DNA from: Saprospiraceae bacterium
GTDB lineage: Bacteria; Bacteroidota; Bacteroidia; Chitinophagales; Saprospiraceae
DNA length: 64,000 nucleotides
Direction: 5' to 3'
Assembly (NCBI GenBank): GCA_034520175.1
Contig: JAXHNU010000028.1
Coordinates: forward strand, 74,252 to 138,251
The number at the start of each line of letters is the position of its first letter. Position 1 is the stretch's first letter. Positions 1 through 64,000 of this stretch are shown piece after piece. Position numbers and translations under genes: made by a program. Below the pieces are notes generated by a model. The model was not told where the DNA came from and ran no database searches. It was given only the letters and a program-made list of their open reading frames with translations.

Positions 1-437
1 TTTGTGCCGTATTGCACGGACATTGGACCTTCAATGAGTTCAATTCGTTCGATGTTTTGAACATTAAGTTGGCTCAAATCAATATTGCCGCCTTGCCGAC
101 CGATAACAGGCACGCCGTCCATTAAAATTTTCACATTTTCTCCCGAAATGCCTTGCATACTCAAACCAGTTCCTAAAATATTGTCTTGTTGCAAACGGAT
201 ATTGGCTTGGTATTTCAACACATCGCCCACATTTTGAACGCCGACCGATGCCAATTTGTCAATCACCAAATTGCGGGTGGCGATAACGGATTTGTCTAAA
301 CCTTGGGGTTTGTAATTGCCTGTTACAATCAATTCTTGCAGTTGACGCGCACTGTCAGACGGCGGTGCAACGGGAGTCGGTGGCGATAACAAGTTTTGGA
401 AAGCCACTATTTGAAAAAGCAATAATTTCGACAGCAT
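1..437 (-). CDS. TonB-dependent receptor, N-terminal part (signal peptide + plug domain); the rest lies beyond the window start
   Basis: Own minus-strand translation from the ATG at 437-435: MLSKLLLFQIVAFQ...ELIVTGNYKPQGLDKSVIATR...GISGENVKILMDGVPVIGRQGGNIDLSQLNVQNIERIELIEGPMSVQYGT. This is a typical plug-domain signature. The frame stays open to base 1; it is absent from the ORF track because it is edge-truncated. Confidence 0.7.
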   Translation of the reverse strand, partial: MLSKLLLFQIVAFQNLLSPPTPVAPPSDSARQLQELIVTGNYKPQGLDKSVIATRNLVIDKLASVGVQNVGDVLKYQANIRLQQDNILGTGLSMQGISGENVKILMDGVPVIGRQGGNIDLSQLNVQNIERIELIEGPMSVQYGT

Positions 438-619
438 CAGACAATAATATATTAGAATTATGTTAGGATTCATTATCTGGCACAAAGGTAGGGTAGAAAT
501 ATGGTGCGGAGAATATTTTGTATTTTTCTGACTTAAATATGACAAGCATTGTGATGACAATCTTGCCACACAGAAAAAAATAAGAATGGACTTCCGCCTT
601 ATGGATTAATATTATGGGT

Positions 620-803
620 TTTGAAACCATACATAAATTCAAAATACGCATTAAAAGGCACTTTTGCGCTCGCTTCGCTCGCGCAAAAGGAAGAGAGTGG
701 TTCATTTTTCGGGCAAAGCCCGAAAAATGAACCACATTCCCCCTCTCGCGCGAGCGAAGCGAGCGCGAGAACCAGCAGTTTAGATTTTATGTATGGTTTC
801 AAA
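620..803 (+). mobile_element. nested-palindrome MITE, type A, full length (184 bp)
   Basis: 18-nt termini TTTGAAACCATACATAAA / TTTATGTATGGTTTCAAA. Inner inverted repeat GCGCTCGCTTCGCTCGCGC / GCGCGAGCGAAGCGAGCGC. Central hairpin GGTTCATTTTTCGGGCAAAGCCCGAAAAATGAACC. Perfect 8-bp flanking duplication TTATGGGT at 612-619 and 804-811. Confidence 0.88.
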
Positions 804-964
804 TTATGGGTAAACAATGGTTGTTTGTAACAATGGAAGGTGAGGCGTCAAACAAAAAATAAAATACCCATTTTGATTGTTAACTGACATTATGCAGTCC
901 CTAAATTTTGAAATTAGATTTTCTTTAAAGATACAAAAAATGTCCATTATTTGATTAAAATTGG

Positions 965-1130
965 GTATTTACTTAGCCCATAGCTCGCTTCGCTCGCAAA
1001 AAAGGGGAATTTGGTTCGTTTTTCGGGTTTTGCCCGAAAAACGAACCAAATTCCCTTTTTGCGAGCGAAGCGAAGCGCGAAAAATAAACCACCTTTCCTC
1101 CTTTTGCACGAGCGAAGCGAGCGCAAAGGC
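965..1130. repeat. core element with GTATTTACTTAGCC arm plus an extra half core
   Basis: GCTCGCTTCGCTCGC ... GGTTCGTTTTTCGGGTTTTGCCCGAAAAACGAACC ... GCGAGCGAAGCGAAGCGC, followed by a second ...GAGCGAAGCGAGCGC half. Confidence 0.75.
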
Positions 1131-1195
1131 GTGTGCTGAAAAGTAGCGATTATTTATGAACAACTACTTGCAATGAAAATCAAGCATTCCCTTAG

Positions 1196-2173
1196 TCACG
1201 TAGGTATCACAACAGATTCTTTGAATGGCTTACGTGCTGTCAAGCCCAACATTTTGAACATATCCATATCCGTATCAAAATCTGGATTGGGCGTTGTCAA
1301 GAGTTTTTCTCCTGCAAAAATCGAATTTGCCCCCGCCATGAAGCACAAGGCTTGTTCTGCAATTGTCATATCGTTGCGACCCGCCGACAAGCGCACAACA
1401 CTTTTCGGCATAATCAACCGCGCTGTTGCAATCATGCGCAACATTTCGTCAATTTGTACTTTTGCGTTGTTCGCTAAAGGTGTTCCTGCTACGGGAACTA
1501 AGGCATTAATTGGCACGGAATCGGGGTGTTCGTCCATTGTTGAGAGCGTGTGCAGCATCTTAATACGGTCATCGTCGGTTTCGCCCAAGCCGATAATACC
1601 GCCACAACAAACCGACATTTTTGCCTTTTTTACGTTCTTCAACGTGTCCAAACGGTCATCAAAAGTGCGTGTTGTGATGATATTCCCGTAATTTTCTTCC
1701 GACGTATCAATATTGTGGTTGTAAGCAAAACAACCCGCCGCTTTCAGTTTTTCGGCTTGTTCGTAGGTCAACATGCCCAATGTGCAGCAAACTTCCATGC
1801 CCATATCGTTGACTTCCGACACCATTTCTAAAACGCGGTCAAAGTCCCGATTGTCGCGCACTTCACGCCAAGCTGCGCCCATGCACAAGCGCGATGCCCC
1901 ATTTGCTTTGGCAATTGCCGCCTGCGTTTTTACTTTTTCAACCGACATTAACGGCTGTACCTCAATATCGGTGTGGTAACGCGCCGCTTGTGGACAATAC
2001 GAACAGTCTTCTTTGCAGCCACCCGTTTTGATGGAAATTAAGCTGCTGACTTGCACCTCGCTGTACGCTTTATTTTGACGGTGAACTGTCGCGGCATCAA
2101 AAACTAAGTCCAATAAGGGACGGTTGTAGATGTTTTCGATTTCGGATAATGTCCAATTGTTTCTAATGACCAT
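1196..2173 (-). CDS. bioB: biotin synthase
   Basis: 325-aa ORF with the radical-SAM CxxxCxxC (GGCKEDCSYCPQ) and a full-length BioB-like layout (YNHNIDTS, GGIIGLGET). Confidence 0.93.
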   Translation of the reverse strand: MVIRNNWTLSEIENIYNRPLLDLVFDAATVHRQNKAYSEVQVSSLISIKTGGCKEDCSYCPQAARYHTDIEVQPLMSVEKVKTQAAIAKANGASRLCMGAAWREVRDNRDFDRVLEMVSEVNDMGMEVCCTLGMLTYEQAEKLKAAGCFAYNHNIDTSEENYGNIITTRTFDDRLDTLKNVKKAKMSVCCGGIIGLGETDDDRIKMLHTLSTMDEHPDSVPINALVPVAGTPLANNAKVQIDEMLRMIATARLIMPKSVVRLSAGRNDMTIAEQALCFMAGANSIFAGEKLLTTPNPDFDTDMDMFKMLGLTARKPFKESVVIPT

Positions 2174-2189
2174 TTTTTTTATTTTTTTT

Positions 2190-2316
2190 GTGATAACTTA
2201 GCCCGCGCTCGCTTCGCTTGCGTGGAAGGAGGAGAGTTGGTTCATTTTTCGAGCAAAGCCCGAAAAATGAACCAATCTTCTTTTGCGAGCGCAGAGAGTA
2301 ATAGGCTAAGTATTAC
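2190..2316. repeat. nested-palindrome element, type B (GTAATTACTTAGCC-type arms)
   Basis: GTGATAACTTAGCCCGCGCTCGCTTCGC ... central hairpin ... GGCTAAGTATTAC. It sits between the divergent bioB and tpiA genes. Confidence 0.8.
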
Positions 2317-2463
2317 ATTTTTTTTAAGTATTCGCAAATCGCTTAACTTTTGAAGCCGCAAAATTAGAAAAACTCACAAGAATCGGAAATAAAGAATTCA
2401 GAAAAGGCAAACACTTCTTGACACTAAAATTTCATTTTGATTTGGGAAACTCACGAGATAATG

Positions 2464-2471
2464 TATTTTTG
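2464..2471 (+). promoter_or_regulatory. candidate Bacteroidota -7 box (TAnnTTTG) upstream of tpiA
   Basis: TATTTTTG, 20 nt before the first ATG. Confidence 0.4.
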
Positions 2472-2490
2472 CGGCGAAATATGATACTTA

Positions 2491-3273
2491 ATGCTTTTAA
2501 AAGAAATCATGGCAAAATCTAAGAAACAAAAAATCGTTGCGGGCAACTGGAAAATGAATAAAACATTGCCCGATGCCCTTGCTTTAGCGCAACAAATTGC
2601 GGCAAAAGAATTGCCGAAAGACGTGATTACGGTCTTGTGTGTCCCCTCAGTATTTGCGGCAGAAATCGGCAAAATCATTGGGTCAAATCCTAATTTGAAA
2701 CTCGGCGCACAAAATTGTCATCACGAAGTAAGTGGTGCTTACACGGGCGAAACTTCGGTGGATATGTTGCAAAGTGTTGGTGTTGAATACGTTATCGTTG
2801 GTCACTCCGAGCGTCGTGAATATCAAAACGAAAGCAGCGATGTATTGGTTAAGAAAATAAATTTGCTTTTGTCGAAAGGTATGACGCCTATTTATTGTTG
2901 CGGTGAACCCCTCAGTATTCGGGAAAAAAACCGCCAAAACTCAGCCGTTGCAAAGCAAATCAAAAATGATTTGTATCATTTGGCTGCCGAGCAAATGGCG
3001 AAAATTGTTATCGCTTATGAGCCGATTTGGGCTATCGGTACGGGTTTGACGGCTTCGCCAGAACAGGCGCAAGAAATGCACAATTTTATCCGTCGGACGG
3101 TTAAAAAGCAATTTGGCAACGACATTGCAAAAAATACAACGATTCTTTACGGTGGTTCAGCAAATGCTGCCAATGCTAAAATATTGTTCGCTCAAAAAGA
3201 CGTGGACGGTGGGTTGATTGGTGGGGCATCGTTAAAAGCAGACGATTTTACTACAATTATTGGGTCATATTAA
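2491..3273 (+). CDS. tpiA: triosephosphate isomerase
   Basis: Motifs GNWKMN, GHSERR, AYEPIWAIGTG and GGASLK. The real start is probably the second ATG at 2509 (MAKSKKQKIVAGNWKMN). Confidence 0.95.
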   Translation: MLLKEIMAKSKKQKIVAGNWKMNKTLPDALALAQQIAAKELPKDVITVLCVPSVFAAEIGKIIGSNPNLKLGAQNCHHEVSGAYTGETSVDMLQSVGVEYVIVGHSERREYQNESSDVLVKKINLLLSKGMTPIYCCGEPLSIREKNRQNSAVAKQIKNDLYHLAAEQMAKIVIAYEPIWAIGTGLTASPEQAQEMHNFIRRTVKKQFGNDIAKNTTILYGGSANAANAKILFAQKDVDGGLIGGASLKADDFTTIIGSY

Positions 3274-3289
3274 TTGCTGATGTTACACA

Positions 3290-3336
3290 GAGCCGTAGGC
3301 TCGACCCATATGTATATACACCGAGCCTACGGCTCT
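3290..3336. repeat. palindromic CCTACGG-type hairpin pair downstream of tpiA
   Basis: AGAGCCGTAGGCTCG (3290-3304) and CGAGCCTACGGCTCT (3322-3336) are exact reverse complements. Related short hairpins appear at about 3360-3377, 3392-3404, 41660-41810 and 51650-51730. Confidence 0.6.
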
Positions 3337-3520
3337 TAAATAATTGGTTTTAAACTTTCGGCGGATTGAAATCCGCCGCTACAAAATTGGTCATGCCTAC
3401 GGCATTTTTGGCACATCTGCGTGACATAAGTCAATTAGTTCTACTTTGTTCTTTGAACTGGCTCTTTTTCGCTCGAAAATCGCCCGAAAGTAATTTTTAG
3501 AGGTGAGCGTGTTTTTAAAT

Positions 3521-3704
3521 TTTGAAACCATACATAAATTCAAAATACGCATTAAAAGGCATTTTTGCGCTCGCTTCGCTCGCGCAAAAGGAGGAGAGGT
3601 GGTTCATTTTTCGGGCAAAGCCCGAAAAATGAACCACATTCCCCCTTCGCGCGAGCGAAGCGAGCGCGAAAACCAGCAGTTTAGATTTTATGTATGGTTT
3701 CAAA
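3521..3704 (+). mobile_element. nested-palindrome MITE, type A, full length (184 bp)
   Basis: Same termini and core as 620-803. Perfect 8-bp duplication TTTTAAAT at 3513-3520 and 3705-3712. It is inserted in the middle of another palindrome (GAGCGTGTTTTTAAA at about 3505-3519 and TTTAAAAACACGCTC at about 3737-3751). Confidence 0.88.
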
Positions 3705-3813
3705 TTTTAAATCAGAAAAATCTTCGATTTTTTTGATTTAAAAACACGCTCGCCCCGTAGATTTCTTCCAACAGGCGATTTTTGAGCGAAGCGAAAAAAG
3801 CCAGTAAATATCT

Positions 3814-3821
3814 TACATTTG
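3814..3821 (+). promoter_or_regulatory. candidate -7 box (TAnnTTTG) upstream of the enoyl-CoA hydratase gene
   Basis: TACATTTG, 14 nt before the ATG at 3835. Confidence 0.4.
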
Positions 3822-3834
3822 AAATTAAAAAATA

Positions 3835-4617
3835 ATGGACTATCAAAATATTCTAATCGAAAATGACAACGGTATTGTCATTTTAACTTTCAATCGGGAA
3901 AAAGCGCTCAATGCTTTGAATCAAGTGACGATGACTGAAATCAAATATTTTTTTGACAAAGGATACAAAGATTTTGCTGATTTGAAAGGTGTTATCCTCA
4001 CAGGTACAGGGGTAAAAGCCTTTGTTGCGGGTGCAGACATTACGGAATTTACAAATTTGGCGATTAATGGCGAGCAAATGGCACAACGGGGGCAAGATAT
4101 TTTCTTCCTTATTGAGCAGTTTCACAAGCCCGTTATTGCCGCAGTGAACGGTTTTGCACTCGGTGGCGGTTGCGAATTGGCGATGGCTTGCCACATGCGT
4201 ATCGCTTCACCCAATGCAAAATTTGCGCAACCCGAAGTCAATTTGGGGATTATCCCCGGCTACGGTGGCACGCAACGCCTCGTACAATTGATTGGCAAAG
4301 GGCGGGCTTACGAATTGTTGATGACGGGCGATATGATTGATGCTGCCGAAGCCCACCGCACGGGTTTGGTGAATCATGTGGTGGAAGAAGGGCAAACAGT
4401 GGCAAAAGCAAAGGAAATTATCGCAAAAATTGCGACAAAAGCTCCGCTTGCGATTGCAAAAATTGTAGAAGCCGTCAACGCCCATTTTGACCCGGGTGGC
4501 GATGCTGGCTTTTTCCGCGAAGTTGTGGAGTTTGGTAAATGTGCCAAATCTAAAGACTTTAAAGAGGGAGCAGCCGCTTTTGTTGAGAAAAGAAAACCTG
4601 TTTTTACGGGAAAGTAA
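3835..4617 (+). CDS. enoyl-CoA hydratase/isomerase (crotonase) family protein
   Basis: 260 aa. Crotonase oxyanion-hole segments FVAGADI and GFALGGGCELAMACHMRIAS. Confidence 0.9.
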   Translation: MDYQNILIENDNGIVILTFNREKALNALNQVTMTEIKYFFDKGYKDFADLKGVILTGTGVKAFVAGADITEFTNLAINGEQMAQRGQDIFFLIEQFHKPVIAAVNGFALGGGCELAMACHMRIASPNAKFAQPEVNLGIIPGYGGTQRLVQLIGKGRAYELLMTGDMIDAAEAHRTGLVNHVVEEGQTVAKAKEIIAKIATKAPLAIAKIVEAVNAHFDPGGDAGFFREVVEFGKCAKSKDFKEGAAAFVEKRKPVFTGK

Positions 4618-4620
4618 TCT

Positions 4621-5484
4621 ATGAAAAATTATCTCTCGCTTATCAAATTTAGCCACACCATTTTTGCTTTGCCGTTTGCTTTGGTTGGTTTTTTTCTGGC
4701 TACTTATCAGACGGGTAAAAATATTGAATACATTACGCTCATTTTGATTGTGATGTGCATGGTGTTTGCGCGCTCGGCTGCAATGGCATTTAATCGGTAT
4801 TTGGATAGGGATATTGATGCCAAAAACCCGCGTACCATTATCCGCGAGATTCCTGCGGGTGTGGTGTCGCCGACGGCTGCTTTGGTTTTTGTCATTATTA
4901 ATGCTGTTTCATTTATCATTACGACCTATTTTATTAATCCTTTGTGTTTTTATTTATCACCCATTGCTTTACTCGTTGTTTTGGGATATAGCTACACAAA
5001 AAGGTTCACGTCTTTGTGCCATTTTGTACTGGGTTTGGGCTTGTCTTTAGCACCGATTGGCGCGTATTTAGCCGTTACAGGACAGTTTTCTTTACTACCT
5101 ATTTTGTATTCTATTGCCGTTTTACTTTGGGTATCGGGCTTTGATATTATGTACGCTTTGCAAGATGAAGACTTTGATAAGTCATTGAATCTCAATTCTA
5201 TTCCGGTGCGTCTGGGCAGAAAAAACGCTTTGAGACTGTCCGAAATTTTACATATTTTATGTGCTATCGTGATTGTAACTGCCGTTTTTCTCATAAATAC
5301 TGAGGGGGGGAATTTTAGCTATTTGCACCTAATTGGGACAGGTATTTTTATTGGCTTATTGACCTATCAGCACACACTGGTAAAACCCAATGATTTATCG
5401 AAAATAAATATGGCTTTTTTTACCACAAATGGCATTGCAAGTGTGGTGTATGGGAGTTTTTTTATTTTAGACTACTTTTTCTAA
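4621..5484 (+). CDS. UbiA family aromatic prenyltransferase (4-hydroxybenzoate polyprenyltransferase-like)
   Basis: 287-aa polytopic protein with NRYLDRDIDAKNPRT (NxxxDxxxD) and a second Asp-rich motif YALQDEDFD. Confidence 0.85.
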   Translation: MKNYLSLIKFSHTIFALPFALVGFFLATYQTGKNIEYITLILIVMCMVFARSAAMAFNRYLDRDIDAKNPRTIIREIPAGVVSPTAALVFVIINAVSFIITTYFINPLCFYLSPIALLVVLGYSYTKRFTSLCHFVLGLGLSLAPIGAYLAVTGQFSLLPILYSIAVLLWVSGFDIMYALQDEDFDKSLNLNSIPVRLGRKNALRLSEILHILCAIVIVTAVFLINTEGGNFSYLHLIGTGIFIGLLTYQHTLVKPNDLSKINMAFFTTNGIASVVYGSFFILDYFF

Positions 5485-5500
5485 AATATTGTAAATATTT

Positions 5501-5609
5501 GACGCGCTCGCTTCGCTCGCGGAAAGAGAGGAAGAGTGGTTCATTTTTCGGGCTTTGCCCGAAAAATGAACCACATTCCCCTTCCTCGCGCGAGCAAAGC
5601 GAGCGCGTC
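5501..5609. repeat. core-only element (109 bp)
   Basis: GACGCGCTCGCTTCGCTCGC ... GGTTCATTTTTCGGGCTTTGCCCGAAAAATGAACC ... GCGAGCAAAGCGAGCGCGTC. It lies between two convergent genes. Confidence 0.85.
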
Positions 5610-5970
5610 AAGTTAGAGCTTTCCGCGTTTGCCAGAATTGCCACAACAAAGCCACATCACACACCACTAAACCGCCAAATTCGCGGGTCAGTTCGATATA
5701 CGATTTTTCGGCTTTCATGGTTTCTACAATATTCGGCATACCCATTTTTATCCAAGCTATAAAATCGGGAATATACGTCAAAGTATAAACAGATAAGATG
5801 CTTAAACCAATCAAAATTAATGTTTTATTGTATTTTTGAACGGCTGCAAAGCCACATACTACGGCAACAAAACCGTAAATGGGTATCCAGAGATAAGGGT
5901 CGGGGTCGTTGTATTGAACGCCGAGAAATAAGAGAAAAATAATGCAGAGAATGACGTTTAAAATTTTCAT
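5608..5970 (-). CDS. small membrane protein, TMEM220-like
   Basis: 120 aa with 4 predicted TM helices and an N-terminal GVQYNDPDPYLWIPIYG motif. The stop codon lies in the end of the repeat at 5501-5609. Confidence 0.55.
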   Translation of the reverse strand: MKILNVILCIIFLLFLGVQYNDPDPYLWIPIYGFVAVVCGFAAVQKYNKTLILIGLSILSVYTLTYIPDFIAWIKMGMPNIVETMKAEKSYIELTREFGGLVVCDVALLWQFWQTRKALT

Positions 5971-6052
5971 TTCACTATGTTTTATTGATGATTCGGCAAT
6001 ATAAGCACCACTCGGTATATTGATGTAAAAGGCTCATAGTTTCAACAAAAAA

Positions 6053-6090
6053 TAAAAAAAGAGCCGTTCTGACAACTCAGAGCGGCTCTT
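6053..6090 (-). terminator. rho-independent terminator of rpoD
   Basis: Hairpin GAGCCGTTCTGACAACTCAGAGCGGCTC (6061-6088). On the minus strand it is followed by a T-run (the A-run at 6053-6060). Confidence 0.7.
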
Positions 6091-6115
6091 TTAGTATCCC
6101 CCAAAAAAATCTACT

Positions 6116-6979
6116 TTACAAATAGGATTTCATTTCTTCTGTATTATAAGATTTCCGCAAACGGCGAATGGCGCGTTCTTTGATTTGCCGCACACGTTCG
6201 CGGGTCAAGCCGTAGTAATCGCCAATTTCTTCGAGTGTCCAAGCGTTTGATTGATTTAATCCGTAGTAAGCCGAAATGACGTCCTTTTCACGTTCTGACA
6301 AGATAGACAAGCCTTGTTTGACTTCTTCGCACAATGATTCATCGAGTAAATTTTGGTCAGGCATGACTTCTCCTTTTACCATCATGAGGTCGAGCATTGT
6401 CGCATCGCTATCCTCCCCACCAATGTTAGCATCTACCGAAACGTGACGTGTGTTCGAGTGGAGCATATTCGCTACTTCGCGGGGTGTCATCTCTAACAAT
6501 TCGCCCAACTCCTCATTTGTTGGTTCGCGTTCATTCTCTTGAATGAACCCGATGTAGGCTTCATTGACCTTATTGTACGACCCCATTTTGTTTAAAGGCA
6601 TACGAACAAGGCGGCTATGTTCAACGATTGATTGCAAGATAGACTGGCGAATCCACCAAACGGCGTAAGAAATGAACTTAAAACCCTTTGTTTCATCGAA
6701 ACGGCGTGCGGCTTTCATCAAACCGACGTTGCCTTCGTTGATAAGGTCGCTCAGAGTCAAGCCTTGATTTTGGTATTGCTTCGCCACTGAGACCACAAAG
6801 CGCAAGTTGGCTTCGGTCAATTTTTCAAGCGCAGCCTCATCGCCCATGCGAATACGTCGCGCGAGTTCTGCTTCTTCTTCAATAGACACCAACGGAATTT
6901 TGCCGATGTCATTGAGATATTTATCAAGAGCAAGGCTTTCGCGGCTCGTGATTTTATTGGTTATTTTTAGTTGACGCAT
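6116..6979 (-). CDS. rpoD: RNA polymerase primary sigma factor (sigma-70 family, short Bacteroidota type)
   Basis: 287 aa. Region 2 FISYAVWWIRQSI, region 3, and region 4.2 LTRERVRQIKERAIRRLR. Confidence 0.93.
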   Translation of the reverse strand: MRQLKITNKITSRESLALDKYLNDIGKIPLVSIEEEAELARRIRMGDEAALEKLTEANLRFVVSVAKQYQNQGLTLSDLINEGNVGLMKAARRFDETKGFKFISYAVWWIRQSILQSIVEHSRLVRMPLNKMGSYNKVNEAYIGFIQENEREPTNEELGELLEMTPREVANMLHSNTRHVSVDANIGGEDSDATMLDLMMVKGEVMPDQNLLDESLCEEVKQGLSILSEREKDVISAYYGLNQSNAWTLEEIGDYYGLTRERVRQIKERAIRRLRKSYNTEEMKSYL

Positions 6980-7342
6980 AGCTAAGGTTTTAAAGATTCG
7001 ATATGTGATAGAACGTAATCACGTTGTTTTTAATGAAAAAGCACGATTGGTGGCGTAATATTATTGACAATGTAAGAAAAAGTCTTTAACTACTTCTATC
7101 TCTGACAATTTTACAAAATTATTGCCAGAAAAGTTCCATTTTTTTTGAATAAATTTTGAAATCTCGATAAAAGAGCTTAATTCAGTCCTTATTTCTTAAT
7201 TGACGATGAATAATATTTTTAAGCGACTGCTTTTCAAACTGTTAAGAATGTTAAATGTATTTAATGCAGAGGACTTTTTTGTGAAGAAATTGTTTGTTAG
7301 CCTATTTTTTCAAAAAAATGCTGTGACAGGGCATTTTTGAAT

Positions 7343-7466
7343 GGTAATTAGTTAGATGTAAACAATTGCTTGATGGTTCATTTTCGGCTTCGTCGAAAAA
7401 TGAACTACATTCTCTTTTTCTGGGCGAGCGAAGTCTGTTTACATTCCGAAAGTCTTCGGGAGAGCG
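7343..7466. repeat. degenerate element, type C (CGGGATGTAAACAG module)
   Basis: GTAATTAGTTAG arm, central GGTTCATTTTCGGCTTCGTCGAAAAATGAAC, GCGAGCGAAG, and CTGTTTACATTCCGAAAGTCTTCGGGAGAGC, as in 14048-14200 and 51304-51463. Confidence 0.6.
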
Positions 7467-7504
7467 TTTGGTGAATTGTTTTCGTAAAAATAGGGGGAAA
7501 ATGA

Positions 7505-7567
7505 CCCCTCAGTATTTTCTATCAAAATCGATGTTTTTCTACTTTTGATAGAAAATACTGAGGAGGT
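7505..7567. terminator. hairpin made of an inverted pair of the TACTGAGGGG motif, downstream of rtcB
   Basis: CCCCTCAGTATTTTCTATCAAAA ... TTTTGATAGAAAATACTGAGGAGG gives roughly 20 bp of pairing, with T/A runs on both sides. Confidence 0.65.
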
Positions 7568-7611
7568 TATTTTTTGCCCACTATCTTTACGAAAGTACCA
7601 AAATTTAAGAC

Positions 7612-9024
7612 TTATCCTTCCTCACTCGCCATTCTTACAATTTTCGGAAAAAATTTACCAATAACGTCCACCAGCGTTTTTTGTGCTGATATCACATCTT
7701 CGATGTTTTTGTAGGCGTGTGGTGCTTCATCAAGTCCACCACCGAGCAATGTTACGCCATTTTTTTCCAACACATCACGCAAAGCACGGTTTGTAAAACT
7801 GTTTTTGGCTTCGCTTCGGCTCATTTTTCGACCCGCGCCATGTGCCGCCGAATTGAGCGAGGCAGCATCACCTTTGCCGCGCACGATATATCCCGCCGCC
7901 GTCATATTGGCGGGAATAATGCCGAGTTCACCGAGTTTTGCGGGTGTTGCGCCTTTTCGGTGTACAATTGCGTCTGTACCGTCCGCTAATTGCTCTTTCC
8001 ACGCAAAATTGTGGTGATTTTCGACCCGAACAAAGGCATCTGCTTTCAGTTCTCGCGCAATTTTTCGATGAATCGTATCGTGGCAAGCGGCAGCGTAAGC
8101 ACCAGCCAAATTCATGGCTGCCCAATATTCTGCACCATCTGATTCGTCGAGTCGCAACCATGCCAAATGTTGAGCGAAATTGGGCAAACGCCGCCTTTTC
8201 ATCGCCAATTGTGTGTAATGCTTCGCAATATTTGCCCCCAAACCCCGTGAACCAGAGTGTGTCAACAAGGCAATGTACTGACCTGCTTTGATGCCCAAAT
8301 CAGCGTCATCGGTCGGAAAATCGGCAATGCCGAACTCTGCAAAATGATTGCTACTGCCCGAAGTTCCGAGTTGCAAAGCGGCTTTTTTCTGCAAATCACG
8401 CAGTAAAGGCAGTTCTTGAAACAAACGATGCTCAATCACCGCGTGGTCTTGCGGTTGTTTCCAAGCCCCGCCCATTCCAAAAATGGTATGCGTTAAAAGG
8501 GATTGTTCAAATGCTTTTTCATGCTTTTTAAACTCCGTTGCCGCAATTGGAAACACCGACAAACACATCCGACAACCAATATCAACACCAACGCCATACG
8601 GAATCACCGCATTGTCCGCCGCCAAAACGCCACCGATTGGTAAGCCATAGCCCGCATGTGCATCGGGCATCAAAGCTCCCGCAACGGTAATTGGCAATTT
8701 CATGGCAACTTTCATTTGTTCCCATGCCAATTTTTCAATATTTTCAGCACCAAAAACCGAAAAGGGGAGTGGTGTATCCAATAATTGTGGCTGCTCTTTC
8801 ACTGGTTCGGGTTCTGGCTTGAGGCGTTCGGCTATTTTGCCCCAAATTGGGTCACGCCAATAGTTTTCGGGTGTCGCCACAAGACCCCTCAGTATTGGCT
8901 CAACTTCTTGAAAAGTTGAATGTTTAAATTCTTTTTCTAAAACACCAATAGCCATGCTGATAGCAGGGGTTTGAGGAAAACCCAACGCCGTCAACTCTTT
9001 CGGCTTTATTTTTAACTTGCCCAT
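7612..9024 (-). CDS. rtcB: RtcB family RNA 3'-phosphate ligase
   Basis: 470 aa. Motifs MPDAHAGYGLPIGGV, HSGSRGLG, NHHNFAW and GGGLDEAPHAYK. Confidence 0.9.
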   Translation of the reverse strand: MGKLKIKPKELTALGFPQTPAISMAIGVLEKEFKHSTFQEVEPILRGLVATPENYWRDPIWGKIAERLKPEPEPVKEQPQLLDTPLPFSVFGAENIEKLAWEQMKVAMKLPITVAGALMPDAHAGYGLPIGGVLAADNAVIPYGVGVDIGCRMCLSVFPIAATEFKKHEKAFEQSLLTHTIFGMGGAWKQPQDHAVIEHRLFQELPLLRDLQKKAALQLGTSGSSNHFAEFGIADFPTDDADLGIKAGQYIALLTHSGSRGLGANIAKHYTQLAMKRRRLPNFAQHLAWLRLDESDGAEYWAAMNLAGAYAAACHDTIHRKIARELKADAFVRVENHHNFAWKEQLADGTDAIVHRKGATPAKLGELGIIPANMTAAGYIVRGKGDAASLNSAAHGAGRKMSRSEAKNSFTNRALRDVLEKNGVTLLGGGLDEAPHAYKNIEDVISAQKTLVDVIGKFFPKIVRMASEEG

Positions 9025-9042
9025 AAAAAATTTAATTTTGAA

Positions 9043-9175
9043 GGTAACTGTTTACCACACGCTCGCTTCGCTCGCGCAGAAAGGGGGAATGTGGTTCATT
9101 TTTCGGCTTTGCCGAAAAATGAACCAGCTCTTTTCTGTCGTTGTGCGAGCAATAGGCACGCAGCTAAATAGTTAC
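9043..9175. repeat. nested-palindrome element, type B variant
   Basis: GTAACTGTTTACC arm, GCTCGCTTCGCTCGCGC, central GGTTCATTTTTCGGCTTTGCCGAAAAATGAACC, and AAATAGTTAC arm. Confidence 0.75.
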
Positions 9176-9196
9176 TTTTGAAGAATAAAATGAAAA

Positions 9197-9224
9197 GCCC
9201 GAAGGCATATCACAACCTTCGGGC
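9197..9224. terminator. isolated stem-loop (possible terminator)
   Basis: GCCCGAAGG ... CCTTCGGGC, a 9-bp stem. T-rich on the minus-strand side. Confidence 0.4.
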
Positions 9225-9491
9225 TTTCGCTTACCAACGTATCACAGTGTACATCATGAAAGGGCGCGTCCGTCAATACGAAGGTCGTTTTTGGATTGCA
9301 CATAAATTGTACAAATTCTCGTTATTGAAAAGGCAGCGCATGACGTTGATAGTTTTAAGGGTGAAAAAATGGTTAAATAGTAATAGGTTAACGTGCGTTT
9401 TGAAAGTGAAATTGACTATAATTTTGTAATTTTCAGAACCATACTATTAACCGAAGATAATAAAAAAAGTTCATGCTTTTTGTATTTTTTT

Positions 9492-9660
9492 GTAATTACT
9501 TAGTGAGGGATGGGCATAACCCAAAAGCGTTTTTTGCATCTCGCGCTCGCTTCGCTCGCGCGAGGGGGGAGGATGTGGTTCATTTTTCGGGCAAAGCCCG
9601 AAAAATGAACCACCTTTTCTCTTTTTAGCGAGCGAAGCGAGCGCGTGACTAAGTAATTAC
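9492..9660. repeat. nested-palindrome element, type B with extra GGGCATAACC module
   Basis: GTAATTACTTAG...GATGGGCATAACCCAAAAGCGTTTTTTGCATCTCGCGCTCGCTTCGCTCGCGC ... central hairpin ... GTGACTAAGTAATTAC. Confidence 0.8.
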
Positions 9661-9694
9661 ACTTTTTTTACACATTTTCAAAGTCAGTATTTTT

Positions 9695-10183
9695 CTAAAA
9701 TTTCAACTCAAATTTTTGTTCAATAGCGACTTTCCCAAAAGTCATTGTTTCTTTTTCTTCAACAAGTTGAAACCCAAATTTTTTGTAGAGTGCAACTGCC
9801 TCAATTTGGTCGGCAGATGTCCACAAATAAGCAAATTTGAATTGCTTATCTCGGCAATGTTGCAGCCAAAAAGTCATCATTTGTTGACCCAATCCTTTGC
9901 CTCTAAACGCTTTATCTAAATAAAACAAGCGCAACTGAGCCGCATCATTAGGACGGTGCATGAGTGCTATAAAACCAACCATCTGACCCTCAGATTCACA
10001 TATCCAAACGCCATCTTTTTTATCGTCAAAATGCGCGTAAAACTCAGCCATGACTGTACATAAATAGCCTTCAAATGGCATAGGATAGCCATATTCTTCT
10101 TTGTAAAGCAGGGCTTGGGCTTGAATAATTTTACCCAAATCGCCTGTTTTTAGGTAGTTGCGGAACTGGATATTTTTTGTCAT
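9695..10183 (-). CDS. GNAT family N-acetyltransferase
   Basis: 162 aa. Acetyl-CoA binding motif A-like segment FRGKGLGQQMM. Confidence 0.8.
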   Translation of the reverse strand: MTKNIQFRNYLKTGDLGKIIQAQALLYKEEYGYPMPFEGYLCTVMAEFYAHFDDKKDGVWICESEGQMVGFIALMHRPNDAAQLRLFYLDKAFRGKGLGQQMMTFWLQHCRDKQFKFAYLWTSADQIEAVALYKKFGFQLVEEKETMTFGKVAIEQKFELKF

Positions 10184-10268
10184 AAAATTAATATTTCCTA
10201 TCTTATCAGCCGAAGTACAACTAAGTCTGGATTTGTTGCGTCAATAATTTTCATTTTTTGTTTTTTCA

Positions 10269-10413
10269 TTTGAAACCATACATAAATTCAAAATACGCAT
10301 TAAAAGGCACTTTTGCGCTCGCTTCGCTCGCGCAAAATGAACCACATTCCCCCTCTCGCGCGAGCGAAGCGAGCGCGAGAACCAGCAGTTTAGATTTTAT
10401 GTATGGTTTCAAA
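10269..10413 (+). mobile_element. nested-palindrome MITE, type A, internally deleted (145 bp)
   Basis: Both TTTGAAACCATACATAAA termini are present. The left half of the central hairpin is deleted. Perfect 8-bp duplication TTTTTTCA at 10261-10268 and 10414-10421. Confidence 0.85.
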
Positions 10414-10429
10414 TTTTTTCACACCAAAT

Positions 10430-11038
10430 TTACAAAATAATTGTTCTAAAAGTTAAATTTACTCTTGGTTTTGTAATCAATTTTGTTGGTGGTAATCTAT
10501 GTAGCCAATTGGTTTGGGTCTCATCTTTCATAATCAATAAACTCCCGTGTTCCAAAATCAAAGAAACAATTTCTTGCGTTTCTTTGTGTTTAAAGACAAA
10601 TTTTCGTTCAGCACCGAAACTCAATGAGGCAATTGCGCCATTGAGTTTTAATTCTTTTTCGGCGTCGCTGTGCCAACCCATGCCTTCATCTCCATTGTGA
10701 TACAGATTGAGTAAACAAGAATTAAAGGTTTCGCCCGTTGCGTGTTCAACTGCCGTTTTTAGTTCCAGTAATTCCTTTGTCCAAATTAATGCTTGTTTGG
10801 TTTTTTTGGAATAAGTGTAGTTGAAGTTACTGTCACCGTACCAAGCAACTTTTCGTTTGGTAACAATTGGCTTTCCGAACATAACCAGTTCATCATTTTT
10901 CCATTCTATGGAATTGAACAAATAGTCTAAATAATTATTGGCTTCCTTTTGTGTGAATAATTTGCCGTGATAATTTACTGTGCCATCATTGGGCAATAAG
11001 TTTTTTGTCACGTCTGTTTTCGTACTAAATAAATCCAT
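10430..11038 (-). CDS. alkB: alpha-ketoglutarate/Fe(II)-dependent dioxygenase AlkB
   Basis: 202 aa. Motifs NLYHNGDEGMGWHSDAE (HxD), SLSFGAERKF and WLHRLP. Confidence 0.85.
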   Translation of the reverse strand: MDLFSTKTDVTKNLLPNDGTVNYHGKLFTQKEANNYLDYLFNSIEWKNDELVMFGKPIVTKRKVAWYGDSNFNYTYSKKTKQALIWTKELLELKTAVEHATGETFNSCLLNLYHNGDEGMGWHSDAEKELKLNGAIASLSFGAERKFVFKHKETQEIVSLILEHGSLLIMKDETQTNWLHRLPPTKLITKPRVNLTFRTIIL

Positions 11039-11054
11039 TTTTCTATTTTATTTT

Positions 11055-11270
11055 GTAACTACTTACTTGAGAGATGGGCATAACCTAAAAGCGTTTTTTG
11101 CATCTCGCGCTCGCTTCGCGCGCGCGAGGGAGGGAATGTGGTTCGTTTTTCGGCTTCGCCGAAAAACGAACCACGTCTCCTCCCTTTTGCGCGAGCGAAG
11201 CGCGCGCAAAACATCTGTTTTTAATCAAAAAACGATGTTTTTAGGTTATGCCCACTCCTCAACTACTTAG
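11055..11270. repeat. composite type B element with GGGCATAACC / GGTTATGCCC outer module
   Basis: GTAACTACTTAC ... GATGGGCATAACCTAAAAGCG ... core with GGTTCGTTTTTCGGCTTCGCCGAAAAACGAACC ... TTAGGTTATGCCCAC ... AACTACTTAG. Confidence 0.75.
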
Positions 11271-11390
11271 TTTGTTGCTCGCTTCGCTCGCAAAAAAGGG
11301 GAAAGTGGTTCGTTTTTCGGGCTTTGCCCGAAAAACGAACCACATCTTCTCCCACGCGCGAGCGAAGCGAGCGCGTGGCTAAATAATTAC
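11271..11390. repeat. type B element in tandem with the previous one
   Basis: GCTCGCTTCGCTCGC ... GGTTCGTTTTTCGGGCTTTGCCCGAAAAACGAACC ... GCGAGCGAAGCGAGCGCGTGGCTAAATAATTAC. Confidence 0.8.
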
Positions 11391-11529
11391 TTTATTTTTA
11401 TACGATCAGCAAACTTAAAGACAATATTGTGAATGAGAAAACTAATCTTCTTTTAAATTCAAATGCTCTTGATTTTGAATCTTCTAAACTTTCCATCGCC
11501 CATTTTGTTCAAAGACAAAAAATAACATC

Positions 11530-12336
11530 ATGCCCGAATTACCAGAAGTAGAAACCTATCGCCGCTACGCCGAAGCCTCCTCCATGCACCAAACCATTGC
11601 CGATTTTACGTGTGAAGACCCGCGCAAACTTCTGCTCAATCCTTACGACGAGATGCTGGAAATACTGAGGGGGTCACATTTTAGCGAAACATATCGCGTG
11701 GGGAAGCACCTTTTTATCCGAATTAGTGAAACCCATTGGGTGTACATGCACTTTGGCATGACGGGCGATTTGCATTATTTTCATCAAGACGATGAGCCGC
11801 CCCGACACGCCCGCATGGTGTTTTATTTTACCAATGGTTTTCGCTTGGGTTTTTTATGCCCGCGCAAATTTGAACGCATTGGCATTGTCGAAAACCCCGA
11901 TGCGTTTTTGAAGAAAAAAGGTATCGCTCCCGACGTAATGATGATTGATAAAAACTTGTTTTTCAACAATTTAAGTCGAAAGAAGTCCGCCATAAAATCG
12001 GTATTGCTCGATCAATCCGTGGTGGCGGGTATTGGCAATTGGCTCGCCGATGATGTTCTGTTTAAAGCTAAAATTCACCCAGAGACCCCCTCAGTATTTT
12101 TGACTGAAAACGACAAAAATCGTATTTTTGATGCCATGCAAAACATCGTACAAACCACCATAGATGCCGAAGCTAACTACAATTTATTGCCCGACGATTT
12201 TATTTTACACGCGAGAGGGTGGGGTAAGCCGCATTTGAGCGGCAAATGTCCTTGTGGAAAAGAGACAATCACAATGATACGAGTTGGCGGACGGGCGACT
12301 TATTTTTGTGAAAATCTGCAAGTCTTAAAATTTTGA
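11530..12336 (+). CDS. Fpg/Nei family DNA glycosylase/AP lyase
   Basis: N-terminal MPELPEVE (catalytic Pro2/Glu3), H2TH segment LLDQSVVAGIGNWLADDVLF, and a Cys-containing zinc-finger-like C-terminus. Confidence 0.85.
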   Translation: MPELPEVETYRRYAEASSMHQTIADFTCEDPRKLLLNPYDEMLEILRGSHFSETYRVGKHLFIRISETHWVYMHFGMTGDLHYFHQDDEPPRHARMVFYFTNGFRLGFLCPRKFERIGIVENPDAFLKKKGIAPDVMMIDKNLFFNNLSRKKSAIKSVLLDQSVVAGIGNWLADDVLFKAKIHPETPSVFLTENDKNRIFDAMQNIVQTTIDAEANYNLLPDDFILHARGWGKPHLSGKCPCGKETITMIRVGGRATYFCENLQVLKF

Positions 12337-12367
12337 TTATATCTACTGGACATGGCGTTAAATCTAT

Positions 12368-12550
12368 TTTGAAACCATACATAAAATCCAAACGCTGCTT
12401 TTCACGCTCGCTTCGCTCGCGCGAGAAGGGGAATGTGGTTCATTTTTCGGGCTTTGCCCGAAAAATGAACCACCTCTCCTCCCTTTGCGCGAGCGAAGCG
12501 AGCGCAAAGGCGTACTTTTATGCACTTTAGGATTTTATGTCTGGTTTCAA
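12368..12550 (-). mobile_element. nested-palindrome MITE, type A (diverged right arm, no flanking duplication)
   Basis: Left terminus TTTGAAACCATACATAAA. The right terminus is diverged (TTTATGTCTGGTTTCAAG). Its terminal CTTGAAACC on the minus strand supplies the TGA stop of the photolyase gene. Confidence 0.75.
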
Positions 12551-14025
12551 GTTCTGGCTTCATTTGGAATAACGTGTTTTGCCAAAATACGCTTTCCAAG
12601 CGTTTTACTTTCATCGCTTTTTTTCGTTGCCCACAATTGATCGCTCGCTTTTCTGGCGGAGGTTTTCAAGTCAATTATGGGTTTTAGATAGTCTTTTTCA
12701 AGGTCAAAACTGTAAAAAAGGGCTTCTAAAGCGGGCGTTTTTGATGGTTCGTGAATCAAGTGTGCGGGTAAATTTTGCAATTCGGGTACCCATTTTTTGA
12801 TAAAAACGCCTTCTGGGTCGTGTTTTTCAGAATTGTGCGTGGGGTTGTAAATCCGAATCGTGTTTATGCCCGTTACGCCTGCTTGCATTTGAAATTGAGA
12901 ATAATGAATGCCGGGTTCGTAATCCAAAAACATTTGTGCCAGATAGCCCACACCCGCCTGCCACGGTTGCCAAAGTGTGTGGGTGAGAAATGAAACGACC
13001 ATTGCCCGCATCCGAAAATTTAAGTATCCTGTCGTTTTTACGCACCGCATACACGCATCAATAAGTGGAAAACCCGTTTTGCCCTCTTTCCACGCTTGTA
13101 GGAGGGCATCGTCTGTTTCAGCCCGCAGGTGGTCGTAGGCAGCATTGACGTTGTGAAATTCCATTTCTACTTCGCTTTCAAACTTTTGCATAAAATGATC
13201 GCGCCAACGCAGCCTGTCCAAGAAGTTTTCAAGATTTCGCTTGCCGATTGGATAGGAAGACGCCTGTGCGTATTGAAAAACCTGCCGACTCGACAGGCAA
13301 CCCCAAGCCAAATAAGGCGAAATACGCCCACAATGAAAGCGGGCTGCTTCGGGTTTTGAAATGTTCTTCATGTACTCCTTTCCTCTGTTTTCAAGGAAAG
13401 ATTTGAGGTATTTCCAAGCCGCAATTTCACCACCCTGTTGAAAATCAGAATTGCGTTTAGTGATGTCACTCGGCAAAAGTGACCCCCTCAGTAGGACGTT
13501 GAGTTCTTGTGAGATGAGTTGATTGGCTGCTTTAAATTGCGTTAAATCAGGGTTTTGCATGGGTTTTTCGGCTATTTCCAGCCAGTCATCTTTCCATGTT
13601 TTCCGATTTTTCAAGCCCCGATAAATACCACTCATTCGGCTTTCCTGCCATTGAACACCGTGTTTTTTAAACAGTTTTTTTAAGCGTTTATCTCGTGCGT
13701 AGGTGAAGTTTGTCCCAATTTCTTCGTATGAAAAAACGGTATTTATTGTATAATTTCTCATCAATTGTTCAAAGACAAAATCTGATTCGTTATGACAAAA
13801 TACGATTTCTAAATTATTGATTTTTAAACGATTATTCAAATCTACTAAAGATTCGTACACAAACCGCCAATGCCGTACATTGCTGTCATACTGCTGCATG
13901 AGTGAGGGTTCAAAGATGTATAAGAGCAGTGTTACCCCCTCAGTATTGGACGCATTTTTCAAAGGTTCGTGGTCATGTAAACGCAAGTCTCTTTTAAACC
14001 AGACGATATTTAAGGCTTGTTTCAT
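12547..14025 (-). CDS. cryptochrome/photolyase family protein (FAD-binding)
   Basis: 492 aa. N-terminal [16 protein letters not shown] and a FAD-binding region ...[10 protein letters not shown]...[12 protein letters not shown]...WRDHF...[11 protein letters not shown]. The stop codon lies in the terminal repeat of the element at 12368-12550. Confidence 0.85.
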
Positions 14026-14047
14026 AAATATGTTTTCTTCATTTTTC

Positions 14048-14200
14048 GTAATTATTTAGCCCATAGCTCTCCCGAAGGTATCGGGATGTAAACAGACTTC
14101 GCCTACAAAAAGGGGAATGTGGTTCATTTTTCGGGCTTTGCCGAAAAATGAACCACATTCTTCCGATGCGCGATGCAAGAGCGCGTGATTAAGTAATTAC
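14048..14200. repeat. type C element (GTAATTA arms, CGGGATGTAAACAG module)
   Basis: GTAATTATTTAGCCCATAGCTCTCCCGAAGGTATCGGGATGTAAACAGACTTCGC ... central hairpin ... GCGCGTGATTAAGTAATTAC. Confidence 0.78.
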
Positions 14201-14562
14201 CATTTTGCTTGATACACCACCCAACTCATGTACATAAACAAGAACTGAAACGGAATTCTGATAATTGCCGCCGTTTGGCTGCCCAAAACGGGACTGTCCC
14301 GAAAGACATCTATTACGTGCAGCACTAAAAAAGTTGATAGCAACATAACAGAAAACAAAGCTGCTTGTTTTCGATATTTTTTGAATAACAAAGCGATACC
14401 CAACGACAATTCGACCACCGCCGTCAAGCCATGAACGATGGATTTTGGTAAAAAATCGGGTATGAAACCATCTGACATTTTAGGGTTTAAAATATGCCCA
14501 ACCGACCCTGCAATGAGTAAAACGGCTAAGAAATAGGTACTGATTTTGATGAAATTTTTCAT
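14197..14562 (-). CDS. small hypothetical membrane protein (possibly DoxX-like)
   Basis: 121 aa with 4 hydrophobic helices. The stop codon comes from the GTAATTAC arm of the repeat at 14048-14200. Confidence 0.45.
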   Translation of the reverse strand: MKNFIKISTYFLAVLLIAGSVGHILNPKMSDGFIPDFLPKSIVHGLTAVVELSLGIALLFKKYRKQAALFSVMLLSTFLVLHVIDVFRDSPVLGSQTAAIIRIPFQFLFMYMSWVVYQAKW

Positions 14563-14577
14563 TTCTTCTATTTTTTT

Positions 14578-14709
14578 GTAATTACTTAGCCCGCGCTCGC
14601 TTCGCTCGAGCGGAAGGAGGAGGGGTGGTTCATTTTTCGGGCTTTGCCCGAAAAATGAACCATATTCCCCTCTTTTGCGAGAGAAGCGAGCAATAGGCTA
14701 AGTAATTAC
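14578..14709. repeat. nested-palindrome element, type B
   Basis: GTAATTACTTAGCCCGCGCTCGCTTCGCTCG ... GGTTCATTTTTCGGGCTTTGCCCGAAAAATGAACC ... GGCTAAGTAATTAC. Confidence 0.85.
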
Positions 14710-14954
14710 TTTTTTTTAACGAATTCACTTTGGAGTTGAAACCTATCATATTGATGTTCTTTTAATCTACTTTACCTCCCGTATTATTACGAAGATTGCG
14801 CTACAAAACTAAGCTTTTGTGGTTACATTTTATCTAAAGGGCTGATAACTTTTTCAATAGTGTATTTTAACCTTCTTTAATCCATCACGAAGACCCCCCT
14901 CAGTATTTTTCAACCTTTTTCGCCAAATGACTGTTTGAGTATAAAAATAATTTT

Positions 14955-15659
14955 ATGCTCAACAAAAACATTCTTATCGTTGGTGCGAGTTCTGGCATTG
15001 GTGCCGCACTTGCCGCGTCAATCCATTTGAAAGGCGCGAACGTCTATTCTGCTTCACGGCACGAAGGCGAGACCCCCTCAGTATCACACATCAATTTTGA
15101 CGCAAAAGCACCTGATTACACGGCTTTCGCGCAATTGCCCGATGTGATTCACGGCTTTGTATATGCTCCGGGAACAATTAACCTAAAGCCCTTCGGACGG
15201 CTGGCTCAAGCTGATTTTCAGAATGATTTTCAGATAAATGTCTTGGCAGCAGTGGGTATTTTACAAGCTATTTTGCCAAAATTGAAACGCGCAGAAGGGG
15301 CAAGTGTTGTCCTTTTTAGCACCGTTGCCGTGCAGACGGGTATGGGTTTTCACTCGTCGGTAGCTGTTTCAAAAGGTGCAATTGAAGGTTTGACGCGCTC
15401 TTTGGCGGCTGAGTTTGCCATACAAAAAATCCGCGTCAATTGTGTCGCTCCTTCGTTGACGGACACGCCTTTGGCTAAACAATTGTTGGCAACCGATGAG
15501 AAAAAAGAAGCAAGCAACCGCCGCCACCCAATGGGGCGTTATGGCACGCCGCAAGATGTGGCAAATGCCGCCGCGTTTCTTTTGGGTGATGAATCAAGTT
15601 GGGTAACAGGTCAGATTTTGGGGATTGATGGCGGTATGGGAAGTTTGAAAATGGTGTAA
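14955..15659 (+). CDS. SDR family oxidoreductase
   Basis: 234 aa. Rossmann motif VGASSGIGAALA and an SDR-length layout with NCVAPSLTDTPL. Confidence 0.88.
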   Translation: MLNKNILIVGASSGIGAALAASIHLKGANVYSASRHEGETPSVSHINFDAKAPDYTAFAQLPDVIHGFVYAPGTINLKPFGRLAQADFQNDFQINVLAAVGILQAILPKLKRAEGASVVLFSTVAVQTGMGFHSSVAVSKGAIEGLTRSLAAEFAIQKIRVNCVAPSLTDTPLAKQLLATDEKKEASNRRHPMGRYGTPQDVANAAAFLLGDESSWVTGQILGIDGGMGSLKMV

Positions 15660-15660
15660 T

Positions 15661-15897
15661 TTGTGGCTAACCAAAGTTTTTTATGCTGTTTTGATTATTA
15701 AGTAGTCAAAACTAAATAAATGCTGCTTTGCCTCGCCGCGATGAAATTTTAATGGAGCGAGCCGTTTTTTTTCTTAAAAATTTGGGCAAGAAGCCCAAAT
15801 TTTGACCAAAAAAAACGGCTCGCTCCCGAAAAATCCCCGCGCCGCCGAAGGCGGCGCTGCTTTTCGAGGCACTACCACAAAACTTAGGTTAATTACC
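15661..15897. repeat. second palindromic element family (GCGCCGCCGAAGGCGGCGC hairpin, CTACCACAAAA..TTAATTAC arm)
   Basis: Contains the inverted repeat GGAGCGAGCCGTTTTTTTT / AAAAAAAACGGCTCGCTCC, the hairpin GCGCCGCCGAAGGCGGCGC, and the arm CTACCACAAAACTTAGGTTAATTACC. It is related to 51859-51973. Confidence 0.55.
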
Positions 15898-15911
15898 TTA
15901 AATTAAGTAAA

Positions 15912-16454
15912 ATGACAAAATTAATGAAAGTAAGTTTTTCAATTTTAATCAGTATTTCTATAATTTTTTCTACTTTTGCAATTAACAATGCCATCAACTG
16001 GCAAATTAAACAAGGGTATAGCATTAAGTTTGCAGGTACGTCTGTCGTAGGAGTATTTGAAAAAATAAATGGAGATATTGCCTTTGATGCTAATAATTTA
16101 TCTACTTCAAAAATGACAATAAATGTAGAGGTGGCATCAATTGCAACTGGAAATTGGCTGATGAATCGGCACGCCAAAGGCGAAAATTGGTTTGATGCGG
16201 ATAAATTTCCAAAAATTAATTTTACGTCTTCTAATTTTTCAAAATCTGTAAGTGGATTTATTGTAAACGGAATTTTAGAAATGCACGGCGTAAAAAAAGA
16301 CATTGCTATCCCATTTACATTTCAAAACAACGCATTTAACGGCAATTTTAGTGTCAACAGAACAGATTATGGCGTGGGAGATTTGAATGGAATGTCTAAA
16401 AGGGTTTCTAATGAAATTAAAATAGTGATTTCTGTTCCCGTGGTAAAAAAATGA
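15912..16454 (+). CDS. YceI family protein
   Basis: 180 aa with a signal peptide. YceI-like pattern ...GTSVVGVFEKINGDIAFD...LEMHGVKKDIAIPF...DYGVG. It is a paralog (roughly 60 percent identity by eye) of 33113-33643. Confidence 0.85.
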   Translation: MTKLMKVSFSILISISIIFSTFAINNAINWQIKQGYSIKFAGTSVVGVFEKINGDIAFDANNLSTSKMTINVEVASIATGNWLMNRHAKGENWFDADKFPKINFTSSNFSKSVSGFIVNGILEMHGVKKDIAIPFTFQNNAFNGNFSVNRTDYGVGDLNGMSKRVSNEIKIVISVPVVKK

Positions 16455-16463
16455 AAGAAAATA

Positions 16464-16928
16464 TTGCGGAACAGTTACGGGCTTGCGAGGAAAAACAGAG
16501 CTAATTTTTCATTACCCAATTTAGGTATTTTAACGGCTTTTGCCTCTTCGCTTTGCTGCATAATGCCCGTTTTAGCTATTGTCGCAGGTACAAGCGGCTT
16601 GGCTTCTACTTTTTCGTGGCTCGAACCCGCAAGACCTTTTTTTATCGGGGCAACCGTTTTAGTATTGGGCTTTGCGTGGTATCAACAACTCAAACCGAAG
16701 CCGATTGATGACTGCGGTTGTCCCGTCGAGCAAAAAAAACCTTTTATGCAAACCAAGACTTTTTTAAGTGGCATCACAATCGTTTCAGCCTTGTTGCTGT
16801 CGTTTCCGAGTTACGCACACGTCTTTTTTCCAAAATCGGAAAGCCAAACCGTTGTGAATACATCAGCCGCCGTAGAAAAAGTTGAGTTCAAAATTGAGGG
16901 GCGTGTATTGCAGCTTCCAAAGTATTAG
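16464..16928 (+). pseudogene. truncated duplicate of merTP (membrane MerT-like part only; ATG start and HMA domain lost)
   Basis: 16503-16897 is collinear with 19519-19913 and nearly identical to it. The ATG of the intact copy is replaced, and the homology breaks exactly before the GMTCESC metal-binding motif (VEFKIEGRVLQLPKY* versus VEFKIDGMTCESCEHH). Confidence 0.7.
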
Positions 16929-17053
16929 GCAAAAAAATGGTGGATAGGCAATATCTCCGCTATTACAATGAGCGGATGCGTTTTGAAGTCAAAAGCTACG
17001 GTGAAGGGACGATTGTTCCGTTGGTGTTGGAGATTCCGCATAATTGAGGGATT

Positions 17054-17126
17054 CAAAAAGTCGTTTTGCAGAAGTCATTTTAAAAATACGGGGTCGTATT
17101 TTGGCACAATCCAAAATGCGACCCCT
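17054..17126 (+). repeat. about 73-bp direct repeat (left) flanking the Rpn gene; contains a terminator-like hairpin
   Basis: CAAAAAGTCGTTTTGCAGAAGTCATTTTAAAAATACGGGGTCGTATTTTGGCACAATCCAAAATGCGACCCCT. Confidence 0.8.
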
Positions 17127-17135
17127 TTGATTTTT
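17090..17135 (+). terminator. rho-independent terminator-like hairpin
   Basis: GGGGTCGTATTTTGG CACAAT CCAAAATGCGACCCC followed by TTTGATTTTT. Confidence 0.6.
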
Positions 17136-17172
17136 AAAAAGATACCTCAAAGAAGGTAAAATACTGAGGGGG

Positions 17173-18189
17173 TTAAAAATTGTGTTTTTCTTTAATTTGT
17201 AGAACAAAATCAACGGAAACGTCAAAATCTTCGGCAATTTCTTCTGTTGTCAATTTACCTCTTTTCAAGGCAATGATGATATTTTTAGTTTTTTCTTCAG
17301 TTTTACCTTTGATTATACCTTCTGTAAGACCTTCAATTTTGCCTTCAATTTTGCCTTTGATTATACCTTCTGTAAGACCTTCCAATTTACCATCACCAAA
17401 AGACGTATCAATCACATTTTTTAAATCGCGGTAGTATTTCAAGCTGTCTTCGTATTGGTCAAGCTCTTCTTTCGTAAATCGGGCTATTTCTGCCGCTTCA
17501 AAAAGTTTATCAAATATCTTTTCTTGCAACTTGCTCGGACGTTCTGTGAACGAAGATAAATGTTTCAGAACATACAACCATTTGTCATAGGTTGTTTCTA
17601 ATTCATCTTCTGTTTTCGTAAAATGAGGCATTTCTAAGTAGATAAATGTCAATTTATCATAAAAAACATGGCAATCTTGGTCTTTTAGCTGAACTTCATG
17701 CCGCACTTTTTTTGCCACAATGGGTTGTGTGGTGGTCACTTTGGCTGCCGATTTCTCCTTTTTTCCCTTTGTTTTCTTGTGCGTTTCACTGTCGTCGCTG
17801 AACGCAAAATCTAAAATTCCGACTGTGAAAACTTCGGATAACTTAAAATCCCAATCGCCCCGCTGTGCTTGCTCTTGTATCGGAAAAGAAGCGTAAAATA
17901 CACTTCTATCTTTAAAATAGTTCTGTTTTGCTTTTTGCATTTCTACAACAAAACGCTCGTTATTTGACCCGATGCAGTACAAGTCAAATATCGCTTTGCG
18001 GTCAACTTCTGTTGCACCTACGTGTTCATTTTTACGATAGGTCAAATCGGTAATTTTACGTTGCTTGGGTAAAATAGCTTCATTCAGAAAGTCAATCAGC
18101 AAGTCTTTATTCAGTTCTGTACCGAACAGTTTTTTGAATCCAAAATCCGTAAATGGATTGATATATTTATCTTTTAAAGCCATTATCAT
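17173..18189 (-). CDS. Rpn family recombination-promoting nuclease / PD-(D/E)XK putative transposase
   Basis: 338 aa. The N-terminal YINPFTDFGFKKLFGTE...LLIDFLN is typical of the Bacteroidota PD-(D/E)XK (YhgA/Rpn-like) family. The C-terminal region has an internal peptide repeat, EGLTEGIIKGKIEGKIEGLTEGIIKGK. Confidence 0.8.
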   Translation of the reverse strand: MIMALKDKYINPFTDFGFKKLFGTELNKDLLIDFLNEAILPKQRKITDLTYRKNEHVGATEVDRKAIFDLYCIGSNNERFVVEMQKAKQNYFKDRSVFYASFPIQEQAQRGDWDFKLSEVFTVGILDFAFSDDSETHKKTKGKKEKSAAKVTTTQPIVAKKVRHEVQLKDQDCHVFYDKLTFIYLEMPHFTKTEDELETTYDKWLYVLKHLSSFTERPSKLQEKIFDKLFEAAEIARFTKEELDQYEDSLKYYRDLKNVIDTSFGDGKLEGLTEGIIKGKIEGKIEGLTEGIIKGKTEEKTKNIIIALKRGKLTTEEIAEDFDVSVDFVLQIKEKHNF

Positions 18190-18201
18190 TGTTTTTTATT
18201 T

Positions 18202-18386
18202 TTTGAAACCATACATAAAATCTAAGCTGATGATTCTCTGCGCTCGCTTCGCTCGCGCGAGAGGGGAATGTGGTTCATTTTTCGGGCAAAGCCCGAAAAA
18301 TGAACCACCTCTCCTCCTTTTGCGCGAGCGAAGCGAGCGCAAAAGTGCCTTTTAATGCGTATTTTGAATTTATGTATGGTTTCAAA
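18202..18386 (-). mobile_element. nested-palindrome MITE, type A, full length (185 bp)
   Basis: Termini and core as in 620-803, in inverted orientation. Perfect 8-bp duplication TTTTATTT at 18194-18201 and 18387-18394. It sits 13 bp upstream of the Rpn gene start. Confidence 0.88.
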
Positions 18387-18491
18387 TTTTATTTCACAAA
18401 AATAACCCTTTTTTAGATTTTATTGTATTTTTTTACAATTATTACACATCTTTTAAGGACTAAAAGTAAAAACACCCAAAGGCGAAGCCGT

Positions 18492-18566
18492 CAAAAAGGT
18501 CGTTTTGCAGCAGTCATTTTAAAAAAAACGGGGTCGTATTTTGGCAAAATCCAAAATACGACCCCT
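18492..18566 (+). repeat. about 75-bp direct repeat (right) flanking the Rpn gene
   Basis: CAAAAAGGTCGTTTTGCAGCAGTCATTTTAAAAAAAACGGGGTCGTATTTTGGCAAAATCCAAAATACGACCCCT. Its 3' end merges into a CCCCTCAGTA motif copy. Confidence 0.8.
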
Positions 18567-19004
18567 CAGTAAAAATGTGATTTTTTTGTAAAAAGACTCT
18601 TTTTCAGCCTATTTTTGAAAAAAAGATTAAGTTTGTCGATATTTTTCATTAAACAAATGATAAAAATGGCGAATAGAACATTTGGGCAGTCTAAACCAGC
18701 CACCAACACCAGAACAAGGAGCTAAGATATTCACTGACCATGACATGAAAGTAGTTGGACGGCCATTACAATTTTAAAGTACTCGATGACAAAAAAAGCG
18801 GCGTACAACATGGGTTTGTGGCAAGTGGGGCGGACGGAAGATATTGAACATTAGGAATTCTTTTGTACTTTTGTTTCGTCGGACGGAAACCTACTGAACT
18901 TTTGTAAGTAATTGAACAGCACTAATTTATATCGGCGGACGTTCGGGCGGACGTGTTTCAAATTCCCCACCTGCAACACAAGCCCTATTCGTTCATTATA
19001 AATG

Positions 19005-19049
19005 AAAAATACTGAGGGGGTAGCCAAGCAACACGCTGGGCTGCCTTTT
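19005..19049 (+). repeat. 44-45-bp module: AAAATACTGAGGGGG + terminator-like hairpin + T-run (copy 1)
   Basis: AAAAATACTGAGGGGGTAGCCAAGCAACACGCTGGGCTGCCTTTT. The stem is AGCCAAGC/GCTGGGCT with one mismatch and the loop is AACAC. Confidence 0.85.
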
Positions 19050-19068
19050 ATTTTTTCTTGAAAAATAA

Positions 19069-19088
19069 ATTTAAGTATTTGCTTAAAT
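19069..19088. promoter_or_regulatory. candidate operator palindrome upstream of the mer-cassette arsR
   Basis: ATTTAAG-TATTTG-CTTAAAT (7-bp perfect inverted repeat, 6-bp spacer). Confidence 0.3.
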
Positions 19089-19101
19089 AAGAAAATAAAT
19101 A

Positions 19102-19109
19102 TACCTTTG
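19102..19109 (+). promoter_or_regulatory. candidate -7 box upstream of the mer-cassette arsR
   Basis: TACCTTTG, 27 nt before the ATG at 19136. Confidence 0.4.
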
Positions 19110-19135
19110 TGCCGTTCTCAATTAAAAAGAAAAAT

Positions 19136-19513
19136 ATGAATAGCGAACAAGACAACACGTGCATCAGATTACTCGCCGACCCCATACAAATACGGGCTTG
19201 TAAGGAAAAACTAAAAAATGCCGATGTGTCCTTTACAAACCTTGCCCAAGTATTGAGTTTGGCAGGCAACGAAGTGCGATTGAAGATTTTGTACCTACTT
19301 GACCAAGAGGGCGAATTGTGTCCTTGCGATTTGTCAGACATTTTAGGTATGACAATTCCCGCCGTTTCGCAACATTTACGCAAGTTGAAAGACGTAAATC
19401 TGATACAATTTCGCCGAGAAGGGCAAACGATTTTTTACGCGCCCAAAAGCACTCATTCAGACATCATTCAACCCTTATTTCATCACATTCAAGAGAAAGA
19501 ATTTGCCGTATGA
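19136..19513 (+). CDS. ArsR/SmtB family metalloregulator of the mer cassette
   Basis: Winged-HTH LAGNEVRLKILYLL...CPCDLSDILGMTIPAVSQHLRKLK. The ATG at 19136 is preferred over the GTG at 19109. Its stop overlaps the merTP start (ATGA). Confidence 0.85.
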   Translation: MNSEQDNTCIRLLADPIQIRACKEKLKNADVSFTNLAQVLSLAGNEVRLKILYLLDQEGELCPCDLSDILGMTIPAVSQHLRKLKDVNLIQFRREGQTIFYAPKSTHSDIIQPLFHHIQEKEFAV

Positions 19514-20109
19514 AACTGAATTTTTCATTACCCAATTTAGGCATTTTGACGGCTTTTGCCTCTTCGCTTTGCTGTATAATGCCCGTTTTAGCTATTGTCG
19601 CAGGGACAAGCGGCTTGGCTTCCACCTTTTCGTGGCTCGAACCCGCAAGACCTTTTTTTATCGGGGCAACAGTTTTGGTATTAGGTTTTGCGTGGTATCA
19701 ACAACTCAAACCGAAGCCGATTGATGACTGCGGTTGCCACATTGAGCAAAAAACGCCCTTTATGCAAACCAAGGCTTTTTTAAGCGGCATCACAATCGTT
19801 TCAGCCTTGTTGCTGTCGTTTCCGAGTTACGCGCACGTCTTTTTTCCAAAATCGGAAAGCCAAACCGTTGTGAATACATCAGCCGCCGTAGAAAAAGTGG
19901 AGTTCAAAATTGATGGCATGACCTGCGAAAGCTGCGAACACCACGTGGCAAGTGAAGTAACAAAATTGACGGGCATTTTTGGGGCAACGATTTCTTATCC
20001 CAATGGCAATGCCGTTATCACGTATGATAAAAACCAAACAAACCTCGATTCTATCACAACCGCTATTAATTCAACGGGTTACACAGTAACCAAAACCACA
20101 ATACAATGA
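19510..20109 (+). CDS. merTP: mercuric transport protein MerTP (MerT-like membrane domain fused to a MerP/HMA domain)
   Basis: 200 aa. TM1 has the vicinal cysteines SSLCCIMPV, and the C-terminal HMA domain has GMTCESCEHHV. The track ORF 19318-20109 is an artefactual 5' extension. Confidence 0.8.
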   Translation: MKLNFSLPNLGILTAFASSLCCIMPVLAIVAGTSGLASTFSWLEPARPFFIGATVLVLGFAWYQQLKPKPIDDCGCHIEQKTPFMQTKAFLSGITIVSALLLSFPSYAHVFFPKSESQTVVNTSAAVEKVEFKIDGMTCESCEHHVASEVTKLTGIFGATISYPNGNAVITYDKNQTNLDSITTAINSTGYTVTKTTIQ

Positions 20110-20324
20110 CATCATCTAAAATTATTTTACAATCAACAATCACCTGTCCGCATTGTGCTTTTAAAAAAGAGGAAACAATGCCAACCGATGCTTGCCAATA
20201 CTTTTATGAATGTGAAAACTGCAAGAAAGTATTGAAACCCCATCAAGGTGACTGCTGCGTTTATTGCAGTTTCGGAACGGTCAAATGTCCGCCCATACAG
20301 GAGAATAAATCGTGTTGTGCGTGA
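20106..20324 (+). CDS. GDCCVxC domain protein (Cys form)
   Basis: 72 aa, Cys-rich, with CPHC...CENC...QGDCCVYCSFG. It is translationally coupled to merTP (ATGA overlap). Confidence 0.75.
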   Translation: MTSSKIILQSTITCPHCAFKKEETMPTDACQYFYECENCKKVLKPHQGDCCVYCSFGTVKCPPIQENKSCCA

Positions 20325-20331
20325 GTAGCAC

Positions 20332-20375
20332 AAAATACTGAGGGGGTAGCCAAGCAACACGCTGGGCTGCCTTTT
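20332..20375 (+). repeat. same module (copy 2), identical over 44 bp to copy 1
   Basis: AAAATACTGAGGGGGTAGCCAAGCAACACGCTGGGCTGCCTTTT, 8 nt after the GDCCVxC stop. Confidence 0.85.
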
Positions 20376-20443
20376 CTTTTTTTACTCAAATTGGCTGTAA
20401 TTTAAAGGGTATTTGAAGTATTCAAAATCCAAAAGTAATGCTC

Positions 20444-20451
20444 TACATTTG
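20444..20451 (+). promoter_or_regulatory. candidate -7 box upstream of the AraC-family gene
   Basis: TACATTTG, 19 nt before the ATG at 20470. Confidence 0.4.
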
Positions 20452-20469
20452 TGGCAAATTCTATAAACA

Positions 20470-21213
20470 ATGACATATAAAGAAGTAAAAACAGAAGGCT
20501 ATTTATCGAATTTTGTAAAGTGTTTTTGGACTTCTGAGATATTAACTGAAAGTGCTGAACGTACAATTTTACCAGACGGTTATTTTGATTTGATTGTGGA
20601 GATTCGGGAGAAAAAAATTGATAAAATAAAATTGACAGGCATTTGGACTATTCCGATTGACATTCAAACAAGCACAAATGTCAAAGTTTTTGCAGTTAGA
20701 TTTAAACCACTTGCAACCGAATTATTAGAAAACGTCAATTTGAGATTACTTTTAAATTCCTCGGCAATTCTCCAAAATACTTTCATTGGCTTGGACACTT
20801 TATCTTATGACAATTTTGAAGATTTCTGCCAGCATATCGAACAGTATTTAAAAAGTAGAATTGAACAGTCTAAGACCATTACCAAGTCGAAAATTGTCTT
20901 ATTTGGCGAAATTTTTAAGAAAGAAACGTTTAATGTTAAAGAATTGTCTGAAAAATCTTTGTGGACAAGCCGCCAAATAAACAGATATTTTAATTTGTCT
21001 TACGGAATTTCATTAAAGACTTACCTAAATATCATTCGATGTAAGGCAAGTTATAAAGACATTTCAAAAAACAAACTTATTCCACAAGGTAAGCACTTTG
21101 ACCAGGCTCATTATATCAAAGAAGTAAAAAAAATTACGGGGAAAACACCACGAGCATTACAAAAAAATGAGAATGACCGATTTTTACAATTATTGACGCT
21201 CAAAAGAAAGTAA
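20470..21213 (+). CDS. AraC family transcriptional regulator
   Basis: 247 aa. C-terminal AraC-type HTH (...FDQAHYIKEVKKITGKTPRALQK). Confidence 0.8.
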   Translation: MTYKEVKTEGYLSNFVKCFWTSEILTESAERTILPDGYFDLIVEIREKKIDKIKLTGIWTIPIDIQTSTNVKVFAVRFKPLATELLENVNLRLLLNSSAILQNTFIGLDTLSYDNFEDFCQHIEQYLKSRIEQSKTITKSKIVLFGEIFKKETFNVKELSEKSLWTSRQINRYFNLSYGISLKTYLNIIRCKASYKDISKNKLIPQGKHFDQAHYIKEVKKITGKTPRALQKNENDRFLQLLTLKRK

Positions 21214-21252
21214 TTTTGCGCTTTCAAAATCAATAATTTAAAATTAAGCAAA

Positions 21253-21645
21253 ATGGTAAAATTAGGATACACAATTTTATACGTTTCAGACGTAACAAAG
21301 TCAATAGAATTTTATGAAGCCGCTTTTGGCTTTGAAAGAAAATTCATAACGCCCGAAAATGATTACGGCGAATTACTCACGGGAGAAACGACACTGTCAT
21401 TTGTTTCAAAAGAATTAGCAAGTTCCAATTTGAAAAATGGTTTCATAGAAAGCACTCAAGGAAACAAACCCTTTGGTATTGAATTGGCTTTAGTCACTGA
21501 AAATGTGGCAGGAATTATTGAGAAATCTGCCACTCTCGGAGCAATAATCGTTGAAAAACCAATACAAAAACCCTGGGGACAAACTGTTGGTTATATATGT
21601 GATATTGACGGCTTTTTACTTGAAATTTGTACGCCTATGAAATAA
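21253..21645 (+). CDS. VOC (glyoxalase/bleomycin-resistance/dioxygenase) family protein
   Basis: 130 aa. N-terminal LGYTILYVSDVTKSIEFYEAAFGF and C-terminal DIDGFLLEICTP. Confidence 0.85.
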   Translation: MVKLGYTILYVSDVTKSIEFYEAAFGFERKFITPENDYGELLTGETTLSFVSKELASSNLKNGFIESTQGNKPFGIELALVTENVAGIIEKSATLGAIIVEKPIQKPWGQTVGYICDIDGFLLEICTPMK

Positions 21646-21753
21646 TAAAATGCTAATTCAAGCATTTTCAAGCCACAATACTGAGGGGGTAGCACAACAC
21701 TATCCCTAAATGTTAAAGTGTAAAAAAAATCGAAGCCTTGTCATTTTTAATTC

Positions 21754-21770
21754 GTATGTTTGCGACATAC
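21754..21770. promoter_or_regulatory. candidate ArsR operator overlapping a TAnnTTTG box
   Basis: GTATGT-TTGCG-ACATAC (perfect 6-bp inverted repeat). TATGTTTG (21755-21762) matches the -7 consensus. It lies 19 nt upstream of arsR. Confidence 0.35.
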
Positions 21771-21788
21771 TAAATAAAACTATAAAAA

Positions 21789-22118
21789 ATGTACGCCAAA
21801 ACAATAGGATTTGATACCGATTTACAAGCACTTGCCGTAGCCGCAAAGTTGTTGGCGCACCCTGCTCGAATAGCGATTATCAAATTATTGGCAGAAAAAA
21901 AGACGTGCATTTCGGGCGATATTGCCAACGAATTGCCCCTCAGTAGGGCAACTGTTTGTCAGCATTTGCAAGAACTCAAAAACGCCGATTTGATACAAGG
22001 CGAAGTGAGTGGTTTGAATGTAAACTATTGCTTGAATGTAGAAAAATGGCAATCCGTAAAGGCTCAATTTGATAGCTTATTTGACATCACAACAAAGAAT
22101 ATTAATTGCAACTGTTAA
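21789..22118 (+). CDS. arsR: ArsR family transcriptional regulator
   Basis: 109 aa. LAHPARIAIIKLL...CISGDIANELPLSRATVCQHLQELK. Confidence 0.85.
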   Translation: MYAKTIGFDTDLQALAVAAKLLAHPARIAIIKLLAEKKTCISGDIANELPLSRATVCQHLQELKNADLIQGEVSGLNVNYCLNVEKWQSVKAQFDSLFDITTKNINCNC

Positions 22119-22130
22119 AATTTTAAAATT

Positions 22131-22898
22131 ATGAAAATTGCACTTTTTAGCGACATTCACGCCAATTTACCCGCTTTACAAGCCGTTTTAGCCGATATTG
22201 ACCGCCGAAATCCCGACTTGATTTATTGTTTGGGCGATTTGGTCGGCTATGCACCCTATCCAAACGAGGTAGTTAACGAAATTCGGAAACGTAAAATTCC
22301 GACAATTGCGGGCAATTACGATGAAGGCATTGGTCTGAAATCTGATGAATGTGGCTGCGCCTACAAAGCACCCGAAGAAAAAAGCAATGGTGCTATTTCA
22401 ATTGCTTACACCAATAATCTTGTGTTGCCCGAAGAACGCGCCTATTTGAAAAACCTGCCCCGACATTTTGCCCTTGATTTTGAGCATAATGCCGAGAAAT
22501 TTAAGTTTCTAATGGTGCATGGCAGCCCGCGCAAAATCAACGAATATCTGTTTGAAGACCGTGACGAAAAAAGCCTCATGCGCATTATGGAGTTCGGCAA
22601 CGCGGATATTATGGCTTTTGGGCATACGCACAAACCGTATCACCGAATTTTGAAAAATACTGAGGGGGGTACTTTTCGCCACGCCATCAATATTGGTTCG
22701 GTAGGCAAACCCAAAGACGGTGATAATCGGGCGTGTTATGTTATTTTGGACATCAATCCTGAAACTTCTATGAAAAATCCCGACAGCCTAAAAGTGGAAT
22801 TTGTGCGCGTTGCTTACGATTTTGAAAGCATTGCAAAGGCAATTGAGGAAAGCCCTTTACCCAATGATTTTGCGGATATGCTGCGAAAAGCGTATTGA
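22131..22898 (+). CDS. metallophosphoesterase family protein
   Basis: 255 aa. Motifs FSDIHAN, GDLVGY, GNYD, VHGSP and FGHTH. Confidence 0.85.
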   Translation: MKIALFSDIHANLPALQAVLADIDRRNPDLIYCLGDLVGYAPYPNEVVNEIRKRKIPTIAGNYDEGIGLKSDECGCAYKAPEEKSNGAISIAYTNNLVLPEERAYLKNLPRHFALDFEHNAEKFKFLMVHGSPRKINEYLFEDRDEKSLMRIMEFGNADIMAFGHTHKPYHRILKNTEGGTFRHAINIGSVGKPKDGDNRACYVILDINPETSMKNPDSLKVEFVRVAYDFESIAKAIEESPLPNDFADMLRKAY

Positions 22899-22941
22899 TA
22901 AATCACCTAACATCGGTAATTTATCATTTCATCGTTCCTAA

Positions 22942-23676
22942 ATGCTACATCAAATCATGTTAAATAAAAAACTCACAATTCTGTTGGCATTTCAATTGGC
23001 GATAAGCATCGCAGGCAATGCCCAAAACGTCAATTATTTCGGTTGGTTTCCTACGCTCGACCTCAGCGGGAAAATTGCCAATCGTTGGTCATACAATGTT
23101 TATTTGTTTGATGCCGTAAAGCCGTACAACAGTACCGAAAATGCACAAACAGACAAAGCGAGGTCATTTTATGTGTATGGCGAAACGGGATTGTCGTATC
23201 AACTTACCGACAATTTGAGCGTCACCGCCGCTTATGTGCATGAACGCCAAAACCCGTTTTTGGACAATTATCGGACTGAAAACCGCCTATTTCAGCAAAT
23301 GACGCTAAAACTGCCCGTTGGAAAGTCGGAATTGAAACAACGGCTGCGGTTCGATGAGCGGTTTGTTCAAAACAGAGCAACGGGCGCAACACCTTTCACG
23401 CACCGATTGCGCTATTTATTGGGTATCAAAAAACCGTTTGCCGACAATAAAATGTATCTGATGGCTTACAGCGAAGCATTTTTCAACTCGTCAAAATCAT
23501 TCAAATTTGATGAAAATTGGTCAGCCCTTCAACTTGGTTTTCGGCTCAACGACAAAAACAGCATCGAAGCGGGTTTGCTGTTCGTCGGTTGGATAAACAA
23601 TGCGGCAAACGATTGGCTCAACCAATATTATCTGCAAACCACTTGGGTTGCTCAACTTGATTTTCCTAAAAAATAG
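22942..23676 (+). CDS. DUF2490-like outer-membrane protein
   Basis: 244 aa with a signal peptide and alternating beta-strand-like repeats (LRFDERF..., RLRYLLG...). The family call is from memory of DUF2490 features. Confidence 0.5.
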   Translation: MLHQIMLNKKLTILLAFQLAISIAGNAQNVNYFGWFPTLDLSGKIANRWSYNVYLFDAVKPYNSTENAQTDKARSFYVYGETGLSYQLTDNLSVTAAYVHERQNPFLDNYRTENRLFQQMTLKLPVGKSELKQRLRFDERFVQNRATGATPFTHRLRYLLGIKKPFADNKMYLMAYSEAFFNSSKSFKFDENWSALQLGFRLNDKNSIEAGLLFVGWINNAANDWLNQYYLQTTWVAQLDFPKK

Positions 23677-23767
23677 ACCAACCACTGATAAAGTGTAAAA
23701 TATGATGCCTTTGGCTTCATCAAGCTGAAAGCATGACTGAGGGGGGTGAAAAAATAAAAATTCAAAA

Positions 23768-24556
23768 ATGACAAAAAGAATCATCGGAAAAGACCTAATT
23801 AGGTACTTTATCCTCATTTATTGGGTGCTTTTTTGGCTACTCAACATCATTGATAAAATGATTGGGAGCGCACACTTCCTATTTGTAGGTAAAGACAGAT
23901 TTGCTCAAATTGAACGTTTTTTTGATTCGATTGGGCTGGGTAATCCCATCGTGGCGAATATTGCCTTAATCATCACGGCGGGTTTAGAAACCTTTGCTTT
24001 TGTGTTTTTTAGCGGTGCTTTGTATCATTTTAGGAAGAAAAATACGGACGCTACCCGCTCTTGGTTTTTTGCGGGTATCGCTTTAACGCTTATCACCTAC
24101 ACCTATTTTTCGGTTGGCGACCAAGTATTTGGTGACCATTTTGAGCTTTTAGAACACGGTTTATTTTGGTTTATCGCTTTATTATCTTGGATTATTTTTA
24201 TTCGAGTGGACAAAATTCAGCTATTCGACAATTTTTCAATTGGTAAAAAACAGTTTGGGCTTGCCGCCATTTTTGTCGTTGCGCTAACGGCGGTAACAAG
24301 TTTTTCAATTTTTCAGCACAACAATACAGCGTTTGTTGAAAGAACCCAAGCCGTCAATGCCCAAAAAATAACGGAAAACAAGTATAAAATTCAGTTTCCA
24401 TTTCTGGCGGGCAGCAAGGCATTTGAAAACTCCATCGCCAAATTCAAAACGGACAATCCGACCGAAAATATCACCTATATATACACCGCACCAACGCCAT
24501 TGAGATTGGGAGAATCGGACGGACTCATTATTTACATTCAAACCGAAAAAAAATGA
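23768..24556 (+). CDS. hypothetical multi-pass membrane protein (paralog A)
   Basis: 262 aa. It shares the motifs IDKMI, VGDQVFGDHFELLEHGLFW and a C-terminal YKIQFPFL... domain with the next ORF. Confidence 0.7.
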   Translation: MTKRIIGKDLIRYFILIYWVLFWLLNIIDKMIGSAHFLFVGKDRFAQIERFFDSIGLGNPIVANIALIITAGLETFAFVFFSGALYHFRKKNTDATRSWFFAGIALTLITYTYFSVGDQVFGDHFELLEHGLFWFIALLSWIIFIRVDKIQLFDNFSIGKKQFGLAAIFVVALTAVTSFSIFQHNNTAFVERTQAVNAQKITENKYKIQFPFLAGSKAFENSIAKFKTDNPTENITYIYTAPTPLRLGESDGLIIYIQTEKK

Positions 24557-25338
24557 AAGAGAAAAAATTAATTCAATATTTAATCCTTATTCATTGGACA
24601 TTGTTTTCGGCAACGACCGTCATTGACAAAATTGTTCCAGACGTTTATCCATTGTGGGTTGGGGCGGATTTTTATACACTATTCGTAAAATTCTTTGCCT
24701 CGTTGGGGGTGACAGACCCCATTTTTGCGACGATAGCCTTAGCGGGCGTTTCATTTTTAGAAATAGTAGCATTTGTTTGTTTCGCATTTTCTTTATTCAA
24801 TCTGTACAAAAGCAAAGACAACATTGCGGAACAATGGTTTTATCGGGGTATTTCATTTTCGATACTCACATTCAGTTTGTTTTCAATCGGCGACCAAGTG
24901 TTTGGCGACCGATTTACGCTCCTCGAACACACCATATTTTGGATAATATTGGTCGTTTCTTGGGTGGTTTACAAATACAATACGCTCACCGAAGAAAGGC
25001 AGGTACAATTTTCATTGACCAATGACCTAAAAATGGGTTTGTTGGTCGGCACAATATTAACAGCCCTTACGTCTTATTCTATCGTGGATTTTTCCAAAAG
25101 CACTTTTGCCAATAAAACAAAACCCGTGCAGGGCGATGAGGTCGTTGAAGGCGTTTATAAGTTTGACCTTCCATTTTTGGGCGATAAGTTTACAATGGAG
25201 AATACGATTAAATCGTTTGAAGAAAAGCACCCAAACTTAAAAATAAAGTATGTTTATACGGGACCCGATGAGCTGAACTCTAAAAAGAAAACACATATTT
25301 TACTTTATGTTTTTACGGAAAGAAGTACTGAAAAATAA
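24553..25338 (+). CDS. hypothetical multi-pass membrane protein (paralog B)
   Basis: 261 aa. ATGA overlap with paralog A. Motifs IDKIV, IGDQVFGDRFTLLEHTIFW and YKFDLPFL. Confidence 0.7.
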   Translation: MKEKKLIQYLILIHWTLFSATTVIDKIVPDVYPLWVGADFYTLFVKFFASLGVTDPIFATIALAGVSFLEIVAFVCFAFSLFNLYKSKDNIAEQWFYRGISFSILTFSLFSIGDQVFGDRFTLLEHTIFWIILVVSWVVYKYNTLTEERQVQFSLTNDLKMGLLVGTILTALTSYSIVDFSKSTFANKTKPVQGDEVVEGVYKFDLPFLGDKFTMENTIKSFEEKHPNLKIKYVYTGPDELNSKKKTHILLYVFTERSTEK

Positions 25339-25406
25339 TGCTTTAACCTTATACTTACCTCAACTATAAGTAAGATACTGAGGGGGTACTAATTCATAAA
25401 AAAAAC

Positions 25407-26621
25407 ATGACAGCCACCGTATTGATATCCATTTGTGCCTTATTGCTTTTTGCGTATATCTTCGATATTACGTCCGCAAAAACAAAAGTGCCTTCGGTCA
25501 TCCTCCTACTTTTGTTGGGTTGGACAGCCAAACTTGCTACCCAATTTTCTGGATTGACAGTGCCAAATCTTCAATCTATATTGCCGATATTGGGCACTAC
25601 TGGCTTGATACTGATTGTATTAGAAGGCTCTTTGGAGCTGGATTTGGATAAATCCAAATTCAAACTCATAGCAAAAGCAACCGTAGTTGCTGTCGTTCCT
25701 ATGGTACTATTAGCGGTAGGAATGGCTTTTTTATTTCAATATATCGAACAAACGTCTTTCAAAATAGCTTTGGGCAATGCGCTGCCCTTAGCCATTATCA
25801 GCAGTGCTATTGCCATACCAAGCGCGCGCCATTTGCCGAAAAAAGACAAGGAATTTATCACTTATGAAAGCAGTTTGTCGGATATAGTCGGCATTATTTT
25901 ATTCAATTTCGTGACGCTAAATGACAATATAGAGGCAAATTCGGTCGGGCATTTTTTCCTCGAATTGTTTTTGATGCTTGTGGTATCGTTTGTAGCAACA
26001 TTGGGTTTGGCACTTTTGCTGAGTAAAATAAAACATCACGTCAAATTTACGCCCATTATCATTTTAATCATCTTGATTTATGCCATATCAAAACTATATC
26101 ATTTACCCGCTTTAATATTTATTCTCTTATTTGGTTTGTTTTTAGGCAATTTGGATAGGCTAAGGCATATAGAATTGATAAATGTCCTGCACCCCGAAGT
26201 TTTAGAAAGAGAAGTACACAAATTTAAAGAATTGACCGCCGAAATGACATTTTTGATACGGGCATTGTTTTTCCTTTTGTTTGGCTTTTTGATAGAAAGT
26301 GCTGAATTATTCAACGCCCAAACCATTTCATGGGCAATTTTGATAACAGTGGCTATTTTTATACTTCGATTTATCAGTTTAAAATTGATGAAATTACCAA
26401 TGCCGTTGCTCTATATTGCGCCACGCGGTTTGATAACAATTTTACTGTTTTTGAGTATTCCAGAAGCGCAACAAATGCTTTTGGTGAATAAATCGCTTAT
26501 TCTTCAAATCATTATTTTGACCGCCTTTGTCATGATGTTTGGGCTGATGAAAGGTAAAAAAGAAGTGAAAGAAACAACACAAGAGGACGATGAAACGCCT
26601 AAACCAAGCGCAATATACTGA
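25407..26621 (+). CDS. cation:proton antiporter (Na+/H+ exchanger family)
   Basis: 404 aa with about 11-12 TM helices and a CPA-like layout. Its TGA stop is inside a TACTGAGGGGG motif copy. Confidence 0.7.
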   Translation: MTATVLISICALLLFAYIFDITSAKTKVPSVILLLLLGWTAKLATQFSGLTVPNLQSILPILGTTGLILIVLEGSLELDLDKSKFKLIAKATVVAVVPMVLLAVGMAFLFQYIEQTSFKIALGNALPLAIISSAIAIPSARHLPKKDKEFITYESSLSDIVGIILFNFVTLNDNIEANSVGHFFLELFLMLVVSFVATLGLALLLSKIKHHVKFTPIIILIILIYAISKLYHLPALIFILLFGLFLGNLDRLRHIELINVLHPEVLEREVHKFKELTAEMTFLIRALFFLLFGFLIESAELFNAQTISWAILITVAIFILRFISLKLMKLPMPLLYIAPRGLITILLFLSIPEAQQMLLVNKSLILQIIILTAFVMMFGLMKGKKEVKETTQEDDETPKPSAIY

Positions 26622-26666
26622 GGGGGTAATTTTCGATTAACAATCCATTTTTATTGACAAATTTTA
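26616..26666 (+). repeat. about 52-bp direct repeat preceding the PAP2 gene
   Basis: TACTGAGGGGGTAATTTTCGATTAACAATCCATTTTTATTGACAAATTTTA. Confidence 0.85.
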
Positions 26667-26677
26667 GACATATTCGT

Positions 26678-27565
26678 ATGAAAAAGTTTAATTTTCTTTT
26701 TGTTTTAGCGAGTTTTTTCTCGTTTAATGCTTTTAGTCAAAAGGCAGCATTGCCAAAACTAAGCCCCATTAGTGGGCATTACAAGGCGTTGGCAAAGTTA
26801 AGTGGTCAGCCTAAACCCGATGCGACTGATAGAAACCAATTTCCATTGGAAATTTTATCGCCTAAAAATGCTTTAAAATTGAAATTAACCCCGCAATATT
26901 TAATATTGCCCGTGAGTGATTTCAAAATTCCTAATTTCCCTGCCAACAGTTCCGAACAAACGAAGGCAGAAATTGAGTTTTTACTGAAATTGCAAGCCGA
27001 AGTACGGACGGAAGAAAAAGTAAAAGAATCACTTGAATTTGCCAACGTCTATTACAATGTTTTTGTAGTGCCGACGGATTCTTCTTACGCCAAAATGCGG
27101 AAAAATCTGTTTCACATGGGTCGTCAATTGCCTTGGTTTTCACCCGACAAACTGCCCGTAACCGCCGCTTTTATGACCAAAGTTTGGTCAGATTGTACCT
27201 ATTATTTTTGGGCTTTGAAATTTCAATACAACCGTACTCGTCCTTATATGATTGACAGTCGTATAAAGAATTTAGAGGATACAAAATTTCAAGCCTATCC
27301 TTCGGGACACGCTTCGGCTTCTTACGTTGCTGCCTACGTTTATCAAGAGTTACTGCCCGAATCAAAGGATTTATTCCTCAAAAATGCTTTTGACATGGCG
27401 TATTCGAGAGAAATTTTAGGCGTTCATTTTCCATCGGATTCAGAAGCGGGGCGTATTTTTGCACGGCAATTTGTCAATGAATTGCTCAAAACAGAACAAT
27501 TTAGAAAAGACTTAGCGGAAGCGAAAAAAGAAATATTAAGCGTGAAAAATGCCAACAATCAGTAA
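26678..27565 (+). CDS. PAP2 superfamily phosphatase / haloperoxidase-like protein
   Basis: Signal peptide, then the PAP2 motifs YPSGHAS and SREILGVHFPSD. The ATG at 26678 (MKKFNFLF) is preferred to the upstream TTG. Confidence 0.8.
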   Translation: MKKFNFLFVLASFFSFNAFSQKAALPKLSPISGHYKALAKLSGQPKPDATDRNQFPLEILSPKNALKLKLTPQYLILPVSDFKIPNFPANSSEQTKAEIEFLLKLQAEVRTEEKVKESLEFANVYYNVFVVPTDSSYAKMRKNLFHMGRQLPWFSPDKLPVTAAFMTKVWSDCTYYFWALKFQYNRTRPYMIDSRIKNLEDTKFQAYPSGHASASYVAAYVYQELLPESKDLFLKNAFDMAYSREILGVHFPSDSEAGRIFARQFVNELLKTEQFRKDLAEAKKEILSVKNANNQ

Positions 27566-27568
27566 AAA

Positions 27569-27621
27569 TACTGAGGGGGGTAATTTTCGATTAACTATCC
27601 ATTTTTTATTAACAAATTTTA
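27569..27621 (+). repeat. about 52-bp direct repeat preceding the DUF2911 gene
   Basis: TACTGAGGGGGGTAATTTTCGATTAACTATCCATTTTTTATTAACAAATTTTA. It differs from the 26616 copy by two homopolymer indels and two substitutions. Confidence 0.85.
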
Positions 27622-27632
27622 AAATTAATTTT

Positions 27633-28472
27633 ATGAAAAAGGTTTTTCAATTCCTTGTTAGTTGTGCTTTTTTAGTACAGAGTTTTCAAACCCAAGCGCA
27701 AATCAACACACCCGTTGAAAGTCCGAGTGCCTCGTTCACACAAAAATTTGGCTTAACCGAAATCAAAATGGAATACAGCCGTCCGAGTGTAAAAAACCGT
27801 AAAATATTTGGGAATGTCGTCATTTTTGATAAAATTTGGCGCATTGGGGCAAATAGTTCAACCAAATTTTCAACGACGGATAGCCTTACCATTGCTGGAA
27901 AAGGGCTTTCAAAAGGCAACTACATCATGTTGGCTATTCCGAACAAGGACGAGTGGACAATCATTTTCAACAAAAACCTTGAGGTGAGTTACGAAAATTA
28001 CAAGCCTGAATTTAACGTTTTAGAGGTGAAAATCAAACCTAAAAAAACGGCGCAATTCGTAGAAACATTTGGTATTCAAACCAATAACCTCACAAAAACG
28101 TCTTGCGATTTGGAATTGGCTTGGGAAAATACGCTTATCCAAATTCCTTTGCAAAATGAACCCCATTCAAAAATAATGGCTGAAATCAAGCAAAAATTGG
28201 GCGGTCCTACCAAAGCCGATTTTCAGACAATTGCGGGTTATTATTACGAACACAATATTGACCTAAAATCTGCCCTTGAATACATTGACAAAGGCATCGC
28301 ACAAGGCGAAGGCTACGGTAATTTGCGCATGAAGTCTCTTATTTTAGCCAAAATGGGTAATAAAAAAGAGGCTATTGTGTGGGCTGAAAAGTCATTGGCA
28401 CGGGCAAAAATGTTTAGTAATGCTGATTATATCCGCATGAACGAGGAAGCGATTGCGGAGTGGAAAAAATAA
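27633..28472 (+). CDS. DUF2911 domain protein with TPR-like C-terminus
   Basis: Signal peptide MKKVFQFLVSCAFLVQSFQTQAQ, then SPSASFTQKFGLTEIKMEYSRPSVKNRKIFG...WRIGANSSTKF..., which is characteristic of DUF2911. Confidence 0.7.
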   Translation: MKKVFQFLVSCAFLVQSFQTQAQINTPVESPSASFTQKFGLTEIKMEYSRPSVKNRKIFGNVVIFDKIWRIGANSSTKFSTTDSLTIAGKGLSKGNYIMLAIPNKDEWTIIFNKNLEVSYENYKPEFNVLEVKIKPKKTAQFVETFGIQTNNLTKTSCDLELAWENTLIQIPLQNEPHSKIMAEIKQKLGGPTKADFQTIAGYYYEHNIDLKSALEYIDKGIAQGEGYGNLRMKSLILAKMGNKKEAIVWAEKSLARAKMFSNADYIRMNEEAIAEWKK

Positions 28473-28614
28473 AATTTCAAGGGGGTGCAACCTCGTTAAA
28501 AAGTTGTACCCTCTTAACTAAGTAGTCACTCATAAAGTCGGGTTAGCATTTCAAGTGCTAACCCGACTCCATTAACTTGAAGTACTACTAAGGAATGAAC
28601 TAAAATCAAAATCA

Positions 28615-30108
28615 ATGACAGAACTTGCACCAACACAACAAAATTTAGAAGATTATTTTGTCCCTTTCCGCCAACATATCATTGGGCAAGACCAACATTT
28701 TGACAGTCCTTTTGGTCGAAAACGCATAATTTATGCCGATTGGACTGCAAGCGGACGGATGTATCAACCTATTGAAGACAAATTGGGACAAGTTTTCGCA
28801 CCTTTCGTTGCCAATACGCATACTGAAACCAATATCTGTGGTACGTCAATGACCTTAGCCTATCACCAAGCCCGTGACATTATCAAACGGCATGTCAATG
28901 CTGCGCCAACGGATTGTTTGATTAGTTATGGCTCTGGTATGACGGGGGTTATCAATAAATTTCAACGAATTTTGGGTTTAAAAATCCCCGAAAAACAACG
29001 ACCTAATATACGGATTTCTAATCAAGAACGACCCATTGTGTTTGTTACACACATGGAACATCATTCCAATCAAACCTCATGGCTCGAGACCATCTGCGAT
29101 TTGGAGGTTATAGCTCCCACTACTGAGGGGTTGGTTGACTTGTCGGATTTTCAAAACCTAATTGATAAATATGCCGACAGACCGCTTAAAATTGCAGCAA
29201 TCACCGCTTGTTCCAATGTCACAGGTATCGAAACACCTTATTATGACATGGCGGAAATGATACACGCAGCAGGAGGCTTGTGTTTTGTGGATTTTGCTTG
29301 TTCTGCACCTTATGTTTCCATTGATATGCACCCCAACGACCGTCCACAAGGCTATTTAGATGCGATTTATTTTTCACCACATAAGTTTTTAGGCGGCCCG
29401 GGTTCATCAGGTATTTTGATTTTTAACTCCAAACTATACACCAATCGTGTTCCCGATAACCCAGGAGGCGGAACCGTAAAATGGACAAATCCATGGAAAG
29501 AACATGCGTTTATTGACGACATTGAAGACCGTGAAGACGGCGGCACACCGCCATTTTTACAAACAATACGCACGGCTTTATGCATCAAATTGAAAAATGA
29601 AATGGGTATTGAACGTATGTTATGCCGAGAAAAAGAATTAATAAAATTGATTTTCAATAGGTTAAGTAGTATTAAAGGGTTACATATTTTGGCATCTGAA
29701 CATCAGCATCGGTTAGGGGTTGTCTCTTTTTATATCGAAAATTTGCATTTCAACTTGGCAGTTAAGCTCCTCAATGACCGTTTTGGGATTCAAGTGCGGG
29801 GTGGCTGTTCGTGTGCAGGGACTTATGGCCATTTTCTGTTGGAGGTAGATAAAAAAGTTTCAGACGTTTTGACGCATCAAATCACCACAGGCGATTTGTC
29901 GAACAAACCGGGTTGGGTACGCATGAGTATTCACCCCACTATGACCAATGCGGAGGTGGAAATGATATGTAAAGCGATAGCCGAGCTAACACGCATGCAC
30001 ACTTGTTGGCGCACAGACTATGACTATAACATAAAGACCAATGAATTTACGCACCGTCATTTTATTGATAAAACCAAAGAAGCAGTAAGCACTTGGTTTG
30101 AATTTTAA
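28615..30108 (+). CDS. aminotransferase class V-fold PLP-dependent enzyme (cysteine desulfurase/selenocysteine lyase-like)
   Basis: 497 aa. PLP-lysine context YFSPHKFLGGPGSSG; HMEHHSN. Confidence 0.8.
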   Translation: MTELAPTQQNLEDYFVPFRQHIIGQDQHFDSPFGRKRIIYADWTASGRMYQPIEDKLGQVFAPFVANTHTETNICGTSMTLAYHQARDIIKRHVNAAPTDCLISYGSGMTGVINKFQRILGLKIPEKQRPNIRISNQERPIVFVTHMEHHSNQTSWLETICDLEVIAPTTEGLVDLSDFQNLIDKYADRPLKIAAITACSNVTGIETPYYDMAEMIHAAGGLCFVDFACSAPYVSIDMHPNDRPQGYLDAIYFSPHKFLGGPGSSGILIFNSKLYTNRVPDNPGGGTVKWTNPWKEHAFIDDIEDREDGGTPPFLQTIRTALCIKLKNEMGIERMLCREKELIKLIFNRLSSIKGLHILASEHQHRLGVVSFYIENLHFNLAVKLLNDRFGIQVRGGCSCAGTYGHFLLEVDKKVSDVLTHQITTGDLSNKPGWVRMSIHPTMTNAEVEMICKAIAELTRMHTCWRTDYDYNIKTNEFTHRHFIDKTKEAVSTWFEF

Positions 30109-30293
30109 GGAATTAAGTAGTCAGTTAGTTTAAAAGTCGGTTAGTCAGTCAGTCTAAAGCATTGACAATCAGCTTTTTATAAAATTTCAGAACAGCGATT
30201 ATTTATGACAACATAGTTAAAAGAACCTCAAAGTGAATACCTAATCTTAAACAAATATTAAAGATGCTCTTACACTTTTAAAATAATATAAAA

Positions 30294-30764
30294 ATGAAAA
30301 TTTCAGAATTAAAATCACATCTCAACGACCTCAATACGGTCAGTTTTCAATTGCCAAACGGTCAGTTTGTGCCTGCTCATTTTCACATTACAGAAGTGGG
30401 TTTATTGACCAAACATTTCATTGATTGTGGTGGTGATGTTCACGAAGAACGCATGGCAAATCTTCAAATTTGGGTCGCCGATGATTTTGACCACCGTTTA
30501 GCCCCTCAAAATTTCTTGAATATTTTAGACTTGTCTAAAAAAATTCTGAATGGTAATGATGTGGATATTGAGGTGGAATACCAAACCGAAACCATCGGAA
30601 AATACGGTCTCGATTTTTCAAATAATGCGTTCCAACTCGTGGCAAAAGAAACGGATTGCCTTGCAAAAGTGAAGTGTAATATTCCACAAAGCAAACCGAA
30701 AATTCGTTTTTCTGAATTGACGCTTGCTGGTTCGGGTTGTACGCCCGGTGGCGGTTGTTGTTAA
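30294..30764 (+). CDS. DUF6428 family protein (ars-operon associated)
   Basis: 156 aa. N-terminal ...FQLPNGQFVPAHFHITEVG and a C-terminal Cys-rich tail GSGCTPGGGCC. Confidence 0.7.
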   Translation: MKISELKSHLNDLNTVSFQLPNGQFVPAHFHITEVGLLTKHFIDCGGDVHEERMANLQIWVADDFDHRLAPQNFLNILDLSKKILNGNDVDIEVEYQTETIGKYGLDFSNNAFQLVAKETDCLAKVKCNIPQSKPKIRFSELTLAGSGCTPGGGCC

Positions 30765-30792
30765 TTTTTTTTCAAAAAAGACAGTTTAATAT

Positions 30793-31215
30793 ATGAAAAA
30801 CATTCTTGTTCTCTGCACAGGCAACAGTTGCCGCAGCCAAATAGCGCACGGCTATTTTGAACATTTTACGGACGGACGCAGCGTGAAAGTATATAGCGCG
30901 GGCGTTGAAACCCACGGCGTTAATCCGAAAGCGATTAAAACCATGAAAGAAGATGGTATTGATATTTCGGGCTACACATCAAATAATGTTGAAGAATATT
31001 TCGACATTGATTTCGATTTTGTGATAACCGTTTGCGACAATGCCAAAGAGCGTTGTCCGTATTTTCCAACCAAAGCGGCTAAATTTCATTATAATTTTCC
31101 CGACCCTGCCAAAGCCGTTGGCACGGAGGAAGAAATTATGCAACAATTCAGAGACGTAAGAGCCATTATAAAATCTTACGTCCAAGAATTTGTAAAAACC
31201 CATAATTTGCCATGA
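30793..31215 (+). CDS. arsC: arsenate reductase, LMW-PTPase type
   Basis: 140 aa. P-loop LCTGNSCRSQ (CX5R) with downstream Cys residues (VCDNAKERCPYFP). Confidence 0.88.
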   Translation: MKNILVLCTGNSCRSQIAHGYFEHFTDGRSVKVYSAGVETHGVNPKAIKTMKEDGIDISGYTSNNVEEYFDIDFDFVITVCDNAKERCPYFPTKAAKFHYNFPDPAKAVGTEEEIMQQFRDVRAIIKSYVQEFVKTHNLP

Positions 31216-31847
31216 AAAAATACATAGCGGAATTTATCGGCACATTCGCGCTCGTTTTTTGCGGAACGGGCGCAATTGTCATCAATCAGGAAACAAACGG
31301 GGCGGTTTCGCACGTTGGCGTTGCGATAACTTTTGGTTTAATCGTGATGTGTATGATTTACACGTTTGGCGAAATATCGGGCGCACAATTCAACCCTGCC
31401 GTCACATTAGGCTTTGCTTTGGCGGGCAGATTTGACAAAAAAGAAGTATTGCCCTACATCGGCAGTCAAATAGCGGGCGCATTTTTAGCCAGTTTGATAT
31501 TGAAATTTTTATTTCCAAATAACGCAAATTTGGGGGCAACCTTACCCGCAGGTTCGCAAATGCAGTCCTTCGTTTTGGAGATAATCTTGACGTTTTTATT
31601 GATGCTTGTCATTTTGAATGTATCGCAAGGCTCAAAAGAAACGGGTCTTTTTGCGGGCATTGCCATTGGCGGCACGGTACTTTTAGAAGCCATGTTTGCG
31701 GGTCCGATTTGTGGCGCGTCTATGAATCCTGTCCGTAGTTTGTCCCCTGCCATAGTATCGGGTAATATGACAGATTTGTGGGTTTATATTGCTGCACCCA
31801 TTTTAGGGGCATTTTTGGCGGTTTTTACTTGGAAAATATTGAAATAA
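31212..31847 (+). CDS. MIP/aquaporin family channel (AqpS-like, likely As(III) channel)
   Basis: 211 aa, 6 TM. Motifs FNPAVTLG and MNPVRSL (NPA/NPV). ATGA overlap with arsC. Confidence 0.85.
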   Translation: MKKYIAEFIGTFALVFCGTGAIVINQETNGAVSHVGVAITFGLIVMCMIYTFGEISGAQFNPAVTLGFALAGRFDKKEVLPYIGSQIAGAFLASLILKFLFPNNANLGATLPAGSQMQSFVLEIILTFLLMLVILNVSQGSKETGLFAGIAIGGTVLLEAMFAGPICGASMNPVRSLSPAIVSGNMTDLWVYIAAPILGAFLAVFTWKILK

Positions 31848-31849
31848 AG

Positions 31850-32003
31850 GTAATTACTTAGTCACGCGCTCACTTCGCTCGCGCGAGGGAGGGAAATGTG
31901 GTTCGTTTTTCGGCGAAGCCGAAAAACGAACCACGTCTCCTGCCTTTTGCGCGAGCGAAGCGAGCGCAAAAGTGCCTTTTAATGCGTATTTTGAATTTAT
32001 GTA
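31850..32003. repeat. hybrid element: type B left arm + type A right arm (truncated terminus)
   Basis: GTAATTACTTAGTCACGCGCTCAC ... GGTTCGTTTTTCGGCGAAGCCGAAAAACGAACC ... GCGCAAAAGTGCCTTTTAATGCGTATTTTGAATTTATGTA. The final TGGTTTCAAA is missing. Confidence 0.75.
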
Positions 32004-32038
32004 AAGGATCGGGGGGAAATGAGGTCAAAATAGTTTCA

Positions 32039-32413
32039 TTAGGATTTTATCATAGGCATATATTGGTCTTTGCTATCGATTATCGCCCATATCACAACTA
32101 TAAAAAAGAGCAAACTTGGCCCTTTTAATAGCTCTCCCATGTGTAAGTTATGAGCTACGATACCTATCACAATCGGTAACAGAACAATTGCTCCCAAAGC
32201 TCTTGTTTTTGGCAAGGCAAGTAGTAAACCTCCTACGATTTCTGCTATCGCCACCAAAGGTATCAGCCATCCTATTGCCGTAAAGTGACCCATCATATCT
32301 TTTGCTGCCTGAGGCATATCCAAAGGGATAAAATTAAGAAATTTGTTGAGACCGAAAACTACCATTGCTAGACCGACAAGCCCGCATAAACCCATTAGAA
32401 TTTTGTCTTTCAT
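32039..32413 (-). CDS. DoxX family membrane protein
   Basis: 124 aa, 4 TM. DoxX-like GLNKFLNF...EIVGGLLLALPKTR. Confidence 0.65.
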   Translation of the reverse strand: MKDKILMGLCGLVGLAMVVFGLNKFLNFIPLDMPQAAKDMMGHFTAIGWLIPLVAIAEIVGGLLLALPKTRALGAIVLLPIVIGIVAHNLHMGELLKGPSLLFFIVVIWAIIDSKDQYMPMIKS

Positions 32414-32444
32414 TTTTTTATGTTTTAATTATTGTGATAAATAT

Positions 32445-32629
32445 TTTGAAACCATACATAAAATCTAAACTGCTGGTTCTCGCGCTCGCTTCGCTCGCGC
32501 GAGAGGGGGAATGTGGTTCATTTTTCGGGCAAAGCCCGAAAAATGAACCACCTCTCTTCCTTTTGCGCGAGCAAAGCGAGCGCAAAAGTGCCTTTTAATG
32601 CGTATTTTGAATTTATGTATGGTTTCAAA
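32445..32629 (-). mobile_element. nested-palindrome MITE, type A, full length (no flanking duplication seen)
   Basis: Both termini and the core are intact. The flanks ATAAATAT and TTCGTGAA do not match. Confidence 0.8.
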
Positions 32630-32680
32630 TTCGTGAAAATGTACTTTAAAGTGAGTGATTAATATTTATGCGAAATTGCT

Positions 32681-33076
32681 TTAAGCCACGTCGCCTTTTT
32701 TAAACAAAGGCTTTGTCGCCAACCAAAACAAGATTGGGAACAAGTGCATCGGTACAGAAAGTCCTGCAAATAGTTCGGGTGATTCAATATCAGTCGGCAA
32801 ATTTGCAGCAAATGAACCGACAAGGCTGGCAAAAGTCAATCCAAGGAAAATAATGTTGAACCAAATATCTGCATGGGTTTTGACCATTTTTGAAAAAAAA
32901 TGATAACCCAAAGCGGCTAAAACAGTCCCAAAAATGGACGACCCAAAAATGGAAACGGTATTGATAGCTTTTGAAAAGTCTGTAATGAATGCCATATTGT
33001 AGGCATAATTGAAAACCGAAGAAGCCAAACCAGCCAGTCCCCCTGATAGAAGACCGTGTAACAAAGTATTTTTCAT
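32681..33076 (-). CDS. hypothetical membrane protein
   Basis: 131 aa, 4 TM helices. I recognise no motif. Confidence 0.5.
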   Translation of the reverse strand: MKNTLLHGLLSGGLAGLASSVFNYAYNMAFITDFSKAINTVSIFGSSIFGTVLAALGYHFFSKMVKTHADIWFNIIFLGLTFASLVGSFAANLPTDIESPELFAGLSVPMHLFPILFWLATKPLFKKGDVA

Positions 33077-33112
33077 TTTTCTGAAATATTAGGCATTTTT
33101 AAAAATGGGAAA

Positions 33113-33643
33113 CTACTTTGTTACAGGCACTGAAATATCCAATTTGATTTCGTTTGATACTTTTTTGGACATACCTTGCATGGTGCCAACACCGTAATCC
33201 ATGCGGTTGACACTGAAACTGCCTTTAAAGGTGTTGTTGGAGAAAGTGAAAGGAATCGAAACCGCTTTTTTCACGCCGTGCAATTCCAAAGTCCCTTCAA
33301 CAGTGTAACCAGATGCCGTTTTTGAGAACTTTTCAGACATGAAATTGATGCTAGAAAATTGTTTGGCATCAAACCATTTGTCACTTTTGGCGTGTTTGTT
33401 TTTCATACCATTGCCCGTGTTGATAGAACTGACATCTAACGAAACATTGAATTTTGAGGTGGTCAAATTGCTTTCATCGAAAGTAAGGTCGCCAGTCATC
33501 TTCTCAAAACTGCCTTCGGCATCTGTTCCAGCAAATTTGATGGCGTAACCATCAGCAATTTTCCAATTGACTGCCGTGAATGTGGTGAAAGCCGAAGCCA
33601 ATAAAGTAACGGCGATGAGTGCGGGAAATACTAACTTTTTCAT
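33113..33643 (-). CDS. YceI family protein
   Basis: 176 aa with a signal peptide. It is a paralog of 15912-16454 (...LELHGVKKAVSIPF...DYGVG...). Confidence 0.85.
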   Translation of the reverse strand: MKKLVFPALIAVTLLASAFTTFTAVNWKIADGYAIKFAGTDAEGSFEKMTGDLTFDESNLTTSKFNVSLDVSSINTGNGMKNKHAKSDKWFDAKQFSSINFMSEKFSKTASGYTVEGTLELHGVKKAVSIPFTFSNNTFKGSFSVNRMDYGVGTMQGMSKKVSNEIKLDISVPVTK

Positions 33644-33858
33644 TGTTGTTATCTATATTTTAATGCGTTAAAAAATTGATTTGAAAGTACCAAACCTTAG
33701 ATTTGATGATACAAAGGTGAGCCTTTCTTCAAACCTGCGCATTAATGTAGATTAAGAAACGAAAAAGATGAAAAAAAAGGTAATTACAAAAAAATATAAA
33801 CTGACGAGTAGAATCGTAGAAAGATTTGAAATTTTCCTACGATTGAGTACTCAGTATT

Positions 33859-34485
33859 TTACTTCTTTTGTTTCAATTTTGTGTTATCACTGCGTAATTT
33901 ACTCAAGGCTTCGGGCGTAATACCCAGATAAGAAGCAATCATACGCTGTGGCACACGTTGCACAATACTGGGGTAGGTTTCCATAAAATGTTGATAACGC
34001 TCCCAAGCCGTTGCACTCATCAACATAATGATGCGTTTTTGAAGCACGGCAATGCGTTTTATAAATTTTTCAGTCGTCATGTTATTGATTTGAGGGGAAA
34101 TCGCTCTAATGAGTTCAGATAAACGACGGTCAAAAACTTCTACTTGGCTATCTTCTAAGGCATCAATAAATAAATCGGAAGGTGCATCCGTCATTTGGGT
34201 TGATATATCCGAGATTATCCAACCTTCTGGTGCGAACATAAAAATATGCTCTTTGCCCTTGTCGTCAATCGTATAACTACGCAAACAGCCTATTCTGACA
34301 AAATAAGCTTTAGTTGCCACTTCTCCTTTTCGTAAAATGATGTCTCCTTTTTTGATATTTTTTATCGTAATAAAGGCATCAACCAGTGCAAGTTGTTGCG
34401 CTGACAAAAGTTGTAATGGTCTATAACTATCTTTTATAGAAGGGCTATTACTATGGGCATTATTGTGTAATAATGAATTTTCCAT
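33859..34485 (-). CDS. Crp/Fnr family transcriptional regulator
   Basis: 208 aa. cNMP-binding fold plus C-terminal HTH (VPQRMIASYLGITPEALSKLR). Confidence 0.85.
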   Translation of the reverse strand: MENSLLHNNAHSNSPSIKDSYRPLQLLSAQQLALVDAFITIKNIKKGDIILRKGEVATKAYFVRIGCLRSYTIDDKGKEHIFMFAPEGWIISDISTQMTDAPSDLFIDALEDSQVEVFDRRLSELIRAISPQINNMTTEKFIKRIAVLQKRIIMLMSATAWERYQHFMETYPSIVQRVPQRMIASYLGITPEALSKLRSDNTKLKQKK

Positions 34486-34670
34486 TCGTTTTTTTATGGC
34501 AAACTTACAATTCGTATTGGCTTTATGAAAGATTTTACCTACTTTTTAAGGTTTGCTTTCTTTGCAGAAAGGGCAATTGTTCTTTTTATACACCTAATGG
34601 AGCTACAGAATTACAAATATTTTGGGCAGATTTCGTCGAATACCCCCCTCAGTATTTCGGCTTAAAAAGA

Positions 34671-37600
34671 CTAAATTTGACCACCTACCCCTTTAAACTT
34701 CTCCACAAAAGAAGCAATTCTTTGAAAAACGCTTTGTTTTTTTGTCAAATACTGCGGGTTTAAAGGACTCATCTTGGGCAAAATGGCGTTGAGTTCTGTG
34801 CCGTTTTCACTCGCGTATTCCCGCTTCAAGGAAGCCTTTATGTACCGCTTTGCGGCTACCTCATTTAAGTTTTCATCGGCAATGAGTTCTGCGGCTTCTA
34901 TTTTTTGTTTGCCTTGTGCGTAAGTGAAGAAAGCGTCTATGATGCTTGCTTTGTCAGGTATGGCATCAAGCTCGGTTGCATTGATAAAATCAACGACCAA
35001 ACTTTCTTTGGCTCTATTGCCTACACTCGCCCGAATAATGCGCCGTGTTTCTTCTATCAAAGTCGCTTTGTCTTTGGTCTTTTTGTTGTGGTCAAAAATC
35101 AATTCGAGAATGTAATCCAAGTTTATTTCTTGCGATTTCAATAAATCTACTTCAAACACCACATCGTCCCAATCAATTTTTGAGGCTTCGGCTGCTGCCC
35201 CGCTTTTCTCCCGTCTTATCCAATCCCGAATATCGTTGTACGTGGAGCGATAATCTTGAATGGTTCGCTCTTTTAGCAATTGAACGCCTTTCATGTCCTC
35301 AACTTCGGCATCGGTTAAAAAATGCGCTTCTTTGAAGGATTCAACCGCCGCAGCGTCGTTGAGGTCTATGGTTTGAAGGGCTTTTAAATGGGTAAACTCA
35401 TCGTAATTTTGGAGGATATTTTCTACCCGCAGGTACTCGCCAAAGAGTTTTGCGAACTCTTTTTTATCTTTCTCTTTGACTATTTCATCAGGATTTGGGA
35501 ACTTTTCGTTCAATTCTTTGACCACTTCTATAAAACCTCTCCGCGCTTCACCCGTTGCCACGTCCGTAAAACCGCCTAAATATTCTTTGTAGCTCTTTTC
35601 AAGCACGACGTTTTTCGTATTCTTATCTCCAAAAAGCGTAATGGCATCAATAGTAGCCTGTTCTAAATTTCTAAACGTGACAATATTGCCAAAAGACTTA
35701 TTAGGATAAATACGGTTTGTGCGGGAAAAGGCTTGCATCAAACCATGATACCGCAGGTTTTTATCCACAAACAAGGTGTTGAGCGTCGGTGCATCAAAAC
35801 CCGTTAGAAACATACCGACCACAATCAGTAAGTCTATTTCCTTGCTTTTTACCCGTTTGGCAAGGTCACGGTAGTAGTTCTGAAATTCGTTGCTGTCCAC
35901 GCCATAACTGGTTTTGAACATTGCATTGTAGTCATTGATGGCTTTTGCTAAAAATTCTTTCGCGCTGATGTCCATTACTGAGGGGTCAAAAGTCTCGTCC
36001 ACTATTTCACCGACGGCACTTTGTTCTTCATTGGCGGCGTAGGAAAAAATGGTCGCTATGCGTAAGGGCTTATCACTATCCTTTTGCAAACAGTTCAAGG
36101 CTTCGTAATAGCATTTGGCAGCATCAACGCTGCTGACCGCAAACATCGCATTGAAGCCTTTGTTTGTGCCTTGTGTTCGGTTGGTTTTAAACCTGAAATT
36201 CTTTAAAATGTATTCCGAAATTTCTTCAATCCGTTTGGGGTGCAACAAAGCGGTTTTGTTTTCGGCGGCACTGAGTTTCTTTTCGTCTATTTCGGTTTCA
36301 ATCCCTTTAAACATGGGGCGAACATCGTTGTAATCCACTTTAAATTTCAACACCTTATCATCTCTAATCGCATCGGTAATGACGTAAGAATGTAACTCAC
36401 GACCAAATACGCTTGCCGTCGTTTCCGAACCCAAAGCATTTTGAGGAAATATGGGCGTTCCCGTAAAACCAAATTGATAATACTTTTTAAACTTCTTGCT
36501 CAGGTTTTTTTGGGCTTCGCCAAATTGAGAGCGGTGACACTCATCAAATATGAAAATGACTTGCTTTTTGTAAATCGCTAAATCAGCCTCAGTTTTCATT
36601 AAGTGATTCAACTTCTGAATAGTTGTCACGATGATTTTATTGTCTTCTTTTTCGATATTGCGCTTCAATCCTGCGGTGCTGTCCGAGCCGTTCACGCTAT
36701 CGGGCGAGAAATCGTTGGTATTCTTTCATGGTTTGAAAGTCCAAATCTTTGCGGTCCACCACGAAGAATACTTTATCTATAAAATCCAATTGCGTGGCTA
36801 ATCGGGCGGCTTTGAAACTCGTGAGGGTTTTGCCCGAACCCGTCGTGTGCCAAATATAACCACCCCCCTCAGTATCTGACCATTTTTTAGCTTCAAATGA
36901 ACTTTTAATTTTCCACATCATGCGTTCGGTAGCGGCTATCTGATAAGGGCGCATGATGAGCAGCGTATCACTCGCATCAAATACCGAATACGTCAGCAGC
37001 ACATTCAAAAGCGTGTGTTTTTGAAAAAACGTCGCCGTGAAATCTTTGAGGTCTTTGATGAGCGTATTATCCGATTTTGCCCAGTTCATCGTAAAATCAA
37101 AACTGTTTTTATTGCGCTCGACGGTGTTGGCAAAATAGCGGCTATCGGTGCCGTTGGAGATGACAAATATCTGTATGTACTTGAAAAGCGAGTTTTCACT
37201 ATTGAAACTCTCTTTGGTGTAGCGATGCACTTGATTGAAGGCTTCTTGGATAGCAACGCCCCGTTTTTTTAATTCGACTTGTATCAAAGGCAATCCATTC
37301 ACCAAAATCGTCACATCATAGCGGTTGGCGTGCTTGCCTTTTTGCTCAAATTGGGCAATGACTTGTACTTTATTGCGGGCAATCTGCTTTTTATCCACTA
37401 AATAGATGTTTTGGATATGCCCATCGTCAAAGACAAAATCGTGGATATAATTGTCGTGGATTTTCCTTGTTTTCTCCACCAAATTATCGCTGGGTTTGGC
37501 CAAATATTCCGCCACAAAACGCCGCCATTCCGCATCTGAAAACGCCATCGCGTTGAGCGTTTGTAGCTGTTCGCGGACATTCGCCAATAGAGCATCGGGC

Positions 37601-37773
37601 GTCGTCAGTTTGAGGTATTCGTAGCCTTGTTGGATAAGGTCTTGGATAAATTCTTTCTCCAAAGCCGCTTCGCTTTGATGGATAGCAGACGGTTCGTTCG
37701 CCTCCGCGTACTTGAAGTAGCTATCCAGGACGATGAAATTATTGGATTCTGCGATGGTGTTATATGGTGTCAT
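34671..37773 (-). pseudogene. hsdR: type I restriction enzyme R subunit (type IC, EcoR124I-like) split by one frameshift
   Basis: Two abutting ORFs, 36697-37773 (358 aa, HTTGSGKT Walker A) and 34671-36695 (674 aa, DECHRSQ). On the minus strand ...GAA TAC CAA CGA TTT CTC GCC CGA TAG reads EYQRFLAR*. Dropping one base near 36706-36709 gives [19 protein letters not shown], continuous with the second ORF. Confidence 0.85.
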
Positions 37774-37798
37774 TTTTATTTATTTTTATTATCTTGTT

Positions 37799-37875
37799 GG
37801 GGCGACCGTTCGCGCGACCGTTGGGGCGACCCTTGTGGTTGCCCTTTATTTTGGGGCGACCACGAGGGTCGCCCC
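37799..37875. repeat. GC-rich GGGGCGACC repeat cluster with strong hairpin between hsdS and hsdR
   Basis: GGGGCGACC-like units at 37799, about 37813 (GCGCGACC), 37823 and 37853. GGGGCGACCACGAGGGTCGCCCC (37853-37875) is a 9-10-bp GC stem. Confidence 0.7.
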
Positions 37876-39155
37876 TACGGTCGTCCAGGGAAATTCAACA
37901 ACATATCCCGATAATACCCATACTGCGCTTTCCGCTGCGCTATCTCTTGCGGCAACCCCTCAGTAAGCGACGTCGTCAGCGTGTCGAATTGGTCGAGGAT
38001 GGACACGATGCGGGATTGTTCTTCGAGGTGATGGATATGGAATTGAAAATTTACCTTTAATTGTTCTACAGTTCAGATTTGGTTGTGCTGAACCTTATCA
38101 TATTTAATTCTATGTACTTAGTCATGTAAATGTGACTTTCAGCAAAGTAAAATATATACTTTATATTAACATCATCATTTCAATCTAATTATTGCTAACG
38201 CTTGGTTTGTATTTGCAGGTAAAATTTCCCTTCGAAACAATCCGCACATTTTCCATATGTTGCTACCTGCGATTGTTATTAATATATCATTATGCTTTAA
38301 AATTGACCTTTTCAACTCTTTACATGTGTATCTTCATCAATGAATGATAATTTTTTAGAATTAATATTTGAACCATCAAACGCTTATGTTTGATAATAAG
38401 GCTATCTCCTGTTTCAGTATATTTTTTGCGGCATTGTACCTTTTGTTATCACTGATCCCACCTCCCCCAACGCCCTCCAAACCACACCTTTCGTGTTTTT
38501 CGTGTCTTTCGTGGTATCAAAAGAAAGCAACCGCTCCCGATAATACCCATACTGCTGTTTCCGCGCTGTAAGCTCTGCTGTAAGCTCTGCTGTAAGCTCT
38601 GCTGTAAGCTCCGTAAACGTGTCGAGAATACGGACAATTTCTTTTTGTACGGTGAGGGGGGGGATGGGGATGGGGAATTTTTTACATCTCGTCATTGAAA
38701 TCATTAAAGCGAGTTACACCACTTCCAGCTTTAGCTATATTCATTACGCATACAACTTATTAACGGAATAGTAATATACAAACTTGATATTTATGTTTTC
38801 ATCTTTTGAATGATAAGACCACATTTTAACTTTTTATGTGAAAAGTGTGTCTTGCTAAATTTGCGTAACGATGAAACATTCCATTACTCCGTCTGTCGTC
38901 CAGATGTATTACTGAATAATTGAAAGCATCACCATATTTAACTATTCTTTTTCAGTATTTAGCAAACGCTTAACGGAATCAACAGTCTTGACACCTGCCA
39001 ACGTCTTTAAGAGAGGATATTCTTTGTGAATTATCCTAGCATTGCCGCTTCAAAATCATGCTTATCCCTTTTGTACGAACATAGATTTCGCTGATTTCCC
39101 CCAGCGGTTTCCACTCCACCGCCACGCCGTCCAATAATTTATCTAAATAGTTCAT
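37875..39155 (-). pseudogene. hsdS: type I restriction enzyme S subunit remnant (both target-recognition domains broken)
   Basis: The start is coupled to the hsdM stop (ATGA at 39152-39155) and reads [20 protein letters not shown]... The central conserved region is [51 protein letters not shown]. The distal conserved region is [49 protein letters not shown]. In my own translation, both variable regions between them need several frame changes and contain stops. Confidence 0.8.
38565..38612 (-). repeat. 4 x 12-bp tandem repeat encoding (ELTA)4 / TAEL repeats in the hsdS central conserved region
   Basis: GCTGTAAGCTCT x3 followed by GCTGTAAGCTCC on the plus strand. It is read on the minus strand as [18 protein letters not shown]. 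Confidence 0.9.
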
Positions 39156-40699
39156 GCTTCAATTTCGTTTATAATGTTATCAATACTTGCCCGCAGCGCG
39201 TTAATCTTCTCTACGGTTGCCGCAATGTCCGTATTTAGCTGCCCAATATCCACCTTTTCAGTTTTATCCTTGGCTTCGATGTAGGAACTGACGGAAAGGT
39301 TATAATCGTTGTCGGCAATAGCGGTATTAGCGACTGATTTTGCGATATATGGCACATCTTCTTTTTTATCAAAAATGTCCATAATGCGGTCAATGTGTTT
39401 ATCTTCCAACACATTGTTATTGGTCACTTTCTTGAAGAAATCTTCGCCACTTACGTCAATAAACTGCGTGGTGTTCTCGGTTTTGTGTTTAGACAACACG
39501 AGGATATACACCGCTATCGAAGTGCCAAAGAACAGATTGGGCGCGAGCGAAATGACGGTTTCCACAAAATTATTGTCCACCAAGTATTTTCTAATTTTCT
39601 GCTCCGCGCCGCCCCGATAAAAAATACCCGGGAAACAGACCAATGCCGCCCTGCCCGTAGGCGAAAGATAGCTGAGGGCGTGCAACACAAAGGCAAAATC
39701 GGCTTTTGACTTGGGCGCAAGCACGCCCGCAGGTGCAAAACGGTCATCGTTAATCAAAGTCGGGTCGCCGTCGCCAATCCAATTGACCGAGTAAGGCGGA
39801 TTAGAAACAATGGCATCGAAGGGTTTTTCGTCGCCATACTGAGGGGTCAAAAGCGTATCGCCCAATGCCATATAAAACTTATCGTAATTGACATTGTGCA
39901 AAAACATATTCATACGGGCAAGATTGTAGGTCGTGTGGTTGATTTCCTGCCCATAAAAACCCTCTTCAATCACGTGGTTATCAAAATGTTTTTTGGCTTG
40001 CAGCAGCAACGAACCCGAACCCGCCGCAGGGTCATATATCTTGTTCACTTTGTCTTGTTTGTGCATCGCCAACTGCGCAATGAGCTTGGATACGCTTTGG
40101 GGCGTAAAAAACTCACCGCCCGACTTGCCTGCATTGGCAGCATAATTAGAAATCAAAAACTCGTAGGCATCGCCAAAGAGGTCAATCTCATTGTCTTCAA
40201 AATTGCCAAAATTCAGTTCTTCCACGCCTTTCAAAACGGCAGCCAAACGGCTGTTTTTGTTTTCCACGGTATTGCCCAATCGGGTACTCGTGGTGTCAAA
40301 ATCGGCAAACAAGCCCTTTATGTCTTGTTCCGAAGGATAGCCATTGGCGGAACTTTCGATGGCATCAAAAATGGCTTTTAAGTCCGTATTCAAGTTTGTG
40401 TTGGTGTTCGCTGCTTTGGCAACGTTCACAAAAAGCTGACTCGGATAGATAAAATACCCTTTTGTTTTGATGGCATCGTCTTTTATGTCAGGCGTGAGGG
40501 CATTGTCGGGCAGATTGGCGTAGTTGACACTTTCATCGCCGCCTTCGATGTAAACCGTAAAATTTTCACTGATAAACCGATAGAACAGCGCACCCAAAAC
40601 GAAATGTTTAAAGTCCCAACCGTCCACCGAGCCACGCACGTCGTTGGCTATTTTCCATATTTTGGCTTGCAGTTCAGCCCTTTGCGTTGCACTTGTCAT
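39152..40699 (-). CDS. hsdM: type I restriction-modification system M subunit (N6-adenine methyltransferase)
   Basis: 515-aa intact ORF. SAM motif [10 protein letters not shown] and catalytic VSNPPYS. Confidence 0.92.
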
Positions 40700-40828
40700 A
40701 TTTTATTTTTTTTAAAATCATGTAATTACTTAGTTCTCAACTTCCAAAACGCACAATAGAGGGGAATAGTTACGTTTTTTTATTGTTGCCAATAGCCCTG
40801 CAAAGATTACACTTTTTTATATTTTTTC

Positions 40829-40961
40829 GTAACTATTTGCCTCACGCTCGTTTCGCTCGCGCAGAAAGGGGGAAGGTGGTTCATTTTTCGGGCTTTGCCC
40901 GAAAAACGAACCACCTCTCCTCACTCGCGCAAGCGAAGCGAGCGCGTGACTAAACAATTAA
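40829..40961. repeat. nested-palindrome element, type B variant
   Basis: GTAACTATTTGCCTCACGCTCGTTTCGCTCGCGC ... GGTTCATTTTTCGGGCTTTGCCCGAAAAACGAACC ... GCGCGTGACTAAACAATTAA. Confidence 0.78.
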
Positions 40962-40994
40962 ATTTTTTCTAAGAATAGTTGTTCTTTACTGATA

Positions 40995-41035
40995 TACTGA
41001 GGGGGGGAGTCAAGCAACACGCTGGGCTACCTTTT
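40995..41035 (+). repeat. same module (copy 3, diverged)
   Basis: TACTGAGGGGGGGAGTCAAGCAACACGCTGGGCTACCTTTT. Confidence 0.8.
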
Positions 41036-41088
41036 GTTTTTCATGCGAAAAGGGAGTGTTTTAAACCCGTAAAATCTGAAAAGAGGCT

Positions 41089-41096
41089 TACATTTG
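41089..41096 (+). promoter_or_regulatory. candidate -7 box upstream of the NUDIX gene
   Basis: TACATTTG, about 60 nt before the ATG at 41159. Confidence 0.35.
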
Positions 41097-41158
41097 CGGC
41101 AAGAATCAGTAGAAATTCTCTAAACGACATTTTTCGTCAACAAAAAAATCACCCGTAA

Positions 41159-41653
41159 ATGAAAGTTGTAAATATTCACAATATTCTTTTAGAAGAACCA
41201 AGCAGAAAAGACCGAGAGGTTGTTATCGTTTACCCTTTTAATACCGAAACCAAAGAAATATTTATCATTCAGGAGTATATTCACGGTTATGATAGAAAAT
41301 TTTGGAAATTTGTAAGTGGTGGCATTGACAAGGTAGGTAAAGATATAATAACCCACGCAATCGAGGAACTTGCGGAAGAAGTAGGCATGGAGTCTAACCA
41401 AGTATATCATCTGTACTCATCGGAGCGTATTTTTGGCAACCGACCTATACATTGTTTTATTGCCGAAAACCCTATTGTGATGGATAATCCACCAGAAAAT
41501 CCAGACGATGATTACATAACTGCTACTAAATGGGTGAATCAGACTGAATTTCAAAAAATGTTAGACAGCCAAGAATTAATTTGGGACCAAGGCACGATTT
41601 GCGCTTTACAAGCATTTAGAAAGTATATACTGGTAACTTCGGAAATCTCTTGA
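41159..41653 (+). CDS. NUDIX hydrolase family protein
   Basis: 164 aa. Nudix-box-like GGIDKVGKDIITHAIEELAEEVGM. The last 10 codons run into the 26-bp terminal inverted repeat of the element at 41624-41841. Confidence 0.65.
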   Translation: MKVVNIHNILLEEPSRKDREVVIVYPFNTETKEIFIIQEYIHGYDRKFWKFVSGGIDKVGKDIITHAIEELAEEVGMESNQVYHLYSSERIFGNRPIHCFIAENPIVMDNPPENPDDDYITATKWVNQTEFQKMLDSQELIWDQGTICALQAFRKYILVTSEIS

Positions 41654-41841
41654 ATCCATCGGATTCATACGTTTGTAGAATAAAAATCAAGTAACTGTCC
41701 CCCGAATCCGTAGGATTCGCACGTTTTTTAACCCTTACAAACGTATGAATCCTACGGATTCAATGTGCGTTTTGCTTTATATTTTCTACAAACATGTAAA
41801 TCCTAACGGATTTATGAGATTTCCGAAGTTACCAGTATATA
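41624..41841. repeat. 218-bp palindromic element with perfect 26-bp terminal inverted repeats
   Basis: TATATACTGGTAACTTCGGAAATCTC (41624-41649) and GAGATTTCCGAAGTTACCAGTATATA (41816-41841). Internal GAATCC(N)GGATTC hairpins. The left terminus forms the 3' end of the NUDIX ORF. Confidence 0.75.
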
Positions 41842-41850
41842 TAAAATAGC

Positions 41851-41918
41851 GTAATTACTTAGTCACGCGCTCGCTTCGCGCGCGATGGAGGAACGTGGTT
41901 CGTTTTTCGGCGAAGCCG
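41851..41918. repeat. left half of a type B element, truncated in the central hairpin loop
   Basis: GTAATTACTTAGTCACGCGCTCGCTTCGCGCGCG ... GGTTCGTTTTTCGGCGAAGCCG. It then changes abruptly to the TAACTGAGGAGG... module at 41919. Confidence 0.75.
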
Positions 41919-41958
41919 TAACTGAGGAGGTGCCAAGTAACACGCTGGGCTGCCTTTT
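41919..41958 (+). repeat. same module (copy 4, diverged), abutting a truncated repeat element
   Basis: TAACTGAGGAGGTGCCAAGTAACACGCTGGGCTGCCTTTT. Confidence 0.8.
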
Positions 41959-41977
41959 CTTTTTTCTAAAAAAAGAC

Positions 41978-41985
41978 TACATTTG
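41978..41985 (+). promoter_or_regulatory. candidate -7 box upstream of sulP
   Basis: TACATTTG, about 105 nt before the ATG at 42091. Confidence 0.3.
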
Positions 41986-42090
41986 CGTTTTTTTTTTAAC
42001 ACACATCTTTCAACTACTGTTCTAATACACGTATCAGCATAAAACAGTAACAAAAACGCAAATGTAAATTTTGCCTTTCCCTTTTTATTT

Positions 42091-43626
42091 ATGAAAAAAT
42101 ACATCAATTTATTTGACTTCAAACAAGAAGTAGATTACAAAACAGAGATTTTGTCGGGCTTGACGGTCGCCTTAGCCTTAGTGCCAGAAGCCATTGCTTT
42201 TGCGCTGATTGCAGGTTTATCACCTCTAACGGGTTTGTATGCAGCTTTTATGATGGGCTTGATTACGGCTGTTTTTGGTGGTCGCCCTGGCATGATTTCC
42301 GGTGCAACGGGTGCGGTAGCGGTTGTGATTGTGGCATTGGCAAAAACGCACGGAGTTGAATATATCTTCGCAACTGTTGTTTTGGCGGGTATCATACAGA
42401 TAATTGCGGGCGTTTTGCGCTTGGGCAAATTCATTCGTTTAGTGCCGCACCCTGTTATGTTTGGTTTTGTGAATGGCTTGGCGATTGTGATTTTTATGTC
42501 TCAATTAGACCAATTCAAAACCAAAAATACGGACGGGGTGCTTCAATGGATGACAGGGACGCCTTTGATGATAATGTTGGGTTTGGTCGGCTTGACGATG
42601 CTCATTATTTGGGGTTTGCCCAAATTGACAAAAGTAGTACCTGCCTCTTTGGTGGCTATTTTGACCATTTTTGGCTTAGTCACGGCGTTTAACATTGACA
42701 CCACAACCGTTGGCGATATTGCTTCCATACAAGGTGGTTTTCCACCGTTTCACATTCCAAACATTCCGTTTACGATTGAAACTTTGCAAATTATACTGCC
42801 TTATGCTTTGATTGTGGCAGCCGTTGGTTTGATTGAAAGCCTTTTGACTTTAAACTTGATAGACGAAATAACAGAATCTCGTGGGCGTGGCAACAAAGAA
42901 GCCGTAGCGCAAGGCGTGGCAAATTTCCTATCGGGCTTGTTTTCGGGCATGGGCGGTTGTGCCATGATTGGGCAAAGTTTAATCAATATATCGAGTGGCG
43001 CGAGGGCAAGATTATCGGGTATTGTTGCCGCCGTGATGCTCTTGGTTTTTGTGATGTTTGGAGCCAATTTAATTGAAAAAATGCCGATGGCAGCCTTGAC
43101 GGGTCTGATGATAATGGTGGCAATCGGTACGTTTGAATGGGCAAGTTTTCGTGTGATTAACAAAATGCCGAAACACGATATTTTTGTCGGTATGTTGGTC
43201 GCTCTCATTACCGTTTTACTCCACAATTTAGCCTTAGCTGTCTTGATTGGTGTCGTTATTTCTGCCTTAGTTTTTGCTTGGGAAAGTGCCAAACGCATCC
43301 GTGCAAGAAAATTTGTTGATGGCGAAGGCGTAAAACATTACGAGATTTATGGACCTTTATTCTTCGCTTCAACGGCTGCTTTTACCGAAAAATTTGACGT
43401 TTTGAATGACCCCAACGAAGTCATCATTGATTTCAAAGAAAGCCGTATCAATGATATGAGTGCCATTGAATGTGTCAATAGACTCACCGAACGCTATTTG
43501 AAGGCAGGAAAACTAGTACATTTGAGGCATTTGAGCGCGGATTGTCGGCAATTGTTGCAAAATGCGGATAAGGTGATTGATGTAAATATTATGGAAGACC
43601 CGACTTATAAAGTCATGGTTGATTAA
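42091..43626 (+). CDS. SulP family inorganic anion transporter with C-terminal STAS domain
   Basis: 511 aa, polytopic. N-terminal ...EILSGLTVALALVPEAIAFALIAG and a STAS-like C-terminus (YEIYGPLFFAST...). Confidence 0.9.
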   Translation: MKKYINLFDFKQEVDYKTEILSGLTVALALVPEAIAFALIAGLSPLTGLYAAFMMGLITAVFGGRPGMISGATGAVAVVIVALAKTHGVEYIFATVVLAGIIQIIAGVLRLGKFIRLVPHPVMFGFVNGLAIVIFMSQLDQFKTKNTDGVLQWMTGTPLMIMLGLVGLTMLIIWGLPKLTKVVPASLVAILTIFGLVTAFNIDTTTVGDIASIQGGFPPFHIPNIPFTIETLQIILPYALIVAAVGLIESLLTLNLIDEITESRGRGNKEAVAQGVANFLSGLFSGMGGCAMIGQSLINISSGARARLSGIVAAVMLLVFVMFGANLIEKMPMAALTGLMIMVAIGTFEWASFRVINKMPKHDIFVGMLVALITVLLHNLALAVLIGVVISALVFAWESAKRIRARKFVDGEGVKHYEIYGPLFFASTAAFTEKFDVLNDPNEVIIDFKESRINDMSAIECVNRLTERYLKAGKLVHLRHLSADCRQLLQNADKVIDVNIMEDPTYKVMVD

Positions 43627-43629
43627 CAG

Positions 43630-43678
43630 GTTTTAGAAGTAAAAAAGGCGAAAAGTCAAACGATTTTAAACCCAAATG
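43630..43678 (+). repeat. 49-bp direct repeat, left boundary of the low-GC AbiL-like islet
   Basis: GTTTTAGAAGTAAAAAAGGCGAAAAGTCAAACGATTTTAAACCCAAATG. It matches 45982-46030 at 42 of 49 positions by my alignment. Confidence 0.75.
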
Positions 43679-43793
43679 TTCTAATTTTACAAAAATAGGA
43701 CATTTATGACCCGAATTCATAAAATTACGAGGGGACTATTTTGAAGCATTTAGCGACAAAATAGACCCCTCAGTAAACAAGTTAGGAAATATT

Positions 43794-44524
43794 TTAAGAC
43801 TCAAGCGGGCTTATTAATTCTTTTACCAACAGATGTACTTTTGCACATGGACAATGCTGATGCAGAGGTTTAGGAGAACCTGCAAAATGGAACGCTTCTA
43901 ATTTTTCGGCTCTGTCAATGGCAATATCAAGGCTTCCTTTCATTAATTTATAGGTATATGTAAGGAAGTTCTTTTTTGACTTCATTGTCGTATAATAATC
44001 AAATCTCTGGTGTTGAAACTTTGTTTCGTGCAGGCAGACTTTGCTTTCAAAATTTCAGTTAAGCAACTCATAATACTTTCTCTCTGCTCAAATAATCAGG
44101 ATTATTAGGGTCAACGTCTTCAAAATGAAGCAAAATCCATAATTCAAAATCATCATTACTCCAAGCGGTCTTAATACCTTTGGCGTTTGCGGTTCTTATA
44201 GAATCGTTAAATGCTGTGTCTTTTCCATCGTTTGGTTCTCTATCTCGGTCAAATACGCACCAAACTTGCGCCCCGTCATCAAATTTCAATACTTCTCTAA
44301 TAACCCCATTGATTTCATCTACTTCAAGCTAACCCTTCTTTTTCCTGAAAAATTCGGTTGCATAAGTCCACTTGGGCGTGGTGTTGCTTTTTGTTGCCGT
44401 GTGTAGACATCATGGACATCTTTCGCATGAACATGTTTCAAAAATTAGGCAGGCTCTACAGCCCCTATCTTCATAAAAAATGATGAACACCTTTTTTGAA
44501 TCTTCTTTTCTACTATCGTCTATT
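43794..44524 (-). pseudogene. RloB/AbiLii-like protein, disrupted (several frameshifts and stops)
   Basis: Recognisable pieces sit in different frames. They are: ...KKVFIIFYE... (N-terminal CEG-like segment), VDEINGVIREVLKFDDGAQVWCVFDRD...AWSNDDFELWILLHFE (44068-44289), and a C-terminal piece ...IDRAEKL...KVHLLVKEL (43794-43985). In-frame TAA, TAG and TGA stops separate them. Confidence 0.65.
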
Positions 44525-45817
44525 TTAATATCCCAAGGTTCCATTATGCTCTAAGTTTTTATCAGACAAAAATTCTGAAAGCGTCGGTACGCCGCCATAG
44601 AACCCTGCTAAATATTGTTTTGCAAAATCTGCATCATTTCTAATGCCTTTCAATTCAGCTAAAGAATACAATCTTGTTCCATCATTTGTCTCTTTCTCAG
44701 CAAAGTAAAATTGGTCTCTTCTCATCAAAGAAGGACTCATAAGATTGGTGTCATGACTTGTGAACAATAATTGTGCATTAGATTTGTTAATTTCTGGGTC
44801 GTTAAAAAGACCAATTAACTTAATCAACAACGAAGGATGAAAATTACTATCTATCTCATCTAAAACTATTAGTCCACTGATTTGGATATTGAACGCATGA
44901 AGAAGTAGCCCTGCAATATCAAATAGCTTCTTGGTGCCGTCTGATTCGTTCTCCTGCATATTCAAGGTAATATTTATTTTTTCGTCATGACAAGATTTTT
45001 TGGTCAAGAAAATTTTTTCTAACGAAAGGTGATTATTTGCGCCATTACTTCCTTCTTTTTTAAAATAAATATCATCGTAATTTAGTCCAAATGCCCTTAA
45101 AAAGTCTAAAAATTTAGGTTTTAACTCAGCATCTTCTATATGTTTTATTGAATGAAACCGATGAGAATCACTACGTACACTTAATTCATAAGTAACCAAT
45201 CCTCTTATAAAATTTCGGATTTGAGCGCAAATACCCTTATTGTAAGAAGCGGCATGAGTCAAAAATAATGTGTGTTCGTACTCTAATTGAGCGATATTTT
45301 CATTGCTTGGTAAATTTGTTTTATCAATTTCTAAATTTTTCCGCGTAAAATATTTTCCTTGATTTGTATTTTTAAGACCAAATAACCACTCACTTGTGAT
45401 GATTTCTCTGCTAATATTTGAATCATTATCTGCTTCGGTTTTTCTTTTCACAGTAAATCCGTATCTGTATTTTTTCCCTTCAATCATCAATACAATCTGA
45501 AAAAATGATTCCGTATTTTCTGAATCATCTTGATATAAAAAAGGTTGCGCCACTTTAGAAAGTCTTGATTCTGGGCTTGGTAAGTTAGAAATTGCTTCAC
45601 AAAAAAATTCAAGTGCTTTGATGATATTACTTTTTCCACTTGCATTTGCACCGTATATTCCTATTGTCTTCAATAGCTTCACGCCATTGTCGGAAACAAT
45701 GTTATTTGAATCTACAATTTTGTTCTCCTCAGAACTTTTTAAGTTCGTTGAGGCAAAGCTTATTGTTTGCAAACTATGGATTGACCTGAAATTTTTTACG
45801 CTGAATTCGACTATCAT
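44525..45817 (-). CDS. AAA family ATPase (AbiLi / AAA_21-like, ABC-type fold)
   Basis: 430 aa. N-terminal FSVKNFRSI, Walker A GANASGKSN and Walker B LIVLDEIDSNFHP. Markedly AT-rich. Confidence 0.8.
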   Translation of the reverse strand: MIVEFSVKNFRSIHSLQTISFASTNLKSSEENKIVDSNNIVSDNGVKLLKTIGIYGANASGKSNIIKALEFFCEAISNLPSPESRLSKVAQPFLYQDDSENTESFFQIVLMIEGKKYRYGFTVKRKTEADNDSNISREIITSEWLFGLKNTNQGKYFTRKNLEIDKTNLPSNENIAQLEYEHTLFLTHAASYNKGICAQIRNFIRGLVTYELSVRSDSHRFHSIKHIEDAELKPKFLDFLRAFGLNYDDIYFKKEGSNGANNHLSLEKIFLTKKSCHDEKINITLNMQENESDGTKKLFDIAGLLLHAFNIQISGLIVLDEIDSNFHPSLLIKLIGLFNDPEINKSNAQLLFTSHDTNLMSPSLMRRDQFYFAEKETNDGTRLYSLAELKGIRNDADFAKQYLAGFYGGVPTLSEFLSDKNLEHNGTLGY

Positions 45818-45949
45818 TTTTTTAAATTTGAATTATTTGTGCAAAAATAGAAATTTATAAATAAAAATAAAAATTTTTTTGACTCGATTTGCAGAAAATC
45901 GACAAATTTGTGAAAAGACAATATGTATTATTTAACTAAGCTCTCAGAC

Positions 45950-47071
45950 TCAAAACGGCTGTCCGTGCGTCAAATCAATAAGTTTTTGCAGCAAAAAAGG
46001 CGAAAAGTCCAGCGATTTCAAACTCAAATGAGTCATCGTATTGTTTCCAAAAACGTGTTGAATATAGTAGCCCGCCTTGATGCGATTGGCAAATTGTCCC
46101 CGCCAAAGTTCATCATATTGCTTTGTTAATTGCGTTTTTAACATTTTTTCATTTAAAAAATCGCTAATTAGAGGCGTTAAAAGGTAAGAGGCGCGCATTG
46201 CCAAACTCATGCCGTTGCCACAAAGCGGTGCGATTGCACCCGCCGCGTCACCCAACAAAATCACATCGTTTGCGAAGGTCGTTTTGGCGTTGAAAGTGAC
46301 GTTGCTGATGACTTCGGGTTTGTCAAAAAGAAAAGTGCTTTCCTTAAAAATACGTTTTAAAAAAGGGTTGCGCATCAACACCGATTGCTCCATTTGCGCG
46401 ATGTCTTTGCCGTGATTTTTGAGATTGTCGGCGGTCGTCAAATAGCACAGACAGTATTGATTTTTGTCAATTTTTGAAATGCCGCAATAGCCGTCTTTGA
46501 AGTTGTGCAATTCGATTCGGTCGTCTGGAAAATCGGTTTCGATGTGGTATTTTACACCAATGTAGTTCTTTTTAGGCGCGTCTTGTTTGTCCATAAACGA
46601 CGGGCTGATTTTACCATAACTACCCGCCATGATTCGGGCTTCAAAAATGCCTTTATTTGTTTTAATTATTTGATTATCAATATCTTGAACTTTACAATTA
46701 TCAAAAATAGTTACCCCATTTTCACGCGCCAATTGGACCAAAAAATTATCCAAAGTATAGCGACTTACGCCAAAACCACCCAGTTTTAAATCCGCGTTCA
46801 ACATAAAACCTTGCGTTGAACTCACGCCCAATCGGTTGATTTTGGGCAATGACCAATCGGACAAAGGCACGCCCAATCGTTCTAAAAAAGCCCAACTTTC
46901 CATCGAAATATACTCGCCGCAAACCTTGTGGAAAGGGTACGCGTTTTTTTCAAACAGAACAACTTGATGCCCATGTTTTGCCAGTTGAACCGACAAACAA
47001 AGCCCCGCTAAACCACCGCCAATGATGGCACAGTCGTAAGAAATGTTGCTCAATTTTTCTTCTTGTTTCAT
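45950..47071 (-). CDS. FAD-dependent oxidoreductase (flavoprotein monooxygenase / geranylgeranyl-reductase-like)
   Basis: 373 aa. Dinucleotide-binding YDCAIIGGGLAGL, plus GDAAGAIAPLCGNG. Confidence 0.85.
   Translation of the reverse strand: MKQEEKLSNISYDCAIIGGGLAGLCLSVQLAKHGHQVVLFEKNAYPFHKVCGEYISMESWAFLERLGVPLSDWSLPKINRLGVSSTQGFMLNADLKLGGFGVSRYTLDNFLVQLARENGVTIFDNCKVQDIDNQIIKTNKGIFEARIMAGSYGKISPSFMDKQDAPKKNYIGVKYHIETDFPDDRIELHNFKDGYCGISKIDKNQYCLCYLTTADNLKNHGKDIAQMEQSVLMRNPFLKRIFKESTFLFDKPEVISNVTFNAKTTFANDVILLGDAAGAIAPLCGNGMSLAMRASYLLTPLISDFLNEKMLKTQLTKQYDELWRGQFANRIKAGYYIQHVFGNNTMTHLSLKSLDFSPFLLQKLIDLTHGQPF
45982..46030 (+). repeat. 49-bp direct repeat, right boundary (inside the 3' end of the FAD-oxidoreductase gene)
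   Basis: GTTTTTGCAGCAAAAAAGGCGAAAAGTCCAGCGATTTCAAACTCAAATG. On the minus strand it encodes ...HLSLKSLDFSPFLLQK... Confidence 0.75.
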
Positions 47072-47156
47072 ATTAGAAAAATGAATTTATGGTTCAATTA
47101 TTTAAAAAAAGCATAAAACGCTAAATTATAGTATCTTTTTAATGATTCAAGGTCAT

Positions 47157-47248
47157 CCGCTCGTTTCGCTCGCGCAAAGAGGTGAATGTGGTTCATTTTT
47201 CGGCGAAGCCGAAAAATGAACCACCTCTGCTCCTGCCGTTGTGCGAGC
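47157..47248. repeat. degenerate core element
   Basis: CCGCTCGTTTCGCTCGCGC ... GGTTCATTTTTCGGCGAAGCCGAAAAATGAACC ... GTGCGAGC. Confidence 0.65.
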
Positions 47249-47343
47249 AAAATACACGGAAGCTCAATATTTACCTTGATTCATTAAAAAGGTACAAATT
47301 ATTTTTGTTTTTTCTAAAAATCGCTTATTTTTGTAAAAATAAT

Positions 47344-47528
47344 TTTGAAACCATACATAAATTCAAAATACGCATTAAAAGGCACTTTTGCGCTCGCTTC
47401 GCTCGCGCAAAAGGAAGAGAGGTTGTTCATTTTTCGGGCAAAGCCCGAAAAATGAACCACATTCCCCCTCTCGCGCGAGCGAAGCGAGCGCGAGAACCAG
47501 CAGTTTAGATTTTATGTATGGTTTCAAA
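47344..47528 (+). mobile_element. nested-palindrome MITE, type A, full length (185 bp)
   Basis: Termini and core intact. Perfect 8-bp duplication AAAATAAT at 47336-47343 and 47529-47536. Confidence 0.88.
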
Positions 47529-47572
47529 AAAATAATCGTATCTGACTTATCAGAATCATATTTTTTGAGAAA

Positions 47573-47965
47573 ATGCACAAACAAGACCATATTGATTATT
47601 GGCGAAAAACTGCCGATTCAGATTGGATAGCATCTGAACATCTTTTTGAGAAAAAAGATTATTTACAAAGTTTATTCTTTGCACATTTAGTGCTTGAAAA
47701 ATTGCTAAAAGCGCATTGGGTAAAGGATAATACAGGGGATTATCCACCGCGTATTCATAGACTAATATCTTTAAAAGATAGAATTGATTTGACTTTATCA
47801 GAAGACGAAATTAACATTTTAGACGATATGGAAATTTTTCAAATGGAAGGTCGTTACCCAGATTATCACTTTAGAATTGCTCAACTATGCACGCTACAAT
47901 TCACGCAAATACTGCTGGAACGAGTCAAGGAACTCAAAAACAGCTTAATCAGCAATCTGCTATAG
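47573..47965 (+). CDS. HEPN domain protein (toxin-like partner of a HEPN/MNT pair)
   Basis: 130 aa. RX4H motif in EGRYPDYHF. Confidence 0.72.
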   Translation: MHKQDHIDYWRKTADSDWIASEHLFEKKDYLQSLFFAHLVLEKLLKAHWVKDNTGDYPPRIHRLISLKDRIDLTLSEDEINILDDMEIFQMEGRYPDYHFRIAQLCTLQFTQILLERVKELKNSLISNLL

Positions 47966-48264
47966 CACTTGCAAAACGCTTCATTGCGGAGGTTCAAGCG
48001 AAGGGTTTACACGTTCGTCATGCCATCTTGTTTGGTTCGTATGCCAGAAATGAACAAACTGAATGGTCTGATATTGACCTTGCTTTGTCCGTTGATGAAT
48101 TTGAAGGTATCCGTTTTTTCGACAATCGCCTTATTCAAAATATTAAAACAAAGAGAATATATTGCGATATTGAAACGCATACTTATAGCATCGCTGATTT
48201 TGAAGGTAAAGATAATGGCTTTGTTGAACAAGAAATTAAAGCGAAAGGGATTATAATTTTATAA
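47887..48264 (+). CDS. nucleotidyltransferase (MNT) domain protein
   Basis: Motif GSYARNEQTEWSDIDLAL (GSxxR...DxD). The only in-frame canonical start is the ATG at 47887, which gives a 79-nt overlap with the HEPN gene, so the start is uncertain. Confidence 0.65.
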   Translation: MHATIHANTAGTSQGTQKQLNQQSAIALAKRFIAEVQAKGLHVRHAILFGSYARNEQTEWSDIDLALSVDEFEGIRFFDNRLIQNIKTKRIYCDIETHTYSIADFEGKDNGFVEQEIKAKGIIIL

Positions 48265-48948
48265 CGGATATACGACTATTTGATGCCTAAATGCCCATCG
48301 CCAACGCACCTCAAAACGGCTCACTCCAGACTGTCCCAAAAGCTCTAACCATTCCTTTTTTTTGAACCCCCTCAGTACCGAAAGTGGGGCGTCGTTTTTG
48401 ACCAAATACGATTTTGAAAACAACTGCGTTAAAAATTTTATGGCGTAATAAGCAATCGAATTTCTTTCCAAATCATTGACAATCAACGTTATTTTTTGTT
48501 TTTGAGCGTACTGAATCAAGTCCAAAATTTGTTCTTCCGTGAGGTGATGACAGAATAAACAAGCATGTAGAATGTCTATCTTTTCTAAGTGCAGATGCAC
48601 ATTTCGATAGTCATCGGTGATGAATTTTATGGACTGATTGGGTTTGTTTGTTTCGGCATAAACCGTGCAATCGCGCTTCAAGTCCACGCCGATTAAGTCC
48701 AAATCGAAGCCCTGTTTTTTGTTCCAATGGGCGATGTATTTCAACGTATCGCCGCCGCCACAACCGATGTCCACCAAGACCGTTTTCCTGTTTCGGGGCA
48801 ACACGCGTTTCAAGACATTGAGCGAAATAGCGTAGCCACCAAGCCATGTGTTGATGAAGTCCAATTCTTTCAAATTTTGGTACAAATCAAGCGGTGGAAT
48901 GTCGTTGTTGTCCAACAATTCTTTGGTATAATGGCGATTTTTAAACAT
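48259..48948 (-). CDS. class I SAM-dependent methyltransferase
   Basis: 229 aa. Motif I VLVDIGCGGGD. Confidence 0.85.
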   Translation of the reverse strand: MFKNRHYTKELLDNNDIPPLDLYQNLKELDFINTWLGGYAISLNVLKRVLPRNRKTVLVDIGCGGGDTLKYIAHWNKKQGFDLDLIGVDLKRDCTVYAETNKPNQSIKFITDDYRNVHLHLEKIDILHACLFCHHLTEEQILDLIQYAQKQKITLIVNDLERNSIAYYAIKFLTQLFSKSYLVKNDAPLSVLRGFKKKEWLELLGQSGVSRFEVRWRWAFRHQIVVYPL

Positions 48949-50092
48949 AAGTCAATACGGCAGTTTCGATGTTTAGACCCGGTCCAAAGGCGGCAGTTAT
49001 AATGTCTTCCCCCCTCAGTATGTCGGTGTTTTCCAATAAGTTTTTCAGAACAAAAAGGATTGTAGGTGATGACATATTGCCGAAGTTTCGGAGCGTTTCG
49101 TAAGACGCTTTCAATGCTAATGGGTTGATATTGATTGTTTTACAAAAATCGTCCAATATCTTTTTGCCACCTGGGTGTACCGCCCAATGCGTCGTTTTTT
49201 CGGCGTTGAGTTCCATACCTTCCAACAAAATCGGCATGTATTTATTGATGAGTGGCGAGACATAACTCGTCAAATTCATCTTAAAACCTTCTTCCGAAAG
49301 TTGCCACGCCATTTCGTCGCGCCCTTCGTGAATGACCAAAGACTTGAAGGATTTTATGGCTACGGATTTGAAAGATTTTGAAACTTTTGAACTTGGAGAA
49401 ACTTTCAAACTTTCCCCAATTTGTTCAAACGCTTGTTCAGAAGCGGGTTTTGAACCAACTAAAACTGCCGCCGCACCGTCCGCAAAGATTTGATTTGAAA
49501 TCAAATAATCGTCGTCAAACGCACCTTGAAAATGAAGCGTACACAACTCAACGCAGACGATTAAAACCAAGGAATTGTCTTCGCTTCGACAAATTTGATG
49601 CGCTTGTTTCAACGCCAACATTGCCGCATTACAACCCATGAAATTAATGCTACTGCGTTGCGTAGTTGGTTTTAAATCAAGGACTTGCATTAATTCAATA
49701 TCCAACCCTGGTGCAAAAAGCCCCGTGCAAGTGACGGTGACGATGTGCGTAATCTCGTTTTTTAGCGTCTCAAAACTTTTGATTTTGCGAACGCTTTTTT
49801 CTGCCAAATATAGGGCTTCTTTTTTGTAAATCTGCATCCGTTGCGTCAAAGAAGGGGCGGGAGTGAGCAAAGGATTTTGTGGAAAAAACGAAAAATACTG
49901 AGGGGGTAGCGAAAAATCTTTGATGACGGAATAGCGCGTGTCAATGCCGCTTTTGTGGGCAACTGCACGGATTTTGCGTTTTGTGCGCTCCGCCTCGCCT
50001 GCGGCATTGCAGTAAAATTCGGTGAAATTTTCTCTTGTGTGACAAAATTCAGGATTAGCCGTTTCGATGCACCAGATATGACTCATTGCCAC
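48941..50092 (-). CDS. type III polyketide synthase (chalcone/stilbene synthase family)
   Basis: 383 aa. The Cys-His-Asn triad contexts are VTCTGLFAPG, WAVHPGGKKIL and FGNMSSPTILF. Confidence 0.9.
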   Translation of the reverse strand: MAMSHIWCIETANPEFCHTRENFTEFYCNAAGEAERTKRKIRAVAHKSGIDTRYSVIKDFSLPPQYFSFFPQNPLLTPAPSLTQRMQIYKKEALYLAEKSVRKIKSFETLKNEITHIVTVTCTGLFAPGLDIELMQVLDLKPTTQRSSINFMGCNAAMLALKQAHQICRSEDNSLVLIVCVELCTLHFQGAFDDDYLISNQIFADGAAAVLVGSKPASEQAFEQIGESLKVSPSSKVSKSFKSVAIKSFKSLVIHEGRDEMAWQLSEEGFKMNLTSYVSPLINKYMPILLEGMELNAEKTTHWAVHPGGKKILDDFCKTININPLALKASYETLRNFGNMSSPTILFVLKNLLENTDILRGEDIITAAFGPGLNIETAVLTYV

Positions 50093-50105
50093 ATTAATAT
50101 TTTAA

Positions 50106-50237
50106 GTAGTTACTTAGCCTATTGCTCGCTTCGCTCGCAAAAGAGGGGAATGTGGTTCATTTTTCGGGCAAAGCCCGAAAAATGAAACACCTCTCCGCTT
50201 CTCCGCGAGCGAAGCGAGCGCGTGACTAAATATTTAC
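50106..50237. repeat. nested-palindrome element, type B
   Basis: GTAGTTACTTAGCCTATTGCTCGCTTCGCTCGC ... central hairpin ... GCGAGCGAAGCGAGCGCGTGACTAAATATTTAC. Confidence 0.8.
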
Positions 50238-50254
50238 TATTTTAAAAAAAGAAT

Positions 50255-50439
50255 TTTGAAACCATACATAAAACCTAAACTGCTGCTTCTCGCGCTCGCT
50301 TCGCTCGCGCGAGAAGGGGGAATGTGGTTCATTTTTCGGGCAAAGCCCGAAAAATGAAACACCTCTCCCCCTTTGCGCGAGCGAAGCGAGCGCAAAGGGG
50401 TACTTTTATGCGTTTTAGAATTTTATGTATGGTTTTAAA
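50255..50439 (-). mobile_element. nested-palindrome MITE, type A, full length (185 bp)
   Basis: Termini TTTGAAACCATACATAAA / TTTATGTATGGTTTTAAA. Perfect 8-bp duplication AAAAGAAT at 50247-50254 and 50440-50447. It is inserted in the last codons of the UbiA gene. Confidence 0.88.
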
Positions 50440-51287
50440 AAAAGAATTAAAAAACACAAACTCATACACACCGACGCTATCAAATTCATCAGCATGGTGT
50501 TTCTAAAATTGGCATTTTGCGTGTTTTTAAAAACCTGCAAAAACCACCAAATAAAGAACAAAGTTGGCGGTAAAAAACAGGCTTGCAAAATAAAGAATGA
50601 GGACAGTTGCCCCGTTGCATTAAAATACAAAAAATAGGACAACATGCACAATCCGAACATCAGAGCCGAAAAAAAAAACGTACCTCTGTAACCCAATTTA
50701 TAGCTAATTGTTGTAACGCCGTCCCGAAGGTCTTCTTGGTGTTGATAGATTTGGGTCAAAGGATAAACCCCCGCAATCTGAAAAGAGGCAGCGAGTAGAA
50801 CACACATATATGTTGTATTCCATTGAAAATCATCGTTATTGACCGCTACACTTGTCATAAAATAAGTAAAAGCACCTTGAAAAATGGCGACAACTAAAAA
50901 GCCTCCGTAAGCGTATTTTTTCAAACGAATTTGTCGCGCACTGTAAGCCCGCGACATTGTGACGCACACACATAGGCACAATGCGAACAACGGTTTCACA
51001 AAAACGAAAGCTAAAATGATGGCGAGCATGTCCATAAAAAGCGTTGCATAAAACAATTGCTCAGTCGGCATCGGCGGTTTTTCTAAGCCGCCAATGGGTG
51101 TTTCGTCGCGGTCAACGTAACTATTGTAACCATTACTGGCGGGGTAAATCAGCAAATGAATGATAAAAAAAGCCCACCATGCCTTCACCGTATTCAGCGA
51201 TTCGGCTTGACTGAGTGCCAACAAAAATACGGGCATAAGGAAAAAAGAAAACGGAATTCTAAGAAGTTTTATCGTGTCACGCCACAT
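50415..51287 (-). CDS. UbiA family prenyltransferase
   Basis: 290-aa polytopic protein with an Asp-rich NGYNSYVDRDETP motif. The last codons (..KPYIKF*) lie inside the element at 50255-50439. Confidence 0.78.
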   Translation of the reverse strand: MWRDTIKLLRIPFSFFLMPVFLLALSQAESLNTVKAWWAFFIIHLLIYPASNGYNSYVDRDETPIGGLEKPPMPTEQLFYATLFMDMLAIILAFVFVKPLFALCLCVCVTMSRAYSARQIRLKKYAYGGFLVVAIFQGAFTYFMTSVAVNNDDFQWNTTYMCVLLAASFQIAGVYPLTQIYQHQEDLRDGVTTISYKLGYRGTFFFSALMFGLCMLSYFLYFNATGQLSSFFILQACFLPPTLFFIWWFLQVFKNTQNANFRNTMLMNLIASVCMSLCFLILFLKPYIKF

Positions 51288-51303
51288 AGGTGATTGTTTG
51301 ATT

Positions 51304-51463
51304 GTAATTACTTAGCCCATAGATCTCCCTAAGGCTTTCGGGATGTAAACAGATTTCGCGCGCAAAAAAAAGGAATGTGGTTCGTTTTTCGGGCAAAGCC
51401 CGAAAAACGAACCACATTCCCTTTTTTTGCGCGAGCGAAGCGAGCGCGTGACTAAGTAATTAC
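51304..51463. repeat. type C element
   Basis: GTAATTACTTAGCCCATAGATCTCCCTAAGGCTTTCGGGATGTAAACAGATTTCGC ... GGTTCGTTTTTCGGGCAAAGCCCGAAAAACGAACC ... GCGCGTGACTAAGTAATTAC. Confidence 0.8.
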
Positions 51464-51734
51464 GTTTAATTTATGATTTTTACCGATGCAAAATAGCAGT
51501 TTAGTCATTACAAAAGTATCACAATGTATCTTGAAAATACTAAAATGCGCCAAGATTCAGAAATTTATTTTGACACCCTACATAAAATTCCTTTCTGTAA
51601 ATGATTTGTGCATTTACCACATGTTGACACGCTGTGTCAAGGGGAACACTTGGTTTTAGTACTTGTTATAAACATTTTGAGCCTAACGGCTCAATAAACG
51701 CACGAACTTGATGAGCCGTTAGGCTCAAAATATT

Positions 51735-51866
51735 GTAATTACTTAGCCCGTAGCTCGCTTCGCTCGCAGGAGAGAGGAGGGGTGGTTCGTTTTTCGGGCT
51801 TTGCCCGAAAAACGAACCACATTTCCCTTTTTTGCGAGCGAAGCGAGCTATGGGCTCAGTAATTAA
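51735..51866. repeat. nested-palindrome element, type B
   Basis: GTAATTACTTAGCCCGTAGCTCGCTTCGCTCGC ... GGTTCGTTTTTCGGGCTTTGCCCGAAAAACGAACC ... GCGAGCTATGGGCTCAGTAATTAA. Confidence 0.8.
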
Positions 51867-51973
51867 TCTAAGTTTTGTGGTATAAAAACGCGGAACCTCG
51901 CTCCGAAAAAAACTCCCCGCGCCGCCGAAGGCGGCGCGTTTTGAGTGACTACCACAAAATTTAGATTAATTAC
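51859..51973. repeat. second palindromic element family, compact copy (115 bp)
   Basis: 24-nt inverted termini GTAATTAATCTAAGTTTTGTGGTA / TACCACAAAATTTAGATTAATTAC (1 mismatch) around the hairpin GCGCCGCCGAAGGCGGCGC. Confidence 0.7.
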
Positions 51974-52116
51974 GTATTTTCGTCGTTTTTTTTAGGTAGT
52001 TGGTAAAATTTTTAAAGGATTAAAGAGCGATAAAGTGCATTTTTGCAAGTGTTTTGAAACATTACGCCGTAAATATTTGACTTGATGCAAGTTGACAATC
52101 CATGCTTTATTGTTTA

Positions 52117-52167
52117 CACCTTTTCTTCCCTCCGCGCGAGCGAAGCGAGCGCGGGCTAAGTCATTAC
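52117..52167. repeat. right half of a type B element
   Basis: ...CTTCCCTCCGCGCGAGCGAAGCGAGCGCGGGCTAAGTCATTAC with no central hairpin or left half. Confidence 0.65.
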
Positions 52168-52182
52168 TTAAAATTAACTATT

Positions 52183-52767
52183 ATGCAAGAAACCGCGCCT
52201 TTTTTAAACCAAGTATTCAATTCTAAAAGTTTTAAAAGAGAAGACTTAGAGACCATTTTCAAGCAATACAAAAGAGTAGAATTTCGTAAAAACGATTATT
52301 TTATCCAACAGGGTAACGTTGCTGGCTACTATTATTTTATGGAAAGCGGTTTTGCGCGGTCTTACGCGATTGATTTGGAGGGCAACGACATTACCACCAA
52401 ATTTTTTAGTCCTATGGATATTGTGATTGACTGGTACTCCTACTTTCTGAAAAAACCTTGTCGAGAAGACATTCAAGCCATTACGCCTTGCGTGGCGTGG
52501 AAAATCCATTTTGAAGATTTTATGAAATTATTTCACATCGAAGCCTTTCGAGAAGTGGGGCGTACCCGCTTGGTCAACAACTTTTTTGAGTTGAAAAATC
52601 ATTCCGTCTCTGTGATTGTTGACCCCGCAAAAGACCGCTATTTGCAACTCGTAAAAGACAAACCTGATTTGTTGCAAAATGTTCCTTTGAAACAAATTGC
52701 CACGTATTTGGGCATCACAGACACCTCTTTAAGCCGTATTAGAAAAGAAATTGCTGAAAAAAAATGA
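52183..52767 (+). CDS. Crp/Fnr family transcriptional regulator
   Basis: cNMP-binding domain plus HTH (LKQIATYLGITDTSLSRIRKE). The ATG at 52183 is preferred, because the upstream part of the track ORF is read out of a half repeat element. Confidence 0.85.
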   Translation: MQETAPFLNQVFNSKSFKREDLETIFKQYKRVEFRKNDYFIQQGNVAGYYYFMESGFARSYAIDLEGNDITTKFFSPMDIVIDWYSYFLKKPCREDIQAITPCVAWKIHFEDFMKLFHIEAFREVGRTRLVNNFFELKNHSVSVIVDPAKDRYLQLVKDKPDLLQNVPLKQIATYLGITDTSLSRIRKEIAEKK

Positions 52768-53465
52768 ATCCAACTTTCACTTCTGCTGTGCCTTTTGGCA
52801 TCTCTCTTTTGTTCTTAATTCTTATCCCAATTCCTGTCTTTTTGATAGCTTTATTGGGCAAAAAAGGTGCGCCGACCCCTCAGTATAATAGCGTATTTTG
52901 GACTATTTTGGGCTTCTACGGCGTGTATTTTACCTACGTAGCCGTGGCTTGTTTCAAAGGCGTATTTGCCGAAGAGAGTCTGCCGCCCAAGATTTTGCAA
53001 GTTTCTACCTTGCCCTTGCTGCTGTTTTTGACTCTTGTGGTTTTCAATTTGCCGATTTGCAAAAAGATTGTGGCGAATATCCAAACGGCTGATTTGGTGC
53101 GGCTGCATGGCTTTCGGCTTATCGGTGGCTTTTTCATTATCTTGGCATTTTACGGCGCAATACCACTAACATTTGCATTGATTGCGGGTTTAGGTGATAT
53201 TTTGACAGCAATTACGAGTGTTTTTGTCGCAAACGCCATTGAAACCAATAAACCTTACGCCCGAAAGTTGACCCTTGTGTGGAACACTTTTGGTTTTTTG
53301 GACATCATTTGCATTGCGGTCATGGCTTTTGTTTTGACAAAAATTGCGATAGAAACGGGCGCACAAGGTGTTGATACTTTGGGGCAATTCCCGTTTTGTT
53401 TCATTCCTGCTTTTGCACCGCCGACCATTCTTTTTTTACACCTTATCATATATCTAAAAATTTGA
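52764..53465 (+). CDS. hypothetical polytopic membrane protein
   Basis: 233 aa, about 6 TM. ATGA coupling to the Crp gene. The TGA stop is supplied by the TTTGAAACC terminus of the element at 53461. Confidence 0.65.
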   Translation: MNPTFTSAVPFGISLLFLILIPIPVFLIALLGKKGAPTPQYNSVFWTILGFYGVYFTYVAVACFKGVFAEESLPPKILQVSTLPLLLFLTLVVFNLPICKKIVANIQTADLVRLHGFRLIGGFFIILAFYGAIPLTFALIAGLGDILTAITSVFVANAIETNKPYARKLTLVWNTFGFLDIICIAVMAFVLTKIAIETGAQGVDTLGQFPFCFIPAFAPPTILFLHLIIYLKI

Positions 53466-53644
53466 AACCATACATAAAATCTAAACTGCTGGGTTTCGCG
53501 CTCGCTTCGCTCGCGCGAAGGGGAATGTGGTTCATTTTTCGGGCAAAGCCCGAAAAATGAACCACCTTCTCCTCCTTTTACGCGAGCGAAGCGAGCGCAA
53601 AAATGCCTTTTAATGCGTATTTTGAATTTATGTATGGTTTCAAA
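53461..53644 (-). mobile_element. nested-palindrome MITE, type A, full length (184 bp)
   Basis: Termini and core intact. The flanks are ATCTAAAAA (53452-53460) and ATCGAAAAA (53645-53653), which match at 8 of 9 positions. Confidence 0.82.
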
Positions 53645-53744
53645 ATCGAAAAATACTGAGGGGGTAATAAATTGTCTTTAAAAAATATTTTTTCCATTTT
53701 TCGCTTTCTTGTCCTATGACAAGAATCACCTTTTGACACCCTCT

Positions 53745-53752
53745 TACCTTTG
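53745..53752 (+). promoter_or_regulatory. candidate -7 box upstream of the DUF1569 gene
   Basis: TACCTTTG, 74 nt before the ATG at 53826. Confidence 0.3.
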
Positions 53753-53825
53753 TGTCATAATCAAGGCAAGAAGACAAGCTGTAACAAACAATCAATATTT
53801 TACTAATTATAAAAAATAAAAAACA

Positions 53826-54284
53826 ATGGCATTACCAAATATTTTCACGGCACCCGTTTCTGATGCAGTTGTAGCACGTATCAACAATGTGTCGAAAGCT
53901 ACTCAGCCACAATGGGGCAAAATGAACGCCACGCAAATGTTGGCACATTTAAATGTCACCTTTGAATTTGCTTTCGAGGAAAAGCACAGCAAGCCCAATT
54001 TTTTCATGGGATTCATTTTGAGAAACCTTGTAAAAGGCAGCTTGGTAAACGAAAAACCTTACAAAAAAAATGCTTCAACCGCACCCGAATTTATCATCAA
54101 AGATGACAGAAATTTTGATGTGGAAAAAAAACGCTTAATCGGGTACATCAACAAAACGGTGCAGTTGGGCGAGAAACATTTTGACGGTCGGGTATCAATG
54201 ATTTTTGGCGAAATGACGTCAACAGAGTGGAATAACTTGTTTTATAAGCATATTGACCACCATTTGACCCAATTTGGGGTGTAA
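53826..54284 (+). CDS. DUF1569 (DinB-like) domain protein
   Basis: 152 aa. ...WGKMNATQMLAHL... and a C-terminal HIDHHLTQFGV. Confidence 0.7.
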   Translation: MALPNIFTAPVSDAVVARINNVSKATQPQWGKMNATQMLAHLNVTFEFAFEEKHSKPNFFMGFILRNLVKGSLVNEKPYKKNASTAPEFIIKDDRNFDVEKKRLIGYINKTVQLGEKHFDGRVSMIFGEMTSTEWNNLFYKHIDHHLTQFGV

Positions 54285-54286
54285 AT

Positions 54287-54497
54287 GGTAGCACGGACTT
54301 TAGTCCGTGATTCATACACGTTCACGCACATTGATGCACGGACTAAAGTCCGTGCTACCTTCACGTTCACGCACATTCATGCACGGACTAAAGTCCGTGC
54401 TACCTTCACGTTCATACATATTCAATGCACGGACTAAAGTCCGTGCTACCTTCACATTCATACATATTCAATGCACGGACTAAAGTCCGTGCTACCT
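54287..54497. repeat. tandem array of a 25-bp hairpin unit (period 45-46 bp)
   Basis: GCACGGACTAAAGTCCGTGCTACCT at 54336, 54381, 54427 and 54473, plus one inverted copy at 54287-54310. The 20-21-bp intervening segments are near-identical to each other. A solitary related copy lies at about 56517-56550. Confidence 0.85.
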
Positions 54498-54530
54498 TTA
54501 TTATCTTAAATATATTAAAATATAAACATT

Positions 54531-55067
54531 ATGAAAAAAATCATCATCAGCATTGTAGCGGCACTTATTGCCTTCATCGGATTTGGTTTGTACAAATCCT
54601 CTGATTTGAAAACTATCCAAATCGTCAAAACAGTCACCGTGAAAGGCGCGATTAACGAAACATTTGACATGGTGCGCTATCTCAAAAATTTCCCGAAATG
54701 GTCGCCTTTCTTGGCACAAGACCCTGCTCAAAAATATGAGGTTAAAGGTACAGATGGCTTGGTGGGCGCACAGTACCATTGGAACGGAAATGGTGGCGAA
54801 GACCTTGGTTTTCAAGAGATTGTAAAAATTGATACCTTTCGTTTTGTGGGTATGAAATGCGACATTCAAAAGCCATTTGTTGCCAAACCGACATTCAACT
54901 ATACGTTTAAAGAAACGCCCAATGGCATCGAAGTAACGCAAGATTTCAAGGTGGAATCAGCAGCAGTTGATGCGTTTTTCATGTGGCTTTTTGGTGCAAA
55001 AAAAGGCATGGAAGACACCAATGAGCAAGGTATGCAGTTGCTCAAAAAGGCGGTGGAGCAAGGATAA
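54531..55067 (+). CDS. SRPBCC (START/polyketide-cyclase-like) family protein
   Basis: 178 aa. N-terminal anchor, then a ...FDMVRYLKNFPKWSPF... layout typical of SRPBCC proteins. Confidence 0.6.
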   Translation: MKKIIISIVAALIAFIGFGLYKSSDLKTIQIVKTVTVKGAINETFDMVRYLKNFPKWSPFLAQDPAQKYEVKGTDGLVGAQYHWNGNGGEDLGFQEIVKIDTFRFVGMKCDIQKPFVAKPTFNYTFKETPNGIEVTQDFKVESAAVDAFFMWLFGAKKGMEDTNEQGMQLLKKAVEQG

Positions 55068-55091
55068 GAATTTGTGTTGTCGTAGCGAAAT

Positions 55092-55135
55092 AACTTGCGC
55101 CAAGTTTTAAACTTGGCGCAAGTTGCCTTTGTTTT
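55092..55135 (+). terminator. rho-independent terminator after the SRPBCC gene
   Basis: AACTTGCGCCAAGTT TTA AACTTGGCGCAAGTT (15-bp perfect stem) followed by GCCTTTGTTTT. Confidence 0.75.
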
Positions 55136-55273
55136 ACCCCCTCAGTATTTTCGACACTTCACTCCTCAAAAAGTGCAGTTCAGTTAGTTCTTTTTGTCGT
55201 GATTTGAAACGCGGTGCATCTTTGAGCCATCAAAAGAAATTAATTTAATCAATTATTAAACAATTTTTGGCTT

Positions 55274-55585
55274 ATGAAAACGCACTTGATTCTCGCACTT
55301 CTCTTTTTAAGTTTTTTGGCAACTGCTCAACCTTACGCCGTTAAAAATGGCAATACCCGCCACCGCTTTGCTCAATTAGAAGTGGGCGTTACGCAGTACT
55401 ACACGCACAATAGTGGATCAACCCAAGTTTTGCAAGATGGAAAAATTAATGATTACAAACTCGGTGGCAGCGGCGCGACTGCTTTTATTTCGGCTTATGG
55501 TTACGCCGAAAACACCAAACGTAGTGCCATCACTTTTGAGGCATTTAAGTTTTTGGGTGACTATCACGGCTTCAAAGAGAGATAG
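55274..55585 (+). CDS. hypothetical secreted protein
   Basis: 103 aa. Signal peptide MKTHLILALLFLSFLATAQP. No recognised motif. Confidence 0.4.
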   Translation: MKTHLILALLFLSFLATAQPYAVKNGNTRHRFAQLEVGVTQYYTHNSGSTQVLQDGKINDYKLGGSGATAFISAYGYAENTKRSAITFEAFKFLGDYHGFKER

Positions 55586-55690
55586 GGGGAGGAAGGTTTT
55601 AAGATGTCAATTCAGAAAGGGCAAGTCATTTTAACCCCCTCAGTATTTTTAGTATTTTTGGTATTTTCAATCACTTAACAAACATTTTCG

Positions 55691-56515
55691 ATGAAGAAAA
55701 TTGCATTATTACTATTTTGTCAACTTGTTTTTGCTGTCGGTCTTTTCGCGCAGTCAAAAGACACAAGCATTTCTGCTAAACGACAAGCGAGAATAGACCG
55801 CCGCGCCGAACGCTTGGCAAACACCCACGTTTTTAACGCCAAATCTTTCGGCTTCGTCTATCAAAATGAGCAACATACGGTTGTGTCGCCTTTGGTTTAT
55901 TCGGGTGTCGGTTTGGCATTGTCAAACGAACGGCAACGCTTTCTGTACAGCACGATGACGCGTAATTATGGTAGCGCATCTTACAACCTGTTGAAAGCTG
56001 CCGAAAGCACCTCTTTGGGACACTCGGTGACAGCGCAATTTGGCTACGATTACTTGAAAAAAGCCTTTTTTGAGAACTTCCACATCGGCGGCATGGTGCA
56101 AATGAACGCTAATGTTACAATAAAACCCGAACTCAGCAACAATATCCTCACATCTGAAGTCTTCGCAAATTTGGGCGTTTCAAGCCACTACAAACGCGAT
56201 TTTAAGCTCTTCAATCGTCCGCTTCAACTGGAAGTTTCGGCGCGATTGCCTTTGCTGGGCGTGGTGAATTTGCTGCCCGATTACAGCTATTCGTTTGATA
56301 AAGTGCCTAATTTCAGTTTTTTTTCGCTCCATAATTCATTCTTGCCACAAACCCAAGTTTGGCTCAATTTGCCCACCTCCAAACGCTATCCGATGCGTCA
56401 ATACCGCGTTGGTTATGAGTGGCGGCTCAATCGTTTTGCCAGTGGCAATGACCACCACGTAACGACTGGAACGCATACACTACACGTCTTAGCAACCTTA
56501 GATAAATGGCGATAA
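55691..56515 (+). CDS. hypothetical outer-membrane-type protein
   Basis: 274 aa with a signal peptide and a beta-rich sequence ending in an aromatic residue. Confidence 0.55.
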   Translation: MKKIALLLFCQLVFAVGLFAQSKDTSISAKRQARIDRRAERLANTHVFNAKSFGFVYQNEQHTVVSPLVYSGVGLALSNERQRFLYSTMTRNYGSASYNLLKAAESTSLGHSVTAQFGYDYLKKAFFENFHIGGMVQMNANVTIKPELSNNILTSEVFANLGVSSHYKRDFKLFNRPLQLEVSARLPLLGVVNLLPDYSYSFDKVPNFSFFSLHNSFLPQTQVWLNLPTSKRYPMRQYRVGYEWRLNRFASGNDHHVTTGTHTLHVLATLDKWR

Positions 56516-56583
56516 AAGGTAGCACGAAGGTAGCACGGACTTCAGTCCGTGAAATAAATTTTCCAACTAAATTCAATCAAAAA

Positions 56584-57597
56584 ATGAAAAAATTAATCAT
56601 ATTCAGCCTTTTTTCCGCCCTAACCTTTATGATGTCTTCTTGCGAAAAAGCATGGATGACAACAGAACCTAACACTTCCAAACAAGCCGTTTTTGAGCAA
56701 ATCTGGAAATTTGCGGACGAAAAATATTCCTTTTTCGACTACAAAAAAATAGATTGGAACGCCTTAAAAACCCAGTACAAATCGCGCGTTAGTGAAAGCA
56801 TGAGCGACGAAGATTTTTTGAAAGTGTGCGACGAAATGCTCGACAACCTCAAAGACGGTCATGTTAACATCAAAACGACATTTGACAGGACGCGCACTTG
56901 GGATTGGTTTCTCAATGCGCCGCCAAATTTTGACAAAAACATCATTTTGCGGAATTACTACAAAGACAAACAACAGTTTATCGGTGGGTTTGAGTACATG
57001 GATTTTGGCGATGTGGCTTACGTTTATTATGGCTCATTTTCCGATGATTTTAGCAAAGCCAATTTGGACTACATCATGGAAAAAGCCAAAGGTAAGAAAG
57101 GTTTTATCATTGATATTCGAGACAACGGCGGCGGTTCAAAAGCCAACGTGAGTGCGATTGCCGAACGTTTTTGCAGAGAAAAAACCAAAATTGGGCAAGA
57201 ATGGAACAAAAACGGCAAGGCACACAACGCGTTCAGCAAAGCCGATGCCTATTTGACCCCAACGGCGGGCATTACAAAATTTTTGGATAAACCCGTCGTC
57301 GTTCTCATTAATCAGAGAAGTTACAGTGCCGCCAATTTTTTCCCTTTTACCATGAAAGCATTGCCCAACGTCACGCTCATGGGTGACAGTTCGGGTGGTG
57401 GCGGTGGTATTCCTACTTATACGGAACTTTCTAATGGTTGGACATTGCGGGTTTCGTCCAGTCAAACCTTTGACAATCAAGGTTTTAATATCGAAAACGG
57501 TGTTCCGCCGACAATTAAAATTGATATGACTAAAGCCGATATGGACAAAGGTGTTGATACAATTTTGGAAGCGGCATTGAAAAAAATTAGGGGTTAA
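56584..57597 (+). CDS. S41 family peptidase
   Basis: Lipoprotein-like signal (..MMSSCEK), DIRDNGGG, and VVLINQRSYSAANFF (catalytic Ser context). The ATG at 56584 is preferred. Confidence 0.8.
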   Translation: MKKLIIFSLFSALTFMMSSCEKAWMTTEPNTSKQAVFEQIWKFADEKYSFFDYKKIDWNALKTQYKSRVSESMSDEDFLKVCDEMLDNLKDGHVNIKTTFDRTRTWDWFLNAPPNFDKNIILRNYYKDKQQFIGGFEYMDFGDVAYVYYGSFSDDFSKANLDYIMEKAKGKKGFIIDIRDNGGGSKANVSAIAERFCREKTKIGQEWNKNGKAHNAFSKADAYLTPTAGITKFLDKPVVVLINQRSYSAANFFPFTMKALPNVTLMGDSSGGGGGIPTYTELSNGWTLRVSSSQTFDNQGFNIENGVPPTIKIDMTKADMDKGVDTILEAALKKIRG

Positions 57598-57695
57598 TTG
57601 CGTCCTAAGTGAGCAACGGTAAATAATCGCAAACAACTTGCGTCAAGTTTTGAATTCTGTCCGTTAGTTATACGTCTTAAAACGCTGAAAGCGTT

Positions 57696-57856
57696 GAACA
57701 TGAATAGCCCCGAATGACAATTCGGGGAGTGAGAGATGAGAGATATTCTCACAACCCCGAAGGAGTTGAACTTATGACTTTTGTTCAACTCCTTCGGAGT
57801 TGTGAAAAAAACAGTCACACTATTCCCCGAATTGTTATTCGGGGCTATTCATGTTT
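57696..57856. repeat. 160-bp nested palindromic element
   Basis: GAACATGAATAGCCCCGAATGACAATTCGGGGA versus TCCCCGAATTGTTATTCGGGGCTATTCATGTTT, with an inner hairpin CCCCGAAGGAGTTGAAC...GTTCAACTCCTTCGG. Confidence 0.7.
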
Positions 57857-58008
57857 AAACCTTTCAGGTTTCACCGATTCCCCCTCAGTATTCAGCCGTT
57901 TTTTCTTCGTGTTCGTCCGTTTTTTTCTTGTTTTAGTCAAATTTTTTTTGCTGATAGAGTCATAAAGTGCTTAATTGCAGACATATTATCATCTTTAAAA
58001 ATGACAAA

Positions 58009-58500
58009 ATGAATACACTTTATGGAGACAATATCGGTCTCACGCACTTCATTGCGGGTATCGCAGCCGTCCTATTTGGCGGAGCAGTTTTGTTGATGAA
58101 AAAAGGAACGCCTATCCACCGCAAAGTAGGTTATCTCTACGTGGCGAGCATGGTTGTTTTGGTTGTTTCGTCTTTTGGTATTTACCGTCTATTTGGCAAA
58201 TTTGGGCTTTTTCACGGTTTTTCGTTGGTGGCGGTTTTTTCACTTGTAATGGGTATGTTTCCTATGCTAAAAAAACAGCGCACACCGCAGGATTACGAAA
58301 CCCACTTTACCCGAATGTATTGGTCGGTAGCGGGTTTATACGCGGCTTTTGCGGCTGAAAGTTTTATTCGAGTGCCAAAATTGGGTACATTTTGGCAAAT
58401 CGTGGCGTGGAGTTTTGTGCTGATTGTGGGCGTTTGTTTTGTGGTTTTTATCAAGAAGAAAGCGGTTTGGTCGGCGCAGTTTGGGAAGAATAGGGTGTGA
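58009..58500 (+). CDS. hypothetical membrane protein
   Basis: About 163 aa from MNTLYGD, with 5 hydrophobic helices. Confidence 0.5.
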   Translation: MNTLYGDNIGLTHFIAGIAAVLFGGAVLLMKKGTPIHRKVGYLYVASMVVLVVSSFGIYRLFGKFGLFHGFSLVAVFSLVMGMFPMLKKQRTPQDYETHFTRMYWSVAGLYAAFAAESFIRVPKLGTFWQIVAWSFVLIVGVCFVVFIKKKAVWSAQFGKNRV

Positions 58501-58616
58501 TAGATACCACTCAGTATCGTGATAGCGACGTTTATAAATGCTATACAGATTTAGGAAATCTAAACCGTTGAAAATCAATAAACCAAATAAAAAATTCAAA
58601 TAAAAAAAATCAGTCT

Positions 58617-59903
58617 ATGAAAAATGCTTTGCTTCTTTTAGTTTTTTTGACTCAAACAGCTTTTGCCCAAGAAGTCACCGTTTCTATCAGCGATGTCGTT
58701 AACTTTTGGGAAGCCTACGACAGTGTTCAAACCACGAAAGATACCGCCCGACAACTCCATTTTATCAAAACGCTTTACGAAGACCGAGGGTCGGTGGGGT
58801 TGAAAGAAATGCAAGAACTGCGCGGGGGAACGCCCGAAAAATGGCTTAAAATGATGATTCAAAACAAGGCGAGTTTGGAGGTGAAACGTCCCCAAATGCT
58901 TTCCGTTATGAAACAAAAGCCGATTTTGGATAAAAAACTGGCGCGTTTACGTGAACTCTACGACGATTTTAAAGGTGGCGCGATTTATTATGTCGTCGGC
59001 ATTGGCAATTCGGGCGGTACGCTCAAAGGCAATCACGCGCTGATTGGCACGGAGGTCGCGGCGAATGAAACAGACGATTGGGCTATCGAAATAGTGTCGC
59101 ATGAGTTTATTCATACGCTCCAAAAAATCGAAGGCAGTACTTTGTTAGCGGCGGTGATTCAAGAAGGCATGGCTGATTTTGGGGCAGAACTGGTTTACAA
59201 TGAACGGACTTTGGCGGAACTCTTTCCAACGAATCACACTGCCTTTGGTCTGAAAAACGAAGCGGCGATTTGGGCGGATTTTAAAAAATATATGCACCTC
59301 ATCGAAGGGCGTGAAAACTATTACGGTTGGCTCTACGCAGCACGGACGGTCAACGGCACGACGATTAACGATTTGGGCTATTTTGTGGGCTATCAAATCT
59401 GTAAAAGTTATTATAACAAAGCCGTAGATAAGAAAAAAGCGTTCAAAGATATGCTTGAATGGGATTTTGCCGACCAAGAAAAAACGCGTCAATTTCTCTT
59501 GGAATCGGGTTATTTGAATAAAAAAGACGAAAAATATGCCCGAAAAATGGTCTTTTCCAACGTGCCACCCAATGCCAAAGTCGGCAAATTGAAAGTGATT
59601 GGTTATAAAGTGAAAGATAATAATATTGTGTTTGATTACCAGTTGACAGGCGTTCAAAAGGAAGCAAAAACGGTTTCAATTGCGGGTAGTTTTAACAGTT
59701 GGAAAGCCAATGAAACGGGTTATATGTTGCAAAATATTGGGGCGGATAAATTTGAATTGACGCTGCCCGTTTCTCAATTTGAGAAAGGAAAAACCTACCA
59801 ATTTAAGTTTGTAGTGGGCGAAAATGATTGGCAAAATCCGCCGCCTAACGCTAAAAATACGGCAAAGGAAGGCAATTATACGAATTTGGCGTTTACGTTG
59901 TGA
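58617..59903 (+). CDS. putative Zn-dependent protease (DUF2268-like) with C-terminal CBM48/AMPK-beta-like sugar-binding domain
   Basis: 428 aa with a signal peptide. Metalloprotease motif SHEFIHTLQ. The C-terminal VSIAGSFNSWKANE...YQFKFVVGENDW resembles glycogen-binding modules. Confidence 0.6.
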   Translation: MKNALLLLVFLTQTAFAQEVTVSISDVVNFWEAYDSVQTTKDTARQLHFIKTLYEDRGSVGLKEMQELRGGTPEKWLKMMIQNKASLEVKRPQMLSVMKQKPILDKKLARLRELYDDFKGGAIYYVVGIGNSGGTLKGNHALIGTEVAANETDDWAIEIVSHEFIHTLQKIEGSTLLAAVIQEGMADFGAELVYNERTLAELFPTNHTAFGLKNEAAIWADFKKYMHLIEGRENYYGWLYAARTVNGTTINDLGYFVGYQICKSYYNKAVDKKKAFKDMLEWDFADQEKTRQFLLESGYLNKKDEKYARKMVFSNVPPNAKVGKLKVIGYKVKDNNIVFDYQLTGVQKEAKTVSIAGSFNSWKANETGYMLQNIGADKFELTLPVSQFEKGKTYQFKFVVGENDWQNPPPNAKNTAKEGNYTNLAFTL

Positions 59904-60006
59904 ATTCGACCCCCTCAGTATTTTTATCAAAAAATGTCCTTGTAACAAAACTACAACCAACACAGTCAACCTCTTGAATACTTTCTAAAAATTTAATAAA
60001 AACGTT

Positions 60007-62436
60007 ATGAAAAAGCTACTATTCTTATTTTTACTATTAAGCCAACTCATAAATGCCCAAACGAACGGTACGATTAAAGGTCGCGCCGTTGACAGTACGT
60101 CTCAAAAACCCGTCGAATTTGCGAGTGTCGCTCTGTTGTTGGCGGAGGATTCTTCGCTTGTGAAGGGAGCGATTACCGATTCTTTGGGCTTGTTTTCCCT
60201 CAATAATTTGGCGGAAGGCAGCTATATTATTATGGTATCGAGCGTCGAGTACCGCAAGATTTCTAAAGGACCGTTGGTGATTACGGTCAATCAAAATGAG
60301 TTGGATTTAAAAGATTTGGCTTTAACAACCGATGATAAAGCCTTGTCAGAATTTGTAGTACTGGGCAATAAACCCGTTTTTCAACAAAAAATGGGCAATA
60401 TTATCGTGAATGTTGATGCCAAAATGTTTAAAACGTCGGTCAATGCGCTTGAAATTATGCGCCGTTCACCAGGCTTGTTGGTCAATACGAATGGCGATAT
60501 TTCTTTTCGAGGAACGAGTCCGAAAATATTGATTGACGGTCGAGATTTGCGGATGTCGCCAGAACAAGAAAAAAACTATTTGCGCTCGCTCGCCCCCGAA
60601 CAAATAGAGAGCATCGAACTCATGCCCAATCCGCCCGCGAAGTACGAATCGTCGTTTGCGACGGTGATTAACATCAAGCTGAAACGCGACCCAAACTTGG
60701 GCTTCAAAGGCAGTGTTTACGGTTCGATTCAACAACACCGCTTCACAAATGGCGAATTTGGGGGCAATTTGACCTACAAAACACCAAAAATGGCGTACTC
60801 GCTCAACGTGGGTTTGTCGAAAAGTGATTCTTACCAAGAATTGACCGACCGCCGTGTGTTAGGAGCGACGACCGAAAAAGATATTTTTGAGTCATTTTCG
60901 TACATAAAAAACCCGTATCGAGGGCTGAATGTGGTGGCGGGTGCGGAATTCACCATCAACCCCAAACACTCGATTGACTTCAAATTGACGGGCGATATCA
61001 ATAACTCAAACAGTTGAACGTATGCCCAAAATAAATCAAATATCGGGCGGGTTGAACAACCTTTTTTGGTGAGTACAAATCAAATGACCGATGAAGGTAA
61101 AAGTTTGACGGGGTTATTGGGCTATCGTTTTAAAACGGACAAGCAAGAGTTTATCGTTGAATTGGCGGCTGCCGACAACCAAAAACCGGGTTCGCAAGAC
61201 TTGATTTCGGAATATCTCCGCAATAATGTTCCCGTTCGTGGCATCACAAGACAGCGCAATCAACAAGGGGTTAGTTCCAATTTTAAAACGCTCAATGTGA
61301 CTTACAGCGATTTATTGGCTAAAAATTGGCAATTTGAGACGGGTTTTAAGATAAATTACGTGCAGAACCTATCCACTATTCGGTTTGATACGTTGCTCAA
61401 AACCAACGCAACAAGAGAAACGCCTTTGACCGATGCCGATTTTGGCAAAGATGCGCGGCGTAGTAACGTCTTCAATTTTGATGAAAATGTCAATATGTTT
61501 TTTGTTCAATTGGGTCGTCAATACAACAAACTTAGCGTTTTGGCGGGCGTTCGAGCGGAAAATACGGTTACGGAAGGGCGTTCTGAAGCCGTTAATTCGG
61601 CGGTCAATCGCAACTATTGGAACGTTTTACCGACATTGACGATGCAATATAAAGTCGGCGAAAGTAGCAATTTGGTATGGGCAACTTCGCGTAAAATCTC
61701 GCGCCCCAGTGTTTGGCAACTCAACCCATTCCCATTCTTTTTAGACCCTTTTACGGTCGCTCTGGGCGACCCGTTTTTGTTTCCACAGATACGCACAGCG
61801 AGCGAATTGACGTATTCTTATAAAAATTTGATGCTCATTGGTGGGTACAATCATTATAAAAATCAAACGACTCAACTCCCTTTGTACAATGACAAAACGA
61901 ACCTAACAACGTGGCAACAAATCAATATCAAAGGGCAACGGTTCTTTTTTGACGTGAGTCATTCTGCTCCAATTTTGCCTAAATGGAACTATCAAGTTTA
62001 CATAAGCACGGCTTACGCGGGTGAGCAAGCGGACATCAACAACCGCGAAAATAAAAGCAGTGGTTTCACGGCTTCGGCTTGGTTGACCAATATGTTTAAT
62101 TTGCCGAAAGGCTACAATTTGGAGGTTTCGGGGTGGTACAATGTGCCAAACCAAGCGGGTTTGTTTAGGTCAAAAGGCATGGGCGCGGTCAATTTGGCTT
62201 TGCAAAAAAGTTTTTTGGACAATAGATGGAACGTTCAACTTAACGCAAATGACATCTTTTGGACAAGTATTTTCAGAGGGGCAATTTTGGTGGACAATTC
62301 AGATATAAATTTCACGAATCGGCAACCGAACCGTAATGCCTCGCTGCGGGTAACGTACAATTTTGGCAAATCTAAGTTTCAGTCCCAAGGACGGAAGTCG
62401 GGTGTGGGTGAAGATGCAGCGCGGATTAAAAGATAA
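60007..62436 (+). pseudogene. TonB-dependent receptor / outer-membrane beta-barrel (CarboxypepD_reg-like N-terminus) interrupted by one in-frame TGA
   Basis: ORFs 60007-61017 and 61066-62436 are in the same frame (61066-60007 = 1059 = 3 x 353). They are separated only by the TGA at 61015-61017, and the 16 codons between them are open (TYAQNKSNIGRVEQPF). Confidence 0.75.
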
Positions 62437-62470
62437 CCCCTCAGTATTTTTACTAAAATTCACATAAAAT

Positions 62471-63349
62471 ATGACCAAAACAATCTTTTTTCTACTCTTT
62501 TCAATCTTTTTAATCGGCTGCAAAGAGACCCCAAAAGACGAATCAACGGCTCTAACGCATTTTGAAACAATGGATTATGTCAAAGTTGGGCAGTTATTTG
62601 ATTCCATAAAAACGCCTTATATCATTGATATTTCAAATGGTAAAAAGCGGCTTGTTTTTGTGGGTTGCGACCACCAAGTGCCTGCAACGCATCCACAATT
62701 TGCGGCGATTCAACGCTTGTTTTGGGATTTGAAACCGCAAATGACGTTCAATGAAGGTGGGCAATATACTGATTCTTTGCGCTATGAAAATTACCAAAAA
62801 GCCATTGGAAAAGACGGAGAAAGCGGTGCGTTGAAGTATTGGTCGGACAGTTTGCACGTCAAAATGATGAATGGTGATTTGAGTGCCAAAGAGGAGTTTG
62901 CGCTCACGAGCCGCTATCACACGCAAGAAGAATGGTATTTGTATTATATTATGGAGCGTTGCATTGTGCCTTTTATCTATAATAATAAAGGCGGAAAACT
63001 GCCTTTTGATTCGGTTTTTAACCAAAATATGAATCGTTATTTTTTGAAAAATGGCTTAAAAATAACGGACGAACAACGCTCTTTTGCCCATTTCAAAACG
63101 GTGTATCAAAAAAACATGGCCAAGCCTTTTGACCTTAAAAATGTGGACATCGAAGCCTTTGATTATGTCAATCCTGATTGTCGGTTTTGTGCCGTCGGGC
63201 GGATTTCCAAAATGGTGCGTGACAGTGTTTTATTGACCAAAATTGACGATGCTTTGACTAATTTTGATAGAGTTATGGTGACTTTTGGGCATGGTCACGC
63301 TTTGGCGATTGAACCTGCGTTGCGGCAAATTGTGAATAAGAAGCGGTAA
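62471..63349 (+). CDS. hypothetical lipoprotein
   Basis: 292 aa. Lipobox FLIGC near the N-terminus. Confidence 0.6.
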   Translation: MTKTIFFLLFSIFLIGCKETPKDESTALTHFETMDYVKVGQLFDSIKTPYIIDISNGKKRLVFVGCDHQVPATHPQFAAIQRLFWDLKPQMTFNEGGQYTDSLRYENYQKAIGKDGESGALKYWSDSLHVKMMNGDLSAKEEFALTSRYHTQEEWYLYYIMERCIVPFIYNNKGGKLPFDSVFNQNMNRYFLKNGLKITDEQRSFAHFKTVYQKNMAKPFDLKNVDIEAFDYVNPDCRFCAVGRISKMVRDSVLLTKIDDALTNFDRVMVTFGHGHALAIEPALRQIVNKKR

Positions 63350-63398
63350 TAGCCCCCTCAGTATTTGGATTAAATTTTAAAAATTTTACATAAAAAGT

Positions 63399-64000
63399 AT
63401 GGATTTCTACGAGAACACACACAACCCAGAAGAAATTAAGGCTAAAACAAAGACCCGCAGTGCCGAATGGCTCAAAGAATTGGAGGTACAAAGTTGGCAA
63501 GCCGAGTTGGTTATGTCGGGACTCATCATTACAGGCTTGTTTCAGATGCCCGACCTGTTCATCAAATGGGTAAGCTCTTCGATTATTCAATCGGGTGAAA
63601 TCGAATTTTCGTTTTTGAATATGGCGAGTCTTTTTTTTTTGGTGGGCATTGATTGCTTGATTATTTTTTTTGGCATTCATCTCCTTTTTCGAGGTATTTG
63701 GATTGCCTTGTTGGGGCTAAATTCGGTTTATCCAAACGGTATTGACGTACAATCTAAAAAAGGGTTGGGCGAAAAATACTGGGAAAAAGCGAAAGAAAAG
63801 TACCCTGATTTGACGGCGTACAATGTGGAATTAGATGCCAATTGCAGTTTGTTTTTTTCGATGGCGACGCTCATTATTATTATGGCTAGTTCTATCTCGC
63901 TCATCATTTTAGCGTTTTATCAATTTTTCCGATTCTTAATGTCTTATTTTCCGATTCTCAGCGATTATATATTACCAATTGGTGCTGGTGCATACCTGAT
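63399..64000 (+). CDS. hypothetical membrane protein (partial; continues beyond window end)
   Basis: Own translation from the ATG at 63399: MDFYENTHNPEEIKAKTKTRSAEWLKELEVQSWQAELVMSGLIITGLFQ... It is open to base 64000 and has several hydrophobic helices. Confidence 0.55.
   Translation, partial: MDFYENTHNPEEIKAKTKTRSAEWLKELEVQSWQAELVMSGLIITGLFQMPDLFIKWVSSSIIQSGEIEFSFLNMASLFFLVGIDCLIIFFGIHLLFRGIWIALLGLNSVYPNGIDVQSKKGLGEKYWEKAKEKYPDLTAYNVELDANCSLFFSMATLIIIMASSISLIILAFYQFFRFLMSYFPILSDYILPIGAGAYL

Follow-up and report, generated by a model that had tools for sequence, protein, structure and literature searches.

A foreign, horizontally acquired AbiL-type cassette lies between a sulP gene and an FAD-dependent oxidoreductase gene in the genome of a Saprospiraceae bacterium. 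In the reading that we prefer, with a probability of about 0.6, the cassette lacks a recombinase and occupies a variable slot, its effector gene is dead, and the 57-nt direct repeat on its two sides is a recombination scar rather than a pair of att sites. The DNA analysed (the window) is a 64,000-nt stretch of assembly GCA_034520175.1, contig JAXHNU010000028.1, positions 74,252 to 138,251 of the forward strand. The genome comprises 5.3 Mb in 44 contigs, with a completeness of 91.9%, and the contig carrying the window is 147 kb in length. The features concerned, in window coordinates, are listed below.

42091-43626, plus strand: sulP, the left flanking gene, encoding a SulP-family anion transporter of 511 aa (Pfam Sulfate_transp, 1.4e-59, plus a STAS domain)
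43622-43678, no strand assigned: left copy of the repeat, non-coding and decayed, corresponding to codons 348-366 of the oxidoreductase gene; a weak extension to 43696 is possible
43729-43775, no strand assigned: hairpin formed by an inverted pair of a genome-wide word, TTACGAGGGG ... CCCCTCAGTA
43776-45912, minus strand: conserved transferable unit, consisting of the promoter region, the AbiLi ATPase gene, the RloB/AbiLii gene and about 20 nt; GC 0.333
43794-44544, minus strand: pseudogene of RloB/AbiLii, a TOPRIM/OLD-like effector (PF13707 on two fragments; PADLOC AbiLii)
44525-45817, minus strand: intact gene for an AbiLi-type ABC/AAA_21 ATPase of 430 aa (PADLOC AbiLi, 2.4e-81; Pfam AAA_21, 8.1e-31)
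45818-45912, minus strand: promoter region carried by the cassette, AT-rich (GC 0.18), conserved with the upstream regions of the homologous loci L017, L018 and L021
45950-47071, minus strand: FAD-dependent oxidoreductase gene, 373 aa (Pfam FAD_binding_3 and DAO)
45974-46030, no strand assigned: right copy of the repeat, coding for oxidoreductase residues 348-366, HLSLKSLDFSPFLLQKLID

The first-pass annotation had described an AT-rich, foreign AbiL-like islet with an ATPase gene and a pseudogenised RloB gene, and both gene calls passed profile searches (AAA_21, 8.1e-31; RloB, 1.9e-18). The segment between the repeats has a GC content of 0.33, whereas sulP has 0.43 and the oxidoreductase gene 0.41. 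The PADLOC model of AbiLi (PDLC02335) matched residues 1-421 of the ATPase, and PF13304 (AAA_21) scored above its cut-off. In the translation we found a Walker A motif (GANASGKSN), a Walker B motif (LIVLDEID), an H-loop and an FTSHD motif. The protein equals in length hundreds of homologues that are 66-84% identical to it; those at 69-84% come from Cytophagales, Chitinophagales, Flavobacterium, Lacinutrix and Bacteroidales and lie in unrelated contexts. No ATPase more than 41% identical was present in any of 32 congeners, and sequence comparison returned no homologue of solved structure for either the ATPase or RloB.

Over positions 43812-45907 of the window, the cassette is 82-83% identical at the DNA level to L017 and L018 (blastn). 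Alignment to L017, L018 and L021 by eye carried the homology to about 43776 and about 45912, which places the edges of the unit 97 nt (left) and 61 nt (right) inside the repeats. Upstream of the start codon of the ATPase gene, a TAnnTTTG motif is conserved, which we take to be the -7 type promoter consensus of Bacteroidota; on the basis of this consensus, 45818-45912 is a predicted promoter.

The RloB gene, which had been called broken, is indeed so in the assembled sequence. Its best fragment (44068-44289) gave the matches to PF13707 (1.9e-18; 67.8 bits, cut-off 31.5) and to PADLOC AbiLii (1.4e-11), and a second fragment matched PF13707 at 4e-5. In a frameshift-aware alignment with the intact 242-aa RloB of L017, 185 of 242 residues were identical (76%), and the 0.75 kb of the window contained six frameshifts (five +1 and one +2; near 44466, 44411, 44365, 44082, 44063 and 44044) and two in-frame stops (TAA and TAG). 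The start codon of RloB is located 20 nt inside the 3' end of the ATPase gene, as in L017, L018 and L019; in homologous loci the intact partners (238-242 aa) overlap the ATPase stop by exactly the same 20 nt. As read from these lesions, RloB of the window would be inactivated, and the AbiL pair would no longer be intact as a functional system.

All six frameshifts are insertions in non-homopolymer contexts and are clustered; because this lesion spectrum is unusual, some of the lesions could be assembly errors. A stronger proposal, that all of them are assembly or consensus errors and that the AbiL pair is actually intact and functional, would account for insertions of 1-2 nt that fall outside homopolymers in two clusters and mostly compensate for one another (a net +6 nt in the first cluster and a net +3 nt over the leading three insertions of the second). 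It would also suit the strong coding signal left in RloB (76% identity to the intact homologue, with third codon positions diverged by 0.24 and first and second positions by 0.06-0.08) and an assembly of only 91.9% completeness in 44 contigs. However, the ATPase, sulP and oxidoreductase genes, about 4 kb adjoining RloB, contain no frameshift, RloB also holds the two in-frame stop codons, and the partner is decayed or missing in other genomes as well (L044 and L052). We regard wholesale assembly error as very unlikely.

At the lesion density of RloB, about 14 lesions would be expected in the 1.29 kb of the ATPase gene; there are none. On the window branch, the dN/dS of the ATPase gene is about 0.10 and its dS is 0.53, values that merge selection before and after the loss of RloB. 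Purifying selection presumably still keeps the ATPase gene intact, in the role of an orphan sensor or an antitoxin-like gene. Constraint on the ATPase during decay of the toxic partner is in keeping with the toxin-antitoxin logic that has been suggested for ATPase + TOPRIM systems.

The FAD-dependent oxidoreductase gene, which belongs to a pigment/lipid pathway, is the last gene of a cluster for UbiA, type III PKS, methyltransferase and oxidoreductase, the synteny of which is kept in L014, L015 and G003. The direct match of 42 of 49 positions reported between 43630-43678 and 45982-46030 was reproduced and extends to 57 nt, with 47 of 57 positions identical (18% diverged) in direct orientation. 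The repeat scored 32, compared with 9.6 +/- 1.2 (maximum 13) for a null of shuffled flanks. It occurs just twice in the 5.3-Mb genome and had zero copies in the metagenome contigs; with these counts, and lying outside the MITE families, it was rejected as a dispersed element. An origin from a paralogue of the oxidoreductase was rejected too, no such paralogue being present in the genome.

The left copy had been described as a decayed, non-coding duplicate following sulP; it is non-coding and starts at the sulP stop codon (within 0-4 nt). This coincidence is poorly explained by every model considered here. The left copy is closest to the window's own oxidoreductase gene and matches the homologous segment of L014 at 37 of 48 positions. 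At four of the ten differences between the copies, it is the left copy that has the state of the relatives; therefore, both copies diverged after the duplication. In the right, coding copy, about three of 19 synonymous sites have changed. The earlier claim that the 3' end of the gene was duplicated did not hold: the right copy stops 24 nt short of the stop codon of the oxidoreductase gene, so that the last seven codons and the stop are unduplicated. This tail (LTHGQPF*, 45950-45973) is conserved in all relatives and occurs only once at the locus. The 57-nt repeat is real and old, and what it duplicates is a stretch inside the oxidoreductase gene, near the 3' end.

Contrary to the first-pass annotation, the segment between the repeats is not free of the genome-wide word: one exact copy of TACTGAGGGG lies at 43766-43775 (minus strand), and a degenerate partner completes the hairpin. 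The MITE families listed are, as stated there, without a copy in this segment. The hairpin abuts the cassette, has a folding energy of -25.6 / -27.0 kcal/mol (z about -7) and probably terminates transcription from both sides, that of sulP and that of the cassette. An analogous word-pair hairpin is found in the relative L014, 53 nt past the oxidoreductase stop. We also considered an integron gene cassette. No attC-type imperfect palindrome is repeated between cassettes, and the sole hairpin that could serve as an attC candidate is made of the genome-wide word, with a counterpart after the oxidoreductase gene of the cassette-free relative; a repeat array of the integron kind was seen only in the Lacinutrix locus L026. 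No tRNA gene or Rfam family was found at the insertion site.

Flanking repeats were examined in 41 loci of the cassette family, the window included. Only two of the 41 had them, the window and one Lacinutrix locus with a repeat array, and flanking repeats were thus rejected as a general signature of the cassette; pairs of 19 nt in L018 and of 20 nt in L043 are no more than 40 tests would yield by chance. We searched for an empty site by DNA and protein in 40 relatives and in all 33 genomes of the genus, and we queried a collection of 5.8 billion proteins with the oxidoreductase and sulP and read the contexts of the best matches. In none of the genomes searched did sulP adjoin the oxidoreductase gene, and all were too distant to reveal an empty site. 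The best matches reach 79% identity for the oxidoreductase and 84% for sulP (congeners G022 and G047); the neighbours of these genes differ from those in the window, and the DNA downstream of sulP is different in every congener examined. With neither an empty site nor a close relative for comparison, the past of this junction is inferred from a single sequence. The top-scoring sulP match (P0242) is on a marine contig with an internal duplication and was set aside as irrelevant, and homology between the sulP 3' flank of the window and that of G022 was not significant.

Based on these data, we propose that the AbiL-type two-gene anti-phage cassette at 43776-45912 was acquired horizontally without a recombinase of its own but with its own promoter. 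On one side of its slot is the 3' end of the final gene in the type III PKS cluster; on the other is the word-pair hairpin, the probable terminator, that follows sulP. By analogy with PARIS, the ATPase of intact systems may hold a toxic nuclease and act as its sensor, with the nuclease freed on infection. Multiple frameshifts and stops break the nuclease gene here, so that the abortive-infection function would have been lost while the ATPase gene was retained. The 57-nt repeat would be a trace of recombination at the junction, not att sites made by an integrase; most likely, it is the scar of homology-assisted or illegitimate recombination that remodelled the junction. It could be a by-product of the insertion event, and the chances are about even that the event that formed the scar also brought the cassette in. 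In its simple form, a recombination scar requires at least two junctions, one for each end of the left copy.

The first-pass annotation had instead proposed site-specific integration that restored the end of a gene. According to this proposal, the islet integrated in the 3' part of the oxidoreductase gene and brought a replacement for the end of that gene; the two 57-mers would be attL and attR, and the integrase would have been lost afterwards. The repeats are direct, of att-like length, and enclose all of the low-GC DNA; one copy lies in the 3' region of a gene, a classic target; and the age of the repeat (about three of 19 synonymous sites) is compatible with the branch length of the cassette (dS 0.53). 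The lack of an integrase was confirmed as well: only the ATPase gene and the RloB fragments lie between the repeats, and no tyrosine recombinase (Phage_integrase, PF00589) was found on the 147-kb contig. Integration of this kind, however, predicts a displaced native tail by the left copy, which is absent because the sulP stop abuts that copy, and the native tail stays in place behind a repeat that is internal to the gene, ending 24 nt before the stop codon. Moreover, the limits of the conserved unit lie 61 and 97 nt inward of the repeats, with a hairpin of the host-type word in between. Neither here nor beside the cassette in the contexts read among the forty other loci was there a recombinase, and comparable repeats are missing from 39 of those 40 loci. 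Att-type integration is not the best-supported mechanism, and we consider it unlikely.

It is also doubtful that the repeat is older than the cassette and unrelated to it, as what remains of an earlier event in which the 3' region of the oxidoreductase gene was rearranged or duplicated in part. The duplication might, under an equally doubtful elaboration, have arisen when the sulP block joined the PKS cluster, with the cassette landing later between the gene stop and the hairpin. Without the cassette, the stop and the hairpin would be some 40-60 nt apart, similar to the 53 nt of L014; the left copy lies beyond the hairpin, 97 nt from the edge of the cassette; and the region downstream of sulP is different in each of the congeners examined. 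In G022, an exact 14-nt match to the oxidoreductase tail lies 37 nt after the sulP stop, but this match is marginal, being reached by two of 500 shuffles in one scoring scheme and not significant in others. L014, with the nearest relative of the oxidoreductase, lacks a second copy of the repeat and any sulP within 229 nt, and no positive evidence places the repeat before the cassette. More speculatively, AbiL-type cassettes in general may be recombinase-less mobile units that enter terminator-proximal spacers by short-homology capture, duplicating tens of bases of a neighbouring gene, which we think quite improbable. Entry would perhaps follow natural transformation in this genome saturated with an uptake-signal-like word, with the pair of 57-mers as the footprint, a suggestion just as improbable; linked to it is the possibility that, once the nuclease is lost, a solo AbiLi ATPase serves a selected function by itself.

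Returning to the recombination scar, we consider the islet an ordinary decaying defence islet of a known type with one unexplained scar. Its value is mainly one of annotation, in that a decayed AbiL defence module was identified and a unit of about 2.1 kb exchanged among Bacteroidota was delimited. It also indicates that an att-site reading of flanking repeats needs a check of where the transferred DNA truly ends. The duplicated gene fragment next to an integrase-less defence cassette is a further case of a pattern that, given population data, might show how such cassettes move.

AbiL (AbiLi/AbiLii) was described, as summarised in PMC13064643, as an abortive-infection system of the Lactococcus lactis plasmid pND861 (Deng et al. 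1999). The literature places it among the ATPase + TOPRIM/OLD systems, together with PARIS and RloAB, and considers AbiLii to be the toxic effector (PMC13064643, PMC10440598). Like AbiL, the cassette is a two-gene operon in which an ABC/Rad50-like AAA_21 ATPase gene is followed by a RloB-family TOPRIM/OLD-like gene, with matches to both PADLOC models; as in AbiL homologues, the two genes overlap and are co-oriented. Unlike the lactococcal system, it is chromosomal, is hosted by a member of the Bacteroidota, has a pseudogene for AbiLii and is known here from sequence alone. RloA and RloB were described as genes in type I R-M loci of Campylobacter (Miller et al. 2005, as cited in PMC13064643 and PMC10440598). 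The window resembles that arrangement in pairing RloB (PF13707) with an AAA ATPase and in having a type I R-M locus nearby, but its pair does not lie between hsd genes and is about 3 kb from hsdM. PARIS (AriA ATPase + AriB TOPRIM nuclease) has a similar architecture and, by analogy, probably a similar logic, with an ATPase sensor/antitoxin holding a toxic TOPRIM effector. Identity with PARIS was rejected: models of AriA matched the ATPase at 4.8e-27 and 2.7e-5 versus 2.4e-81 for AbiLi, and the RloB fragments matched AbiLii/RloB only, not AriB of the DUF4435 type.

Integrase-less defence hotspots between core genes are described for the pan-genomes of E. coli and P. aeruginosa. The islet is similar to these in being a small defence cassette between conserved genes, free of mobile-element genes and near R-M and HEPN/MNT genes; it differs in its duplicated gene fragment of 57 nt, which is not known from hotspots, and in a slot that is known from one genome. 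In the neighbourhood, which also holds a HEPN/MNT pair, hsdM of the type I R-M locus ends at 40699, and the gap of about 3 kb from there to the cassette is taken up by a NUDIX gene, MITEs and sulP.

The segment between sulP and an FAD-dependent oxidoreductase gene contains a cassette of an AbiL-type ATPase gene and a broken RloB/AbiLii gene, bracketed by a direct repeat:

42091-43626, + strand: sulP, left flank of the cassette segment
43622-43678: left repeat copy, non-coding, starting at the sulP stop codon
43729-43775: strong hairpin left of the cassette (-25.6 / -27.0 kcal/mol, z ~ -7)
43794-44544, - strand: broken RloB/AbiLii gene downstream of the ATPase gene (PF13707, PADLOC AbiLii)
44525-45817, - strand: intact ABC/AAA_21 ATPase, 430 aa (PADLOC AbiLi, Pfam AAA_21)
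upstream of the ATPase gene, 95 nt: AT-rich predicted promoter region with a conserved TAnnTTTG box, from the alignment of homologous cassettes
45950-47071, - strand: FAD-dependent oxidoreductase, 373 aa, right flank of the cassette segment
45974-46030: right repeat copy, coding for oxidoreductase residues 348-366 (HLSLKSLDFSPFLLQKLID)

Profile searches confirmed both gene identities proposed in the first-pass annotation. The ATPase matched PADLOC AbiLi (2.4e-81) and Pfam AAA_21 (8.1e-31) and possesses the complete set of motifs (Walker A GANASGKSN, Walker B LIVLDEID and FTSHD). Two fragments of the RloB gene matched PF13707 (1.9e-18 and 4e-5), and PADLOC AbiLii was matched at 1.4e-11. In homologous loci, an intact RloB gene (238-242 aa) starts 20 nt inside the 3' end of the ATPase gene; the equivalent ATG is retained in the window at 44544.

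Employing DNA alignment and frameshift-aware protein-to-DNA alignment, we mapped the damage to RloB against the intact gene of another cassette locus, L017. The gene is indeed broken, with 6 frameshifts (five +1, one +2; near 44466, 44411, 44365, 44082, 44063 and 44044) and two in-frame stops (TAA and TAG); once corrected for the frameshifts, the protein matches that of L017 at 185/242 residues. Some of the lesions might be consensus errors, considering that the frameshifts are all insertions outside homopolymers, clustered and largely mutually cancelling, and that substitutions in the pseudogene are still coding-type in pattern. However, ~4 kb of adjoining genes showed zero frameshifts, and RloB is broken or missing in other loci too (L044 and L052), as is the ATPase broken in L049, L058 and L060. 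Counted over 45 loci of the cassette family, a frameshifted ATPase accompanied an intact RloB in these 3, and an intact ATPase accompanied a broken or missing RloB in 2 besides the window. Decay of the cassette can strike either gene.

The dN/dS of the ATPase was ~0.10 on the window branch and did not exceed that of the L017 and L018 branches (~0.12). At the lesion density of RloB (8 per 0.75 kb), the ATPase gene should have accumulated ~14 disabling lesions, whereas 0 were observed. The low dN/dS and the lack of lesions argue for continued selection on the ATPase.

AbiL has been placed among the systems that pair an ATPase with a TOPRIM/OLD protein, like PARIS and RloAB, and, by the mechanism deduced for the AbiL family, AbiLii would be the toxic effector and the ATPase its sensor or neutraliser (PMC13064643, PMC10440598). 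In an AbiL module of this kind, the ATPase would sense or neutralise and AbiLii/RloB would act as the toxic effector; with the effector dead, abortive-infection defence has presumably been lost here. Like AbiL/RloAB-type cassettes, that of the window combines an ATPase with RloB/AbiLii, but it is decayed. Judged from sequence, the locus is best read as a decayed cassette of this known type in a variable neighbourhood.

The GC content of the cassette is 0.33 (43776-45912), lower than that of sulP (0.43) and of the oxidoreductase gene (0.41). None of 32 other species of the genus had an ATPase >41% identical, and homologues 66-84% identical are abundant in unrelated contexts in other Bacteroidota, including Cytophagales, Chitinophagales, Flavobacterium, Lacinutrix and Bacteroidales. 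Apart from L044 and L052, where RloB is broken or missing, such homologues always adjoin an RloB gene. The window cassette is foreign. The contigs of the closest cassettes (L017, L018 and L021) also bear the genome-wide word TACTGAGGGG or near-variants, which suggests that those cassettes are from related bacteria. By blastn, the window is 82-83% identical in DNA to L017 and L018 across 43812-45907; in an alignment by eye, homology reaches ~43776 and ~45912. This range comprises the promoter region, the two genes and ~20 nt past the RloB stop, and so indicates a transferable unit of ~2.14 kb, whose ends fall short of the right repeat copy by 61 nt and of the left copy by 97 nt.

The direct repeat, annotated as 49 bp with 42/49 positions identical, was recovered and grows to 57 nt (43622-43678 vs 45974-46030, 47/57 identical), with a possible weak gapped extension of ~18 nt. 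In a flank-versus-flank test its score was 32, compared to 9.6 +/- 1.2 (maximum 13) for shuffled flanks. Only these two copies occur in the 5.3-Mb genome, and the metagenome contigs searched gave no match. The repeat is not among the many MITE families of the genome. The claim that it duplicates the 3' end of the oxidoreductase gene was overstated: the right copy encodes residues 348-366 of 373, and the tail LTHGQPF* (last 24 nt of the gene) is present only once in the window. This tail is kept in every relative compared and matches at 24/26 nt even in a congener whose protein is merely 57% identical. The oxidoreductase gene, which has no paralogue in the source genome, is the final gene of a cluster (UbiA, type III PKS, methyltransferase, oxidoreductase) that is unbroken in the nearest relatives (L014, L015 and G003).

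The left copy is nearest to the window's own oxidoreductase gene (47/57; segments of relatives L014 and L015, 37/48, and L016, 31/38). The 10 differences between the copies show no codon-position bias. At 4/10 of them the left copy has the relatives' state, so the coding copy was also altered after duplication (~3/19 third positions). Since both copies have diverged, the duplication is old; its age is still compatible with that of cassette arrival, given a dS of 0.53 on the cassette branch.

Site-specific integration with restoration of the gene end had been proposed for this locus. Its classic signature would be a repeat that takes in the target gene's end, a native gene end displaced to beside the distal copy, transferred DNA limited by the repeats, and a recombinase present now or formerly. 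The anatomy departs from the first three of these and gives the proposal no support: the repeat does not reach the gene end, no native tail lies beside the left copy, and the transferred DNA ends inside the repeats. As had been noted, no integrase remains (zero Phage_integrase matches across all 147 kb of the contig). Searches of the cassette site gave neither a tRNA gene nor an Rfam family, and no recombinase gene adjoined the cassette in five other contexts read in detail. We consider it unlikely that att-type integration made the repeat pair. Campbell-type single crossover, homology-facilitated illegitimate recombination, and tandem duplication followed by replacement were also weighed. Every model needs an extra step to account for two facts, the missing gene tail of the left copy and its contact with the sulP stop; we therefore interpret the repeat as a recombination scar whose history is uncertain. 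The odds that it was born in the same event as cassette arrival are about even.

The 350-nt stretches preceding the ATPase and following RloB were compared with each other in 41 loci, and flanking repeats stood out in only 2, the window (57 nt) and L026 (an array); the 19-nt pair of L018 and the 20-nt pair of L043 are at chance level for 40 tests. Flanking repeats as a general property of the cassette were unsupported in this comparison. L026 (1-4640; Lacinutrix sp. C3R15, NZ_JAHKPZ010000003.1) contains the same AbiLi/RloB cassette (73% aa identity) and an imperfect palindrome of 115-141 nt that recurs at least 4 times in one orientation, with one copy between every gene (1-33, partial; 589-729; 2879-3019; 3527-3619). 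Such an arrangement is reminiscent of attC/CALIN-type cassette arrays or of a family of terminator repeats. In the window, a 51-nt terminator-like element (the word TACTGAGGGG, a GGTAGCC...GGCTGCC hairpin and a T-run) occurs on both sides of a NUDIX gene (41159-41653), at 40992-41042 and 41915-41965, with near-identical copies at 19006 and 20332. The same terminator element ending consecutive accessory genes can mimic cassette-flanking repeats.

The hairpin at 43729-43775 is an inverted pair of the genome-wide word, which occurs 40 times in the window. An exact copy lies at 43766-43775, so the statement that the word is absent between the repeats was wrong; apart from this and the overstated 3' end, most of what the first-pass annotation observed stood. 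In L014, the nearest relative (oxidoreductase 79% identical), which lacks the cassette, an equivalent word-pair hairpin lies 53 nt past the oxidoreductase stop; with the cassette removed from the window, the stop-to-hairpin distance would be ~40-60 nt. On the right side, cassette and repeat are separated by a 37-nt spacer plus the 24 nt that end the oxidoreductase gene.

As for the empty site proposed as a test in relatives, the contigs of the nearest oxidoreductases (79% identical) end within 229 nt and lack sulP there, and the nearest sulP genes (84% identical) have downstream genes different from those of the window. In the congener G022, 37-51 nt past the sulP stop, there is a 14-nt exact match, TCAAAACGGCTGTC, antisense to the last codons and stop of the oxidoreductase gene. 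It was reached by 2/500 shuffles in one scoring scheme and was not significant in others; this marginally significant match hints that sulP and the oxidoreductase gene were once neighbours, and may be left over from that arrangement.

Homologues of SulP in distant orders of Bacteroidota (Arcicella, Sediminibacterium and Hugenholtzia) share 80-84% identity with it, as much as SulP of congeners does; either its conservation is unusually strong or the gene has been exchanged horizontally. The C-terminal residues of the window's SulP, KVMVD, deviate from the conserved ...VA[LIV][DE] of relatives. In G022, whose sulP is the closest among the congeners, the slot downstream of sulP (L003:1-669, contig C36) is occupied by a 176-aa unidentified gene and a different ATPase of the AAA_15/AAA_23 type; the sulP-adjacent slot in further species may likewise house defence-type genes.
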